A program made the translations under genes and the position numbers. Shown here piece after piece: positions 1-64,000 of a stretch of 64,000 nucleotides of DNA. Within the stretch, counting starts at the first letter, position 1. Each line of letters starts with the position of its first letter. A model generated the notes under the pieces. It searched no databases. It saw only the letters and a list, made by a program, of their open reading frames with translations, and was not told the DNA's origin. Source of the stretch: Asterias rubens. Its lineage: Eukaryota. The DNA lies in contig NC_047076.1 of assembly GCF_902459465.1 (NCBI RefSeq), positions 11,842,001 to 11,906,000 of the forward strand, given 5' to 3'.

Positions 1-807
1 TTGGTGGAATAAAGTTGTTGGAATTTGTCTTAGTTCTACATCTCAGCAAAGCACGAGTGTATGGTTCAATTATAAAATTACACTCTTTTTCACAAATAAT
101 TTACAATTTTTGAAGAATTCAGTTAACAAGTTCTGCAATGTGACATATTCCTTTATTTGTTTCACAAACTTCACAACGAGTGAATCCTATTGGTTCAACC
201 ATGCAAGTTGTTACCTCATATTGTTTGCCTGCTTTATGTGTGGGCGTCTTTAATGTACGAGAAAGAAAAAGGAAAGAAAAGAAGAAGAAAAAATCTCTCC
301 CAATCCCAGACGATTCTACGGCCAGATTATTAAGTCGGGTAACTCAATTCATTTCTTAAAACGGCTAGTGACCATAGGAGACAGTGCTAGAGTCAGGGTG
401 CTTTACCAAGAGCATTGGCTGACTGATCATATTAAGTGTGCCTAGCACCATACTCCCACACAATTTTAAGACGGGTCCCCATCTTTTTTTTTGGGGGGGG
501 GGGGGGTTATGAAAACCCAGATGAATTTTATCAGTTTTTCTTCGCGAGGCTCGTCAGATGAAGGGCTGGTACCAATCAATTTGCAAAGTGTTTCTCCATC
601 TGGAATATCGCCCAGTTTGAGATAATTTTCTTTCAAATCAAATCAACCTGTATCTTTATTTATTTGATTATACATCCAACAGCGTAAGCTCACGTGACGA
701 ATAGGAAACAAGACAAAATGTTCAGTTTCTTTAGATGTGGGAGGAAAACCTTTAGGAAAATCAACACAATCAGATGTGGACTGAAAACCCAATTCTTTCA
801 CAAGCAC

Positions 808-1038
808 TGGGCCCAATTTCAAAGAGCTGCTAAGCACGAAAATTTGTAGCGTGTAATTTTTGCCTTGATAAAAACAGGATTTCCCAACCGAATTTACACG
901 TGATTTTCAGGAAGCAAACAACAGCTGAATACCAGTAACAAGCAATATTCAACCAATGGAAATTTGGTTGGTACTCCTGTTTTTATCAAAGACGAAATTT
1001 CATAAATTGATGTGCTTAGCAGCTCTATGAAATTGGGA
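808..1038. mobile_element. GGCCCAATTTCA-ended MITE family; also at 21775-22020, 31590-31760, 59519-59770 and 63510-63720
   Basis: TIRs GGGCCCAATTTCA.AGAGCTGCTAAGCAC / GTGCTTAGCAGCTCTATGAAATTGGG. Confidence 0.7.
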
Positions 1039-2224
1039 TACGGTGGGATTTTATCCAAACCATCCTTGTACAAAAATGTAGAGACCCATTTTTCTCAGAA
1101 TGATCTCATTAGATGTTAATAAGAGATGTTAAATTTGCATCGGAGATAAAGAATAATATTAATTTTGGTTTTTTACCCATACACCGTTGTGTGTTAGCAT
1201 TAGATGTTCCAAATGTTGAAAAATTTTGCAATGAAAGATTTTCAAATACAATAGCATTTTAACAACACTTTAACGTGAGTTGAGAGACTTGTATTTTTTC
1301 TCGACTCACATGAGGAATCTATCTATTTGGAAAAGAGTAAATCACAAAATTTAATTTGACATTTCCCTTTGATTTCTCTTTAAATTGACCTTAGACGCCC
1401 AGAGCAAACTGGTTGATAAGATCACAATTTAATAATTTAAAACCATTTGATTTATTCATAGCCCAGTATGCTTGCAATCTACACACGTTATGTTGTGCAT
1501 GTGTTGGTAACGCTTGATGCAAACATTTATGGGGGGAAATTAATCTGGACTTCAATGGCTGTGTATATTAGTAGGCATGGTGATATTCAAATTGTTACAT
1601 GAAAATTATTATTTTAAATATATGAAATAGTATACACATAATGAATGTTTATGAGTGCAATAGTGCGAATATGTTCATGAGTTGAAAGATAGAATGTTCT
1701 ATTCAACGAGGCGGAGCCAAGTTGAATGGAACATTCCAGCTTTCAACGATACATTTCGGATGAAACGAAAAAGCACGGTGAGTGACTCAGCGTGCAATGG
1801 TACTTTTATTTGCTATCACGTGACGGACAATCCTCCAATCAAATGGCAAGGATCTGCTTGGGTGTTATATAACATATAATGTACTAAGTGCAGGAGTTTG
1901 CACATGGTGCATTCGCACTTTTTTGGTAGAATGTGTTCAACCTAAACTTTCTAGAATCTTTCAGAACCATCCAAATGAATTGGATGACTATAATGGGCTT
2001 AGGCACGTGATATTTGCAGTCATCTACATGTAGTTAAAGGAGGCAGTGTGGATCATACAAAATTCCTCTGATAATGGTTTTGAAGTAAGTGTACTAGGGT
2101 AGCAGGTGTCCCACATAAACTCATATCGGTTGATTTCGGAGTATTGAGGCAGTAGGGATCCTACATCGATTTTGAAGGATTTAGATTGTCTGAAATTCAC
2201 TCTCTTAACTTCTCTAATTCTTTT

Positions 2225-2620
2225 TACAAGTAATTTCAAGCTGGCGCAAAAACCAGCCATGAAATAGTTACAGAACACACACCATACCAACCACAAAACA
2301 GCCGTCTACAGCAACAGATCCAAGCCAACCCAGGCGCTTTACTAATTTCAAGCTGAGGCAAAAACCAAACATGAAATAGTTACAGAACACACACAATCCC
2401 AACCATGAAACAGCCGTCTACAGCAACAGATCCAAGCATATACCCAGGCACTTCACTAATTTTAAGACGCTCTCTTAACTTCTCTCCCTCTTATAACAAG
2501 CAATTTGCAGCTGGCAAAAAAAAAAACATGAAATAGTTACAGCACACCACAATTCCAACCACGAAACAGCCGTCTAAAGCAACAGATCCAATCCAACCCA
2601 GGCACTTCACATTCAAGCCA
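2225..2620. repeat. Diverged ~105-bp tandem repeat, about 3 copies
   Basis: CATGAAATAGTTACAG...AAACAGCCGTCTA.AGCAACAGATCCAA occurs three times. Confidence 0.85.
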
Positions 2621-3809
2621 CACGCACCTCACCTGTCTTTAGCATGCAATGCCATACCTCTCAGCGACCCAAGGTAGACCTCAGGAAAAAAAAAACTCCT
2701 TAATAAATATCTATTTTTAGCCGATCTCAATCGAGGAGAAGTAGGTAATTTCAACCAAACCGGAGATGCGCGACATGCACAATGTATTACTGGCAGGCAG
2801 ATTATTGGCAAGGAGTGTCCGGTACATGGTGGTTTTCTACATGTACAGCCACTTGGCGGGTAGCTCTGAAGGGAACAACACCATGAATCTTAATTAAGGT
2901 CTAGTACTTTGGCCTTTGTGCAGTTGACACGAGAAGAACAAAGTTTGGGGGAGGGGGGGGGGGTTCCAATCCAAGAACATCTCTTAGTTAAAAAGAAAAA
3001 AAAGCTCTCCAATGCCTTTCTGCACAACTCTGTCGCGCGCGCCAAGATACGTGCACGCATGTCGGACCTTAGTGTCTGACCTTCGTTGCGTTGAGATTGG
3101 TCAATACGCAATGGGGCGGATCTTAATGGATCGGTCTATTGCAATTATGTAACAGTCAACCATCTAAAAACCAACTCTGTTCAACTTAAACCTTTTCGTG
3201 AAAAAAGCAACTACAGTAGTTGTTGCATGCTGCTAATCCAACCAAACAACATGTGGTATAATGTGAAATTTCTTAATGGCCTCTCGTTCTGACCTCTTTT
3301 TCTAAAGCTTTTAGTGTCCAAACAGCCTTCCACACGACATCACCAAAATTCATGAAACGAGTGCCGTCTTCCCTTTATAAAAAAATATATATACATGTAT
3401 AACTCTGCCGAGGTTTTCATTAGAAGATGGGCCTGATGGTTAGAGATGCTATAGAAGAACAGCGACTGTGCCATGGGACAAAATCCGAAAACAAACACGC
3501 CGAGAGACCCTGGTCACTAATTACTAGTACGGCTTCAGGTAAATCAACATTGCTTTCTTGTCAACTGGTCTTTCGACATTGGTGGATCCAGCTACATGTT
3601 AACTGAAATGAAAGATGTACCATCAAAAGAATCAAAGAGACTTATTAAAAAGGGATGAAAGTCAATAAAACACCTTCAACTGAGACAAACAAGCTACCAT
3701 GTGACTAAAATCACATCGATGTAAACAAAATATAATAGGGGGCCTACAATATAGATGTTAATTTTCGCAACAGGGATAAAGAATTGTTTTTTACCCTTGC
3801 ATTGATGTT

Positions 3810-4189
3810 TTAAGGCACTAGACGCTATTGGTAAATACTCAAAATAATTATTAGCATAAAACCTTACTTAGTAACAAGTAATAGGGAGCTGTTGACAGTA
3901 TAAAACACTGTGAGAAACGGCTCCCTCAGAAGTAATGTAGTTTTCAAGAAAGAAGTAATTTTCCACGAATTTGATTTCAAGACCTCAGAATTAGATTTTG
4001 AGGTCTTGAAATCAAGCATCTGAAAGCTCACAACTTTGTGTGACAAGGGTTTTTCTTTCATTATTATCTCACAACTTCAACAACAAACTGAGCTCAACTT
4101 TTCACAGGTTTGTTATTTTATGCATGTTGAGATTCACCAAGCGAGAAGACTGGTCTTTGACAATTACCAATAGTGTCCAGTGGCTTTAA
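3810..4189. mobile_element. TTAA-flanked ~380-bp MITE (Kolobok/piggyBac-type ends), main family
   Basis: Ends TTAA-(A)GGCACTAGAC... and ...GTGTCCAGTGGCT-TTAA. The internal sequence recurs more than 20 times in the window. Confidence 0.85.
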
Positions 4190-4579
4190 AGGGTATGTAC
4201 TTTTTCCTAACAAAAAACACAATGTCCAATGATTTACATTAAACTAACACAGTCTGAAGATTATGATAGTAGAAAGCTTCCTTTGAAATTTTACTTACTG
4301 AGGTAATTTTCGTCTCAGTTGTAGCATGTAAAAATGTATTAACCAGTTATGCTATGGTTTTGGTATAATATCATAACTGGTTAAGGGGATTTTACATGCT
4401 AAAATAATTTTGGTCTCATGAGACCAAAATGATTTTGTGACTTGTTTTACTCATCTCAAAAAACTACACAACCTTAGTTAGTAATATTCGAAGGGAAGCT
4501 TTCCACTACTATTATCTTCAAACCCTGTAAGTTTAATGTAAATTTGTGGACATTTTGAAAAAGTACCCGAATCCTTTAA
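4186..4579. mobile_element. Second TTAA-flanked MITE family, sharing its TTAA with the previous element
   Basis: TTAAAGGGTATGTACTTTTT ... AAAAGTACCCGAATCCTTTAA. Related ends occur near 10560-10660, 14440-14530 and 57636-57757. Confidence 0.7.
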
Positions 4580-5091
4580 CCCTATAAAGGATCAAAATGA
4601 ATATTTAATAAAAATACAGTACCAGTAGTCTGCAATGTAAAGGGCAAGGACATCAATCTACATACACAGTGAAAGAGAAATCGGTCTATAACGATCAATT
4701 CTGAATATTTCATTATAAGCAGTCTCAAATCTCCTTTTGAAAATAACAAGGACATTAGTCATGTAAAATGACACAATAAAATAGAAATGGGTTCAAACTG
4801 ATGATGATTTGTTAATAAACAGAGTATAAAATGCCCTCTGTAAAGGGCATGGTAATGTTTTGTATGAAGTAAGAAGACCATTTCCTATCACCATTACAAG
4901 ATAAATTGCTGCCTGTTATGTAAGCATAGACAGGAGGCCTGTTCAAATGACTTTGGTTTCTGTTGTGAACAATCCAATCGAAGAAACTCCATGAAAATAA
5001 CACAACTAGAACCATAGTGATAGTCAGAGCGTCAGAGGGGGGGTGTCTGTGTGTCTTTCAGACACCATGTTTTAATTTGGACGCCCTCTTT

Positions 5092-5476
5092 TTAAAGACA
5101 CTGGACCCTACTGGTAATTGTCAAAGGCCTGTCTTCTCTCTTGGTGTATCCCAACATACAATAACACATGTATGCACAAAATAACAAACCTGTGAAAATT
5201 TGAACTCAATAGGTTAAAGAAGTTGTGAGAGAATCATAATGAAAGACACCCTTGTCGCACAAGTTGTGTGCTTTCAAATGTTGAAGTTGAGACCTCAGCT
5301 AAATATTCAAATATTGTAGTGAGAAATTACTTCTTTTTCAAAAACTATGTTACTTCAGAGGGAGCCATTTCTCACTATGTTTTATACTAACAACAGCTCT
5401 CCATTGCTCGTTACCGGGTAAGTTTTTATGCTAATAATTATTATGAGTAATTACCAATAGTGTCCAGTGCCTTTAA
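5092..5476. mobile_element. Main TTAA MITE copy
   Basis: TTAAAGACACTGGAC ... GTGTCCAGTGCCTTTAA. Confidence 0.85.
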
Positions 5477-6084
5477 TACTACGTTTTTAAGCGCTATGCG
5501 CATTTCTGACCAAATGAATAGTCCCTAACTGGTTAAACAATAACCACATCCTGAAGGGAATAATATTAAGGGCCAGTGGTCAGACCTTAGGGAACGCATT
5601 ATTCGGTCAGTGGATAGCAAGGTGCATTGAGCATTCTTTATCAGGTTGAGATCTTCGTAGTACATGTACGTAGTACGGCAGATGTGGTAAAAAAAAACTC
5701 TCTTTTTTTCTTGTGGTGAACAAAACTCTTCTGTTTTTCTTCAGGGCAATGGACACTGGTGAATCATTGACCTGAGTTAACACTCAATGCAGTGATCATT
5801 ATTGATTGTGTTTTCAAACGTGTTGACATTTAAAAGGGCACATGTATGACCAGTCTTTGCAACCCTAGGTTCAAATGTTGAACTCCCAGTCAAAGACAAA
5901 AAATTAATGCTGTAGCAGGCCTGTACATCATCCCATGTACATCAATTTCATTTTTGAAAGGTAAGGGCACCACTGCATTTTCTCCTTGGTAAGGACATCC
6001 TAGAGAAGAGGAAATTGTACATTTCTACCGGGGCATTTGAAGGGCACCATGGCAATGACTAGGGGTCATGGAGACAATCGGCTT

Positions 6085-6772
6085 CGTTGACCAGGAGCCC
6101 AAGCCAGAGCTAAGAGCCAAAGCCAGAGCCTGGATCCCAAGCCAATTAATACCAGGAGCTAAAGCCAGAGCCTGGAGCCAAAGCCAGAGCCTGGATCCCA
6201 AGCCAATACCAGGAGCCGAAGCCAGAGCATGGAGCCCAAGCCAGAGCTAAGAGCCAAAGCCAGAGCCTGGAACCAAAGCCAATACCAGGAGCCGAAGCCA
6301 GAGCCTGGAGCCCAAGCCAGAGCTAAGAGCCCAAGCCAGAGCCTAGATCCCAAGCCAATACCAGGAGCTGAAGCCAGAGCCTGGAGCCCAAGCCAGAGCT
6401 AAGAGCCAAAGCCAGAGCCTGGAACCAAAGCCAATACCAGGAGCCTGGAGCCCAAGCCAGAGCTAAGAGCCAAAGCCAGAGCCTAGATCCCAAGCCAATA
6501 CCAGGAGCTGAAGCCAGAGCCTGGAGCCCAAGCCAGAGCTAAGAGCCAAAGCCAGAGCCTGGAACCAAAGCCAATACCAGGAGCCGAAAGCCAGAGCCTG
6601 GAGCCCAAGCCAGAGCTAAGAGCCAAAGCCAAAGCCTGGAACCCAAGCCGATACCAGGAGCCGAAGCCAGAGCCTGGAGCACAAGCCAGAGACTGGAGCC
6701 AAAACCAGGAGCCCAAGCCAGAGCCTGGAACCCAAGCCAGAGCTTAGAGCCCAAGCCAGAGCCAGGAGCCAA
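6085..6772. repeat. Hierarchical T-poor minisatellite (6-mer, 76-mer, alternating dimer)
   Basis: The unit GGAGCCCAAGCCAGAGCTAAGAGCCAAAGCC... starts at 6231, 6307, 6383, 6447, 6523 and 6600. Confidence 0.9.
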
Positions 6773-9252
6773 AGTTGAGGATAGAGAATTGCCCTACAAA
6801 CCGACAAAACTAAATAGACTTTCAAGCAAAGCAAACATGACAACTTGTTTTCCTGAAAAAACAGATCAGTCTATGTCTTGAGCATTAAAACTCTACGTAA
6901 AAGTCATGGCAACTTGCTTTCAAGAAAACAAAATATCCTCTTCAAAAGCTCCCAGGACATATCACGATCTTGAGAAGGAAGAATGAAAACAAAAGAGAAC
7001 AAAAAAGCGGGCTGGTTGCCTTTAAAACTTCAGTCCGAGTCCAGCGAAAAGGTTAAGTATCACTTATAAAGAAAATGCACGTCCAAGTGCAAGCCCGCTG
7101 CGGAGCAGTGTCCCATCACTCCAAAACGCGGGAGACAGAAAAGAAGAAAAAAACGAATCGTTGGCCGAGTGCTGACTGTCCGTTCAAAACCATCCGAGAG
7201 AACCAAACACAACAAAAGAGAAAAATAGCAGCTGCAGTTTGCAACGGAGACGCAATCGATTTGGGATATTTTTTTTCCTGTGTCCGTTTAAAAAAATATC
7301 GCCCCCTTCTAACTAATATGGTGTAAGATTGCGAGATACATTACGGACGAACACATCATTGTGTCGGATCACGTTTTTTATTTGCCCGCCGGCCGTTTAT
7401 CAGTTTTCTTGGTGCCAGGTGTACCGGTTTTAGTTTGTTAAAATGATATCGGTGACCAGGTGTCTCCGATGTAGATACTACATAATATGCATTCAGCAAG
7501 TTAGCGACAGACAACAATCCAATTAGTTGAATTAAGAAATATAGTGTACGCACTCAGATAATTGTAAATCAATGCCATGAATGCTGATATGACAAGGTCT
7601 TAACGAGATAATTAATTGATTAAAACAAATGAATGCTATTTGTCTTGTTGAGGTGTGATTGACACTGTAGGAATGTACTATTTGGTTTGGGTGTACAGTA
7701 AAGACGATGTGACCTGTGACCAAGTGCCTGTGACATCATCACATACATTGTACACAGAGCCTGGACCTATTCGTACACTAATGGAAGAAATTATAAAATC
7801 TTATATTTTATGGAGATTGCACTGTCTAATTCCTATCAACTTTTGATATGATCAAAGGGGGCACATCTCAAAACTTTTCAGATTTTATTTTCACAACTCT
7901 AGGATTTATGTGGAAATTATGACACAAACTGTCAACATTGCCATAGGACCAGTGTCGTATCTTGCCTGCCAGAAAACTCAAAGAACGTACAAGGCCACAT
8001 TGATTGTAAACAGAGTTCACATGGTCTATACAGACAAATTCTTCATTACAACATACAGACAATTTTCCTAAGAAACAAAATGTAAACAATTAGGATTACA
8101 ACTCAATAATGCCATGAATGCTGAGATTTTAATGAGATAATTAATTGAATAAAACAAATGAATGCTAATTGTCTTTTTGAGATATGATAGACATTTAACA
8201 CTGTACATGTTTTACGAGTTCACTGTGTTACAATACGAGTACACTGTTTGGTTGGGTATACAAATTTACTATAAAAAAACAAATTGTACACATCAATCAA
8301 GATTACATTGAGGAGAATCGACGGGAAAGTGTAGATTCGTGGATAGAATGTGCCAGCCGAAGGCGAGTACAATGTAGTAACGAATCAACACTTTAGAGTG
8401 AACTCTGACTTAAACTTTTAATATTTCCCCAATTTTTGAAAAGACAATGATTTCCAAGATAACTATCGCTTTAGTTTTGTACTCTCAACTCAACTGTAGA
8501 TTCATAACGAATCTACAGTTGAGTGTGGACAGTTGTGTCTACAGTTGACAGTCAAGGGTAGATTCGTAAAGTTAATCTACACTTTCATCAAAATTACTTT
8601 CTTTAGACTACTTTCTTTAGACTACTTAATTCAAATAGTGTTGTTTATAAAATCAACAGCTCCCCGGTGCTCATTATGAAGTTGTTATGATCATTAACTG
8701 TTGGTGTCATTCCAAAGTCCTCTTGACAAACAAGTGCTGAGCACGTTGTCCAATGGATACCGTATACATGTACATTCTCTGAAACTTACATGCTAAAATC
8801 TTGACCTAAAGAGGCCTCAATCAGAACTCATTAATATTCATTTATTTGCAATTGCATCAGGCAGGGTAAGCGGGAAGCCAATGATTGAATATCGTTGGTG
8901 GAAACAAATCACGACAAGGATAAGGTCAAAGGTCAACCTTGGCGGTAAACTGAAGAGGGTTTGCGATTTGAAGGTCTCGGGAGTTATCGCTGTTAATACA
9001 GTGGTTATTGAACTGACATTGATTGAGCCAAGACTAAGGTATTGACTATCACTGATGCAATGGACTGGGACATCATTATTTGCGAGGCTGCCTGTGGCAG
9101 TCTTATTATTTATACGGGTCATCTGTACAGGGTTCAACCGAAGATTTTTCAAACTGTGGGGCATTTCTAGACCTAGATAATAGGATGTTTGGTCGAAGCA
9201 CGCTGAATTAAAAAGAATTTTTAATGTGCTCTACATGGTGTTTATTTTGGTT

Positions 9253-9643
9253 TTAAAGACAGCACGTGGACACTATTGGTAATTGTCAAAGACTAGTCTT
9301 CACCGATGGTGTATACTCAACACATGCATACAATAACAAACCTCTTAAAAATTTGAGCTCAATCGGTAGTCGAAGTTGCAAGATAATATTGAAAGAAAAA
9401 CACCATTGTCACACGAAGTTGTGTGCATTTGGATGCTTGATTTCGAGATCTCAAATTCTGAACTTGGGGTCTCGAAATCAAATTCGTGGAAAACTACTTC
9501 TTTCTCGAAATCTACGTCACTTCAGAGGGAGCTGTTTCTCACAATGTTTTATACCATGAACCCCTCCCCATTACTCGTAATCAAGAAAGGTTTTATGATG
9601 ATTATTATTTTGAGTAATTACCAATAGTGTCCTCTGCCTTTAA
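9253..9643. mobile_element. Main TTAA MITE copy
   Basis: TTAAAGACAGCACGTGGACAC ... GTGTCCTCTGCCTTTAA. Confidence 0.85.
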
Positions 9644-12622
9644 AAGCCCTGCAATCTGGAGATATTTGTATGGCTTTCTCTTGAAATTTTGTGATTACTT
9701 CTCTGTGATTACTTTCACAATGCTAATTGAATTTTTATCAAAGTATTTTTGGGTTATTTCTTATGTATCTTGCTATTCCTAGGTTTTGTTGTTAATTGTC
9801 TTTTTAATACTAAAATGTTTGATTTTGTAAGCATATAATTTTTCTATTATAAATACTTCCAGCCACGCTTGTGTTTTTAAACCAAAATAAACAGTTTTAT
9901 GAGTACTTTAGACACTGTATTTCCAGTTAAATCTTTCACGTGTGGCTTTTATTGTATGTTTCTTTATAATTTTACCTATAAATTGACATAACGCTCACAA
10001 AAACCAAACGATGACCATACCTTTACTTGTAAAGCAATTAACTAATCCACAAAAGTAGGCCCCTTTTTTTAAACAGACTGCTTAGAATATTAGACTCTTG
10101 CCCTGTAATCATCACGTCATTTGTCCAGGCTGATTTCCATGCATTGCCAAAAATAGCTTTCCTGGTCAAATTATGCACTTAACGCTGTCTATCCATGCAT
10201 GTTAAAATTCCAATTAAGTTATTTTTTTCTTCATTTTTTGATTCAGTGAAAGGTCTTCAGACCTTTAAGTAAGACGATTTCGGCCATTTTGGTTTCCATC
10301 TCGTTGAAAAAACATTCAAGGCTCCCACAGTGAATTTTTTAACGGAGTCGGCCGCACTACAGCCTGTAGCAAAATGTTGCATTAAGACGGAAGGAGAAAC
10401 GCTCCTAATTTACCTCTCAAGTATACGACACAGAGCATTGTTTTCAGGAGTTGCATAATATCCTTTGTAAATATGCTGAAATGATTGTTGTGAAATTGTT
10501 CTACTCATTTCTAAAAAACCTACAGGACCTCAGCAGTTAATATTTTAGGGGAATCTTTCTTTAAACACTGTACCATCATTATCTTTAAGCCGTGTAAGGT
10601 TCATGTAAATCTGTGGACATTTGTGTGTTGTGTCGTACAAAAAGTACCCAAAACCTTTAATGTTGATGAACGAAGGAAGGATGGTTGATTACTTGCTAAT
10701 GAGAAAGCCCAGCGGGGAGATCCAGAAAAAGTACGCTCTTTATTTGAACATTTTGTTATTTAGTTTTTCCCAGCAGTTTTGTGAACGTGTGTACTTTTCA
10801 ATCATCTTTATTCAAACTCTGGAAAATATGTAAATTCTTGAAAAATGCTTGAATTTAAAAAGTTAATATTTAAATTTTGTATTCTAATATGTCTAAGCTA
10901 AACAAAAAATTATAAATATTGTTTTTTTTATTTTCGAAATACTTGAAAATAACAGTTTTAATTGAAAATACCCAAACATCTCTTTCAAAATTGTGTGCTA
11001 CACAATTACCCAAAAACCAAAAACTTAAGATTTACGCTTACCAAATCTAGTTTACAAAATGTTTCACAAATTTGCCTTTTTTATGCATACTGTACAACTG
11101 TACTATTGTACCCTGTACCAAATTTATAAGAACAACTTCAGATTTACGCTTACCAAATTGTTTACAGGTTGGCTTTTTTTGTGCATTATTGTTTTTAAGC
11201 ATTCTTCAATCCTTTGTTTACACAGCTATTGCAGAAATCTGACTCTGACACTTAATGATGTAAATATAGAGAACCGTGACAATAACTAGTACACGTAAGC
11301 GCAAAAGTCCAAAGTAAGCAGAGATACAAGATAGGATAATTGGAAACTATATAAAACTGGACGCCTAGCATTGTAAATAACAATTTCGCAGTCTTATATT
11401 AAAGCGCCATATCTACCAAACAAGGTACTCAAGGCACTGCAAACTTTCAGAAAGATAGGTTATTGAAGTGATGAATTCTGAGACCCAATTATGTAGCACC
11501 TTTTAAAGGTTTACAGGGTGCTACGGTGCATACAGCAGCCACAGCCAGGAACACTGGGGCGAACCCCGTCTCTTTTTGATAAGTGCACTGGGTTCTTCTA
11601 AACACCACTGCTTATGTATGATTACACATGGGAAAATTAAAGAGCAGGAAGATGCAGTGTATGTAGTAGGACATAATTTATGAAACATAGAAAGACAGGC
11701 ACTAGATCTAGATATAATAAGAATACTGTACAAATTTAATAACTTGGCTCGTGCAAAGAAACAAAATCAATTGAGGCAATGCTTGCAGCATAGATACATA
11801 CAGAGCAATTCGAACCATACTGATGTGTAAAGCATAGAGCAATATCTGCTCTAAACGTATTCTTTGTTTTTTGGAAGTGTATTTTGTTAATCCTACATTC
11901 ATTATGTTATTTGGGCCCTATAGAACAGTTAACACTACTACTCAAAAGGTAGTAGACACATGGTTAACTGCAAACCTCTCTACTGTATACATGTAAATAC
12001 TTCCACCATGCAAAATTTGGATGGTTGAAGCTTTCTGACAACAACGCTTCTCAAATTCAAGTTTTTGGGGACGGAAACCGTATAGCAAAGCAGTTTTACT
12101 TCAGAAAAGGGGGCAAGGTGGTTTTACTTCAAAGAGTTAATGGAAAAAGGGCAAGGCAGGTTTACTTCAGTAGAGGGGTGGGGGAGGGGGGGGGGCAAGA
12201 GATTTTTACTTAAATGGGCTACTCTATGATACGTTATGAGGAAAAGGTAAATTTTCTTCTGGAACATTTCAAAGGGCACCAAGACAATAACCAGGTGCCT
12301 AAAAATACATAGGGTCATTGCTTTTAAATGATGACCATACACTCAGAATATGTGTTTATCCAATTGGAAAAAAAAAACCCATAAATGCCAACAATGATGC
12401 CATGTTGCCAATACAAACACCAGCTCAACACACTTACAGTCAACTCCATACAAAAACTGCCACGCCATTAATATAGTCTGACTTGAACACCTTCAAGCCA
12501 GATCACAGACATGAAGCCTACAGGTTTACCAGCTTCCCTGTGAATTTGTAACACTGTAGCAACAGCACCTCACACTTCATTGCTTTTTTTTTTCTGTCTT
12601 CATTTTTCCCGTCCACCCTTGC

Positions 12623-13392
12623 TTAAAGGCAGTGGACACTATTGGTAATTACTCAAAATAATTATTGGCATAAAACCTTTCTTCATGACGAGTAATGGGG
12701 AGAGGTTGATGGTATAAAACTTTGTGAGAAACAGCTCCCTCTGAAGTGAATTAGTTTTTGAGAAAGAAGTAATTTTCCACGAATTTGATTTCGAGACCTC
12801 AGGTTTAGAACTTGAAGTCTCAAAATCAAGCATCTAAACTTCGTGTGACAATGGTTATTTTTCTTTCATTATTATCTTGCAACTTCGATGACCGATTGAG
12901 CTCAAATTTTCACAGGTTTGTTATTTTATGCATATGATCAGATACAGCAAAAATGTGAAGGCTAGTCTTTGACATTTACCAATAGTGTATACTGTCTTTA
13001 AAGGAACTGGACACTGCTGGACACCTTTGGTAATTATCAAAGACCAGTCTTCTCACTTGGTATATCTCAGCATATGCATGAAATAACAAACCTGTGAAAA
13101 TTTGAACTCAATTGGTCGTCGAAGTTGTGAGAGAATAATGTAAGAAAAAACACTCTCGACGCACAAGTTGTGTGCTTTCAAATGCTTGAATTCGTGAACT
13201 CAGCTTAGGTCTCAAATTAAATTCAAATATTTTAGTTAGAAATTACCTTACACAAAAACTATTTATTACTTCAGAGGGAGCTGTTTCTCACAATATTTTA
13301 TACTATCAACAGCTCTCCATTGCTCGCTACCAAGAAAGTTTTTATGCTAACAATTTGTTTGCGTAATTACCAATAGTGTACAGTGCCTTTAA
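12623..13392. mobile_element. Two main TTAA MITE copies in inverted orientation sharing one TTAA (12998-13001)
   Basis: 12623-13001 and 12998-13392 carry the same internal sequence in opposite orientations. Confidence 0.85.
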
Positions 13393-13770
13393 GTCCCATT
13401 TGAATATCCTCAGGGAATTTCTAAGGAGAGGAGGGGGACATGTGAGCGACAGAGTCACTGACCAGGCCAGTTTTAATTTGTTTAATTAAATTTTAATTTG
13501 TGGGCTTTGGCATTTTGGACATCTATAATTGGACAGGAGAAATTATTACTAACAGAATTTGATAGATAACATTGGGATCTGCGGAAAGTGCACACTGCAT
13601 AGGGAAAGCACTTAATTTGCACTTGCCGTTTTTGAACTTCATAATCTGACGTGAGAAATGTTTACTATAGATGTAATTAAAGTCAATAACAGAATTTGAT
13701 ATTGAATAATCAACGGTTTGATTAGATAACATTGGAACCTGTGCAAGTTCACACTGCAAAGAGATAGCAC

Positions 13771-14119
13771 TTAAAGGGAAGGTACACGCTTGGTAATTAC
13801 TCAAAACAAATATTAACTTAAACATTGACTTGGTAACGAGCATTGGGGGAGCTGTTGGTAGTATAAAACCTTGTGGGAAACGACTCCCTCTGAAGCAACG
13901 TAGTTTTTGAGAACGAGATAATTTCTCACTAAAATAATAAAAGACTTCTAGCTAGAAGTCTTTTATTCCTATCTGAAAGCACACAAATTCGTCCAACAAG
14001 GGTGTTTTTTCTTTTATCATTTTCACAGGCTTGTTATTTTATGCTTGTGATGGGATACACCAAGTGAGAAGACTGGTCTTTGACAATTCCCAAACGTGTA
14101 CGTTGTACCTTCCCTTTAA
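13771..14119. mobile_element. TTAA MITE, variant subfamily with AGGGAAGGTACAC ends
   Basis: TTAAAGGGAAGGTACACG ... TGTACCTTCCCTTTAA. A similar copy lies at 25689-26047. Confidence 0.8.
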
Positions 14120-14131
14120 CTTATACAGAAA

Positions 14132-14831
14132 GGTAACAGTACAGCAAGCGAAACTACATGAATAGTTTGAATAGTGAAGTAAGTGAACATTTATAACACA
14201 CCGTGACTTTTGACTTGACACTTCTGGCGAGACTGAGAATTTATAATTGTATGTATGGTCCATTGGTTGGCCTAGAATCAACCCGTGGCACCCACAGCAA
14301 TTGCCTTGGTGCCCTGTGCATACAAATTAACATTGTCCTCATAAAGGTGCCCCTAACCATGGAGCAAAATCAAATCCCACATGAAGAGCAAAATTGTTCC
14401 GCCCATTCAAGAGGGAAGTTTAAAGATAACAAGTAATACTTTTAAGGGAAGCTTTCTACCATCAATACCTTCAAACTGTGCAAGTTTAATGTTAACATTG
14501 TCCTACAAAAAGTACCCAGACCCTTTAATTCACACAGTATGGTAACAGAACAGCAAGCAGAACTACATGTACATTAATAATAATAGCTATTTAAGTGAAC
14601 ATTTATAACGCACCATGTCTGTCCGACTTGACAATCCTGGCAAGACTCAGAATCAGACCTGTATGTCCACTTTCAAAAGCTTGCTCGAAATAAACCATGG
14701 CACCCACGGCAATTGCTGTGGTGCCCCCCGTGTGCATCTAAATTGACAAATTGTCCTCATATAATGTAGGTGCCCCTAACCAGAGCAAAATCACATTCCG
14801 TATACAGAGCAAAACTTGAATGCCCGCTCAA
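14132..14831. repeat. Old local tandem duplication, about 280-290 bp x2
   Basis: GGTAACAG.ACAGCAAGC...GGTGCCCCTAACC...GAGCAAAA at 14132-14410 and 14541-14831. Confidence 0.75.
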
Positions 14832-15127
14832 TAAGGCATGCATAATTAAGTACCTTGTCTTAATAAAACTGGAAACTGGAAATAATCTAAATTAATCAAA
14901 CTGAGCAGAACAAATGGATCAAGAATAAAAGCTCTACATCAACTATTACACAGGACTTCCATTGCTCGAACAGATTTTGGTGGTCTTGTTTTTAAAAAAA
15001 TTCAACATCTTTGTCTCAAAAGAATGATGTTCAAATGTTGAGTTTGAGTCTCACAAAAAAATTATATCTTTCAATCCTGCTGAGTATGACCGACAAAACA
15101 GAAGAGAAATCTTCTCTTACATTAGTA

Positions 15128-15471
15128 TTAAAGACAATGGACACTAGTGGTAATTGTCAAAGAACAGTCTTCTCACTTCGTGTATCTCAACATATGCATA
15201 AAATAACAAACCTGTGGAAATTTGAGCTATAATCACACGAAGTTCTGTGCTTTCAGATGATTGATTTTGAAACCTCAATATCTAAACCTGAGGTCTCGAA
15301 ATCAAATTCGTGGAAAAAGACTTCTTTCTAAAAAATTACGTTACTTCAGAGGGAGCCGTTTCTCACAATGTTTTACACTATCAACAGCTCCCAATTACTT
15401 GTTACCAGGTAAGGTTTCATGCTAACAACTTTTTTGAGTACGTATTTACCAATAGTGTACAATACCTTTAA
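15128..15471. mobile_element. Main TTAA MITE copy
   Basis: Terminal inverted repeats, TTAA flanks and the shared body. Confidence 0.8.
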
Positions 15472-17284
15472 TGAAACAGTTTAGATTATAAAACCCGTGT
15501 TCTCATTTTGATTCAAGTCTCTTTTTCTCTTTTCATTTCGATTGTGGTTTTGGTATTGTCAATAAATTTGGTATGCCTTTTTGTCCTAATCCGTTTGTGT
15601 TGTTCTTTTTTATTTGCTTGCTTGAAAACCGTGCAATTATTTGTTCTAGTAGACACATTGTCCCAAGCCAGTTCACTTTTAATTTGTATCCTTTTAATTA
15701 TTCTATTTTGTGGCGCGTAATCTGTATTTTAAACATAATTCAAGCATAAATTGGCTGTGAAGTTTGAGTATTATAAATAAACCTATACTATCAACTATAA
15801 TAAATTAAATCCAGTAAAGTTTCTGAACTACAAGTGAACCAGTGTCTTTGAGCGCTGATTTAAACCATGATTGGATACGATAATCTAATGTAATGTATGT
15901 TCCTTTTAATAATGTTCTGGAGCATCTCCACAGCTTCTCATCAGCTCTATTTGGGGACTAATGCAGTGAGTTAATATTCAACAAGGACACAAAGATTAAA
16001 GTGGATGATGTTGATGGGTTTTTTTAGCTGCCATGGCAACATGTTAATGCCAGGCGATTTTCTCTGGACGTTTTTATTTATTAATTTTTTTTTTTTTTTA
16101 TCTTCAAGGGTAATATCATAAATAGCTTGGCCAAATTTCATTCAGCTTTTTTACTGTCAGACCCAGCTTGCTTAGCAGAGGCAATTTACCAGCCAGAATA
16201 CTGTTTCTTGCTGGTTTCCAGCTACTTTCTGCTTAGCAGAACCATGAACAATGTGCTGTCAGCCAGTGTCAACACAATTGGGCCATGAAGGTAGAATTCT
16301 ACCTCCATGATTGGGCAAAGCGAAACAAATCATGTAATAAAAAAAGACTAACACTACAAGCAAAATACATTGCCAGTGGGGAATTTCAGGGGCACCAAAG
16401 CAATGACCAGGGGGCACAGAGGCAATCGCCTTTGTTGCCTCTTTGGAGTATTTGGCCTGAATATATTTATAGTTAACTAGTATCAACTCTCTGTGATTGT
16501 GTTATAATTGTCACTACAGACAGAATACATCCTAAGAAGTTCTCATGTAAGGTGTCACAGTGGTCAATGCGTTCTTCGATCCAAAGATGTGACAATGTTG
16601 TTAACCAATGAATAACTGATGCCTGGGTGATGAAAAGGGCATCACCTTCAGTGAACATGTCAATCAATAACAGTCTGGCCCCTTGCACCTGTTGTTGGAT
16701 GATAATGGAGAGGTTCCCCAATAGTTACTGTAGTCACTTTAAATCAGTGGTTGAGGTGAACATTTTTAACACTAACAGATTGTCAGGCCCTGAAATAACC
16801 ACAGCACCCACAGTTATGCTGAGGCGCCCTGTGCCTGTTGCATAGTTCCAATACAATTTTACGTTTTACTCATATAGGGTGCCCCTTATCAGAGGAAAAT
16901 TGCCGTGCCCCTCCAAGATCCAGGGGTCAATTTCACAAAGATAGTCCTAACTTAGAACTGGTCCTAGGAGTTATTTAAAAAACTTAAGCCTAGCCTTCAA
17001 TAAGGCGGAGTTTGATTTCGAGACCTCAAAATTAGATTTTGAGGTCTCAAAATCATGCATATATGTTGAGATACACCAAGAGAGAAGACTGGTCTTTGAC
17101 AATTACCAATAGTGTCTCGAAATCAAGCATCTGAAAGCATCTGTGTCCCTTTTGTTACTATCTCGCAACTTCGACGTCCAATTTAGCTCAAATTTTCACA
17201 GGTTTGTTATTTTATGCATATGTTGAGATACACCAAGAGAGAAGACTGGTCTTTGACAATTACCAATAGTGTCCAGTGTCTTTA

Positions 17285-17465
17285 AAAAGCAGGACAGTGC
17301 TTTTCAGAACTGAGAAGTCTCCAGAACAATCAGATAATTCTACTCCGCAGACATATGGAAAGACAGTTCTCTAAAGAAAAAAACTCTACCTGGCAAGTAG
17401 ATTCACACATGGTCATACTGCAAACCAAACATATATTGATACCTCACCACGCAATGCCTCAAATC
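17285..17465 (+). mobile_element. Penelope pLTR 3' fragment
   Basis: AAAAGCAGGACAGT..TTTTCAGAACTGAGAAGTCTCC...CCTCACCACGCAATGCCTCAAATC matches the reverse complement of 61119-61290. Confidence 0.75.
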
Positions 17466-19034
17466 ATAAATCTACAGGCGGCAAAATCCCATGGTCGATT
17501 CTCGAGACCTATTTACATGTATCACACAATCACTATGCATAATTTCCACCACTCTTCATAATACAAGACATCTCTTCTACTCTACTTACAATTTCATGTG
17601 TCCTTACAAGACCTACATTTATAATACACTAGACTCTCTAGAAGACGTGCGGACCCAAATTGTCTGATGTTCTGTAATATAGTTTCAGAAATGGATTTCT
17701 TTGGTTTAGAAGTCAGACTTTAAGACTGCTAGCATCTGTCAGATTCCCACATTGAGGTATAGAAATTCTCAATGTATCCCTGGTCACATTAGATGACATT
17801 ATTTTTTTCGTTTTCTTGTATTCAGCTTTTAGTTTCTTAGAATCCTGATATTTTCCATGTGAGCTACTGTACTTCTATTTGCTGCACTTAAGTTATTGCT
17901 TTTCTACGTAATCAAATAATTTTTCTAGGGCATTGTGATTTGATGTGTTAAATGTTAAGCTGCTAAATGATTACTTTTAGAAACCAAACCAAGGTTAACA
18001 TTTGTTCTTAGTGCAAAGTGTCGTTTGGTTTTTGGATTGTAAGACTCTTTCTTTTCTACATTGTATAAAGTACAATACCAGGCCTACTAAACTGTGAAAA
18101 CTTCCTTTCAAAGGGTAGTAACGTTTTTGAGATCAATCTGAAGGGTTTAAAATCCATGCAGAAAGAATACTCTGTAATTGGAATCTACAATCATAGACAG
18201 GTTTGATTCAGAAATATTTCTCAGATTGACATTTTGTTGAATCCCTCTCTAAAACAACATTCATTTGAAGGGAATTGTTTCTCAAAATGTAAAAATATGA
18301 ACAGTTGCAGTGCTTCATTTGTGTAAATGTTTTGGAGTAACATGTAGTAACTATGAAAATGAAGGGTACTTCAACAATGACTAAGCCACTGGACTCTTGA
18401 GTATAGTGCCCTCCAACCTGACAAAATGAAATCCAACCAATGTTTTGATATCGTATTTTTCAACCTGTCTTCTGTTAAAAGAAAATGGGAGGATTTCTAG
18501 AAATAAATTATTAAAAGCATGACACACCAACAAATACAATCCTAAGCAATTACGTGTGTGTGTACCTCCCTGTAGTCAGCACCTAAATTATCTTTTCATC
18601 TATATTGATTTATTGGATTTTAATTTTTTTTTTAAAGGTTTATTGTAGCGTGCTGTGTTGTGGTTGTCCTGGTGTTGATGATTCTGAAAGCCCTGTTTAC
18701 AAATGATAAATGAAACCATAGAAATGACCCCTAGAGTAAACAACATACACAAAGGTTTGTTACAGTACTTTCGGACCCTGGCTCCAAGCCTTAAGTTTCA
18801 ACCGAAAGTTTACACGGTTGAATTTCCCCGTATCCATGGTGTGGTGTTAAGACCCTACTCCCCAAGCTTGGGCTTATTGATTTTTCCAGAAGGATAGCGG
18901 ACAATAGAAGGGCCAGCAGGACAATTTGCCAAAGGAAAACCCTCTCTATTGATCGAGGTGGGTAAGGAAACACCAGGGACAAACAAAGTGTTCATGTACA
19001 CAGACTGTCATTATTAAAAGTAGCCCATCCTCCC

Positions 19035-19420
19035 TTAAAGGCCCTGGCCACTATTGGTAAATACTCAAAATAATTGTGAGCATAAAAACTTACTTGGTAT
19101 CAAGTAATGGAGAGCTGTTGATAGCATCAAATATTGTGAGAAACGGCTACCTCTGAAGTTAATTTTTGAGAAAGAAGTAATTTTCCACTATAACCCTAAC
19201 CATCAAAAGGGTCCATTTGAATTGATTTTGAGACCTCACCAAGCATCTGAAAGCACACAACTTGTGCGAAAAGGGTGCTTTTCCTTTCATTATTATCTCG
19301 CAACTTCGAAGACCAATGGAGCTCAAATTTTCACAGGTTTATTATTTTATGCATATGTTGAGATACACCAAGTGAGAAGGCGGGTCTTTGACAATTACCA
19401 AAGGTGTCGAGTACCTTTAA
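19035..19420. mobile_element. Main TTAA MITE copy with a 25-bp flanking duplication
   Basis: TTAAAAGTAGCCCATCCTCCCTTAA occurs at both 19014-19038 and 19417-19441. Confidence 0.85.
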
Positions 19421-21401
19421 AAGTAGCCCATCCTCCCTTAAGGGTATAGGAGTAACTAAGCAAGCGAGACAATCCTTGTCCTTCTAATCAACATCTCTAC
19501 TTATTAGGCTTAGGAATAATCTTATCTTGGAGATTATGTCATCAATAGGGGCTGGGCTTTTGAAAATAGCTACATGTAGTTTGACGTCATGCGAAGTTGT
19601 AAGACATCCTGGGGATACTGGGATATCATTTTAATGAAGCGTCTTTATTTTGGAGGGATTTTTTGATTAGCTAAAATGGTCTGTTGTGGACAATTCACAA
19701 ACCATTTTGAAACTCAGCATCTGCTAACAATTCAAATCCAGGTTGATTGGATATAACTGTCTAAAAAAACTTAAAGATTTGGGTGATTTAAACCTTTCGA
19801 ACCACAAAAGACGATCAATACAACTTTCAATTATTGATTTTTTAACTCAGCACATTTAAAGAAAAAAAGGATCACACACCTCACAATAATACAGGACCCA
19901 ACTTTACTAAAATGTCTTCAATGTGTCAGTAGATCTCAGGTCTTGCAAGTAATTAAATCATTGTTGCTACGAAAGTTTATTCAGATTTTTATGTAATTTA
20001 TTTAGTAGATTTGTGCTACCAGTGCTTCCTTACTTGTACAATAGAAGTAGTGGAAGAAAATCCACTTGGACAACACCTACAAATCAAAATCTTTTAAATA
20101 TTCGCTGAATTTTTATGGGGTTTGAGAAAGTACACCAAAAGTACGAACAAAAACCAGGCTGTGGGGCTTGTACGGTTGCTGTAGGGTATTCTCGCCCGCC
20201 CCAATGACAACAATATTTGAAATATTTGCTGAAATGTTATGAGTTTTGGGAAGTTACACCAAAAGTATGAACAAATACTAGGCTATACAACTTGTACATT
20301 TCTGGCAGTGTATTATTGCCCACCCCAATGACAAAAGTGACTCCGGCAGTGCGTTCTCTACAAATTGGTTACAAGTGGGTTTTTTCCAGGAAGAAAAGGT
20401 GGAATAGAGTTAAGTAAATATGTCACTGTCCTTGCCTACTACCCACCTTGGCATTACTTAAAACACCTACACTTCCTCATTCGCTTTTATACCCTAAGGT
20501 TACAAGAAGAAACGCAAATAATTGTTCTACTGAAGAGGGAGTTTTTCTTGTTTACTTTTGTCTCCTCTGAGTGGCTCCTACCTCAGGTGGCATTTAAGCC
20601 CTGTTTTGTGTCTAGTTCGGAAAGCCATTTTTTAATTGGCTTAAGTCCAATTTGCTCTAGAGAAATATTTCAATTGAGTTTTCCTATCACAAGCAACTCA
20701 AGTAAAATGTGTGGAACATTGGTAAAATAATTAAATCTGGCAGGTAAAATATAAAATAAAAACAACTTGATTATTATTTCTAAAGTGAAACTAGATTCCT
20801 ATATGGCTTGGGTGTAAAAATACATGCTGCTTTCTTTTGATCCACTCTAAAGAGTCAATATTTGTTCAACTTAATTTTATTTTATTGATTGATTTATTAA
20901 TTTATTTGTTTAATCCACCCACCTTATTTTTCATTAAAATTACAAATTTCGCCGTTTTATCAAATTTCAGTAGAATCAATAATTGTAGCTAATTCTAATG
21001 GTTGTTTAGTTAATTTTTCACAAGCTTTATCAATAATTGAACATAGGGTCTATAATTATCACAAGACGACATTGTACTAGATTTTAATTGAATACCATCA
21101 AATTACATCACGGTTCGGTAGAAAAAATATAATTGGCAACACACATTCAACAATCTTGACATAAATATTTCTGTTGTATGGGTTCGTATTTATAAATAAG
21201 TTAAAAATAACCTCAGTCTCAGGCGGTCTTGTAGTTGTACGTGTACGATGAAATTAAGTTCTGCGCAGCATTTTCAGTGGAACAAAAATATTTCTAACCC
21301 AAGAACTGAATTTCATTTTAATTCTTTCTGTGGATATTCAAACTTAAAAGCTTAAATTACAAAATATTTAGTAAATCTCAATAGGGACACCGCCAATATA
21401 G

Positions 21402-21548
21402 GGCTAGATAGCTCAGTTGGTAGAGCGCCGGCACGATAATCCGGAGGTCTTTGGTTCAAATCAAACACTAGTCAATTCTTTGTTCAACCTCACAAATCAT
21501 TTCAAAATTTACCCAGTCAGTTTCCCTTGTGGTTTATATTGATATAAA
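21402..21548 (+). mobile_element. tRNA-derived SINE
   Basis: A box TAGCTCAGTTGG and B box GGTTCAAATC, followed by a non-tRNA tail (CAATTCTTTGTTCAACC...TACCCAGTCAGTTTCCCTTGTGG) shared with copies at 44533-44640 (+) and 44840-44935 (-). Confidence 0.8.
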
Positions 21549-22101
21549 TCTCAACTAATGTTTAGAAAGACTGTCAGACTTGTTCAGTTGTGGAGTTACT
21601 AGCCCAATGCTAAAATTATTGGACCCTGGCAAGTTGAGTATTTTAAAATGCAGGCCCGGAATTTCATCTTTGTGAGGGCAAGGCCATTTTCATTTAATAT
21701 AAAAGGCACTTCCATCCATTAGAACATTTTGAAGTCTACAGGATAGTTTTGAAGGGGCACCAAGGCTAAGACCCAGGCCCAATTTCATAGAGCTGCTAAG
21801 CACAAAAATTTGCTTAGCATAAAATTTCTTCCTTGGTAGAAACAGGTTTACAAACCAAATTTCCGTTTGTTTCATATTGCTTGTTACTGGTATTCAGCTG
21901 TTAATTGCTTATCTCGAACATCACATGGAAATTTGCTTGGTAATCCTGTGTTTACCAAGGAAGAAATTTCATGCTATAAGCAAATTTTTGTGCTTAGCAG
22001 CTCTATGAAATTGGGCCCTGGGCAACAGAGGACATAGCCATTGTAAAATTCCAGGCCTGAAAATGTTTAAACAAAAATAAATTGAGAAATGGTTAACTCA
22101 C

Positions 22102-23130
22102 CTGTTTCCATAGAAATGTGTCCATATAATTCTTGGCAATGGCGCAAATGATATGAATGACGGCAAAGGATAAGCCACTTATAACTGCCAGACGCATCCT
22201 GATCGGTAACAGTGTGTAAACCATGTAAATGAAGAAAAGCGTCGTCCAAACTCCTTTAGATGCCGAGCGCGGATACGCATCCAATACGTCGATGATGGTA
22301 ACAGCTGCTAACGAAACGATAACAATGTAGCAGTCAACGCTGAGCTGGAACTGGCTAAATGCACTCCGGTAGCACAGAGCGAGCATGACGCAAAACACAA
22401 TAATTAGAAAACCTAGTAAAATCCCCTTGACCGGAAGTATTAACCCAGGTACGTAATGAAAGACGATCATCACAATGAGAATAATGATGATCAGAATCAA
22501 AAGGTTTGTCAGGGAACTCTTGTTCAAGCTGAAGAAATAACGCTGATAAAGTTGCTCCAGCTGCTGCGATTTAAACTTCTTGGACTTGAATACCTTTGAG
22601 ATTCCTTTGATGGATTCCATGCACGATGAGCCGCGTCGCGTCTCGTCGCGCTCTCGTACCCCCCGACCGTTCACTTCCTGAAGTTCAACAGATCGGACTT
22701 GGACATCTCCGTTCTTCCCCATCTCGGCGGTTATCTTCCCCGGTCGCATCTTACCGGGCTTCTTCTCTTCGTGCATCCCCGCATCTTTTGGCTCTGTCGC
22801 ATCCCAGGCTGACTTCCGGCTTTTACTTGATGTAGCACTGGCGGGTCTCTGGTGATTCTTACTGGTGCCCCCGGGCGGCATGGTTCTGTTTATCTCGCCC
22901 GTTGAAGGCAAGTCGACGTGATCTATCTCCTCACCACTCTCAGGTCCCACGTCAACTTTGTGTCGTAATTTATGCTGTTTCTTTTTCTTCTCGGCGCTTT
23001 CATCCACGCATAAGGCTTGTTTTTCGTCCTCTTCTTTCCATGCAGTGCGTTGTATGCTGCTCCCACTTGTAGCAGAACCTGGCGCCGACTGGCTCGGGCT
23101 GAGCTCGGCTGTGTTGCTCTGGGCTGACAT
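22102..23130 (-). CDS. ADCY5: Adenylate cyclase type 5/6-like, first coding exon (N-terminus and first TM cluster); remaining exons not recognised in window
   Basis: ORF contains KKFKSQQLEQLYQRYFFSLNKSSLTNLL and WTTLFFIYMVYTLLPIRMRLAVISG, typical of AC5/6. It ends ...WKQ|GTGAGT (phase-0 donor at 22101), matching the LKQ|LVSN boundary I recall for vertebrate ADCY5. 343 codons. A candidate upstream acceptor lies at 23245. Confidence 0.92.
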
Positions 23131-26100
23131 GAGGCTGGCTGGTCACTGCTTCTTGAACGACACTAAGGGATGGCCCGTTGCCAACTACTATACCGCACAC
23201 ACACTCATCATTGACTTGCTAATGCATGGTGATCACTAGGCAGCCTGTAGCACATATAAATAATCAAGGGTTGTCAAACTTTACTACAGATTTTAAATAA
23301 CTTGTGGGTAATGGTTTAAACTAACATTTTCAGGAATTATCTCAAATGAAAATTCAACTTAAAATGTTAATACATTCAGGAACACCTCCATTATAGACAT
23401 CATTGTTGAATGCAGAACTGAATTCAGTTTCCATAATTTTAAATTGACAATGGTCTACATTTTTACAATCCAGATTTAGGATTGGAAGTACAGGTTTTTT
23501 AAGTTTACTGTATTGCTTTAAAAAAAAATACCTCAAATCTAGTTGAAGAAATTCTTAATTAATTGTTTTTAATACAAATTTCATGAGAACCTCCAGTCAC
23601 TGATTTTTTTCGAGACGATTGTCAAATGTCGAGTGCATTGAAATTATTAACAGATTAAGCTTGCTTCCTTCCACGAACAAGACGTTCCCATTTATATTTA
23701 TCAAAAAAACTACTTAACAATAACATACCATAGTTTATTTTATCAGATTCGTGTTCGAAAATAAACAATTTGGGGGGAGGGGGATGGAGTGTGTTTTGCG
23801 AAGTGGTCAAATATTTATTAACTCAACATGCTCAATGTTTTGTGTTGCTATTCGCGTCTTCAACATAGCTACTGACGGCTTCTAACAACACTCTATGCAA
23901 CACGCACGGCAAAGCTCTTAAGCTTTTCACCCGCGATATGTTTTGTGACCCGTAGTCGTACAATTTCACCCGACAAATGCCTGTTTAGCCCCTCTAAAAG
24001 TGGTGACAATCCCACAATTGTGTCAACAAGTTATCTATGTTTTACCTTGAATCCAAATGTAGCATTTCAGCGTCTTTGTGTGGTCTAAAACGGTCCTTTG
24101 GTACGATTTTGCGGTGGTCGTCTGGCGTGTTGATGAGGAGGTGGCCATTTTGTCAGAAACGCAACACATGTATTGTGTATGGACGTTTCACGCACGATAT
24201 TATGCCTTGGTTTAATTATGCGGAGTCTGTGTAGTTTGGTCTCCCCAGAAACGGAGCCAAGCTAAATATTTTTGGCCTCCGTGTCTTCAATTAATTAGCC
24301 TGACGTCATGATTGCATCAACAACTTGTTTGTGTTTTGCGATTAAATTAATTTTACAGTGGGGGGGGGTTCATTTCTTTTATTTAATCTAAGCGTTATAA
24401 TTATTTTAATAATTTAATTATAACTGAACATCCAGGGAAACTGCGAATGATGGGCAGTTTGGAGGAACAATTAACGAGCGCAAAAAATTAACTCCTTCAT
24501 TTCAACATGAATACACATGGCCCATGGGGGAAATACTAATAAAATGAGAAGATATCATTAAAAAAACATGTGTGGGTTTTTGACAAAATAATGATAATTG
24601 GCCGGTGATTACGGCTCTGAATTGGTTGTTGTTGTTTTTTTTGTTTTTTGTTTTTTTTTTTTAATTGAATGGGGGTTTGTCATAACATTATTCCTCCATG
24701 GTCATAAATTGGCTTGCATATAGTTATTATTTGTTGTTTTTGTTTTGTTTGTTGTGGTGTTTTGGGGGTAACCGCGTTTAATTGTTTGTTTAGGTTGCTG
24801 CCGTGTGAATTATTTTTACTATAGAAATAAAAGTTCAAATCCCCTTTTTGGGGGGTTTGCAAATGATTATTGAACCCCATGCAGCCCCCCCCCCACCCCA
24901 AAATTTGTATTTTTAATTTTTAATTAACTATGCTTTGCCCGGTCTAGAATTTGTTGTATCACTGCCCTTTTCGAGGGTATATTCATTCTCCTTTAACAAA
25001 ACCGAGCAAGATTATTTTTCGTTTCAGGGAATTTATAATAATATAAAATTTGGAGAAGTTTGCCTTATCAACCTTACAGAATACTGGGATTAAACAATTT
25101 CAAAACGTATCAAAGTCCCATTTAATTTGTTGTACGACCACAGTGCGATGTGTTTTCGTTTTAATAATAACTACCAAGAACATTTTGCGATTTTATAAAT
25201 TAATCAGGTAAATAATAAATTAATGGTAACATTTTGCGAAAAGTCTCCGAAGTGACCAAAAATAAAACTTTAAAGAGCCCGCCTCGAAACTCGGTTGAGT
25301 GGGCGCAGAGTGGACGTCATAAACAGCGCCACCTTGTGGTCAAAGGCAGGATAAACTAAACTCATGCAACCTATCTATAAATCAAAACGGTGAATTAAAT
25401 AAACAAAAACATAGGCCTACATGTTTTAAAAACCCTGGTGATGATCAAAATCTCGTTTTTATTAGTAGAAGGTTTTCTTTTATCTTTCAAAACTGGGAAA
25501 ATTGGACTTGCACAATGAAGTCTGGCAAAGTAACCTGCCATTTACTTTTTTTCAAACTCTACTGAAGGTACTTTATCATAATTGCTTCTCTCCTCCCATG
25601 AGCACAAGAGTACCAGTGAGAGCTTGAGATTATTAACTTGCGATAGACTGGCATCATTTCCATGGGGAATAGAAATATCCTCAACTGTTTAACGGGAAGG
25701 TACACGTTTGGTAACTACTCAAAACAAATTTATTAACTTAATAACTGACTTAGTAACGATCATTGGGGAGCTGTTGATAGCATAAAACATCTGAAGTAAC
25801 CTGGTTTTGTAGAAAAAGGAAATTTCTCACTTAAATATTAAAAGACTTCTAACTCTTTTATTCCTGTCTGGAAGCACACAAATTCGTTCAACAAGGGTAT
25901 TTTTTTTCTATCATAATTTTCTCGCAACTTCGATGACCAATTGAGCCCAAATTTTCACAGGCTTGTTCTTTTATGGTGTTAACGGGATACACCAAGTGAG
26001 AACACTGGTCTTTGACAATTATTACCAAACGTGTACAGTGCCTTTCATGCCAATAAAACCGGATATAAACACCGGCCTGAAGAGCCATAATTGGCTCAGG

Positions 26101-26419
26101 GAAATATACACAAATTCACCATCAAACAATAAGCTTGCACACACTTCATTATCAATAAGTTCATGTGTTTATTAGCATCCTCCTTTGGAATAGAAAAATC
26201 TATACTATTTAAAAAAACAATATATAAAGATTTCATACAAACAATTATATACTTCTGTGTCAAAAACTTGTTTTGACACAAAAATGAATGTGCGTGCACG
26301 ATTCATCGATTTAATTGTTGATTATTTCTCATACAGCACAACTAGATCTGATGTCAGAAATGAGAGGATATCTTAACATTTTTATTTGATGTACAAGGAA
26401 AATCCCAATTGGGAGAAAC

Positions 26420-26535
26420 CCACTCAATCAGGTACAGACTGAAAACCCAAACCACACGCAAGGCATGTGAGGTGGGATTCGAACCGGGGTCCACCGAGGT
26501 GAAAGGCTAGAAAAGTAACCACTGAGCCAACCTGA
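26420..26535 (-). mobile_element. tRNA-derived SINE head, second family
   Basis: The minus strand reads GGTTGGCTCAGTGG (A box) ... GGTTCGAATCCCACC (B box), followed by TTTTCAGTCTGTACCTG. Related tails occur near 720-795 and 37790-37930. Confidence 0.65.
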
Positions 26536-27686
26536 TCCCTTATTTATATGATGTATATATTTGTTTAACACCAGCTGATCTGATGATCTGAAGGAACTAA
26601 GGCATGAGAAAAGGGGGTGTGTGACAACAAATAAGGGAATCAATGTGTTGTGAAGAGGTTTTCAACTAGTGGTTTAATCCCAACGAGGCCTGGTTCTTGA
26701 TAATTTTACGAAGTCGAGGTAAATAAATTATCAAGAACCAGGCCTCGGCGGGTTGAAACCACTAGTTGAAAACCGATTCAACACACTTTGATTCCCATTC
26801 ATGAATACCTTTTTTGGTAAAAAACATCAAAAATTTTGGGTCAAAAAGTAAAATAAATGCAAAAATTATAATTGTTCAATGATTTCTTTCAACACAACAC
26901 CCCTCCAGCTATGAAATGGTAAAGCCCTCCGTTGCCCTCGGGTAAACAATACAACTCCTTATAAGGGAATGCTGTGCGCGTCGCGCGTATCGCGTGATGT
27001 GGCACGACTGTTTCAGCTGTTACTTTCGACCAATAGGAATGAAGAAACTGTCTTATAAGAACAGGTGCAAGCTCGCGTGTCATGCCCATGTTTCAACACT
27101 TTTTACTGGTCATAAACAAAGGTTTATACACACCTACATGACGCGCTCTCCACCAATAGGAACAGCGAAACTGTCTGAGGTATTTATGAATTAAGAAATT
27201 GAAGGCGGAGGACACTTTTGGTAGTTACTCAAAATAATTATTAGCATAAAACCTTACTTGGTAACAGCTAATGAGGAGCTATTGATGGTATAAAACATTG
27301 TGAGAAACCGCTCCCTCTGAAGTGGCGTGGTTTTTGAGAAAGAAGTCATTTTCCACGAATTTGATTTCGAGACCTCAGATTTAGAATTTGAGGTCTCGAA
27401 ATCAAGCATTTGAAACCACACAACTTAGTGTGACAAGGGAGTTTTTTCTTTCATTATTATCTTGCAACTTCGACAACCGATTGTGCTCAAATTTTCACAG
27501 GTTTGTTATTTTGTGCATATGTTGAGTGTGTGGGGCAGGTTCTGGCGCTTCTACCATGAATTGTCCAGTGCTCAGTCTGAATACAAGTAGACTGGCGTAT
27601 CAGCCCCTTCATCTGAAGCCTTTCCCATTGTGCACCGGCATAACCAGAGAAGGGGGGGGGGTAGAGGGCAGTTTACGGCTCTTAAT

Positions 27687-30600
27687 CTACCACGAATTGT
27701 CAAGTGCTCTGTCTGAATACATGTTGCCATTGAATCCTGCGGAGCCAGGTGGTAGCATGGCCAAGTAGACTGGCGTATCAGCCCCTTCATCTGGAGTCTT
27801 TGGCCCCTTGTGGCTTGACATATCAGTATCCACGTAACCAGGGCAGCACTGTTTTAGGAAATAAAACAAACACAGAAAAAAATTAAATTAAAGTCAAGGT
27901 ACCCATGTGAGTATAAAACAAATTTCAATCTGAAAGCTTACAAGTTTCATGCCAGTACCAATCATCTAGATAAATACATAACAAAACAGAAAAAAAAGAA
28001 CACAAAAAAACATCAAGAGAACCAAAACAAAAACATTGTTCTTTTTTGCTCTTGTCTTCACATGCAAAATAAGGCTGATTAGAACAGAACAGAATTCCAA
28101 CGAAACTTTAAAAAGTCAAACATTTTGCGGTTTTCAGTAAGCCATAACCATCTAATGTGATTCAATTTTCACAAGTTGTGGCGAAAACTTGAAAAAAGAG
28201 AATGAACAGGACTTGAATTTCATCTTTGAGAGGGCAACTTATTTTTATTTTGCAAAGGGCACTTCCATTGGAAAATCTTAAAGTCAGTGGGGAACTTTTG
28301 AAGGGGGCTCCATGGCATCGAAGGCCACGGTCTCCATGGCCTGGATAAATTTACTCTTCCAACTTCAAATAACGGAAATTGTACAAAACACATCTATAGA
28401 CTTAGCAGATGTTAAAGTTGCATCAGGGATAACGAATAATATTTGGTTTTAGCCTTACACTGATGTGAGTAAGCACTGTAGACGACTTACCGCCATAATA
28501 AGGATGTCATCTTTAGGATTCTCATTCTGTTTTTTCTGTGCAAGTGCCTTCGTTGCAGCAATAACTCCAAGTTTAGTCGTACCGTATGCAGAGTTCGGCC
28601 AGCCTTTGCTCAGATGGTCACCTTGGTTAGCAATCCTGCACGAAACATAGTAATAACAAAGTCTTATATAGCGCACGTATCTACCAACAAGGTACTCAAG
28701 GCGCCAAGTATATACAAACTTTCAGATGGATTCTGAGACCCAATTATTTAGCACCTTATAAGGGTTTACTAGGTGCTTCAGTGCATTCAGCAGCCACAGC
28801 AAGGAGCACCGGGGCGAACCCCTTCTCTTTTCGATAAGTGCGCTGGGTTCTTTTACATGCGTTACACAACACGTGGGACCAACTGCTTTACATCATATCT
28901 GAACGACGAAGCAATGATTAAGTGTCTTGCTTAAGGAAACACGTGTCACAGCTGGGGATTCGAACCCACACTCTGCTGATCAGAAACACCAGATTTTGAA
29001 TTTCGGTGCTCTAAACCGCTTGGCCACGACACTTCCATGGCACGTTTCAATGTTAATTTTAACAAATATTTGTACAATTCAACCATTTAGAAGTGGAAAA
29101 TCTCATAAATTCTAAAAAATCTACTCTGCGGCAGAAGAAAAGTCTCTTGAATTCAGAAAAATCTACACAGCGGTAGTAGAGAATATAGCCAGACAATTCT
29201 CAAAAGACAAAATTACCCCAGCAAGTAGATACACACATATTGTGTTAGCGCAAAACAAATACACATTGATACGTCACCATGCAAGTCAAATCCCACAATT
29301 AATAATAATAATAATAAACAAGACTTATAAAGCGCATTTTACAAAATTCAATGCGCTGGAAAGAGTGCTACGGAAAAGACGATTATGAGAATAGATGTGT
29401 TTTTAATTTACTCTTGAATGTCTGGAGTGTGTTGGTGTTCCGAATATGACTTGGTAGGGCGTTCCAGCACCGGGGACCAGCGACTGAAAAGGACCGGTCC
29501 CATGCCCTTTTGTGTGTGCGAGGGATTGTTAGATTCTGGCTGGAGCGGAGCCCACTCCGGCCAGGTTTGTTGAAATTTAGCGACTCTGTAAGGTATTGCG
29601 GAAGTACGTTAGAGAGTGCTTTGTGCATGTTCACTGATGTTTTTTGTATTAAAAAAAATTGCCATGGGTATTTTCAGTTTCAAGAATTGTTCATTACAAA
29701 CATATTTGATTTTGTTAAAATAAAGTTTTCATCCGACTTTTTTTCTTGTTTTTTTTTATACACACGAGACTTGCACAGTCTATTGACTGATGACTGTCAT
29801 CTTTGTGGAAGAACTTACTAAATAAATTCTTTCATGTAGAATCATGCTCACCAGATTTTGGTTACCAGCCAAAACAGCATGCCGTGTGTACCAATTGTGA
29901 CTGGTATCCTGGTTTTTTTTAAGCAATATTTGTCGTTAAGTTCATAAATACAACATTGCGTTATTGACTCTCATCTTTGTGAAAAGTACTTACTCAACAA
30001 ATTCTTTCATAAGAAGTGCGACATCTTCCTCTGTATTGGCAGCTCTTATACGATCTTTGTTCTCCTCACTCAGTTTCTTGAAAGCAAAATTTCCAGCCAT
30101 GCTGGCCACATTGACTACCCTACAGAAAAACAAATTCATTTAAATCTTGTAACTGATTATTTTTAGGAAATGAAGTTTACAATCTCAGGATTACTTCACG
30201 AAGGCGACGCAGGCGATTGCCTCCTTGCCCCCTGGTCATTGCTTTGGTGCCCTTGAAAAGGGTGCTCTGTCCTAATTCAAACAAAAGTCTGAAAGATCTC
30301 ATCCCTGAAAAATGAGTGAATGGGGCCCCTCTTTTAAAGTCAATGGACAATATTGCTAATTACTCAAAATAATTGTGAGCATAAAAACTTACTCGGTAAT
30401 GAGCAATGGAGAGCTAATGATAGTATAAAACATTGTGAGAAACTGCTCTCTCTGAAGTATATTCCACTAAAAGTATATTCTACTAAAATATTTGAATTTG
30501 ATTTAGGGACCTCAGAATTAGATTTTGAGGTCCCGAAATCAAGCATCTCAAAGCACCCAACTTCAGGTGACAAGGGTATTTTTTCTTCCATTATTATCTC

Positions 30601-32733
30601 GCAACTTTGATGACCAATTGAGTTCAAACTTTCACAGGTTTGTTATTTTGTGCATATGTTGGGATACATCAAGTAAGTAGACTGGTCTTTGACAATTAAA
30701 TAGCATCCAGTGTCTTTAAAACTTGAAGTACATCTCAAAAAAATATCATGCTTTATTTAGTTTATTTAGTTTAAACAAATTTTTTCCAAGTCGCCAGACA
30801 CACGAGGCCTTAAGGCCACTTCAAGGTGTGGGCTACAATTATTTTGTTCCAGAGGCCTTTGCAAAACTACTCCTGGGGCTGAAACAGAGTTACCTCTTTT
30901 ACAGTCCATACGGATGTAGGCTTGGGTATCATCAATCCGAAGCCTGGCCGGTAGAGCAGAAAGCACTACCTCCCCAATTTTACGTAGCAAGTGTCACGAC
31001 CGGGGTTAAAATTCACACTCTGCTGATCAAACACCAGAGCTTGAATCCGGTGCTCTGAACCGCTCGGCCATGACTGACTGACGGTCATATAAAAATGCCT
31101 GACAAATACTGACAATAAAAATATTTAGGAAAACTGTACCTTCCACCCGGTCTCACTAGAGGAATGAGGACTTTGCAAACATACACTGTTGATGTGTAGT
31201 TAGTTGCCATGGTGACGGTTGCCTGGGTGCCAAATGATTCAGTTGCGGCAGCCTGTTTAAGGGATTGGAGAAACAACAAAATTAAGAAATAAGTCAAAGA
31301 GGCTGAGGTCACCTGACTATGTAGACATACGAAGAAGGGACACTGCATTTGTGACAGCAGATGAAATTTCTACATGCATGAGGGACAGGCAGATCAAGGC
31401 TCAATTTTATTTATCCTGCAGCTGATTTCATTAAATTGTAAGGATTAACCCTATCCCGAGTAGGCCTAACCCTCGTCCGAACTTAGGATGGGTTCAATGT
31501 GTCCTAGCGTCTAGATGGTTACGGAACTTAACTCGTCCCAAGTCCTACGATTAATCTTAACTTAAGATGGGAAGAGTTTGGTGAAATCGACAGCCGTAGG
31601 CATAAAAAGTTGCTAAGCACAGACAAATCTTGCTTAACAGAAACTGGTTACCAGCCAAAATTCCATAAAGTTTACATTATTGCAACACTGATTTTTTTGC
31701 TAGGCAAAGAAAATTGCCAAGCAGTATTTTCTGCTAGCTTTACGAAATTGGGCCCTGGGAACAACTGTTGTTACATCAATGACCAAGGACACCAAGTCTT
31801 GAAATAGGAGAAGTCAAGAATTGAAGGACTGAACTTTGGATGACCCAGGCTTGAGTCACAATGGTCGCCGACTCGTACTCGGACACAACCATTCCGTTCC
31901 TACTTCCATCTCAAATCGACGCAAGACTTTGGATCACAACAATGGGAGACTTTTGAGACGCTGGCGGCAGCAGACATAACGGTCTTTTCTTTCCGGTTCT
32001 GAATGTGCGCTGACATGCTCAATATTGCACGGATAGGTCTGAGCAAGTAAGTGCACTACTGGCGAGGACCGTACAGTCTCCCATTGCATTGTGTGTTTTG
32101 ACAACCAAGTTCAAATTCTTGCAACACAAACCTTGAATGCAATTCCTGCATTGTTGATCAGAACGTCCAAACCTCCGTATGTTTTCTTCAAGTAGTCTCG
32201 GAGCCTGTCCACGCTGGTTTGGTCGTCGATATCTAACTGATGAAACTGAGGCTTGAGACCTTCCTGGTTGAGTTTAGCCACGGCTTCTTTACCCCTTTCT
32301 TCATTTCGTGATGTGAGGTAGACAACACCATTGTCAAGTTGCTTGCATAGCGCCCGTACGGCGGCAAACCCAATGCCTTTGTTGCTACCTGTGACCTGAA
32401 GGAAGAAACTTTTTTAATAAACAAGTTTGACAATAGAAAAAAAAAACAACACCAAAACGTCCATATCTTTCTACTTTCCCCTCGGACTTGCCGACCAGCC
32501 AACAATTCACTGACTAAGAAATGAGATTTGACTCAATTTTGACTAATTTTCACGCCCCCACGGCCACACACAGGGGGTCACAGGCCCTCTCTTCGAAGTA
32601 GGACTAGACTCTGGTCTGGAGTAATGAAGTATGACTGCAGTCTTTCTTCAATTCAATTCAAGCATGGAATTACAGTTACACGATCTTTATTTACTTAAAA
32701 TATACTTACCAGAGCTACTCGAGGTGAAGCCAT
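27687..32733 (-). CDS. CBR1: Carbonyl reductase [NADPH] 1-like SDR, copy B, 6 coding exons, 277 aa
   Basis: Exons 32710-32733, 32132-32395, 31140-31252, 29994-30119, 28491-28635, 27687-27848. All are GT-AG with compatible phases and total 834 nt with no internal stop. Motifs: VTGSNKGIG (TGxxxGxG), NNAG, YGTTK (YxxxK), CCPGYVDTDM, KTPDEGADTPVYLA. Confidence 0.93.
28662..29035 (-). mobile_element. tRNA-derived SINE, third family, near full length
   Basis: The minus strand starts GTGTCGTGGCCAAGCGG ... GGTTCGAATCCCC ... TAAGCAAGACACTT and ends GTGCGCTATATAAGAC. Partial copies lie at 11390-11620 (-), 30965-31072 (-), 59835-60360 (+) and 60555-60615 (+). Confidence 0.75.
29110..29295 (+). mobile_element. 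Penelope pLTR 3' fragment, diverged
   Basis: CAAGTAGATACACACAT...AAATACACATTGATAC.TCACCA is shared with the pLTR copies at 17285, 52940 and 61119. Confidence 0.6.
29300..29634 (-). mobile_element. L2/CR1-group LINE 3' fragment
   Basis: Translates to DRSFSVAGPRCWNALPSHIR....FKSKLKTHLF, with a 3' tail CGCTTTATAAG..(TTA)n. Confidence 0.85.
30334..30719. mobile_element. Main TTAA MITE copy in CBR-B intron 3
   Basis: Terminal inverted repeats, TTAA flanks and the shared body. Confidence 0.8.
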
Positions 32734-35159
32734 CTTCCAAAATTTCAACACAACAAAATAAAAACTTTATTTAAAAAATGGGCTTATCCGTAAAACGTAG
32801 CGCAAAGTTTCTATGTGATTGTGAGGTTGAATAAAAATTAAAGATACTTTACTGACTAAATCACTGACTAAATCACTGAAGGTTTGTAGAGGACCCACGC
32901 CTACGAATTTTGTGAAGTACGTGTGTAGACTTATGGCAAATGTTACCGTTGCTGTTATAGTGTTGTGTGTAGGATAACTTAAGCATGACACATCAGTTTT
33001 GCGGTGGTGTTTGTTGAATGTTGGTGGCAGTGTCAGATTCATTTAGTCTGAACCCCATATTCGAGCTGTCTCTGTTATCACCACAATCCCATTAAACGCG
33101 TGTAGGTACTACTCGCTACACGGAAGCAGCAATGTGAGCTTTTAATCTCATGACGGTGAAGGGCAGACATAGGAGAACTGTGTGGATGGTGTGGCCTAGG
33201 AATTCACCGGGCAAAAAGGGGGCGTGGCGAATGATGTCCAGGGTCCAAAAAAGGGCCCATGTTGCATGCAATAATGTCTGCTATGCATACTATCCGGAGG
33301 ACATTATTGCATATGCAATAATGTCTGCCAGACGGTTTTGCATATGCAATCGTGTTCGCCCCGTGCAAAACCGTCCTTGCAGTAAATTAAATGCCCTTGG
33401 TCGGCGGAACACGTCCGCCATTTTCATACAAGCTAAGTGCATGTCATGAATGACATGGGAAATGTTCGGCCATTGGGTATTTGCTGCAATCATAAAATAC
33501 GTGAATATTCATGCTGCATCAGGTTCAGTGCATGCTTGCTCGCTTACGCGCGCACATACATGTAGATGTCTGCCGGACAGTGTTTGCATAGACCCGGACA
33601 TGATTGCATTTGCATAAGTGTCCAGAGCGGACAGTATTGCATGGCGGACACAATTGCATCTGACACCCACTCTTCAGTCACTTATTTTGTTTAGATAATT
33701 AAAAATAGTATTTTAACTAAATAACCCAATTTATAAGAAAAACAAATATTGCATAAAACTTTTTAAGCAGGCAACATCCCGGAAGTAAGCATTCAAATAT
33801 AAAAAGGCTTATAAAATAAGAACAGACACAAACTTGTCTTACTGTGAAAAGGGTGCTTTCGCTTAGCTTTCCTATGTCAACCCCGCGGTGCTCATTCGGG
33901 TGAGCCCCTGGCAAGAGCTAATCGAACAATCAACCATCCTCTTGTGATCACATCAGCACCTGGAGCAATCCCCAAGTGACCCATTCCACAATCAGGGCAT
34001 GCACTCAGGGCTGCACTTGGGGCTGACCCAGGTGAGCCCCTGGAATGACGTCAAAGCTCCTCGAACATACCGGGGTTGACCCAGGGAAGCTAATCGAATG
34101 CACCTATTACAATTCAACACAAAATGCAACAAACACACATCTTGCATCCGGAATAATTTTATTGACGATATGTAAAATGGAAATAAATGCAGCATGCAAT
34201 TTTTTTTTTTTCATAATCAAGATCTTCAGAATAAGTACATTTTATAGTTTTTAAAATAACTATACCTTAAAGGCACTGGACACCTTTGGTAATTGTCATA
34301 GACCAGTATTCTCACTAGGTGTTTCTCATAATGTTTTATACTATAAACAGCTCTCCATTGCTTGTTACCAAGGTAAGATTTTAGGTTTACAATCATTACC
34401 AATAGTGTTCACTGCCTTTAACACAAATTTGTTTGCACACTACCTATAAATAAAAGCTTATATAACTTTATGGATTCTATAAAAAACAGCCTTTTAAAAT
34501 ATAGAACTGTACAATATATATAGATATAATAGCATCTTTAATGACATGAAAGTATACAAAAACAACTAGAAGGGGTACGTAAACCTGATCGCCATTGTCA
34601 AAAGTTTTATACCTGATAGTCATTCCTACAATAATTGGTAATCATAATTTGTGTTAACAATAGTCAATTGAGAGGTTTCTGTTTCAACTTGATGGTGTTT
34701 CCATGGATTAAAATCAACAGTGTTGAACTTGGTTTGTTTACTGTTTTTTTGCCTAAAGTATATTTTCTGGTTTAGTGGTGCGGATACAATTGTCCTGAGA
34801 TTTTATGGCACTACATTGTCACAAATGTATATAATTACCAATGCAATTTATCTTCAAGTATGCGCTAATCCTCTTATCAGATTCTCAGAATGGAGTGGTG
34901 ATAAAAACCTAGCACGGCTAATATCACTACCTGCGTATTGTGTGTTCTATGTCACGCGAAAAGTTTGCTTGAAGATAAATACGTTATCACACGCGCACTC
35001 GTGGAAATACGAAAAAATCGCGCTTGTGTGATAATTTTATATTTGCACAATAAATACCGTTGTGTTGTAGGGATAGAAATGGATATAAGCAAACCCCCGA
35101 GTATCGATTATTCTGTTGTGGATTTGTGGGAGCGATTGAAGCATCACACCAAGTCAAGT

Positions 35160-35775
35160 TGTGAGTACAACACACTGGACTTTGGTATAACTGTCATTAC
35201 AAATGGTAAAAGGTCCTTGTAACTCAACTAAAAAGTACTTGAATACCAAACTAGACTTTGGTATAATTATTATTACAAATTGTATAGGTCCTGTAGCTCA
35301 ACTAAAAATACTTGAATACAACACTAGCATTCGGTATAACTGTTATTACAAATAGTAGGGTCCCTGAAACTCAACTAAAAGTACTTGAATACCAAACTAG
35401 ACTTTGGTATTACTGTTTTTACAAATAGTAGGGTCCCTGTCACTAGACTAACAGTCTTTGAATCATAGATATATATATAAGAACTAGAGCACGTACTGGT
35501 GATGCTACATGCACAAACGTGCCGGGACCGCAAGGAGACATGGCGCCATTTTGTAAAATGAACTCTGACTTGCGCTGAATGTGAAATACACGCTGTGTAT
35601 ATTGATAAATACACGCTATGCGATGCTGTTTCGTCAACTTGCAAAATGGCCAGATGCGCGCATGCCGGGTCGAGTATATAGGCCAGTGCGCCCTCTTATA
35701 TGTAACTCTGTGACTTGAATACAACACTAGACTTTGGTATAATTGTTGTTACACAAAGTCTGGTTCCCTGTGACT
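35160..35775. repeat. ~60-bp tandem repeat just downstream of the CBR-A stop codon, interrupted at about 35475-35715
   Basis: TTGAATAC(A/C)A.ACTAGACTTTGGTAT..T...ATTACAAAT...GGTCCCTG...CTCAACTAAAA recurs about 6 times. Confidence 0.8.
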
Positions 35776-38700
35776 ACCACACATTGACTAGTGCTCTGTC
35801 TGCATACATGTTGCCATTGAATCCTGCGGAACCAGGTGGTAGCATGGCCAAGTAGACTGGCGTATCAGCCCCTTCATCTGGTGTCTTTTTCCCCTTGTTG
35901 CTTGTCATATCTGTATCCACGTAACCTGGGCAGCACTATTTTATGAAGTGAACAAAAAAGACACAGAAAAATCACAAATTAAATTCAAACTACTTGAATA
36001 GTAGTATAAAAAGGGTTCAATGTGAAATGTTAAGAAATTTCAGAATACTACTGTCAACATGAAGAAAACAGTCTTTAAAAGCAGTGGCCACTATTGGTAA
36101 TTGTCAAAGACTAGTCTTCACAGTTGGTGTGTCTCAACATATGCATACAATAACTAACCTGTGAAAATTTGATCTCAATCGGTCATTAAAGTTGGGAGAT
36201 AATAATGAAAGAAGAAAACACCCTTGTCACACGAAGTTGTGTGCGTTTAGATGGTTGATTTTGAAACCTCAAGTTCTAAATCTGAGGTCTCGAAATCAAA
36301 TTCGTTGAAAATTACTTCTTTCTCGAAAACTATGGCACTTCAGAGGGAGCTGTTTCTCAAAATGTTTTATACTATCAACCTCTTCCCATTACTCGTCACA
36401 AAGAAAGGTTTTATGCTAATAATTATTTTGAGTAATTACCAATAGTGTCCACTGCCTTTAAAACCAAACAATTTCAATTTTTTTTTACAGATTCAGCGAC
36501 AAAGTTTCACAAATTTTAGTTATTTTCACTAAACCAGAACTACCTAATGTGATCAATATTATAGTGTGTTGATTTAAAACTCAACGATGTGGAATGAATT
36601 TACTCTATTTACTTCCAATGATGAAAACTATACAAAACAGCTTTAGGCGTTATAAATTTGTGATTGAATATAATGTTGAAAGCGCTTTTCGACATAATGT
36701 ATAAAGCGCTATATAAAAAACGAATACTATTGTTATTATTGAAAGTTCTGTCCTTTGGTTGCAAACATTGAAAATAACAACTCTTACTTTGAAGGTTTAT
36801 TGTTTCTTGACATAAAATTTTAACAAACTTACCGCCATAATTAGGATGTCATCTTTAGGATTCTCACTTTGGTTTTTTTGTGCAAGTGCTTTCACCGCAC
36901 CAATAACTCCAAGTTTAGTCATGGCATAACCCCAGTCAGGCCAGCCTTTGCTTACATGGTCACCTTTGTTTGCAGCCCTGCAAAGAGTAAAAATAATAAT
37001 GTCATTTTTAGTTTTTAAAATATAATGAAATAACCCATACTAACCAAAATATAGTATTCACAGCTGTCGGGGCAATCTTGGTGGTCTAGTTGGCAAGACA
37101 ATGCTCTGTAAGAGACCGATCCATTAAGCTCCGCCCCATTGCGTATTGACCAATCACAACGCAACAAAGGTCCGACACCAAGGTCCGACATGCGTGCGCG
37201 TATGCTTGGCACACACGAGAGTTGTGCAGAAAAGCATTGGAGAGCCACACATGTTCTTGCTCACATGTGCGTTGCGGGCGGAGCCTACTGGATCGGTCTG
37301 TTGCAAAGGTCGTGGGTTTGAATCCCACCCAAGTAATATGCATGTGATTTTTTTTTGTACAGAGCTCATGGAGTGTATACAGTGCTAACACACGTCGGTG
37401 TGTATATACCATAGGTAAAACCAAAATGAATGCTCTTCATCTCTGATGCAAATTTCCATCTTTTCAACTACATGACCTTGACCTGAAGCTACACCTTGAT
37501 CTCCCAAGCCCTTGATCTCTCTACCTGAACTTAAGTAGGATTTGAAACTTTGCATGGTGGAAGTAAGATATAGAAAAGTTTGCGGTAACACCATGTAATA
37601 ACAATCTCTCAATGAGTTGGGGTGGTTCTGAAAAGAACCGTTGGATAACAATCTCTAAATGAGTTGGGGTGGTTCTGAAAAGAACCGTTGGATCCAACGG
37701 TTCTTTTCAGAACCACTCCAACTCGTTTAGAGATTGTTATTACATGGTGTTACCGCAAACTTTTCTATATCTACCTGAACTTGTTGTTATGTGGGGTTGG
37801 CATAGAAGTATCTTTCCTCGCCTTCCACCTCTAGGACCCACTTCAAAATTAAACCTGGGGCAATGAGTTTTCAGTCCCTACCTGACTTGATGGTTTCCCT
37901 GAATTATGTTTCTGGCATTTTGGATCCCCCCATCTACAAATTAAACTTCCTTCCTTGTTTTCTCTCCAATAGGTTCTTCCTTGGCTTGTATTGATCAAGA
38001 TCACTATTTCTGAGAGTCCTTGACTTCACAACCCAAATAAATTAAAATGTTTTCTTTACAGCGAACTCATAATGGCCCTTTTACATAGAGTTGCATAAAG
38101 CACCAAAAAATAGCTGAGCACTAAAACAATTATGCTTCAGATTTAGGGTAACATCCTACACAACATGCAAGCATACAATTTATGAATGGTATCCTGCTAA
38201 TTTTTACTTAGCAAAACCCTGCTCATTTTTACTTAGAATTTTTTTTTGTAAAGCAATACTTTTTGTTTAGTCCATCAATACAACAGTGTGTTATTGACTC
38301 TCATCTTTGTGGGAAGCACTTACTCAACGAACTCTTTCATAAGAAGTGCGACATCTTCCTCCGTCTTAGTAGCTGTCAATCGATCTTGGTTCTCCTTGCT
38401 CATTTTATCGAAAGCCATCTTTCCAGTGAAACTTGCCACACTGACTACCCTGCATGAAAAAAAAGAGAAATCAAAAGTTTTTAGTTCAGAATTAATTAGT
38501 TTAGAAATAAATGGTAGGCTTCTATTGAATTAGACTTGTGGACAAGTCGTTAATGGTCTGCCGCAGTGAGATAGTCGAGTTGTGGCGGTGCTCTTGCGAG
38601 ATCACTATTCTCGCGCAAACTGCTGGTTGCCGACTTCTATGGAACTAGTCGTGAGAGCAGTAGTCTCGCGGGGCCAGCAGTCTTGCGAGGATACCAGGGG

Positions 38701-41700
38701 AATCGCGGGGAGATTCCGAACGCTATCACCGCAACAGACATTTAACGACTTGTCCACAAGTCAACTATTGAATCTTTGCGGAAAACAAATTTTACAAACT
38801 ACACAGAATTAAGTCACACACACATTGGTTTCTGGTTAGCCCAAGTTTTTGGATTCCACTTGGACGTATTTGAATAAAAGTTTTACTTTTTAATTTGTCA
38901 TTTGGTTTGCCCCATCATGTATCATTGTAATTCCACAAACTGATGGAAAAAGGTGAAGTATGTAAAAGCAATATGCAATGTTTGAAACATCTCCCTCTTA
39001 TTTACAACTGCTCCTGCATACTTTGCAATCAAAGTGGTACGACTTTCTCATACTTGGAAAACTAGACGTTTTAGATATGCATAGATGATGGACTGTGTTA
39101 AAGGCACTGGACCCCTTTGGTTATTGTTACAGACACTTGGTGTATTCCAACATATGCATAAAACAACAAATCTGAGAAATATTTTGCTCAATTGGTCATC
39201 AAATTTGCAAGAGAATAATAAAAGAAAAAACACCATTTTTGCATTACATTTCTTTGTGTGCTTTCAGATGCCTAATAATTATAAAAGGCTACAGGCCTGA
39301 AGTCTTTTATTATTTGAGTGCGAAATTACTTCTTTCTCACAAACTACGTTAGTTCAGAGGGAGCCGTTTCTCACAATGTTTTATACTATCAACAGCTCTC
39401 CATACGCCTTTCTTAATATTAATGCATGAGGTACGTCAGTCGTCACAATGCTAACTCAAAACGAGGCGATGGGCGCAGCCACTGCAAGTGATTGGGAACG
39501 TGCGCCCATAGCCTCATTTTGGGTAGGAATTATGACGTCATGCAGGGTTAGGGTTAGGAGTATTAAGAGAGGCGTATTACTTGCTACCAAGTAAGCTTTT
39601 ATGCTTACAAATATATTTTGATATAGTGTCTAGTGCCTTTCAGAACATCTGACTGAGTATAAGAATAAAATAGTTAAATGGAAACTGTGTCTGTACCTGC
39701 CACCTGGTTTAATCACAGGAATTAGGATTTTGCAAGCGTCGATTGTTGCTGTGTAGTTGGTTGCCATGGTGATGGTTGCCTGACTACCAAATGGTTCAGT
39801 AGAAGAAGCCTGTTTGAAAGGATTGATACAAAAATGAAGAAGTAAAATCAAGTACTGATTTGAAGCATGGAATTTTAGACGACCGAGTCTCGGCGAGACA
39901 TAAGTCACAATGGCCTTGACTTAGAACCGGACTAAAATTTGAAAGTGCTTGGTGCTGATAGAAATCAATTAAGGCCAAGTTGATCTTCCGTGTTTTTCCA
40001 AAAAGAGGAGGATGGGGGCCTTTTTATTTTCTATTACTTATTTCCTACACAAACACAGACAAAAATGTTAAATAAAAAGTAGTGAAAAAAGGATGAGGGA
40101 GGTATTTCTTTTTTTAAATTGACTCTTGGAGTTGCAAACTGTAGTGGTGTCTGTCCATTTGTAAATGCTGTGGCCAGAGATAGGGTTGGTACCCCCCTAT
40201 CTAGCAACCGCCGACACTTAAAGACATTGGACACTATTGGTAATTGTCAAAGCCCAGTCTTCTCACTTGGTGTATCTCAACATAAATGCATAAAATAACA
40301 AACCTGTGAAAATTTGAGCTCAATTGGTCATCAAATTTGCGAGATAATAATGAAAGAAAAAACACACATCAAATTCGTGGAAAATTGTTGTGTGCTTTTA
40401 GATGCTTGATTTTGAGACCTCAAATTCTAAACTTGAGGTCTCGAAATCAAATTTGTGGAAAATTACTTCTTTCTCGAAAACTACGTCACTTCAGAGGGAG
40501 CCGTTTCTCACAATGTTTTATACTATCAACCTCTCCCTATTACTCATTACCAAGTAAGGTGTTATGCTAATTATTGTTTTGTGTAATTACCAATAGTGTC
40601 CACTGCCTTTAAGCCCTCTCACATCGCTAAAAATTGATGGATTCGATTTTCTCAATAAAAATACAGTGAAAATTTTTGCTGTTTTCTCAACAAGTCGAAC
40701 TGTAGTCAGCTGAAACTTTCAAAGTTGACTTTTAAATCAGCATTTTGTTGATAAAAAATTAATCCCTGCTGTTAATACGTACCTTGAATGCAATTCCTGC
40801 ATTGTTGATCAGAATGTCCAAACCTCCGTATGTTTTCTTCAAGTAGTCTCGGAGCCTTTCCACACTGGTTCGGTCGTCGATGTCTAACTGATGAAACTGA
40901 GGCTTAAGCCCTTCTTTGTTGAGTTTAGCCACGGCTTCTTTACCCCTTTCTTCATTTCGTGATGTGAGGTAAACAACACCATTGTCAAGTTGCTTGCATA
41001 GCGCTCGTACAGCAGCAAACCCAATGCCTTTGTTGCTACCTGTGACCTGATGGAAGAAACTCTCTTTATTATAAAAACAAGTTTGACAATGTCTAGCGAA
41101 GAAAGATGGCAAAACACAGCTTTGCATTGTAATTAACGATCATCAACAAACATGCAGCATGGACTGACGACTCAGCAGACGTAAGCGCGGAATTTCCTTG
41201 TTATGTACGTACAATGTATCCGTATAGTTGCGATAACGTAAAAACCCTCCTGCCTCCGGTTCCGCCGTCGGCAGGAGGAATGACCGGGGTACTACACGGA
41301 CGGGTACTAGTACTATACCACAGACAACAAAATCACTAGTCAATTGTCCTGTGACTCAATCCGTGGCAAAAAAGTTTCCCTATGGGGGATGGCGCCACCA
41401 CTTTTTCGATATTGTATCTAATTTACCTCAATGAGATATCCCTTTTTTGTAAAAATTAGTTAAAAAATGTGGCGCCATACGGAAAGTTATCCAAAAATAA
41501 ATACACAAACAAATAGCATAAACAACTTTATTAAAATTTTAGCCACATAACATAATTTTATAACACATTTGGTAGCCCCACTTCAAGTGGCTTGTGTGGC
41601 CAAGGATATTCAGCTATCCTTGGCCACACAAGTGGGGCTAAGTAGTGGTGGCAGCAGTACGTTAGTAAAAAATTAGTATACAAAAATGAAATGTTCCTTC

Positions 41701-41769
41701 CTCCACTAAAATATAAAAAGTATATAGTTCAACTCTACTTACCACTGCTACTCGTTGAGGAGGAGACAT
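35774..41769 (-). CDS. CBR1: Carbonyl reductase [NADPH] 1-like SDR, copy A, 6 coding exons, 278 aa
   Basis: Exons 41743-41769 (or the identical copies 42020-42046 / 42297-42323), 40783-41046, 39697-39809, 38324-38449, 36833-36977, 35774-35935. All are GT-AG and total 837 nt open. Motifs: VTGSNKGIG, NNAG, YAMTK, CCPGYVDTDM. Exon sizes 2-6 are identical to copy B. Confidence 0.93.
36075..36461. mobile_element. Main TTAA MITE copy in CBR-A intron 5
   Basis: Terminal inverted repeats, TTAA flanks and the shared body. Confidence 0.85.
37075..37420 (+). mobile_element. tRNA-derived SINE interrupted by a ~190-bp TIR element (AGACCGATCC...GGATCGGTCT, about 37113-37300)
   Basis: The A box GTGGTCTAGTTGG and B box GGTTTGAATCCC are separated by the insert. 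The same insert family occurs in reverse at about 2970-3140. Confidence 0.65.
38532..38764. mobile_element. MITE in CBR-A intron 3
   Basis: TIRs GACTTGTGGACAAGTCGTTAA / TTAACGACTTGTCCACAAGTC. Confidence 0.7.
39098..39642. mobile_element. Main TTAA MITE interrupted by a nested 172-bp TIR element (39404-39575)
   Basis: The MITE body breaks at CTCTCCAT|...|ATTACTTG and resumes. The insert has TIRs ACGCCTTTCTTAATA / TATTAAGAGAGGCGT. Confidence 0.8.
40218..40612. mobile_element. Main TTAA MITE copy in CBR-A intron 2
   Basis: Terminal inverted repeats, TTAA flanks and the shared body. Confidence 0.85.
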
Positions 41770-42530
41770 CTTGCAGCTAACTTCTGAAGCTAAAAATGAG
41801 TTATGAGAGAGTGCTGACAAAGTCACGACGTAAATAATTAATTTGTCAAGTCATCGCGGATTATTTTACGTAAACAACAAACAGTGCAGCATGACTTTGC
41901 AGATTTTGTGTTGTGTTACGAAAAGACCGCGTGTCATCTTGACACCAATTTCTATCTGGTATTTTAAATGTTCCTTCCTCCACTAAAATATAAAAAGTAT
42001 ATAGTTCAACTCTACTTACCACTGCTACTCGTTGAGGAGGAGACATCTTGCAGCTAACTTCTGAAGCTAAAAATGAGTTATGAGAGAGTGCTGACAAAGT
42101 CACGACGTAAATAATTAATTTGTCAAGTCATCGCGGATTATTTTACGTAAACAACAAACAGTGCAGCATGACTTTGCAGATTTTGTGTTGTGTTACGAAA
42201 AGACCGCGTGTCATCTTGACACCAATTTCTATCTGGTATTTTAAATGTTCCTTCCTCCACTAAAATATAAAAAGTATATAGTTCAACTCTACTTACCACT
42301 GCTACTCGTTGAGGAGGAGACATCTTGCAGCTAACTTCTGAAGCTAAAAATGAGTTATGAGAGAGTGCTGACAAAGTCACGACGTAAATAATTAATTTGT
42401 CAAGTCATCGCGGATTATTTTACGTAAACAACAAACAGTGCAGCATGACTTTGCAGATTTTGTGTTGTGTTACGAAAAGACCGCGTGTCATCTTGTTTTA
42501 GTCTGAACACCAATTTCTATCTGGTATTTT
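41689..42530. repeat. 277-bp tandem triplication containing CBR-A coding exon 1
   Basis: Units start at 41689, 41966 and 42243. Identical ORFs at 41861 and 42138 in the supplied track differ by 277. Confidence 0.95.
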
Positions 42531-42885
42531 ACAACAATAAAATACGTTTAGGTACCATTCGTTGGACCGGAGGCAGCCAAAATGCGAGTTTTTAAAGTAT
42601 GACGATGAAGGTTGCTACGGCGTGAACATGGCGTCCTAGGAATTCAATGAACGAGTGGAGGGCGTGGCTAATAATGTCCAGGGTCCATCCAACAAGTGTC
42701 AAGTTAAAGGGGTTGTGTCGTCATGATTGAAGAAGTCATTTGTCGGTGGTACAAACCAACCACAGACATAAAGAACCTTCTGGTGATAGCGCCCTCTTTT
42801 GAATACTGCTCCTTCAGCCCATGTACATTTCCCATGGAGACAAAAACATATTGCAGGCACAGATTTCCCTAGGACACCGTAACTC

Positions 42886-43060
42886 CAGGTGTGGCGGTTT
42901 CAACTTTCCGCCGTGTTCAGTTTTCCGAATGACCAAATACGGTAACATTACGTCATGCGACGCCTGCGCACAGCAAGCGAAAGCAGTCAATTGTTATATG
43001 CTGTAAGTACTGAGTCCCGGAAAACTGAACACGACGGAAGACTGAAACCGCCACACCTGC
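42886..43060. mobile_element. MITE with ~40-bp TIRs
   Basis: AGGTGTGGCGGTTTCA...CGTGTTCAGTTTTCC / GGAAAACTGAACACG...TGAAACCGCCACACCT. Confidence 0.7.
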
Positions 43061-43099
43061 AAACAACGCTGCTATAATAAATTGTATTTCACATTGTAG

Positions 43100-43492
43100 T
43101 TAAAGACAGTGGACACTATTGGTAATTGTTAAAGACCAGTCTTCTCACTTGGTGTATCTCAACATGTGCATAAAATAACAAACCTGTGAAAATTTGAGCT
43201 CAATTGGTCGTCGAAGTTGCGAGAGATAATAATGAAAGAAAAAACACCCTTGTAACACTAAGTTGTGTGCGTTTAGATGGTTGATTTCGAGACCTCAAGT
43301 TCTAAACTTGAGGTCTCGAAATCAAATTCGTGGAACATTACTCCTTTCTCCAAAACTTCCGAGGGAAGCTTCAGAGGGAGCTGTTTCTCACAATGTTTTA
43401 TACCATCAACCTCTCCCCATTACTCGTTACAAAGTAAGGTTTTATGCCAATAATTATTTTGAGTAATTACCAATATTGTCCACTGCATTTAA
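43100..43492. mobile_element. Main TTAA MITE copy
   Basis: Terminal inverted repeats, TTAA flanks and the shared body. Confidence 0.85.
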
Positions 43493-43659
43493 TAGCTTCC
43501 TGTATAACAAATTATTTGAGCGTTCTTCCAGTTTTATAGCATACTGTAGTGTTACTGTATAGAAAGCCCTAAATACTCGGCTGCTGCGCTGGCAGTCTTC
43601 AATGAGGAAATATTTAACACAAAAAGCAACTGAGCAAATAGTCCACTCCGTCGTCGTTT

Positions 43660-44313
43660 CCAGACTTGACATGTGTAACTCACTTCTATGGTCTTCCTAA
43701 TACTCAAATTGAACGACTTCAGCGTATTCAGAACTATGCTGCTCGTGTTATCACCTTAAATAAAAAGTCCTGTCATATAACTCCGATTTTGAAAGAATTA
43801 CACTGGTTACCCGTAAGCAGTAGAGTTAAGTATAAACTTCTGCTTTTTGTGTATAAATCACTCACCAACAATGCCCCTGCATATATTGATGATCTACTCA
43901 AACCATGCAATCCTCCTCGCAAACTCCGGTCTTACAATCTAGTCTCCTTATTGAGCCCATATCCAAACATTCATGGGGAGACCGATCTTTCTCACATGCT
44001 GCCCCACGCCTATATGGAACAAATTGCCAGCACTAGTAAAATCATCTGTTTCTTTAACACAATTTAAGAAAAACCTTAAGACACATCTTTTCAACCAAGT
44101 ATTTGAGAAAATGGTTTGATTTCTACCCTTCGATGTTTTCTTTGATATTGCATTTGTATTGTATTTCTCTTCAACATGTTCTGGATTTCTTCTTAGCTTA
44201 GGCTTACGTTTCAATTTTGGTTATTGTATGTAAATATTATTCTTTGTATTTAGCGCCATGAGCACTTTGTTGGATTTGTGCGCTTTATAAGTTCTCATTA
44301 TTATTATTATTAA
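43660..44313 (+). mobile_element. L2/CR1-group LINE 3' fragment
   Basis: Translates to RLQRIQNYAARVI...HITPILKELHWLPV..RVKYKLLL, frameshifted C-terminally, with a tail GCGCTTTATAAG..(ATT)n. Confidence 0.85.
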
Positions 44314-45707
44314 TGTGCCCCTTATGCGTTACATGTCACTCTTGAAATATCAAATCGACACCTTTGGTTAAAAACCTTGCAATGTATACATTACAACCGC
44401 TTCCGATAATATAAAGCATTTTGAGAAACATTTTAACTTCGTAGTAATGTGTTAATTTAGTAAAAGGTTTTGGTTGAACAAAGAAAAATTGACTAGAGCG
44501 GGATTTGAACCAACGACCTCCGGTTTAACGTGCCGGAGGTCGTTGGTTCAAATCCCGCTCTAGTCATTTTTTCTTTGTTCAACCCAAAATTATTTATGAA
44601 ATGTACCCAGTCAGTTTCCCTTGTGGTTTGTTATTTGATAATTTAGTAAAAGGTATATGTTTTTCATGCCTCAAAATTTCAATCTTATAAGCGTCACTGT
44701 CAGTACACTCAGGGTGTTTATTTTATTGTATATATAATAGGCCTACACCTACAAATAGGATTACAACAATTGCACGGTAAAAAAAAAGCCAAAGGTTGCA
44801 GTGGACACTTTTGGTAATTACTCAAAATAATTATTATCAATATCTACTGACTGGGCAAATTTTGAAATGATTTTGGGGGTTGAACAAAGAATTGACTAGA
44901 GGGGGATTCGAACCAACGACCTCCGGCACGTTAATCCAATATAATTATTAGCACACAACCTTTATACCTGGTTAACGAGTTATGGGGAGGGTTGATTGTA
45001 TAAAACAATGTGAGAAACGGCTCCCTCCGAAGTAGGCCTAACGTAGTTTTCGCAAGAAGTAATTTTCCACGAATTTGATTTCGAGACCTCAGATTTAGAG
45101 TTTTGAGGTCTCGAAATCAACCATCTGAACTCCGTGGGGCAAGGGTGTTTTTTGCTTTCATTATGAATCTTCCAACTTTGATGACCGATTGAGCTCAAAT
45201 TTTCACAGGTTTGTTTATGCATATGTATGTTGAGACGCAGCAAGTAAGAAGACTGGTCTTTGACAATTACCAAAGGTGTCCAGTGTCCTATTCAGAAACG
45301 CTCTGCTGAGCAGAAACGCAGAGCTTCGGACACCACAATGCTGACAATTTTCAAAACCGGGCCAAAAAACAAGGTCAGACCACTCTATTACTTCCTCCAT
45401 GATCAGGCACCCAAAGCAATACAAATTCAAGCCATCTGGAAGCCACCTGTGGAATACATTAATTTCAGTTTCACAAGGTCAATTTGCTTCGCCCCTTTTT
45501 TGGCAAATATAATCTGTACACTTTCGAGACCAGAGAGACTAGACTTTTGTGGACAGTACTTTACAGTAACAGTAATCTCGCAATAGACAGAGTAAAGAGC
45601 AGTTTCACTATACTGCGACAGACATATTGCCCACAAGTTTACACATTTCAAGAGGTCAGGTGGTCGCCATTGAATGATGGATTGTGTTCTATTCGACGAA
45701 ATGAACA

Positions 45708-47709
45708 ATGATTTCACCAAAAATGTCCAAGCACCGAGCAGTAGTCGGAGCCCTCGTCTGCAGTATTGTATCAATATACGTGTTTTACTCGCTGTATGGA
45801 AGACATGTTTCCAGGTACACAACTTTGGTTCCAATACAAGATCAGTCAGAAGTAAAAGGTAAGTGACTTTCCAAGTTTACAGATTAAAATGTTGTGAATG
45901 TAGATCATCGGTAAATAAAAATAGATCAAACATTTCGCTTGATTCTACATAACAACACGAATTATTTTGTTTAAAGGGATGCTGCAGTGAATTTAAATAA
46001 AACAGTTAATTTTGCTGTCATTTACTTCTGGAATATGTTTTGAACATCAATAAAATGTGTTTTGTTTATTCCCGATATATCTAACTTGTGTACTTAGCGA
46101 ATAAGATGTGGATTGTTACCGCTCCCCCCCCCCCCCCCCCCCACCATCGACGTCAGGTCGGGAATACAAACAAAATCATCGGCAAAAAAAGTCTGGTCCC
46201 TAACTACACGCGCCTAGGTACCAGGCCACACACTGCACACGTGTGTACGTGTACTATTCACAAGGACGTACAGCTCGGGTTACAGACATGACGTCACGTT
46301 TTTTTGCAAATGAAGGTTCCCTTTTAGGGGCGGGCGGGTTCCCCTTATCTCTATAAAACCGTTTTTAAAATACTTGCGCATTTAATAAAAAATAATTAAA
46401 AATAGATAAGGTTTCAAAAGTCCTGTTTAATCGTTTAAATGAATAAAACAAAACATTGCAGCCACCCTTTATGACAGATAAGGTCATACCTTTCGATTCG
46501 ATCGTTCTATTATGTAGATTGAATATAAAAAACAAAAAACATGTGAACAATTACGTTTCAACAAATATTTGTTTCAAATATCTCAAAAACGCTTGCACAC
46601 AGAAACGATAATATTTTTTTTCTTTCTTTTTACCACACTTCGAAGTTAAATGTTTCTCATTAATGTTTTTCAATACAAACTCGGCTGAAGTTTCTAACCA
46701 ATTTTAAGAGTGATTAATACCAATTAGAGACTTCGGGACGCTAGGTGGCAGCAGACTTACCACATGTAAATGTCCATTGTTTACGTAGTTCTGAGCATGC
46801 ACACATGACCGAGAACAATAGATTTTACCAAGTAAGTCTGGTACCACCAAGCGTCCCAAAAGTCTATTGTTTAAATAATATCAGGCCTAACTCGAGCGAA
46901 GCAACTTCATCAGACACAGTTGCATTATTGTGAAATGCGCTCACTCATGAGCTCCGTAACATTTGAAACATTTGCTGCAAATACATAGTTGATGCATCAA
47001 TTTTTTTTTTTTGAATTTTCTGATAATCTCTTCTTTTTATTTTCATACAGGAACCACACAAAGGCATTCGACACCAACGCCAGTGATGGAGTACGAGTTC
47101 GTCATAGCCCACTACGATGAGAATCTTGACTGGTTGAAACCAGTGGCTAGTTTTACCCACGTGTACGACAAAAGTCACTTTCCAGGATCAAAACCGTCAT
47201 TTAGCGTCAAAGACTGGCAGGAACTCCCCAACGTTGGGAGGGAGGGCCACACCTATCTCTACCACATTATCAATAACTACGAAAACCTGGCAAATGTAAC
47301 TGTATTTCTCCAAGGCAAAATAGACAACCATGGCCGTTCAAAGACTTGCTATCCCACTCCGACGAAATTTCTCGAAAAAGCAAGAAGTGGAGTGCCATGT
47401 ATACTGATTGGAAAGCACACAAACTGGGGAAGGATTGCTTTCGACGGAAAATGGAAAGCTGAATACGCCCGTGGTACTATGCGCCATACAAACGGGACAT
47501 TTGGACAGTTTTTTCGAGAGCTATTTGGAAGGGCGCCACCACAGTTCATCGAGCATTGTTGGTCGGCCTGTTTCTCAGCGACAAGAAAGTGTCTCCAAAA
47601 GTATCCGAAGGCGTTTTATCAGAAAATGATTTCATACGTGGATGATCACCCGAACCCTGAGGAGGGTCATTATATAGAAAGATTGTGGCGTTTTATTGCC
47701 GTATGCTAA
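45708..47709 (+). CDS. DUF3431-like protein with N-terminal signal anchor, 2 coding exons, about 269 aa
   Basis: Exon 1 45708-45858 (MISPKMSKHRAVVGALVCSIVSIYVFYSLYGRH...EVKG|GTAAGT, phase 1) joins exon 2 47051-47709 (polypyrimidine-CAG acceptor, phase 1). The motifs VIAHYDENLDWL, LPNVGREGHTYLYHIINNYENL..TVFLQG and FSATR..L..YPKAFY...NPEEGHYIERLW resemble DUF3431 from memory. The start could be the second ATG at 45723. Confidence 0.8.
46725..46868. mobile_element. MITE in the DUF3431 gene intron; related copy at 31941-32087
   Basis: TIRs GACTTCGGGACGCTAGGTGGCAGCAGACTT / AAGTCTGGTACCACCAAGCGTCCCAAAAGTC. Confidence 0.6.
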
Positions 47710-47903
47710 ACGCCGATTCGTACGTACACTGGCCGCATGTCTTTATCCATAGGATAAAAATAGCAGGCACCGGCTTTACAAACCCAATAGTTTCATTGGC
47801 TGTGCGTGTGTTTACGTAAGCTTCATCTGGGTAATGATTGGTCAATAGTACATTATGGAAACTCGTGCATCGCCATTTTGTGTGCTACATTGTTGCTTTG
47901 CCT

Positions 47904-48284
47904 TTAAAGGCAGGCACTGAAAACTGTTGGTGATTAGTCAAACTAACTGTTAGCATACAATTATACTTGGTAAACTGTAATGGAGAGCTGTTGATAGTAT
48001 AAAACATTGTGAGAAACGGCTCCCTCTGAAGTAACGTAGTTTTCAAGAAAGAAGCAATTTCTCTTCTCACTAAAATAGAAATTGAGACCTCAGTCAAGGC
48101 ATCTAAAAGCAAACAACTTGTTCGACAAGTGTTTTTTTTTCTTCTTCCATTATTCTCTCGCAACTTCAACGACCAATTGAGTCCAAATTTGCACAGGTTT
48201 GCCTTTCTATGCATTTGTTGAGATGCATTAAGTTAGAAGACTGGTCTTTGACAATTACCAAAGATGTCCAGTGCATGCCTTTAA
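47904..48284. mobile_element. Main TTAA MITE copy
   Basis: Terminal inverted repeats, TTAA flanks and the shared body. Confidence 0.8.
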
Positions 48285-49512
48285 ACTATAAACAATTAAT
48301 TTTCAACGGAATGGTTTTATGGTGAAGTGGCAATGAGATACAAAACAAATATACAGTTTCAAAAAACATTACAATCACAAAGCTTGTAGTTTGAGCTATT
48401 TTGTATGAACTGTTTCTTTTTTAAAGCCGCATCCCACTGACTGCCTCTCTGCAATACAAAGATAAGTGGATTTGCAAACAATACAAATTTAATCAAAATG
48501 TGACAAGAACATAACACACAAATGTTTTTTAGGTGTTGTTTTGCCATAAAACTTTTTTGAACAGATGTCATGCCTCTATTTTCTCGTGAGCCAGATGGCC
48601 GATCGAGCTGAAACTGGCTACAGCTTTGTCAGTTTATGTATATGGTTGATTACATGTAAGTGCTAACACTGCCAGCAACTGTTTTGTTAGCCAAAAACCA
48701 AATTCTGTAATGGTCCTTTAAGTCAAAGTGTGTCCATTTTTGTCCTTAAATAGATACTCTATGATTTGCGATAGATTTGAAACTTTGCATGCTGGTAGAA
48801 ATACGATATGGAAAGGTTTGCGGTAACACCATGTAATAACTATCTCTAAAATGAGTTGGGCTGGTTCTGAAAAGAGATTTATTAGTCATTACATGGTGAT
48901 AGTCATTAATTGGCTTTACCGCAAACCTTTCCATATCAAATAATTTATTATGCGGTTATCGTATCTGTTTGCTCCATGATTGAGTTTTGTGATGGACACA
49001 TTTTCAAGTAAAAATGTAGTTTTCACCAGGTTTGCTACTTCATGGCTGATCACACAAAACATGAACACTGCCTGTGAGTATTGTTTGTCTGCTCTACCGA
49101 ACCTGTATATACAGTAACATTGTTTTTGCATGACCGGCACACCGAAGTGCAAGGATAAAAATATAAAGGTTACACATATAAAGGTTAAAAAGCGTTCAGG
49201 GCAGAACTGGTAGCATTTTCTAAAGAATTCATGCACAAACTGTAAACACCTATGTTATTGGCAAAAAGGGCTTTGATCAAATTTCAATCGTCCGATCACA
49301 ATAAATCAGAAGTGCATTGAATTGCTTAAAATAGCTTTCGCATAATGAGCTATCACCATCGCAACAACGCAGCACACCGAAACTGGCTCGATCATTTCGA
49401 TTTGGAAGACCGTATCAACCAAATAAGATGAGTGTTTGATACTTTGATGAAGTTATTTTGCTGACTTTAGGTAAGGTTCTGCGAGGCATGATTGCGGTTT
49501 TATGATTTGCTG

Positions 49513-49901
49513 TTAAAGGAACACGTTGCCTTGGATCGGTCGAGTTGGTATTTGAAAAGCGTCTGTAACCGTTTGTTATAAAATGCATACGATTAGAAAG
49601 ATATTTTAAAAGTAGAATAATGATCCACACAAGTATCACTCGAAATTGCCCGGTTTTCCTTTTACCACACGTCGACAAACACGGTCGGCCATTGTGGGAG
49701 TCAAATTGTTGACTCCAACAAATGGCCGACCGTGTTAGTTCGCAAAGTAAAGGAAAATGACGCAACTTCGAGGCAAATGAGGGTGGATCATTGTATTCTA
49801 CTTTTCAAACATCTTTCTAACCATATGCATTTTATAACAAACGGTTATCAAACGCTTTTCAAAGACCAACTCGACCGATCCAAGGCAACGTATTCCTTTA
49901 A
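49513..49901. mobile_element. Third TTAA-flanked MITE family, 70 bp upstream of the neurocalcin ATG
   Basis: TTAAAGGAACACGTTGCCTTGGATCGGTCGAGTTGG ... CCAACTCGACCGATCCAAGGCAACGTATTCCTTTAA. Confidence 0.85.
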
Positions 49902-49970
49902 AGTTTCAAACTGTTGCTCGGTAAACACTCCTGACAGTCTACTTTGGCATGAGCTGAAACCCAACACAGA

Positions 49971-52900
49971 ATGGGGAAACAGAACAGTAAGTTAAAACCT
50001 GAGGTACTGGCTGATCTAAAGAAAGCAACGAGTTTCAACGAACAGGAGCTGCAGGAATGGTACAAAGCATTCCAAAAAGGCAAGTATCGCACAAAACAAT
50101 TTAAAATTATTTTTAACGCAATTGGCATGACACCTTTTGGTAATTGTCAAAGACCAGCATTCCCACTTGGTGTGTCTCAATCGTATGCATATAACCTGTA
50201 AAAACTTTGGCTCCATTTGTCATCGAAGCTACAAGAGACTGATGAAAGAAAAAACAACCGTGTTGCACAATTAACTTGTGTGCTTTGAGTGCAAGTATCG
50301 TACAAAACAACGTCAATCTCCCCACGTTGGATCTAAATGCACTATAGACACCTCTGGTAAATGTCAAAGACCAGTATTCTCACTTGGTGTATCCCAATAA
50401 CCAATCTAAAATTTGAACTCAATTGGTCGCGAAGTTGCGAGATAACAATGGATGTGTCGCACGAGACATCCAGGCCCCACGAAATCAATTCAAATATTTG
50501 ACTGAGAAATTACCTCTTTCTCAAAAACTTTGTTACTTCAGAGGGAGCCGTTTCTGACAATGTTTTAAACTATCAACAGCTCTCCATTGTTCGTTTACCA
50601 AGTAAGTTTTAATGCTAACAATTATTTTTGAGTAATTACCAAGAGTCTCCACAGTGCCTTCAAACATGGAGGTAGAATTCCAAACATCTCAAAGTGATGC
50701 TATTTTTTCTACATTTCCGCAGACTGCCCCAGCGGTATCTTATCAGTAGACGAATTCCAGAAGATATATGGAGGTCTTTTCCCCTATGGTGATGCTACCA
50801 AGTTCGCAGCGCATGTCTTTAAATCGTTTGATAGCAACGGAGATGGGACCATCGACTTCCGGGAGTTCGTCACTGCTATGAATCTGACGTCACGCGGGAC
50901 CTTAGAGCAGAAGCTGACATGGGCGTTCAATATGTATGATTTGAACGGCAACGGCTACATATCCAAAACCGAGATGGTTGATATAATTGGTGTGAGTTGT
51001 TTAAAAACCCTTTTGAGTGTTCAATTCCCTTAAAGACACTGGACACTATCGGTAGTTGTCAAAGACCAGTCTTCTCACTTGGTGTATCTCAACATATGCA
51101 TAAAATAACAAACCTGTGCAAATTTGAGCTCAATTGGTCGTCGTAGTTGTGAGATAATAATGATCAAAAGAAAAAACACCCCTGCCACACGAAGTTGTGT
51201 ATTTTATACTGTCAACATCGCTTCAAAATTACTTCTTCCTCGAAAACTAGGTTACTTCAGAGGGAGCCGTTTATCACAATGTTTTATACTATCAACCTCT
51301 CCCCATTACTCGTTACCAAGTAAGGTTTTATGCTAATAATTATTTTGAGTGTCCACGGTCTTTAAAGTGTGCATTCCCTTCAGACAGGGGACCAGTATAT
51401 CTTGTTAAAAAACAGCGGGTAAACGACCTTGCCCTGGCAACTGAAACTTAAAATAAAAAAATGTATCAAGCCTATTCTCTTAGAAGTCAGGTAATGGGAC
51501 TTAAATTGAATTAATTTTCACCCACAAATTTGAATCTGAGATTCTCAGGTATCTGAAAGCACTCAAATTGTATGCACCAAGAGTGTTTTTGTGTCATTAT
51601 TTTCTAGCAACTTCTGTTGGGATACACCAAGTGAGGATACTGGTCTTAGAAAACCCCCAAGAGTTGTCACATAAATAAATTATTTTAAAATCATATAAAT
51701 TATTACATGATTATTATTCATTTTTTATTTTGCCATTTCTTAAACATACAATATTTTTATATAAAAAAGTATAATCTTTGCACAGAGCAAAAAGTGATGA
51801 AAAATACAGACAAAATACAAACATGGCAGCCAAGATTAAGGTGTACTTGAACACTTTGACTCAAAAGTCTGCAAATCTATGCAATGAGGACAAGAGCTCT
51901 CTGAGCTGTTCACACAAACGGTGACTACCAATAAAAACTATGGTATATATTACACTATTAGAGACTTGATTTGTCAAGTCTGAGATACATAAGATTTGAT
52001 GCATTGTATGGTGAGGTATCAGTATATGTTTGGTTTGCGGTAACACCATGTGTGTATCTACTTGCCAGGTAGAGTTTGTTCTTAGAGAACTCTTTCTTTA
52101 TTCGACTACCGCGGAGTAGATTTATCGGATGTAGGAGACTTCTCAGTTCTGAAAAGAATTGTCCTGCTTTTTAACTACTACCCTGGCGAATGGTATAGGA
52201 AATTGGCTGTACCTGGGAGTACTATTTTAGCTTATATAGGAGCGTAATTAAGTGCACTAACCGCGTAGTCGGTTCTTGAATTGGTCTCGACTGTTATAGG
52301 TCTGCAATAGAGCAGCACCTTGCACTGTATACTCTACTACAAGCATAGCTGCTGTCCTGGAGAGGTTACAAATTCAATTCTATGCTCTGTGCTGGTGCTG
52401 TCAAGATTGTGCTTTACAAGAAGGTGATATTGTCAATTTGTCCCGAGAGAGATTGGAAGCTCCATCCCTCTTATAGCTGGCATTGCAAACAGTTCTTATC
52501 AAAATATGATAAGAACCACAAGCACTTCTTTTGATATGGACAATGACTATTACAGACTTGAAGCCAAGTATATCTTATCAGGTTAATTTTCATGCAAACC
52601 ATCCCATAGTATTGGTGCGGGCACCCTAGTCTCCTCTCAATGATCCTCAGCCAACAATTTTAGGGCCACTAGGTGACAGTGTCTATATTTAGTTCTCCAA
52701 CCACAGTACAGTGACCCTTTTAGAAGAACCAATCAAAGCAGTGCCGTCTCTACACTAAAACATCTAAATCCCAATATCATAAAGGAACCAGCATCTTAAA
52801 CAATCTCCTGACGATGGTTAGAGCCAGCTTAAACAAACGTTGAGACCAGTTAAGAACTCCTAGGTAGTAAAGTTAATAACGAGAGGTCCCCTCAATCCGC

Positions 52901-53467
52901 TTCAGGTGAAAGTTGTAGTCCAAGCTGATTTTTCTCCAGGTAGTATGTAAAAACCAGGGCAGTTCTTTTTCGGAAATGGGTATTCTGAGTGAATTCCAAG
53001 ATCTACTCTACGGCAGAAGAATAAATAGCAAGACAAGTTCTCAAAGAACAAATCTACACAGCAAAGTAGATAATATACACACATGGAGTTACCTCAAACT
53101 CAATACACGTTGATACCTCGCCATGAAATGCCTCAAAACATATACTTCAATTGTTCATTAGTATCTGCTTCACAGAGGTGCCCTTCACAAAATCAAAGAG
53201 ATATCTTTTATCTTCCTTCCTTACAAGTATTAACATGTACTTTATGTCTGAACACTAAACTTTGCTTTGCAGGCAATCTACAAGATGGTAGGCTCCATGG
53301 TGACTATGCCAGAAGATGAGGCAACTCCCGAGATGCGAACCGAAAAGATCTTCAGTCTGCTCGACAAAAACCACGATGGAGACCTCTCATTGGCCGAGTT
53401 TATAGAGGGCGCTAGGAGCGATCCTTCCATCGTCAGAATGCTGCAGATTGAACCAGGCGGTCCATAG
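49971..53467 (+). CDS. NCALD: Neurocalcin/hippocalcin-like neuronal calcium sensor, 3 coding exons, 190 aa
   Basis: Exons 49971-50079, 50723-50991, 53273-53467. Has an MGKQNSKL myristoylation N-terminus, DCPSG, EF loops [24 protein letters not shown] and [12 protein letters not shown], and [16 protein letters not shown]. Exons 1+2 total 378 nt, matching the codon-126 intron I recall in vertebrate NCALD/HPCA. Intron 1 is GC-AG. The exact paralog name is uncertain. Confidence 0.92.
51030..51365. mobile_element. Main TTAA MITE copy in neurocalcin intron 2. Further partial or deleted copies lie at about 17011-17285, 27201-27525, 34267-34421, 44790-45290, 50130-50660 and 60760-60985
   Basis: Terminal inverted repeats and/or the shared body. 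Confidence 0.8.
51985..53125 (+). mobile_element. Old Penelope-like relic with inverted pseudo-LTR pair in neurocalcin intron 2
   Basis: 51985-52290 matches the pLTR of the 61119 element in - orientation. 52800-53125 matches it in + orientation, including a decayed hammerhead (TCTC CTGACGA...CAAACGTTGAGAC at 52804-52846). Confidence 0.7.
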
Positions 53468-53680
53468 TTTATATAACAAGGAGACATTAGTACTTGCTAA
53501 TGCCCTACACCGTTGGCCGAGTTCATAGAGGGCGCTAGGAGCGATCCTTCTATCGTCAGAATGCTGCAGATTGAACCAGGTGGTCCATAGTTCATATAAC
53601 AAGGAGGCATTAATATTTGAATATAATAAGGCAATTTTTCGTGAAAAACTTTGAGGGACAGAAAATATTTGAACCACGCT

Positions 53681-53971
53681 CTACCAGAAATCCTCCCGAG
53701 CTCGATCTCCGTAAAAATTACCATTAAAGCCACAAGAACCCGGCGGTAGCAGTGACAAGTAGACTGGCGTATCAGCCCCTTCTTCTACTGTTTTAGGCCC
53801 TTTATAACTTGTCATGTATGTTGCCACATACCCAGTTGTGCACCTGTCAGGTGTTCCACTTTGAAACTTTTCGGCAAACATTTTGGTGGCACAAACTAAT
53901 CCCAGTTTTGAAATCCCATACGCCCAGTTATAGGCCACCCTTTTTCCTCATGAGTACCCTGATGAGCCAAT
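53681..53971 (-). pseudogene. Third CBR1-like copy, remnant of exons 5+6 only, frameshifted and fused
   Basis: Acceptor TTCTTGTTCAG at 53972, then (x)LAHQGTHEEKGWP, a 2-nt insertion, NWAYGISKLG...QSGTPDR, joined directly to CTTGYVATYMTSYKGPKTVEEGADTPVYL...FW*. No exons 1-4 were recognised upstream. Confidence 0.85.
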
Positions 53972-55139
53972 CTGAACAAGAACAAAATAAAAAAACATTC
54001 ATGAATACCTCAGACAGTTTCGCTATTCCTATTGGTGGAGAGCGCATCACGTGGGTGTGTGAACCTTTGTTTATGACCGGTAAAAAGTGTTAATTCATGG
54101 GCGTGACACACCGTGTGTGAATCAGTTTCAAATTGTTGGTTTTTGTTTTTCATTCACTGTGTGACACAGTGAATGAAAAACAAAAATCAAAAAATTAACT
54201 ATCCGTCTATACTTATTAAGATAAGTGTAAGATTAAGAGAATACGAAAACACACATTTTACATCATAACATTTTTACGACTAAAAAATAAATGTAAAAGC
54301 ATTGTTATGATGGGTTCATTAAAACAAGTAAAAGACAGTAGATTGAGACTCAAAGGAAAGAGGCAATGACTACTTTACAATTGTTTAAGAATTCTTGGGG
54401 TCTTGTTCAGTCCAAGTAGGCCTAATGCTTTATTATGAGTTGCATTTATACATTGTAACTTGTCAATAGGGGCGCGGTATACAAGATGAGTGGTCTACTA
54501 TCCACAAGCATCATCATAATTCATGCATGGATCTTGTTAATTTTTAATATATTTAACACAACTTAAAGCTGATAATGAATCGGATAATTTTCCACACGTC
54601 GCCACCAATTTATCCGCCCTTAATTAAATTAACTCAAAAACACTGAATTTGTCCATACCTGAGAAGAAGGGTTCTTATATATAACTCTAATTTTTGTTAC
54701 CCCTCTGCCTACCCACCATGCAGGCAGCCTACCCACCATGACCATGCAGGCAGCCTACCCACCATGCAGGCAGTTCTGAGTCGCGATATTATTATAAACC
54801 TTGTAAAATGGATCTTTCTGACTGACTCTGCCACTGAGTGAGCGCAGTGACAGTGTTTGCTTACCTTCCTTGCGATTAATTCTAGTTTGGGATTCCCTCG
54901 TGTAGAGTTGGTAGTTTGTACCCACAGAAATGGCAAAAGTTCTGCCAAACAGTGAAGAAAATATGAACGAATTCAAAGTTCCAGAACTGAAGTTGAGCTG
55001 AGTGGTCTATTTGACATCCTCCACATGTGGACTGTGTTTTTAATTATTGTACCAACACAAATGAGGGCGCTATGCTGGTTTAACGGTGGTGGTATTTTGT
55101 TTGCAGGTGAAAAATTAACGGCGGTGTTAAATACCTGCT

Positions 55140-55232
55140 GCTTTATGATTGGTCTGTTGCGCGTAAGTTAATAACCAAGCTTTATGATTGGTCTGTTGGG
55201 CGTAAGTTAATAACCAAGCTTTATGATTGGTC
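55140..55232. repeat. 39-bp tandem repeat x2.4 containing ATTGG (CCAAT) motifs
   Basis: GCTTTATGATTGGTCTGTTG(C/G)GCGTAAGTTAATAACCAA starts at 55140, 55179 and 55218. Confidence 0.85.
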
Positions 55233-55947
55233 GTTGGAAATAGTCTGGCGCGCGAAGAACAGACCCAATGATACCGATTTCCGAATAATAGAAGTAACCG
55301 AAACACAAGCCGGTTACCAAAGTCGATATTTTCAAGAACACTAAATTTTGAAAACATAACGCTAATCGATAGGCAAAAGTAGCATAAAGATAACAAAACA
55401 TGGAATCGATTCTAGGCAAAAATCCACCCTTTTTTGTTTTGGCAAGGAAGATCAATGAGAAAGCCCATGTCCATACATAACGGACATGTACACTGCATGC
55501 TCTCTCGTCCGTCGCCGCAAAAGCGTCGTCCACAGCTAGTATATATGCCTGTGTTGCGTGCTACAGAGTTTGTGAAGGTGGTGCCCTAAAGAGAAAGTCT
55601 TTCTTTGGAATTCCCGAAAAGCAAAACGTGTGCTCTCCTCTGCTCCCCCCAGGAATCAACTATGGAAATTGGAAAGTGTTTATTGAATTGAAGTGATTTG
55701 CATGAAGGTACCTGGGTTATTCGCTTGAATTTTACCTGACTAACTAGTACTACTACTGGCTCCTTAAATTGTGTTGGTTTAGATTGTTGATTATAAAAGT
55801 AAAACATGTTTATGGAGGAAGACAACATGCAACATTCATTTTAACAACACTCACTCACTTTGCAGCTCTGGATCTGGATATCTCCCAATGTAGGTTGCAG
55901 GTGTGTAGTGCATAGTGTGTAGTTGGTGCACGTCCACTAGTTGACAA

Positions 55948-56565
55948 GGATGTCGGACACTTCGTACCTTTGCCACTTCCTACCCTGAACACTTCGGGAC
56001 ACTTCGTACCGTAACCAAATTGGTCACTTCGTACCGTTGGCGGGGTACGAAGTGACCATCAGTTGAGTCACTTCGTACCTTCATTAAAATGTGTATTCCT
56101 CAATAATTTAATGTTTGTTGAGATACAAATTAATAAAACATAATGAATTATAATTTTCGTTTGAATATGTGAATGTCATTTTTAATGTGAAACTAGTTAC
56201 CGCCAAGGACAACATCTTCCGCCAATATTTTTTACAAATATTTTAAAGTCAAACAATCACGCAATCGTCGAAATGGCTCCTTGGTCCCAACAAAATAGTA
56301 ACAGTTGGTTTGATTTGCTTTTATTCCATAATAATCCGATCACAAAGCACAAAACAATCATAAACGATGCAGAAATCCCGAATTAGAATGAAGGTAGGAA
56401 GTGTCTTGTGAGAAGGTACGAAGTGACTCGTGAGAAGGTACGAAGTGTCTTATAAGAAGGTACGAAGTGTCTAAAGGTACGAAGTGTCCAAAGTCACTTC
56501 GTACCTTGAAAAGGTACGAAGTGTCCAGGGTACGAAGTGGCAAATGTACGAAGTGTCCTGACACC
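55948..56565. mobile_element. Non-autonomous TIR element with an 8-bp TSD and subterminal CACTTCGTACC repeats
   Basis: TIRs GGATGTCGGACACTTCGTACC / GTACGAAGTGTCCTGACACC. TSD GTTGACAA at 55940-55947 and 56566-56573. A lone left end of the same family lies at 58729-58828. Confidence 0.85.
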
Positions 56566-56684
56566 GTTGACAATTACATTTTTAGCGTTTTCGTACGAAA
56601 ATGCAATGTCAAATTTATATATTACTTTCTTTACAAATCGGATGGCACTGACTTTTAGTTTCACTTCCAAAGCGTTTTGTTGTA

Positions 56685-57595
56685 ATGTATCTGTATCTGT
56701 ATTGGTCTCCGTACTACACCTGCCAGTGAGGTTGTCGTCGTACGTCGGGTAGGGGTCTAAATGCAACGCAGCTTGGCAAACCATTAGTTGTTGTAATGCG
56801 CTTTTTCTGTCGCTTGGTGGATGTTGATGGAGTCTAGCGCAGCCTTAAATGACTTAAGGTCAGGTGCAGTACGGATGTCTTGGGGAAGTAGGTTCCACTC
56901 TGGCAAGGTCTTGGGGTATAATGAGAACCGGTAACAGTCTTTGTGGGCACGGATTTGTTTATATGTATGCTGGCTACTAGATGATCTTGTGGTTGTACCG
57001 GTGCATGAGTTGAGATATTCCTTTATATTGTTAGGTGTTAAACCATGTGTTTCTTTGTAGACGGATGTTAAACGAGATTTAGTCCTTCTGTCCCGGAGTG
57101 ATTCCCAGTTGAGGTTTCCTAGGATTGCAGTAATGCTGGATTCACGGCTGTAATCACGAACTGTGAATCTGGCAGCCCGATTTTGGACCTGTTCAAGTTT
57201 CTTAATGTCTGTGTCGAAGTGGGGATCCCAGATAGTAGAGCCATACTCGAGTAGTGGTCTGACTAGCGTTTTGTATGCTATGGATTTCACATTGCTATTA
57301 CAGTAGTAGATGTTCCTCTTTAGGAGCCTTAACATCCTGTTGGCCTTGGAGCTTATTTGACTAATATGTGTTGACCATTTCAGGTCGTGGCTGAGACCAA
57401 TTCCTAGGTATGGGTGATGTTTAACTTCTGCAAGGTTTGAGTTGCCAATAATTTATGTTAGCTAGACACAATTGGTTTTTTCTTATGTGTAACCCTTAGC
57501 AAGTGGCACTTGGAGGTGTTGAAACAGAGCTGCCAATCAGTTTCCCATCTGTTGAGGGTGTTGATGTCATTTTGGAGTGTAATCGAGTCCATAGG
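56685..57595 (-). mobile_element. CR1-group LINE RT C-terminal fragment
   Basis: LQNDINTLNRWETDWQLCFNTSKC ... AYKTLVRPLLEYGSTIWDP..IKKLEQVQNRAARF ... SLYPKTLPEWNLLP. Confidence 0.85.
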
Positions 57596-57904
57596 TGAGG
57601 TAATGTTGCTTGTTGTTGGTTAAAATTAAATAAACTTTAAAGGGTCTATGTACTTTTTGTTCGCTTTCTACTACCAATCTTCAAACGGAGTAAAGTTTAA
57701 TGAATGTGAATTTGTGGACATTGTGTTTTGTGTTACAAAAGGTACCCAAATCCTTTTAAAGGGTTGAATATAATGTAATCCTACTTCTAGAACTATTGTA
57801 TGAGATTCGTTCCACTGTCGTCTCGACGTGGTACTTTTGGTACTTGGTGGTTATCCTCCTGGAACTTCCGCTGGGGAACTTGACACAGGAACTTGACAAT
57901 TCCC

Positions 57905-58320
57905 TGTCTGGAATCCATACACCCAGAAAGACATAACCAAAATTGAAGCCACTCAACGACGTGCTGCCAGGTTCGTTCTGCAGCTGTACCACCGCACTGA
58001 AAGCGTGTCGGCTATGTTGAACACCTTGGAATGGGACACCTTAGAAAGGCGACGCCAGGCAGCCAGCCTCACCCTCCTCTACAAAATCCAGAACCAAACT
58101 ATTGCAGTCAATCCAGACCTATACCTCAACCCAGCAATCCCATGTAATACTAGATCATTCCACCCAAACATATATCAGATCATCCCAGGTAGGATACAGT
58201 CATTCTCGAACTCATTTTTCCCAAGAACTGTCATCTGGTGGAACTCACTCCCCGGCAATATCATCAACTCCCCCCTCAGTTGAGGTTTTCAGGGGAGTGG
58301 TGACTGCTCACCTATAAGCA
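57905..58320 (+). mobile_element. CR1-group LINE 3' fragment
   Basis: VWNPYTQKDITKIEATQRRAARFV...LEWDTLERRR...SFFPRTVIWWNSLP. Confidence 0.85.
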
Positions 58321-58324
58321 GCAA

Positions 58325-58720
58325 TGAGTCTTTTTTACTTGCACCATGTACAAACGCACCCCTGCACCGCTCATGGACAAGTAGTCCCTCGGCTTTACGT
58401 CCTGTCTTATGGACCCTACCGAGTATACAAGTAGAAGTAGAAAGGAGGTCAGGAGAGCGTCGTCTAATTTGTTTTGTTGTAGTTTAGGCCTAGCTAGATT
58501 GTGAATGTAATTACTTTTGAAGATTTGGTGGGATTTGGAATCTATAAATGAGGGATTGTTGCAGATTATTCCATAATTTCTCAGTGTTCTTTGAAAAAAA
58601 GATTGTTCGTAGATGGTAGATGAGATGCTGGGTATTTTGAACTGATTGTCTTTGCCCTTTCTTGCCCTCTGCGGTTTCGATTCTAAAATGTGGCTGTGGT
58701 CGGCTTTGAATACACGTGAC
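58325..58720 (-). mobile_element. CR1-group LINE 3' fragment, diverged
   Basis: Translates to NQFKIPSISSTIYEQSFFQRTL, the same terminal motif class as its neighbours. Confidence 0.55.
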
Positions 58721-59914
58721 GATAGACGAGGTGTCAGGACACTTCGTACTTTTGCCACTTCGTACCCTGGACACTTCGTACCTTTGCAAGGTACGAAGTG
58801 ACTATGGACACTTCGTACCTTGGACACTCTTTGGATTGGACAAAAATGTGTTCAGTGGACTTGTCGTAAACGGGCCCAAACTCGACCATCATGACTCAGA
58901 TTTTCAATTACTTTGCGCCTTCAGGACGTCCCTCTAATCTTAGTTAGGCTATATATTTTATTTACCTGGTCCCTTTTGTAAATATTTTGCCATGAGTAAC
59001 ATAGTGAAATCACATGTTTGATAAAATAGCCACAGTTGTTTTGCTTACAGGCTTTATAAAATTAGGTTCAGTTCTGAAATATTTTTCATTTCTCTTCATA
59101 TCCAGATCCACACAGATAATCGTCATTCTATGTTACCAGTGACCAGGATACCAGCTGTCTTGGTTCTCTCCTTGTTCTCATTGGTCCATATTCATGCTCG
59201 ACATACTACGATACACCCAGGTGTTCAAGGCTTGTCGGATACCAAGACGTCGTACAAATACATTGATAAGTTAAGTCTATCAAATGACAATAGACGATAG
59301 ATTCAGGAGATACTGCTGGACGCCGGCGCCCAGCATGAAAAGCTGCTAGCAGAGTACCAGGCAGAGGCATACAGACCATTGACCATCGGTAAGAGATATT
59401 TGTCAAGTTTACTTATTGCAATAAATAGTTATGCCTGAAGTTGTGTTTCCAACTTCTTTTGGGCCCTTTTTCAAACCTCGTCTTGGGCTCTGGCTTATAG
59501 GCTCCAAGCTCTATCTACTGGGCCCAATTTCATGGCTCTGCTTGCCGCCGAATTCTGCGCTTACCTGCGTTCCCCGCTTACGTGCAAGCGCCGAATTTCT
59601 GCGCTAGCCTTGTAAGCGTAGAATGCGTACATGTAGCGTGGAATACGCACGCGCAGAAGCCAAAATTCGCCGTAACCCGTGAAATACGCTTGCTGTAAGC
59701 ACAGAATTCCCTGCTTCCGTGAGCGCCGATTCTGCGCTTACGGTAAGCAGAGCCATGAAATTGGGCCCTGATGTTCGAACCACCACGTGAAATACGCGCT
59801 GGTCCAAAAAGGCAGTTTAAAGGCTGAGCTCTGCGTCATGGCCGAGTAGTTTTCTAGTTCTGGTGGTTTACTCATCGAGTGTGGGTTCAAACCCTAGTCA
59901 TGACATTTGTGTCA

Positions 59915-60145
59915 TCGTCGTCATCATCATCATCATCATCATTCTCTGTGGTCCATCAAGAGGGACGTATCGATTTGTTTTAGACTGCCACAGCTGCTGT
60001 GCCGGTGAGCCATGGTCCACTTCTAGCTGGCGCAACCAGGTGTTGTGTGGTCGCCCTCTGGGTCTCTTCCAGGCTGGGCCGGGACGGATTCCCGCTCAAG
60101 CGTTGACGCTCAGCTTGAGGGGGGTATGTGCTGGAGTATATGCTT
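59915..60145 (-). mobile_element. RTE-clade LINE 3' end nested in a SINE
   Basis: The minus strand translates to WKRPRGRPHNTWLRQLE and ends in a (TGA)n tail, seen as (CAT)n on the + strand. Confidence 0.7.
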
Positions 60146-60369
60146 TACTATAATTCGTTCTCTTCACCCAGGGGTACAAATGGGTACCTGCGAGGGTAGG
60201 GGTTGATATTGTGAGTGAAAAAGCCTTTCGAGCGCCATGGCAGCTCGGGGTTGAAATCCCCAGGGAGCTGAGAAAGTTTATAGGAATGTTATTGACTCGA
60301 TGACAAGGGCAATAATGTAAATCGCATTGATTTGGTCAGTGTAAAATGTGCTATAGAACATGGTGGTTA

Positions 60370-60552
60370 AAGGCCCGGTCCCACTGCAGCGATAACGAGA
60401 ACGATAACGATAACGACACAAAGAGAACGCATTCCATTGGTTGAATGAGAGTGTGCATATTCTGCGTGGAGCAATTCATCCAATACAATGCGTTCTCTTT
60501 GCGCCGTGATAGTTATCGTTTTCGTTATCGCTGCAGTGTGACTCGGCCTTAA
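60370..60552. mobile_element. Palindromic MITE with TAA flanks (Harbinger-like)
   Basis: TIRs AGGCCCGGTCCCACTGCAGCGATAACGA / TCGTTATCGCTGCAGTGTGACTCGGCCT. Confidence 0.7.
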
Positions 60553-61401
60553 GTCATCGCAGTGTGGGTTCGAATCCTGTTCAAGACATTTGTGTCCTTG
60601 AGCAAGATGCTTTACTACCAACCATGTTAAATGTCTGTCATCTATCACAGATGAGAGGATTTCCGAGGCCTGAGTTCTACTTCTGACCAATCTGCCTGCT
60701 GCTGCCACGTTACTTGAAGATACGCTTAGCTTCCCAGAAATATCTACTGAGCAGGTAAGTTTAAAGGCACTGGAGGTGTTTGGTAATGTCGAAAACCAGT
60801 GTTCTCACTTGGTGTATCCCAACAAATGCATAAAGTAAACCTGCAAAAATTTTGGCTCAATTGGTCAACGAAGTTTCATGATAATAATGAAAGAAAGAAC
60901 ACCCTTTTTGAAAAATTTACATTCAGTGTGTGCTTTCAGATGCATATGAAGCCTTTTTATTTGACTGAGAAATTACCTCTTTCTTAAACACAAAGACAAT
61001 GTTTTATCAAAGTTGCATTGGCTGTAAGTGCAGTTTTCCGCACTTAGTTGATCCCAGTTCTGTACCCCCAACAAATGTGCGTTTATCTTCTCTTTTTGAC
61101 AGAAAGAGAAGTATATAGGATTTGAGGCATTGTGTGGTGAGGTATCAATGTATATTTGGTTTGCGGTAACACCATGTGTGTATCTACTTGCCAGGTAGAG
61201 TTGTTCTTAGGGAACTGTCTCGCTTTATTCTACTGCCATGGAGTAGATAATCGGAGGTTCGGGAGACTTCTCAGTTCTGAAAAGAACTGTCCTGCTTTTC
61301 AACTATTACCAGGGCGGATGGTATAGAAATTAGACTGGACAACTACTTTAGCTTATAGGATCGTAATTAACTGTACTGCCGCGGAGTCAGTTCTGAAATT
61401 G

Positions 61402-61445
61402 GTCTCAACGTTTCGACTAGCTTGCTCTAGTCATCGTCAGGAGAC
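61402..61445 (-). ncRNA. Minimal type I hammerhead ribozyme in the Penelope pseudo-LTR
   Basis: The minus strand reads GUCUC CUGACGA U GACUAG AGCAAG CUAGUC GAAA CG UU GAGAC: intact CUGANGA and GAAA cores, a 6-bp helix II, a 5-bp helix I and a palindromic AACGUU in place of helix III. Confidence 0.85.
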
Positions 61446-61470
61446 TGAAGAGGTAAGAGAAGAGTGGGCT

Positions 61471-61478
61471 TATTTATA
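61471..61478 (-). promoter_or_regulatory. TATA-like box in the Penelope pseudo-LTR
   Basis: CCCCTATAAATAAG on the - strand, about 26 nt upstream of the hammerhead motif. Confidence 0.4.
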
Positions 61479-64000
61479 GGGGTTCAGTGGATCCACTGCA
61501 GTTCAATCAATGCTCTGATTGGTTGTGTGGTTGGCAGCCTCAGGGCTATGGTTAGGGTTGGCCATTGTGTGAGAAACCTCTCGGGTGTAGTGAGGCGTGT
61601 CAGTAGGTTGGTGGTTGTTAGAGGAGGAGGGTGGTAGGATAGTATGCCAAATGCTGCTGATGAAATAGCCGATATCTTGTGGCACAGTGTCGTGTCTGTA
61701 TATTTCGATAGCTTCCCTTATGCGCCTTGTATACCAATGTCTCTCAGGTGCTATGATACGAGCCTGATCCCAATCTATGACATGGTCTAAATCGGTGGAG
61801 TGTTTGACAATGGCAGATTTGTCATATTCCCCTCTGCGGCCGTGTGCTTTATGTTCTTTTAGCCTGGTAGTTAGGTCTCTACCGGTCTTGCCAATGTACA
61901 CTTTACCACAAGTACAAGGAATTCGATAGACCCCTGCCTGACTGCTAGAGTCATGCTTGTCTTTGTGAGTGTGTAGCTTAGTATCCAACTTGTACGAGTT
62001 CAGTAGTAGACCTTGATTTCGGCCTCACGGAGGATCCGTTGAATTTTGTGTGAGGTATGACCAATGTACGGAAGGACCGCAATGGGCATATCTTTGGATT
62101 GTGCAGACTGAGAGTTGTGTTTTGAAAGGGACTCTCTTTTGTTTGGTTTATACCCATTCTCTTTTAGCACTGTGTTAAGGTGCTCCAGTTCATTAGGTAA
62201 ATGTTCCTTATCACAAATAATGTGTGCCCTTTGAAGTAGGGTCCGGTTCACTGAGGCTTTCACAGAAGGAGGATGGAATGACCGAGCGTTGAGGTAGCGG
62301 TCTGTATGGGTGGGTTTTCTGTACACGGAGTGTGCTAGAGAACCATCAGTCTTCTTGGAAATGAGTACATCAAGGAAAGGTAATGAATCGGATGTCTCAG
62401 TTTCCATGGTGAACTGAATGTTAGGGTGTTGGCGGTTAATGTGACTAAGGAAGTCATCATGGTTTTCCAATCCATGTGACCAAATGATGAACGTGTCATC
62501 CACATATCGGAGCCAAAGTTTGGGTTTGAGTCGAGCGGTACCCAGGGCTTTCTGTTCAAAATCTTCCATGAAAATGTTCGCTAAGACTGGGGAAATAGGA
62601 GACCCCATGGGAGTTCTTAAAGCCTGTCTGTAATATCCATCTCTCCATTGGAAGTATGTGGACTTCACGCATGTCATTAATAGATCATGAATCTGGTCTG
62701 GCGTTAGGCTGGTTCGATCGGTAAGAGTTTCATCTTGTTCTAGTACCGCTTTGGTTATTTGGCAAGCTTCATCGGTGGGTACGTTAGTGAAAAGAGATTT
62801 GACATCAAAACTCACTAATATATCGGATGACTGTAATTCAATTCCCTTGATAATATCGATAAACCCTGCTGAATTGGGTACATGGTGAGGTGTTTTGCCC
62901 ACAAGTGTGTGTAAAAGCTTAGTCAAGTGTTGGGCGAGGTTGTAGGTAGGGGAACCTCGAGAGGAGACAATAGGGCGGAGCGGTTTATCTGGTTTGTGAA
63001 TCTTTGGCTGACCAAAGAATCTCGGGCACTTCGAGGCCGAAGGCCTGAGATGTCTGTACAATGGAGTGGGTATGGCAGTGCTACAGTTTAGGGAGAGGAG
63101 CATGGCAGCGAGCTTCCTTTCAACTGATGGGATCGGGTTCTTCTTTAGGTGGACATAGGTATCTGTGTCAAGGATACTTTGAACCTTTTGGACTTGGGGA
63201 ATGCTCACCGTTTCCTCGGCAACTTGCAGGATGCCAAGACATATCTTGACGAGGCTGAGATGTTGGCCGTCGAGATGGGCGACGTGGACAAGATCACCAC
63301 GGCAACCATCCATCACGGGGATTGGATTCTTGGGAGTGGACATCTGAAGGAGGCTATTGCCAAGGTTTTCCAGCCGCTGTTGAAACGGAATATGAGCGAC
63401 AAGAATAGGGGGCTAATGTTACAGTCATTTGGAAATGCTTGTAGGTAAGTTTGTCGAAGCCACCGATCTATCTGGTTGTCTTTTTTTATGCTTCAACATT
63501 TTATTTTAGTTGCCCAATTTCTTAGAGCTGCTTTCAAAACACAAAAGTAGCTAACACCAAACAATATTGCTTACCAGAATAAGTTTACCAGCCAAGATAT
63601 TTTGTCATGTGTGCTATCTGTACCTGGTATCTTGTTTGGAATTGCTAAAAGCATGGAGTATTGCTCCATGCTAAAAGCAACAATTTTCTGCTTAAGCAGC
63701 TCTCTAAAATTTGGCCCTGGTAAACGTCGTCATATGACATTTTACAACCAATGGGATAAAACCAGCCTTAATTTATGATTGTTGCATTGCATTCCAGGGC
63801 TTCAGCAGACTTCGGAACAGCTAAAGAGTACTTAAGAGAAGCCATCGCTATCGCCGAGCGACTTGAAGATCCTGTTGCCGTGGCAGATCGCCATGGGGAC
63901 TTGGGAACCACTTTTCGGTCGGGGGGGCGGTCCACCGATGCCCTTACCCATCAGAAAAAACAGTTTGTGTTTGCAAAACAAAGAGGCAAGTTATTTCAAC

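What the first reader, a model, noticed from the sequence alone, without database searches (positions are those of the whole stretch)
45708..47709. DUF3431-like domain in an animal, fused through one intron to a type II membrane anchor: candidate horizontally acquired Golgi enzyme
Seen: the whole domain lies in one uninterrupted 659-nt exon, unlike the intron-rich neighbours. A separate upstream exon, absent from the ORF track, supplies a short basic tail, a hydrophobic stretch (AVVGALVCSIVSIYVFYSLY) and a Thr/Pro-rich stem, with a matching phase-1 GT-AG junction. Established: that topology is typical of Golgi glycan-modifying enzymes. From memory, DUF3431 is uncharacterised and mostly fungal/microbial/viral. 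Inference: a possibly laterally acquired or patchily retained gene that has been domesticated for the secretory pathway, perhaps a new glycosyltransferase-like activity.
Basis: partly seen in the sequence, partly recalled or inferred. Interest (0 to 1): 0.72.

Follow-up and report, generated by a model that had tools for sequence, protein, structure and literature searches.

The report
Starfish candidate galactofuranose transferase gene
This is a real, expressed two-exon starfish gene for a membrane-anchored enzyme of an uncharacterised family (DUF3431); in other starfish, sea cucumbers and corals the same domain is usually fused to the enzyme that makes UDP-galactofuranose, so it is a good candidate for the unknown animal enzyme that adds this unusual sugar, and not a recent foreign import.

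Summary
Window 45708-47709 (+) is Asterias rubens LOC117300094, 269 aa. Exon 1 (45708-45858) encodes a short basic tail, one membrane helix and part of a disordered stem. A phase-1 GT-AG intron joins it to a single 659-nt exon that holds a complete DUF3431 domain (Pfam E 1.8e-14). A 1714-nt transcript contig carries exactly this splice.

The domain models confidently (pLDDT 89.5) as a divergent GT-A glycosyltransferase fold without a DxD motif.

A recent transfer is not supported. A paralogue has the same two-exon layout. Relatives occur in Asterias amurensis, Patiria, Acanthaster, a sea cucumber and two stony corals. All of them fall in one clade (bootstrap 99), and the giant-virus copies lie outside it. 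An ancient transfer or patchy retention stays open.

New here: 106 of the 120 closest relatives of the starfish UDP-galactopyranose mutase (UGM) carry a C-terminal DUF3431 domain. A. rubens has these as separate genes, and its UGM gene has its own membrane-anchor exon.

Best reading (about 0.5): a Golgi-lumenal galactofuranosyltransferase fed by a membrane-anchored UGM. Starfish gangliosides do carry beta-galactofuranose, and the literature I read names no animal enzyme for it. No biochemistry was done.

The parts
45699..45707 (+). 5' UTR, minimum extent covered by the transcript contig. The contig has 83 more 5' nucleotides that were not placed on this stretch.
   Evidence: table 8, record 2 of run X2
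45708..45858 (+). Coding exon 1: residues 1-50 plus the first base of Gly51. It encodes the short basic tail (MISPKMSKHR), the membrane anchor and the start of the stem.
   Evidence: Identical to the N-terminus of RefSeq model P0001.
45738..45797 (+). Predicted single transmembrane helix (signal anchor), residues 11-30.
   Evidence: Kyte-Doolittle 19-residue mean of 2.16. AF2 helix over residues 8-36 with pLDDT about 92.
45859..47050 (+). Intron of 1192 nt, GTAAGT...polypyrimidine-CAG, phase 1. It contains interspersed repeats and a poly-C run.
   Evidence: Skipped by the transcript contig.
47051..47709 (+). Coding exon 2 (659 nt including the TAA stop): the rest of the stem and the whole catalytic domain.
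47086..47706 (+). DUF3431 / GT-A-like globular domain, residues 63-269. It keeps the conserved family residues E74, Y89, K91, N111, G113, R114, E115, H117, H122, F136, Q138, Y240, H257, E260, R261 and W263, and the animal-clade cysteines C150, C167, C220 and C224.
47710..47811 (+). 3' UTR, minimum extent covered by the transcript contig. The contig runs on for about 710 nt that were not placed, and a high-copy repeat follows.
   Evidence: table 8

Best explanation
LOC117300094 is a bona fide, expressed Asterias rubens gene for a type II (N-in) single-pass membrane protein. Its lumenal DUF3431 domain is a divergent GT-A-fold glycosyltransferase. The most likely activity is a galactofuranosyltransferase: in the Golgi lumen it would take UDP-galactofuranose from the starfish's own UDP-galactopyranose mutase (UGM), which is also membrane-anchored, and add Galf to glycolipids (starfish gangliosides carry terminal beta-Galf-(1-3)-Gal) or to other glycoconjugates. 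Shown: the gene structure, the splice, Pfam membership, the fold class, the N-terminal anchor, the presence of a UGM gene with its own anchor exon, and the recurrent UGM-DUF3431 fusion in the closest relatives. Inferred: Golgi localisation and lumenal orientation, catalytic activity, the donor (UDP-Galf) and the acceptor. On origin, the gene belongs to a gene family shared by echinoderms and stony corals, and it is not a recent horizontal acquisition.
For: Gene and transcript. Pfam PF11913 at E 1.8e-14. AF2 model at pLDDT 89.5 with a TM helix, a disordered stem and a globular domain. Every structural match is a GT-A nucleotide-sugar transferase: Foldseek PDB finds GtrB, ArnC, C2GnT and CHSY; Swiss-Prot AFDB finds WxcX at TM 0.47; ESM Atlas finds RgpF and WbsX clusters at TM 0.69-0.70; VIA-align gives Z 8.3-6.3 over 134-180 aligned residues, including the mycobacterial Galf transferase GlfT2 at Z 6.5. 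Rosetta-stone link: the closest non-asteroid relatives carry a UGM part (PDB 3ute, E 5e-46). A complete 703-aa UGM+DUF3431 ORF lies in L003. All 12 of the 650-780-aa representatives tested are UGM+DUF3431. 106 of the 120 best relatives of the A. rubens UGM carry PF11913, including named proteins of Patiria miniata, Acanthaster planci, Holothuria leucospilota, Desmophyllum pertusum and Oculina patagonica. A. rubens has one full-length UGM (E 3.5e-117 to A. fumigatus UGM) with an anchor exon (MHRPKIIIIIALCVCSIIVV...) about 6.3 kb upstream of its single catalytic exon. Most full-length sea-star fusions, one coral fusion and the stand-alone sea-star UGMs also start with a hydrophobic anchor. So the mutase and the DUF3431 domain are predicted to sit in the same compartment. 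Four cysteines are conserved in 92-100% of the animal clade, which fits a secretory-pathway protein. Literature: starfish gangliosides and steroid glycosides contain beta-Galf (PMC3509529; PMC7278926). The eukaryotic Galf transferases named in the 2020 review are only Leishmania LPG1 and Aspergillus GfsA (PMC7278926). A fungal DUF3431 protein is also predicted to be a single-pass protein with an exposed C-terminal domain (PMC5519750).
Against: No activity, localisation or ligand data exist. The canonical DxD motif is absent at the place where GT2-type enzymes have it (conserved F136-L-Q138-G139). The structural matches are only moderate (Z about 8, TM 0.3-0.47 to solved or Swiss-Prot structures), and the same fold class includes sugar nucleotidyltransferases (IspD and GlmU are). 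In A. rubens itself the two domains are separate genes on different chromosomes, so the link is by homology to fusions and not direct. 80 giant-virus DUF3431 loci have no UGM within 3 kb, so the family as a whole need not use UDP-Galf. Eukaryotic UGM needs reduced flavin, and a lumenal reductant is not obvious (my knowledge). Galf has been reported for other sea stars, and I found no report for Asterias rubens. Expression in the two raw RNA runs is low (0.5-7x). The variants seen are 8 non-synonymous to 7 synonymous, so constraint is only moderate.
Confidence: 0.5

Rival explanations
1. It is a Golgi glycosyltransferase of the DUF3431 family that uses a donor other than UDP-Galf, for example UDP-L-arabinofuranose or a pyranose sugar. 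In this reading the UGM fusions in relatives reflect only a loose pathway link, or a different specificity in those paralogues.
For: The GT-A fold and type II layout hold equally here. The family is large and diverse: 3920 representative clusters, with fusions to GT90, GT31+GT2 and HtrL_YibB. Viral members have no UGM nearby. The Asterias trio is a separate, long branch within the animal clade. From my memory, not checked here: some sea-star gangliosides carry arabinofuranose, and UGMs can act on UDP-arabinose.
Against: Most named members of the same animal clade are covalently fused to UGM. A. rubens keeps a UGM with the same anchor-exon layout and has only two DUF3431 genes. No other Galf transferase candidate was looked for in its genome.
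Confidence: 0.22
2. The gene, or the whole animal DUF3431/UGM set, was acquired by horizontal transfer from a protist, fungus or giant virus. This could be recent, into Asterias, or ancient, into early marine animals.
For: The catalytic domain sits in one exon, as does the UGM catalytic region. Named animal holders are only asteroids, one holothurian and scleractinians. The family is abundant in giant-virus MAGs, and Atlas clusters are labelled giant-virus, diatom and green-algal.
Against: Recent transfer is excluded. There is a paralogue with a matching intron. Orthologues and paralogues occur in four sea-star species, a sea cucumber and corals. The animal clade is monophyletic at 99/89, with a coral clade sister to an echinoderm sub-clade at 97/82 and clade-specific cysteines. 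The best viral identity is 39% at most, against 46-52% to the coral-type sequences. The gene lies in a 14.5-Mb chromosome scaffold with host repeats in its intron.
Confidence: 0.2
3. The domain is not a sugar transferase to glycans. It could be a nucleotidyltransferase-like or non-catalytic module that binds UDP-sugar or partners with UGM, for example for anchoring or regulation.
For: There is no DxD motif. Nucleotidyltransferases share the fold and appear in the hit lists at similar scores. No biochemical data exist, and only four papers in the library mention the family.
Against: About 40 positions are conserved at 80% or more across 94 diverse sequences, including several Glu, His and Arg, which suggests an enzyme. 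The N-terminal strand motif (V-I-A-H-Y-x-E) resembles the GT2 start and not the Gly-rich loop of nucleotidyltransferases (my reading). Metal-independent GT-A enzymes without DxD exist (C2GnT, PDB 3otk title). The type II anchor plus stem is the standard layout of Golgi transferases.
Confidence: 0.08

Closest known systems
Pfam PF11913 (DUF3431), e.g. Aspergillus nidulans ANIA_08443
   Same: Scores above the gathering threshold and keeps all family-conserved residues. The fungal member is likewise predicted to have one N-terminal membrane helix and an exposed C-terminal domain (PMC5519750).
   Different: This is an animal member of an echinoderm/coral clade with four extra conserved cysteines. 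Most of its clade-mates are fused to UGM, which the papers found for the fungal proteins do not report.
GT-A fold glycosyltransferases of the GT2 type (SpsA, DPMS, ArnC/GtrB, TarP) and bacterial RgpF/WbsX/WxcX polysaccharide enzymes
   Same: The predicted alpha/beta/alpha nucleotide-sugar-binding fold covers most of the 207-residue domain (Z about 8; TM 0.69-0.70 to RgpF-type Atlas models).
   Different: Sequence identity is 5-15%. There is no DxD motif; a conserved F-L-Q-G stands there. It has an N-terminal signal anchor rather than C-terminal membrane helices.
Known galactofuranosyltransferases: mycobacterial GlfT2 (GT2), Aspergillus GfsA (GT31), Leishmania LPG1
   Same: The proposed reaction and donor are the same. 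By my knowledge, all are GT-A-fold enzymes and the eukaryotic ones are Golgi type II proteins. GlfT2 is among the structural matches (Z 6.5).
   Different: No detectable sequence relationship, so this would be a different family. In fungi UDP-Galf is made in the cytosol and imported (PMC4630932). Here the mutase itself carries a membrane anchor or is fused to the transferase-like domain.
Eukaryotic UDP-galactopyranose mutase (A. fumigatus UGM, PDB 3ute), the proposed partner enzyme
   Same: The A. rubens UGM aligns over its full length with A. fumigatus UGM (E 3.5e-117).
   Different: The starfish and coral UGMs have an N-terminal hydrophobic anchor, and in most relatives a C-terminal DUF3431 domain. 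The fungal enzyme is made in the cytoplasm (PMC4630932).

Membership tests
Pfam PF11913 (DUF3431) | HMM score above the curated gathering threshold | tested here: met
   54.5 bits against a cut-off of 25, E 1.8e-14. The six-frame genome search also passes the cut-off.
Pfam PF11913 (DUF3431) | Family-conserved residues present | tested here: met
   All columns that are invariant or at least 90% conserved in 68- and 94-sequence alignments are kept in P0001. The only exceptions are the conservative changes S92 (usually G) and L232 (usually I).
GT-A fold glycosyltransferase | Rossmann-like alpha/beta/alpha nucleotide-diphospho-sugar transferase fold | tested here: met
   AF2 pLDDT 89.5. All the top matches in four structure libraries are GT-A enzymes. 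The scores are moderate: Z 8.3 at most, TM up to 0.70.
GT-A fold glycosyltransferase | DxD (metal-binding) motif after the fourth strand | tested here: not met
   The conserved sequence there is F136-L-Q138-G139, and D142 is not conserved. The motif was placed by sequence pattern and by the strand order of the model, not by superposition.
GT-A fold glycosyltransferase | Glycosyl transfer activity | not testable with these tools
   Needs an enzyme assay.
Type II Golgi membrane enzyme | Short N-terminal tail, one signal-anchor helix, flexible stem, C-terminal catalytic domain | tested here: met
   Tail of 10 residues with K5, K8, H9 and R10; helix over residues 8-36; low-confidence stem over 37-62; domain over 63-269.
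Type II Golgi membrane enzyme | Golgi localisation with a lumenal catalytic domain | not testable with these tools
   Indirect evidence only: four conserved cysteines in the animal clade and 0-4 N-glycosylation sequons in the eight animal-clade sequences counted. The charge difference across the helix is small.
Galactofuranosyltransferase (functional class) | The organism can make the donor UDP-Galf | tested here: met
   One full-length UGM gene at G000:C23:3105343-3106788 (-), E 3.5e-117 to A. fumigatus UGM.
Galactofuranosyltransferase (functional class) | Genetic or physical link to UGM | tested here: met
   The link is met in relatives and not in A. rubens itself. 106 of the 120 closest UGM relatives carry PF11913, and 12 of 12 long representatives are fusions. 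In A. rubens the genes are on different chromosomes but share the anchor-exon layout.
Galactofuranosyltransferase (functional class) | Transfers Galf from UDP-Galf, and Galf glycans are present in the organism | not testable with these tools
   Galf is documented in other sea stars: Protoreaster, Acanthaster and Anthenea (PMC3509529, PMC7278926). I found nothing for A. rubens.
Horizontally transferred gene in an animal | Absent from related animals, or nested inside a non-animal donor clade | tested here: not met
   Present in four sea-star species, a holothurian and two corals. The animal clade has 99/89 support, and the viral sequences lie outside it. Deeper origin is unresolved.

The most novel reading that the evidence does not exclude
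DUF3431 is a previously unrecognised glycosyltransferase family that supplies the missing animal galactofuranosyltransferases. In this reading echinoderms and stony corals run a Galf pathway organised differently from the fungal one: the mutase is itself a membrane-anchored, probably lumenal Golgi protein, and it is either fused to the transferase (Patiria, Acanthaster, Holothuria, corals) or split from it (Asterias). UDP-Galf would then be made and consumed in one compartment without a UDP-Galf transporter.
Probability: 0.4. Interest if true: 0.8.

Novelty: new variant of a known kind. Interest (0 to 1): 0.62.

Why it matters
Galactofuranose is absent from vertebrates but occurs in starfish gangliosides, sponge glycolipids and nematode surface coats. 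It is studied mainly as a pathogen-specific target. The review I read (PMC7278926, 2020) lists only Leishmania LPG1 and Aspergillus GfsA as eukaryotic Galf transferases and names no animal enzyme.

The domain fusion found here gives a direct, testable candidate family for the animal enzyme. It also assigns a first plausible function to a Pfam DUF with thousands of members in fungi, algae and giant viruses.

It further suggests an unusual cell-biological arrangement, a membrane-anchored mutase, which would change where UDP-Galf is thought to be made in these animals.

For the scan, it shows that a 'microbial-looking' single-exon domain in an animal need not be a recent transfer.

Tried and rejected
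**Steps that gave nothing**
- Complex prediction (A. rubens UGM catalytic region with DUF3431 residues 60-269) was sent seven times and the machine was always busy. There is no result, and I make no claim that the two proteins bind.
- The look-up of sequencing runs was busy once and worked on the second try.
- The search of earlier findings by words found nothing. By place it returned only this stretch and two Penelope notes.
- One paper search with min_terms 2 was unspecific.
- Only four papers mention DUF3431, and none characterises it.
- UGM was sought beside DUF3431 in 80 viral loci, and none was found. The UGM link therefore cannot be generalised to the whole family.
- The 45858-47051 junction was not among the joints listed for the raw RNA runs X12 and X13, where exon depth is only 0.5-7x. 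The junction rests on the X2 contig and the RefSeq model.
- dN/dS against a sister species was not possible, because no orthologue of this copy turned up among the A. amurensis hits: P0003 groups with the paralogue. Variant counting within A. rubens gave 8 non-synonymous to 7 synonymous, which is only a weak indication.

**Readings rejected**
- Contamination or a recent transfer: the host chromosome setting, the intron, the repeats and the paralogue all argue against it.
- Pseudogene: the frame is intact, the transcript is spliced and all conserved residues are kept.

**Considered and judged less likely**
- A nucleotidyltransferase reading.

Full report
**1. What is in the sequence**

The window is Asterias rubens, G000:C16:11842001-11906000.
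- On the + strand an ATG at 45708 opens a 151-nt coding exon that ends ...AAAG at 45858 and is followed by GTAAGT.
- A polypyrimidine tract and CAG end at 47050.
- A 659-nt exon then runs to a TAA stop at 47707-47709.
- The joined CDS is 810 nt, in frame, with a Gly codon split in phase 1.
- Its translation equals, residue for residue, the 269-aa RefSeq model 'uncharacterized protein LOC117300094 [Asterias rubens]' (P0001).

**2. Is it transcribed and spliced?**

Reads of four public runs were laid on 44500-48500.
- A 1714-nt contig of run X2 (depth 27) lies on 45699-45856 and continues without a break on 47049-47811. This is the predicted junction; the 2-nt offset is the AG shared by both sides.
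- Two raw RNA-seq runs cover the exons thinly (0.5-7x). Apart from interspersed repeats, they give almost nothing in the intron or flanks.
- The junction was not among the joints listed for the raw reads.

So the gene is expressed at a low level in those samples, and the splice rests on the contig plus the RefSeq model.

**3. Domain and fold**

Pfam gives PF11913 (DUF3431) at E 1.8e-14, 54.5 bits against a cut-off of 25.

An AF2 model built on a 68-sequence alignment has mean pLDDT 89.5. It has three parts:
- a helix over residues 8-36, which is the hydrophobic anchor (Kyte-Doolittle mean 2.16);
- a low-confidence linker over residues 37-62;
- a compact alpha/beta domain over residues 63-269.

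Every structure library returns GT-A nucleotide-sugar transferases:
- Foldseek PDB: GtrB, ArnC, C2GnT, chondroitin synthases.
- Swiss-Prot AFDB: best is the C-terminal domain of Xanthomonas WxcX, TM 0.47.
- ESM Atlas: RgpF and WbsX clusters at TM 0.69-0.70.
- VIA-align against 48,161 chains: Z 8.3-6.3 for GT2-type enzymes, including GlfT2 at Z 6.5.

These scores are moderate, and nucleotidyltransferases of the same fold class also appear in the lists. About forty positions are conserved at 80% or more over 94 diverse sequences, and P0001 keeps them. Where GT2 enzymes have DxD, the family has a conserved F-L-Q-G. The domain is therefore a divergent GT-A-like enzyme without the canonical metal motif.

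**4. The new lead: fusion to UDP-galactopyranose mutase (UGM)**

- The closest relatives outside Asterias (46-52% identity) often have an N-terminal extension that matches UGM (PDB 3ute, E 5e-46).
- A 1.08-Mb metagenomic eukaryote contig holds a complete 703-aa ORF with NAD_binding_8, Amino_oxidase and DUF3431. Another contig holds a stand-alone DUF3431 gene 8 kb upstream of such a fusion.
- The exhaustive search found 3920 representative clusters. All twelve 650-780-aa representatives that I scanned have the UGM-type N-terminus plus a C-terminal DUF3431.
- I then searched with the A. rubens UGM. Of its 120 best relatives, 106 carry PF11913. They include many named proteins of Patiria miniata and Acanthaster planci, two of the sea cucumber Holothuria leucospilota, and proteins of the stony corals Desmophyllum pertusum and Oculina patagonica.

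**5. The A. rubens arrangement**

The genome has only two DUF3431 loci: this one and LOC117298808 on C14, at 60% identity. It has one UGM, on C23. The UGM aligns over its full length with A. fumigatus UGM at E 3.5e-117.

All three genes have the same layout:
- The paralogue has an anchor exon (residues 1-54), and the split codon is again a Gly just before the domain.
- The UGM has a 529-aa catalytic ORF. About 6.3 kb upstream lies an exon reading MHRPKIIIIIALCVCSIIVV...RRFE followed by a donor-like GGTAAG. This matches the N-terminus of the A. amurensis protein.

Most full-length fusions of sea stars, one of the corals, and the stand-alone sea-star UGMs also begin with a hydrophobic anchor. 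In fungi UDP-Galf is made in the cytoplasm and imported into the Golgi (PMC4630932; PMC7278926). Here the mutase and the DUF3431 domain are predicted to be tethered in the same compartment.

**6. Origin**

A careful maximum-likelihood tree was built from 92 domain sequences, including the ten best viral ones.
- All named animal sequences fall in one clade of 36 rows (UFBoot 99 / SH-aLRT 89).
- Inside it, a coral clade is sister to an echinoderm sub-clade (97/82).
- The Asterias stand-alone trio is a distinct lineage (100/99) whose exact place is weakly supported.
- No viral sequence falls inside the animal clade.

Four cysteines (C150, C167, C220, C224) are conserved in 92-100% of this clade and in 7-33% of other sequences. 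DUF3431 is abundant in giant-virus MAGs (478 IMG/VR loci), but identity to them is 39% at most.

The gene lies in a 14.5-Mb chromosome scaffold, with host repeats in and around it. A recent or private transfer is therefore rejected. An ancient transfer and vertical descent with many losses therefore cannot be separated here.

**7. Mechanism proposed**

The proposed protein is a type II Golgi protein whose lumenal GT-A-like domain transfers galactofuranose from UDP-Galf. The donor would be made nearby by the anchored UGM. The acceptors would be glycolipids or other glycoconjugates.

Sea-star gangliosides carry terminal beta-Galf-(1-3)-alpha-Gal (Protoreaster, PMC3509529). Galf is also reported in Acanthaster gangliosides and Anthenea steroid glycosides (PMC7278926). 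The same review names only LPG1 and GfsA as eukaryotic Galf transferases.

Caveats:
- There is no biochemistry.
- There is no DxD motif.
- The link in A. rubens is by homology to fusions only.
- Viral family members show no UGM neighbour.
- A lumenal UGM would need a reductant for its flavin (my knowledge).
- Galf has not been shown for A. rubens in what I read.
- The variants seen are 8 non-synonymous to 7 synonymous, none at conserved sites.

**8. Verdict**

Together they make this gene a concrete candidate for the unidentified animal galactofuranosyltransferase.

The complex prediction that might have linked the two A. rubens proteins directly could not be run.

Noticed in passing
G000:C23:3105343-3106788 (-), with an upstream exon near G000:C23:3113256 (L004, L011): The A. 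rubens UDP-galactopyranose mutase has its whole catalytic region in one 529-aa open frame, plus a separate upstream exon encoding a hydrophobic signal anchor. A membrane-anchored UGM differs from the fungal enzyme, which is made in the cytoplasm.
   Followed up: partly
Proteins P0278-P0394: Patiria miniata (at least 10 loci) and Acanthaster planci (at least 6 loci) hold large expansions of UGM-DUF3431 fusion genes, several on the same scaffolds. Asterias has only split genes. This suggests lineage-specific diversification of furanose glycans.
   Followed up: partly
L010:10001-11086 and L010:19026-21086: An unnamed contig whose DUF3431 domains group with the coral sequences carries a stand-alone DUF3431 gene. 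Its N-terminus is a tandem repeat of about 27 residues (a mucin-like stem?). A UGM-DUF3431 fusion lies 8 kb downstream.
   Followed up: no
window 44991-45285 and 47990-48273: Two copies of a very highly transcribed interspersed repeat (81-93% identical, same orientation, about 2.99 kb apart) bracket the coding region. RNA reads from other copies of this repeat create many false 'joints' across the gene.
   Followed up: partly
window 44468-44588 and 44865-44937: A near-perfect 56-nt inverted repeat and a third copy contain a tRNA-like T-arm sequence (GGTTCAAATCCCGC). These are probably SINE-type elements.
   Followed up: no
window 46126-46143: A poly-C run of about 18 nt lies inside the intron.
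   Followed up: no
window 61503-63343 (-): Two long ORFs, of 447 aa (reverse-transcriptase-like) and 161 aa, lie where earlier notes of this scan place a Penelope element.
   Followed up: no
window 40759-41127 (-) and 22093-23130 (-): These look like exons of neighbouring host genes: one resembles a short-chain dehydrogenase/carbonyl reductase, the other the N-terminal membrane region of an adenylate cyclase. This is my reading of the translation only and was not searched.
   Followed up: no
Proteins P0174 and P0215; Atlas cluster: DUF3431 is also fused to other glycosyltransferase modules (GT90; GT31 plus GT2; HtrL_YibB) in unnamed, partly viral, proteins. This fits a role in glycan synthesis for the family at large.
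   Followed up: partly

What the first reader, a model, noticed from the sequence alone, without database searches (positions are those of the whole stretch)
61103..63444. Penelope element inserted cleanly into a TPR coding exon; the exon can be rebuilt
Seen: an acceptor (TCTTTTTGACAG, 61102) is followed by AAA GAG AAG TAT ATA, then the 3' end of the element. After the truncated RT, the sequence resumes GAC TTG GGG AAT GCT CAC at 63191. Removing about 61118-63190 gives KEKYIDLGNAHRFLGNLQDAKTYL, a good TPR start, in phase with the previous exon. There is essentially no TSD (at most 1 nt), with GGA(T/C)TTG microhomology at both junctions. The RT and GIY-YIG carry only one visible frameshift, so the insertion looks young. 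Inference: a recent antisense insertional knockout, possibly polymorphic. A phase-0 cryptic acceptor (CTCAC...TTTCCTCGGCAACTTGCAG|GAT at 63229) could skip the element at a cost of 18 codons.
Basis: partly seen in the sequence, partly recalled or inferred. Interest (0 to 1): 0.7.

Follow-up and report, generated by a model that had tools for sequence, protein, structure and literature searches.

The report
Old Penelope insertion in a dead gene copy
A Penelope-like jumping gene does sit backwards inside a coding exon, but the host is a decayed partial copy of a starfish TPR-CHAT gene, the same insertion is in five other copies, and a later 391-base deletion means the exon cannot be rebuilt: ordinary gene-family decay.

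Summary
The sequence features are real. An antisense, 5'-truncated Penelope-like element (RT plus C-terminal GIY-YIG) lies at 61113-63187, ten bases after a genuine exon-3 acceptor.

The genome is Asterias rubens. Two empty-site paralogs on C15 and the A. amurensis 1140-aa TPR-CHAT gene show a 464-nt exon 3, starting (Q/K)VKCYHLKYQ and running to HFQAAL before DLGNAHR. "KEKYI" is three host codons plus element bases.

- The same left junction occurs at six loci. Three of them keep the true 5' junction, about 195 more element bases and about 191 more exon bases.
- The window copy later lost 391 bp across that junction (TTG microhomology). Its remaining host exon (267 nt) is out of frame.
- It also has in-frame stops in exons 1 and 2 and its own frameshift in the element.
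- It belongs to a family of 10 or more 5'-partial duplicates. The C-terminal part tested (aa 567-812) exists only once in the genome.
- Insertion-bearing copies form one star-like clade.
- The deletion junction is unique in the assembly, and its words occur in runs from two studies, so it is not a misassembly.

No RNA evidence supports the proposed splices. Verdict: ordinary, low interest.

The parts
59130..59396 (+). Exon 1 remnant of the TPR-CHAT gene copy (signal-peptide end), with an in-frame stop (..NDNRR*IQEIL..)
   Evidence: tblastn of A. amurensis P0006 aa 1-88, 80% identity, stop inside. Sibling copies L014/L039 read RREIQ.
60651..60754 (+). Exon 2 remnant. It has an in-frame TGA at 60671-60673 where every paralog and the ortholog have CAA (Q). 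It ends ..ACT GAG CAG|gtaag, phase 0.
   Evidence: Contigs of three runs read C and A at 60671/60672, i.e. paralog letters.
61091..61102 (+). Genuine exon-3 acceptor (TCTTTTTGACAG)
   Evidence: Same acceptor in the empty paralogs L032/L034 and in A. amurensis L043. It matches the exon boundary in XP models P0006/P0007 (..STEQ|(Q/K)VKCYH..).
61103..61112 (+). First 10 nt of exon 3 (AAAGAGAAGT; ancestral AAAGTGAAGT = K V K + 1 nt). This is all that is left of the exon upstream of the element.
   Evidence: Alignment with empty and filled paralogs; L043 reads cag|AAAGTGAAGTGTTA.
61113..63187 (-). Penelope-like element copy, antisense to the gene. Its 3' end is at 61113/61114. Its 5' side is cut first by the original 5' truncation and then by the window-specific deletion.
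   Evidence: Pfam RT and GIY-YIG. At least 89 matches in the genome, many starting at query 210-215 = window 61109-61114. Ends of independent copies.
61113..61502 (-). Non-coding 3' tail of the element, very high copy number. It holds a hammerhead-like core at about 61402-61445 and a histone-stem-loop-like hairpin at about 61272-61289, both seen by eye only.
   Evidence: Depth hundreds of times higher than the RT part in all four runs. No Rfam family at E<=1.
61503..61988 (-). GIY-YIG endonuclease reading frame (161 aa, open)
   Evidence: PF01541, 27.1 bits against a cut-off of 22.6.
61989..61999 (-). Frameshift between the RT and endonuclease frames. There is a one-base length difference near 61993 that is private to the window copy.
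   Evidence: Seven of the eight other copies compared, siblings and independent ones, differ from the window by one base at 61993/61994; the eighth, L014, does not reach this position. Contigs in X1 and X5 show the same (table 4).
62000..63187 (-). Reverse-transcriptase reading frame (open, about 396 aa, N-terminus missing)
   Evidence: PF00078, 56.2 bits. Only generic RT hits in PDB.
63188..63190 (.). Breakpoint of a window-specific 391-bp deletion. TTG is shared by element and exon. About 195-197 nt of element 5' sequence and about 191-193 nt of exon 3 are gone.
   Evidence: Alignment with L002/L010/L004. Coordinates computed on L002. The junction is unique in the assembly, and its 31-mers are held by runs of two studies.
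63188..63444 (+). 3' part of exon 3 (L DLGNAHRFLGNLQDAKTYL...FGNAC, TPR-like), 100% identical in protein to A. amurensis P0006 aa 190-275
   Evidence: Weak TPR_2 hit, E 0.0023, below the gathering score.
63798..63990 (+). Exon 4 of the gene copy (ASADFGTAKEYLREAIAIAERLED...); the end coordinate is approximate
   Evidence: tblastn of P0006 aa 274-338.

Best explanation
The window holds one decayed member of a recently expanded family of 5'-partial duplicates of a secreted TPR-CHAT gene of the starfish Asterias rubens.

In the ancestor of one sub-clade of these copies, a Penelope-like retrotransposon inserted in antisense, 10 nt into exon 3. The insert was about 2.27 kb and 5'-truncated, as expected for target-primed reverse transcription. 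It removed about 4 target bases and made no target-site duplication.

The disrupted copy was then duplicated at the DNA level to at least six loci on C16, C6 and C1. Each copy decayed on its own. The window copy suffered:
- a 391-bp microhomology-mediated deletion that fused the inside of the RT frame to the middle of exon 3;
- nonsense mutations in exons 1 and 2;
- a one-base frameshift in the element.

Shown here: the insertion, its sharing between loci, the deletion and the lesions. Inferred: the order 'insertion, then duplication', and DNA-level duplication as the copying mechanism.
For: - Species and gene. P0001/P0007 are A. rubens XP models on C15. A. amurensis P0006 is 1140 aa with TPR and CHAT (PF12770).
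- Empty sites. In L032/L034 (C15) and A. amurensis L043, the intron flank (window 60996-61112) is followed directly by 197-198 nt of exon and then by window 63188 onward. The intact exon 3 is 464 nt.
- Filled sites. The identical left junction is found at 5 loci by pattern search, plus L002 with a 5-nt indel. The empty junction is found twice. The true 5' junction is found in 3 loci with 0 mismatches.
- Independent element copies L003/L007 run at least 235 bp past that junction, so the original insert was 5'-truncated.
- Flank trees place all filled copies in one clade (support 100/100 downstream, 95/95 upstream) that is star-like. The empty copies and A. amurensis fall outside it.
- Element and flanks are equally diverged between siblings: 97.3-97.8% for the element against 95.7-97.7% for the flanks.
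- Window-private lesions.
- The C-terminal part of the gene (aa 567-812) matches only C15:3126173-3127704, while the 5' part matches 10 or more loci.
Against: - The order of events is not proven. Gene conversion between pre-existing paralogs could also spread an insertion and make the flanks cluster.
- I could not fetch more genome sequence, so the ends of the duplicated unit are undefined.
- Logan contigs gave no piece bridging 63187/63188. Support for that junction rests on three sampled 31-mers, and one of the two studies may be the assembly's own source.
- Whether A. amurensis carries filled copies was not tested, so the age relative to speciation is unknown.
Confidence: 0.88

Rival explanations
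1. One reading: a recent, clean, possibly polymorphic antisense insertion knocked out a working TPR gene, and deleting about 61118-63190 restores the exon (KEKYI-DLGNAHR).
For: Removing 61118-63190 does give an open frame in phase with exon 2. The element has open RT and EN frames with a single frameshift.
Against: - No paralog or ortholog has KEKYI. All have about 66 extra codons before DLGNAHR.
- The bases coding for YI are the element's terminal bases.
- The same insertion is at 6 loci.
- The copy has stops in exons 1 and 2 and lacks the C-terminal 700 aa.
Confidence: 0.02
2. The insertion arose in one paralog and was spread to pre-existing paralogs by gene conversion, not by duplication after the insertion.
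For: The family is clustered on a few chromosomes (C16, C6, C15), which favours conversion. The star-like clade of the flanks is what homogenisation would also produce.
Against: Homology between the window and the C16:11.46 Mb copy is collinear over at least 8.7 kb with shared structure. Filled copies also lie on other chromosomes (C1, C6). The element and both flanks have the same divergence. Conversion tracts of several kilobases that carry a 2.3-kb insert to five targets are less parsimonious.
Confidence: 0.08
3. The intron-containing partial gene copies were dispersed by the Penelope machinery itself (trans-mobilisation or read-through transcripts), as described for host genes framed by Penelope repeats in the rotifer Adineta vaga.
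For: PLEs can disperse intron-containing host genes (PMC3846280). The PLE-bearing sub-clade has more copies than the empty form (6+ against 2) and is star-like. PLE-tail-like pieces lie at 51986-52292 and about 73204-73302 of the extended window.
Against: The element sits inside the unit and does not frame it. The unit is at least 17 kb. Copies cluster within a few Mb on the same chromosomes, as local segmental duplications do. PLE tails number in the thousands, so nearby pieces are expected by chance. The left ends of the copies are ragged, at query 1473-1624.
Confidence: 0.03
4. The junction at 63187/63188 is an assembly artefact (a collapse between the element and the exon).
For: PLE arrays are known to trouble assemblies (PMC8557442). 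No Logan contig listed bridges the site.
Against: All three sampled 31-mers that span the junction are held by DNA runs of two studies, including two samples of a marine metagenome study. The junction has a clean 3-nt microhomology. The window copy also has other private changes on both sides.
Confidence: 0.03

Closest known systems
Canonical endonuclease-positive Penelope-like elements (PLEs: RT with C-terminal GIY-YIG; Evgen'ev & Arkhipova 2005; Craig et al. 2021, PMC8557442)
   Same: RT followed by a C-terminal GIY-YIG domain in one sense. Frequent 5' truncation. High-copy 3' tail. Inverted or tandem partial copies elsewhere in the genome.
   Different: Nothing unusual in the element itself. 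This copy is dead: 5'-truncated, further deleted and frameshifted. I did not assign it to a PLE clade (Penelope/Poseidon, Neptune, Nematis, Hydra).
Transposon-disrupted duplicated pseudogenes in recently expanded gene families (segmental duplication followed by independent decay)
   Same: The insertion is shared by a clade of paralogs. Each copy has private stops, frameshifts and deletions. The copies are partial and lack the 3' part of the parent gene.
   Different: None of note. The parent is an uncharacterised secreted TPR-CHAT protein of Asterias.
Penelope-mediated dispersal of intron-containing host genes in Adineta vaga (Arkhipova et al. 2013, PMC3846280)
   Same: Intron-containing host gene copies associated with a PLE and present in several copies.
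   Different: There, the host gene is framed by Penelope terminal repeats and target-site duplications. Here the PLE lies inside an exon of a unit of 17 kb or more, and no framing repeats were found. Not a member on present evidence.

Membership tests
Penelope-like element, EN+ (canonical) | Reverse transcriptase domain | tested here: met
   PF00078 RVT_1, 56.2 bits against a cut-off of 29.6, on the minus-strand frame 62000-63187.
Penelope-like element, EN+ (canonical) | GIY-YIG endonuclease C-terminal to the RT in the same sense | tested here: met
   PF01541, 27.1 bits against a cut-off of 22.6, on 61503-61988 minus, directly downstream of the RT frame.
Penelope-like element, EN+ (canonical) | Copies frequently 5'-truncated with a shared 3' end; partial tandem or inverted arrangements | tested here: met
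   Many genomic matches start at the same 3' end (query 210-215) and stop at varied 5' points. Adjacent inverted pieces occur, e.g. on C20:7192366-7193916. L003/L007 extend beyond the insert's 5' end.
Penelope-like element, EN+ (canonical) | Hammerhead ribozyme in the terminal repeat (pLTR) | tested here: inconclusive
No Rfam hammerhead at E<=1 in 60300-64000. By eye, the minus strand of about 61402-61445 has CUGANGA...GAAAC around a 6-bp helix.
Penelope-like element, EN+ (canonical) | RT groups with PLE/TERT RTs in a phylogeny | not tested
   The PDB sequence search gave only weak generic RT hits. No tree was made.
TPR-CHAT protein gene (intact, functional member) | Uninterrupted open reading frame across the exons | tested here: not met
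   Stops in exons 1 and 2. Exon 3 is split by the element and lacks 197 nt.
TPR-CHAT protein gene (intact, functional member) | C-terminal CHAT domain present downstream | tested here: not met
   No match to P0006 aa >440 up to 10 kb past the window. aa 567-812 match only C15:3126173-3127704.

The most novel reading that the evidence does not exclude
The PLE-bearing, intron-containing partial gene copy spread to six or more loci because the embedded Penelope-like element, or its machinery acting in trans on a read-through transcript, mobilised the surrounding host sequence. This would be a long-range version of the Penelope-driven gene-family expansion reported in a rotifer.
Probability: 0.03. 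Interest if true: 0.6.

Novelty: new member of a known kind. Interest (0 to 1): 0.1.

Why it matters
It matters mainly as a correction. An apparently clean, in-frame "rebuild" of an exon around a transposon can be a coincidence. Paralogs and a sister species showed that 66 codons are missing and that the insertion is shared by six loci.

For annotation, it flags a family of 10 or more partial, decaying copies of one TPR-CHAT gene in Asterias rubens, some of which carry protein models. One example is a "G-protein-signaling modulator 2-like" model that starts just downstream of the same insertion in a sibling copy.

It adds nothing new about Penelope-like elements or about gene knockouts.

Tried and rejected
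- Rfam scan of 60300-64000 at E<=1: no hammerhead or other credible RNA family, only three weak miRNA/snoRNA matches below threshold.
- Read laying on 59100-64000 with four runs: the Logan contigs are short and dominated by paralogs and other PLE copies.
  - No piece bridges 63187/63188.
  - No joint 60754>61103 or 60754>63230 is among those listed.
  - RNA depth on exon 2 is about 1.5.
  - Reads on exon 3 mostly carry a paralog letter (63241 A>G).
  - This is therefore no evidence for or against expression of this copy.
I used coordinates from searches instead.
- PDB sequence search with the RT: only weak generic RT hits, no help with PLE clade assignment.
- Paper search for 'Penelope-like' plus 'Asterias': none.
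- Findings search for this gene family: none.
- Misassembly as the cause of the deletion junction: considered and rejected.
- Independent insertions at the same site: rejected because the junctions are identical and the flanks form one clade.

Full report
**1. What is in the sequence**

- The polypyrimidine acceptor ends at 61102 and is followed by AAAGAGAAGT.
- On the minus strand there is a long open frame at 62000-63343 whose element part (up to 63187) hits Pfam RVT_1 (56.2 bits).
- Directly downstream in the same sense, a 161-aa frame (61503-61988) hits GIY-YIG (27.1 bits, above the gathering score).
- The two frames are offset by one frameshift.
- RT followed by a C-terminal GIY-YIG is the architecture of canonical endonuclease-positive Penelope-like elements (PMC8557442).
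- From 63188 the plus strand reads L-DLGNAHRFLGNLQDAKTYL... up to a donor after 63444.

So the observation [quoted passage not shown] holds.

**2. Whose gene it is**

- A protein search with the homologous exon of a paralog returned Asterias rubens models: XP_033639002.1 and, in the same cluster, XP_033639000.1 and XP_033639583.1. It also returned an A. amurensis protein of 1140 aa, P0006.
- P0006 has a signal-peptide-like N-terminus, TPR repeats and a C-terminal CHAT domain (Pfam list).
- The window is G000:C16:11842001-11906000 of a 417.6-Mb assembly.

**3.

They do lack it.
- In the two A. rubens paralogs on C15 (L032, L034) and in the A. amurensis gene (L043), the same acceptor is followed by (Q/K)VKCYHLKYQV(Y/H)MSIGPLSKGLEAAQ...SSLREMHFQAAL, and only then by DLGNAHR.
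- At the DNA level, window 60996-61112 aligns to L034 1179-1300 and window 63188-63653 aligns to L034 1498-1969. That leaves 197-198 nt of exon with no counterpart in the window. The same holds for L032 and L043.
- The intact exon 3 is 464 nt. The window keeps 10 nt before the element and 257 nt after it, and 267 nt is out of frame with 464 nt.
Independent copies of the element end in (A)TATAGGATTTGAGG, so these bases belong to the element.

**4. The insertion is shared, not private**

- A DNA search of the genome with the element plus flanks found other loci that match the flanks as well.
- The left junction (exon bases, then ATATAGGATTTGAGG) occurs at C6:18.238, C6:20.740, C6:21.713, C1:18.677 Mb and in the window (0-2 mismatches). 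It also occurs at C16:11.4625 Mb with a 5-nt indel.
- The empty junction occurs only twice, in an inverted pair on C15.
- Three filled loci (C16:11.4648, C6:18.2358, C6:21.7140 Mb) keep the original right junction...CCAGCTT-TC-ACTTGAAG..., with zero mismatches.
- Comparison with the empty site shows that about 4 target bases (GTTA) were lost and that there is no target-site duplication.
- Independent element copies (L003, L007) stay alike for at least 235 bp past that junction. The ancestral insert, about 2.27 kb in L002, was therefore 5'-truncated on arrival.

**5. What happened in the window copy**

- Relative to L002, the window lacks 391 bp. The gap runs from inside the RT frame to the middle of exon 3, with TTG present at both breakpoints. 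About 195-197 nt of element and about 191-193 nt of exon are gone.
- This junction is unique in the assembly.
- A 60-base query made only of junction-spanning 31-mers was held in full by a DNA run of the species (possibly the source sample) and by runs of two samples of a separate marine-metagenome study. I therefore take it to be real, not a collapse.
- The window copy also has a stop in exon 1, which its siblings lack.
- It has a TGA at 60671-60673 in exon 2, where all seven other copies and the ortholog have Q.
- It has a one-base length difference near 61993 relative to seven of the eight other element copies examined, siblings and independent ones alike; the eighth does not reach that position.

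**6. Family context and timing**

- The 5' part of the gene, with its introns, is present at 10 or more loci at 94-98% identity on C16, C6, C15, C1, C9, C21, C30 and C36.
- The part encoding aa 567-812 matches only one place, C15:3126173-3127704, downstream of the minus-strand empty copy.
- The window's copy shows nothing beyond aa 440 within 10 kb past the window's end.
- The window copy is therefore a 5'-partial duplicate. There is no evidence that it was ever a complete gene.
- Maximum-likelihood trees of the upstream flank (60560-61112) and the downstream flank (63188-64000) put all insertion-bearing copies in one clade (95/95 and 100/100). The clade is unresolved and star-like inside, with terminal branches of 0.004-0.022. 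The C15 copies and the A. amurensis gene fall outside it.
- Element and flanks show the same divergence between siblings, about 2-4%.
- The simplest history is one insertion, then a burst of DNA-level duplications, then independent decay. L002, L010 and L004 each have their own stops, frameshifts or deletions.
- Gene conversion is a possible alternative route for the sharing. I could not fetch more sequence to test it.

**7. Expression and the cryptic acceptor**

- The AG at 63228-63229 is in phase 0, as stated. With stops in both upstream exons it cannot rescue a product.
- Relative to the true exon, its use would drop about 83 codons, not 18.
- RNA raw reads of one run gave almost no depth on exon 2.
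- On exon 3 the depth is about 10 on each strand orientation, mostly with a paralog letter at 63241.
- Neither proposed joint appears among those listed.
- One contig (X1, record 6) covers 63188-63445 and then runs on for about 100 letters that do not match the window. That is expected for a copy with the intact exon.
- This is weak, negative-only evidence.

**8. Comparison with what is known**

- The element is an ordinary dead copy of a canonical EN+ Penelope-like element.
- The host locus is an ordinary transposon-disrupted, duplicated pseudogene.
- The one published phenomenon that could make it interesting is dispersal of intron-containing host genes by Penelope machinery in Adineta vaga (PMC3846280). 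That requires the host sequence to be framed by Penelope repeats and target-site duplications, which is not seen here.
- Against it as well: the element lies inside the unit, the unit is at least 17 kb, and copies cluster locally. I give this reading about 3%.

**9. Verdict**

- "Clean", "rebuildable", "recent/polymorphic" and "knockout" are refuted or unsupported.
- Interest is low.

Noticed in passing
L041:246-1783 (= 64246-65783 just past the window end); also A. amurensis L043:5817-6744: An exon-sized unit that codes for ..GDQAALVVSCFNIGFTHYSMSPPDY(D/N)..LELSDRIG.. is repeated head to tail about 8 times downstream of exon 4 in the window copy and about 5 times in the intact A. amurensis gene. 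These could be decayed tandem exon duplicates or a set of mutually exclusive alternative exons.
   Followed up: no
window 61068-61559: The 3' tail of the Penelope-like element has RNA depth of about 230-300 on both strands in a 2026 RNA-seq run, against about 0-2 over the RT. DNA contig depth is hundreds of times higher than over the RT. So tail-only copies are very numerous and transcribed.

By eye, the minus strand has a hammerhead-like core at about 61402-61445 and a histone-stem-loop-like hairpin at about 61272-61289. Rfam found neither.
   Followed up: partly
G000:C3:11721190-11722492 and G000:C1:27382616-27383295 (match window 63041-63149): A piece of about 106-109 bp from the 5' part of the RT reading frame is amplified into tandem arrays of 7 or more to 12 or more units at other loci. 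In L004 a 150-bp version (63041-63190) is repeated three times with about 46-bp spacers.
   Followed up: no
G000:C16:11465021-11465822 (L002/L033): The RefSeq model XP_033639583.1, 'G-protein-signaling modulator 2-like isoform X2' (216 aa), starts at MHFQAAL, inside the part of exon 3 that lies downstream of the same Penelope insertion in this sibling copy. It looks like a gene model built on a truncated pseudogene.
   Followed up: partly
G000:C15:3126173-3137930 vs the rest of the genome: Only one locus carries the C-terminal part tested (aa 567-812) of this TPR-CHAT gene. Ten or more other loci carry just the 5' part. The two RefSeq models on C15 are themselves short (398 and 252 aa) compared with the 1140-aa A. 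amurensis protein.
   Followed up: partly
window 60400-60550: A foldback of about 77 nt per arm, rich in (AACGAT)n-like units, lies in intron 1 (60474-60550 matches its own upstream flank in reverse). It is conserved in the sibling copies. There is a weak sub-threshold Rfam mir-1179 match at 60417-60503, E 0.17. It is probably a small inverted-repeat element.
   Followed up: no
window 55948-56566: A repeat of about 620 bp present at many unrelated loci at 80-98% identity interrupts the duplicated gene unit in the window. It is absent at the same place in several sibling copies, so it looks like a separate, later transposon insertion (query 1949-2566).
   Followed up: no
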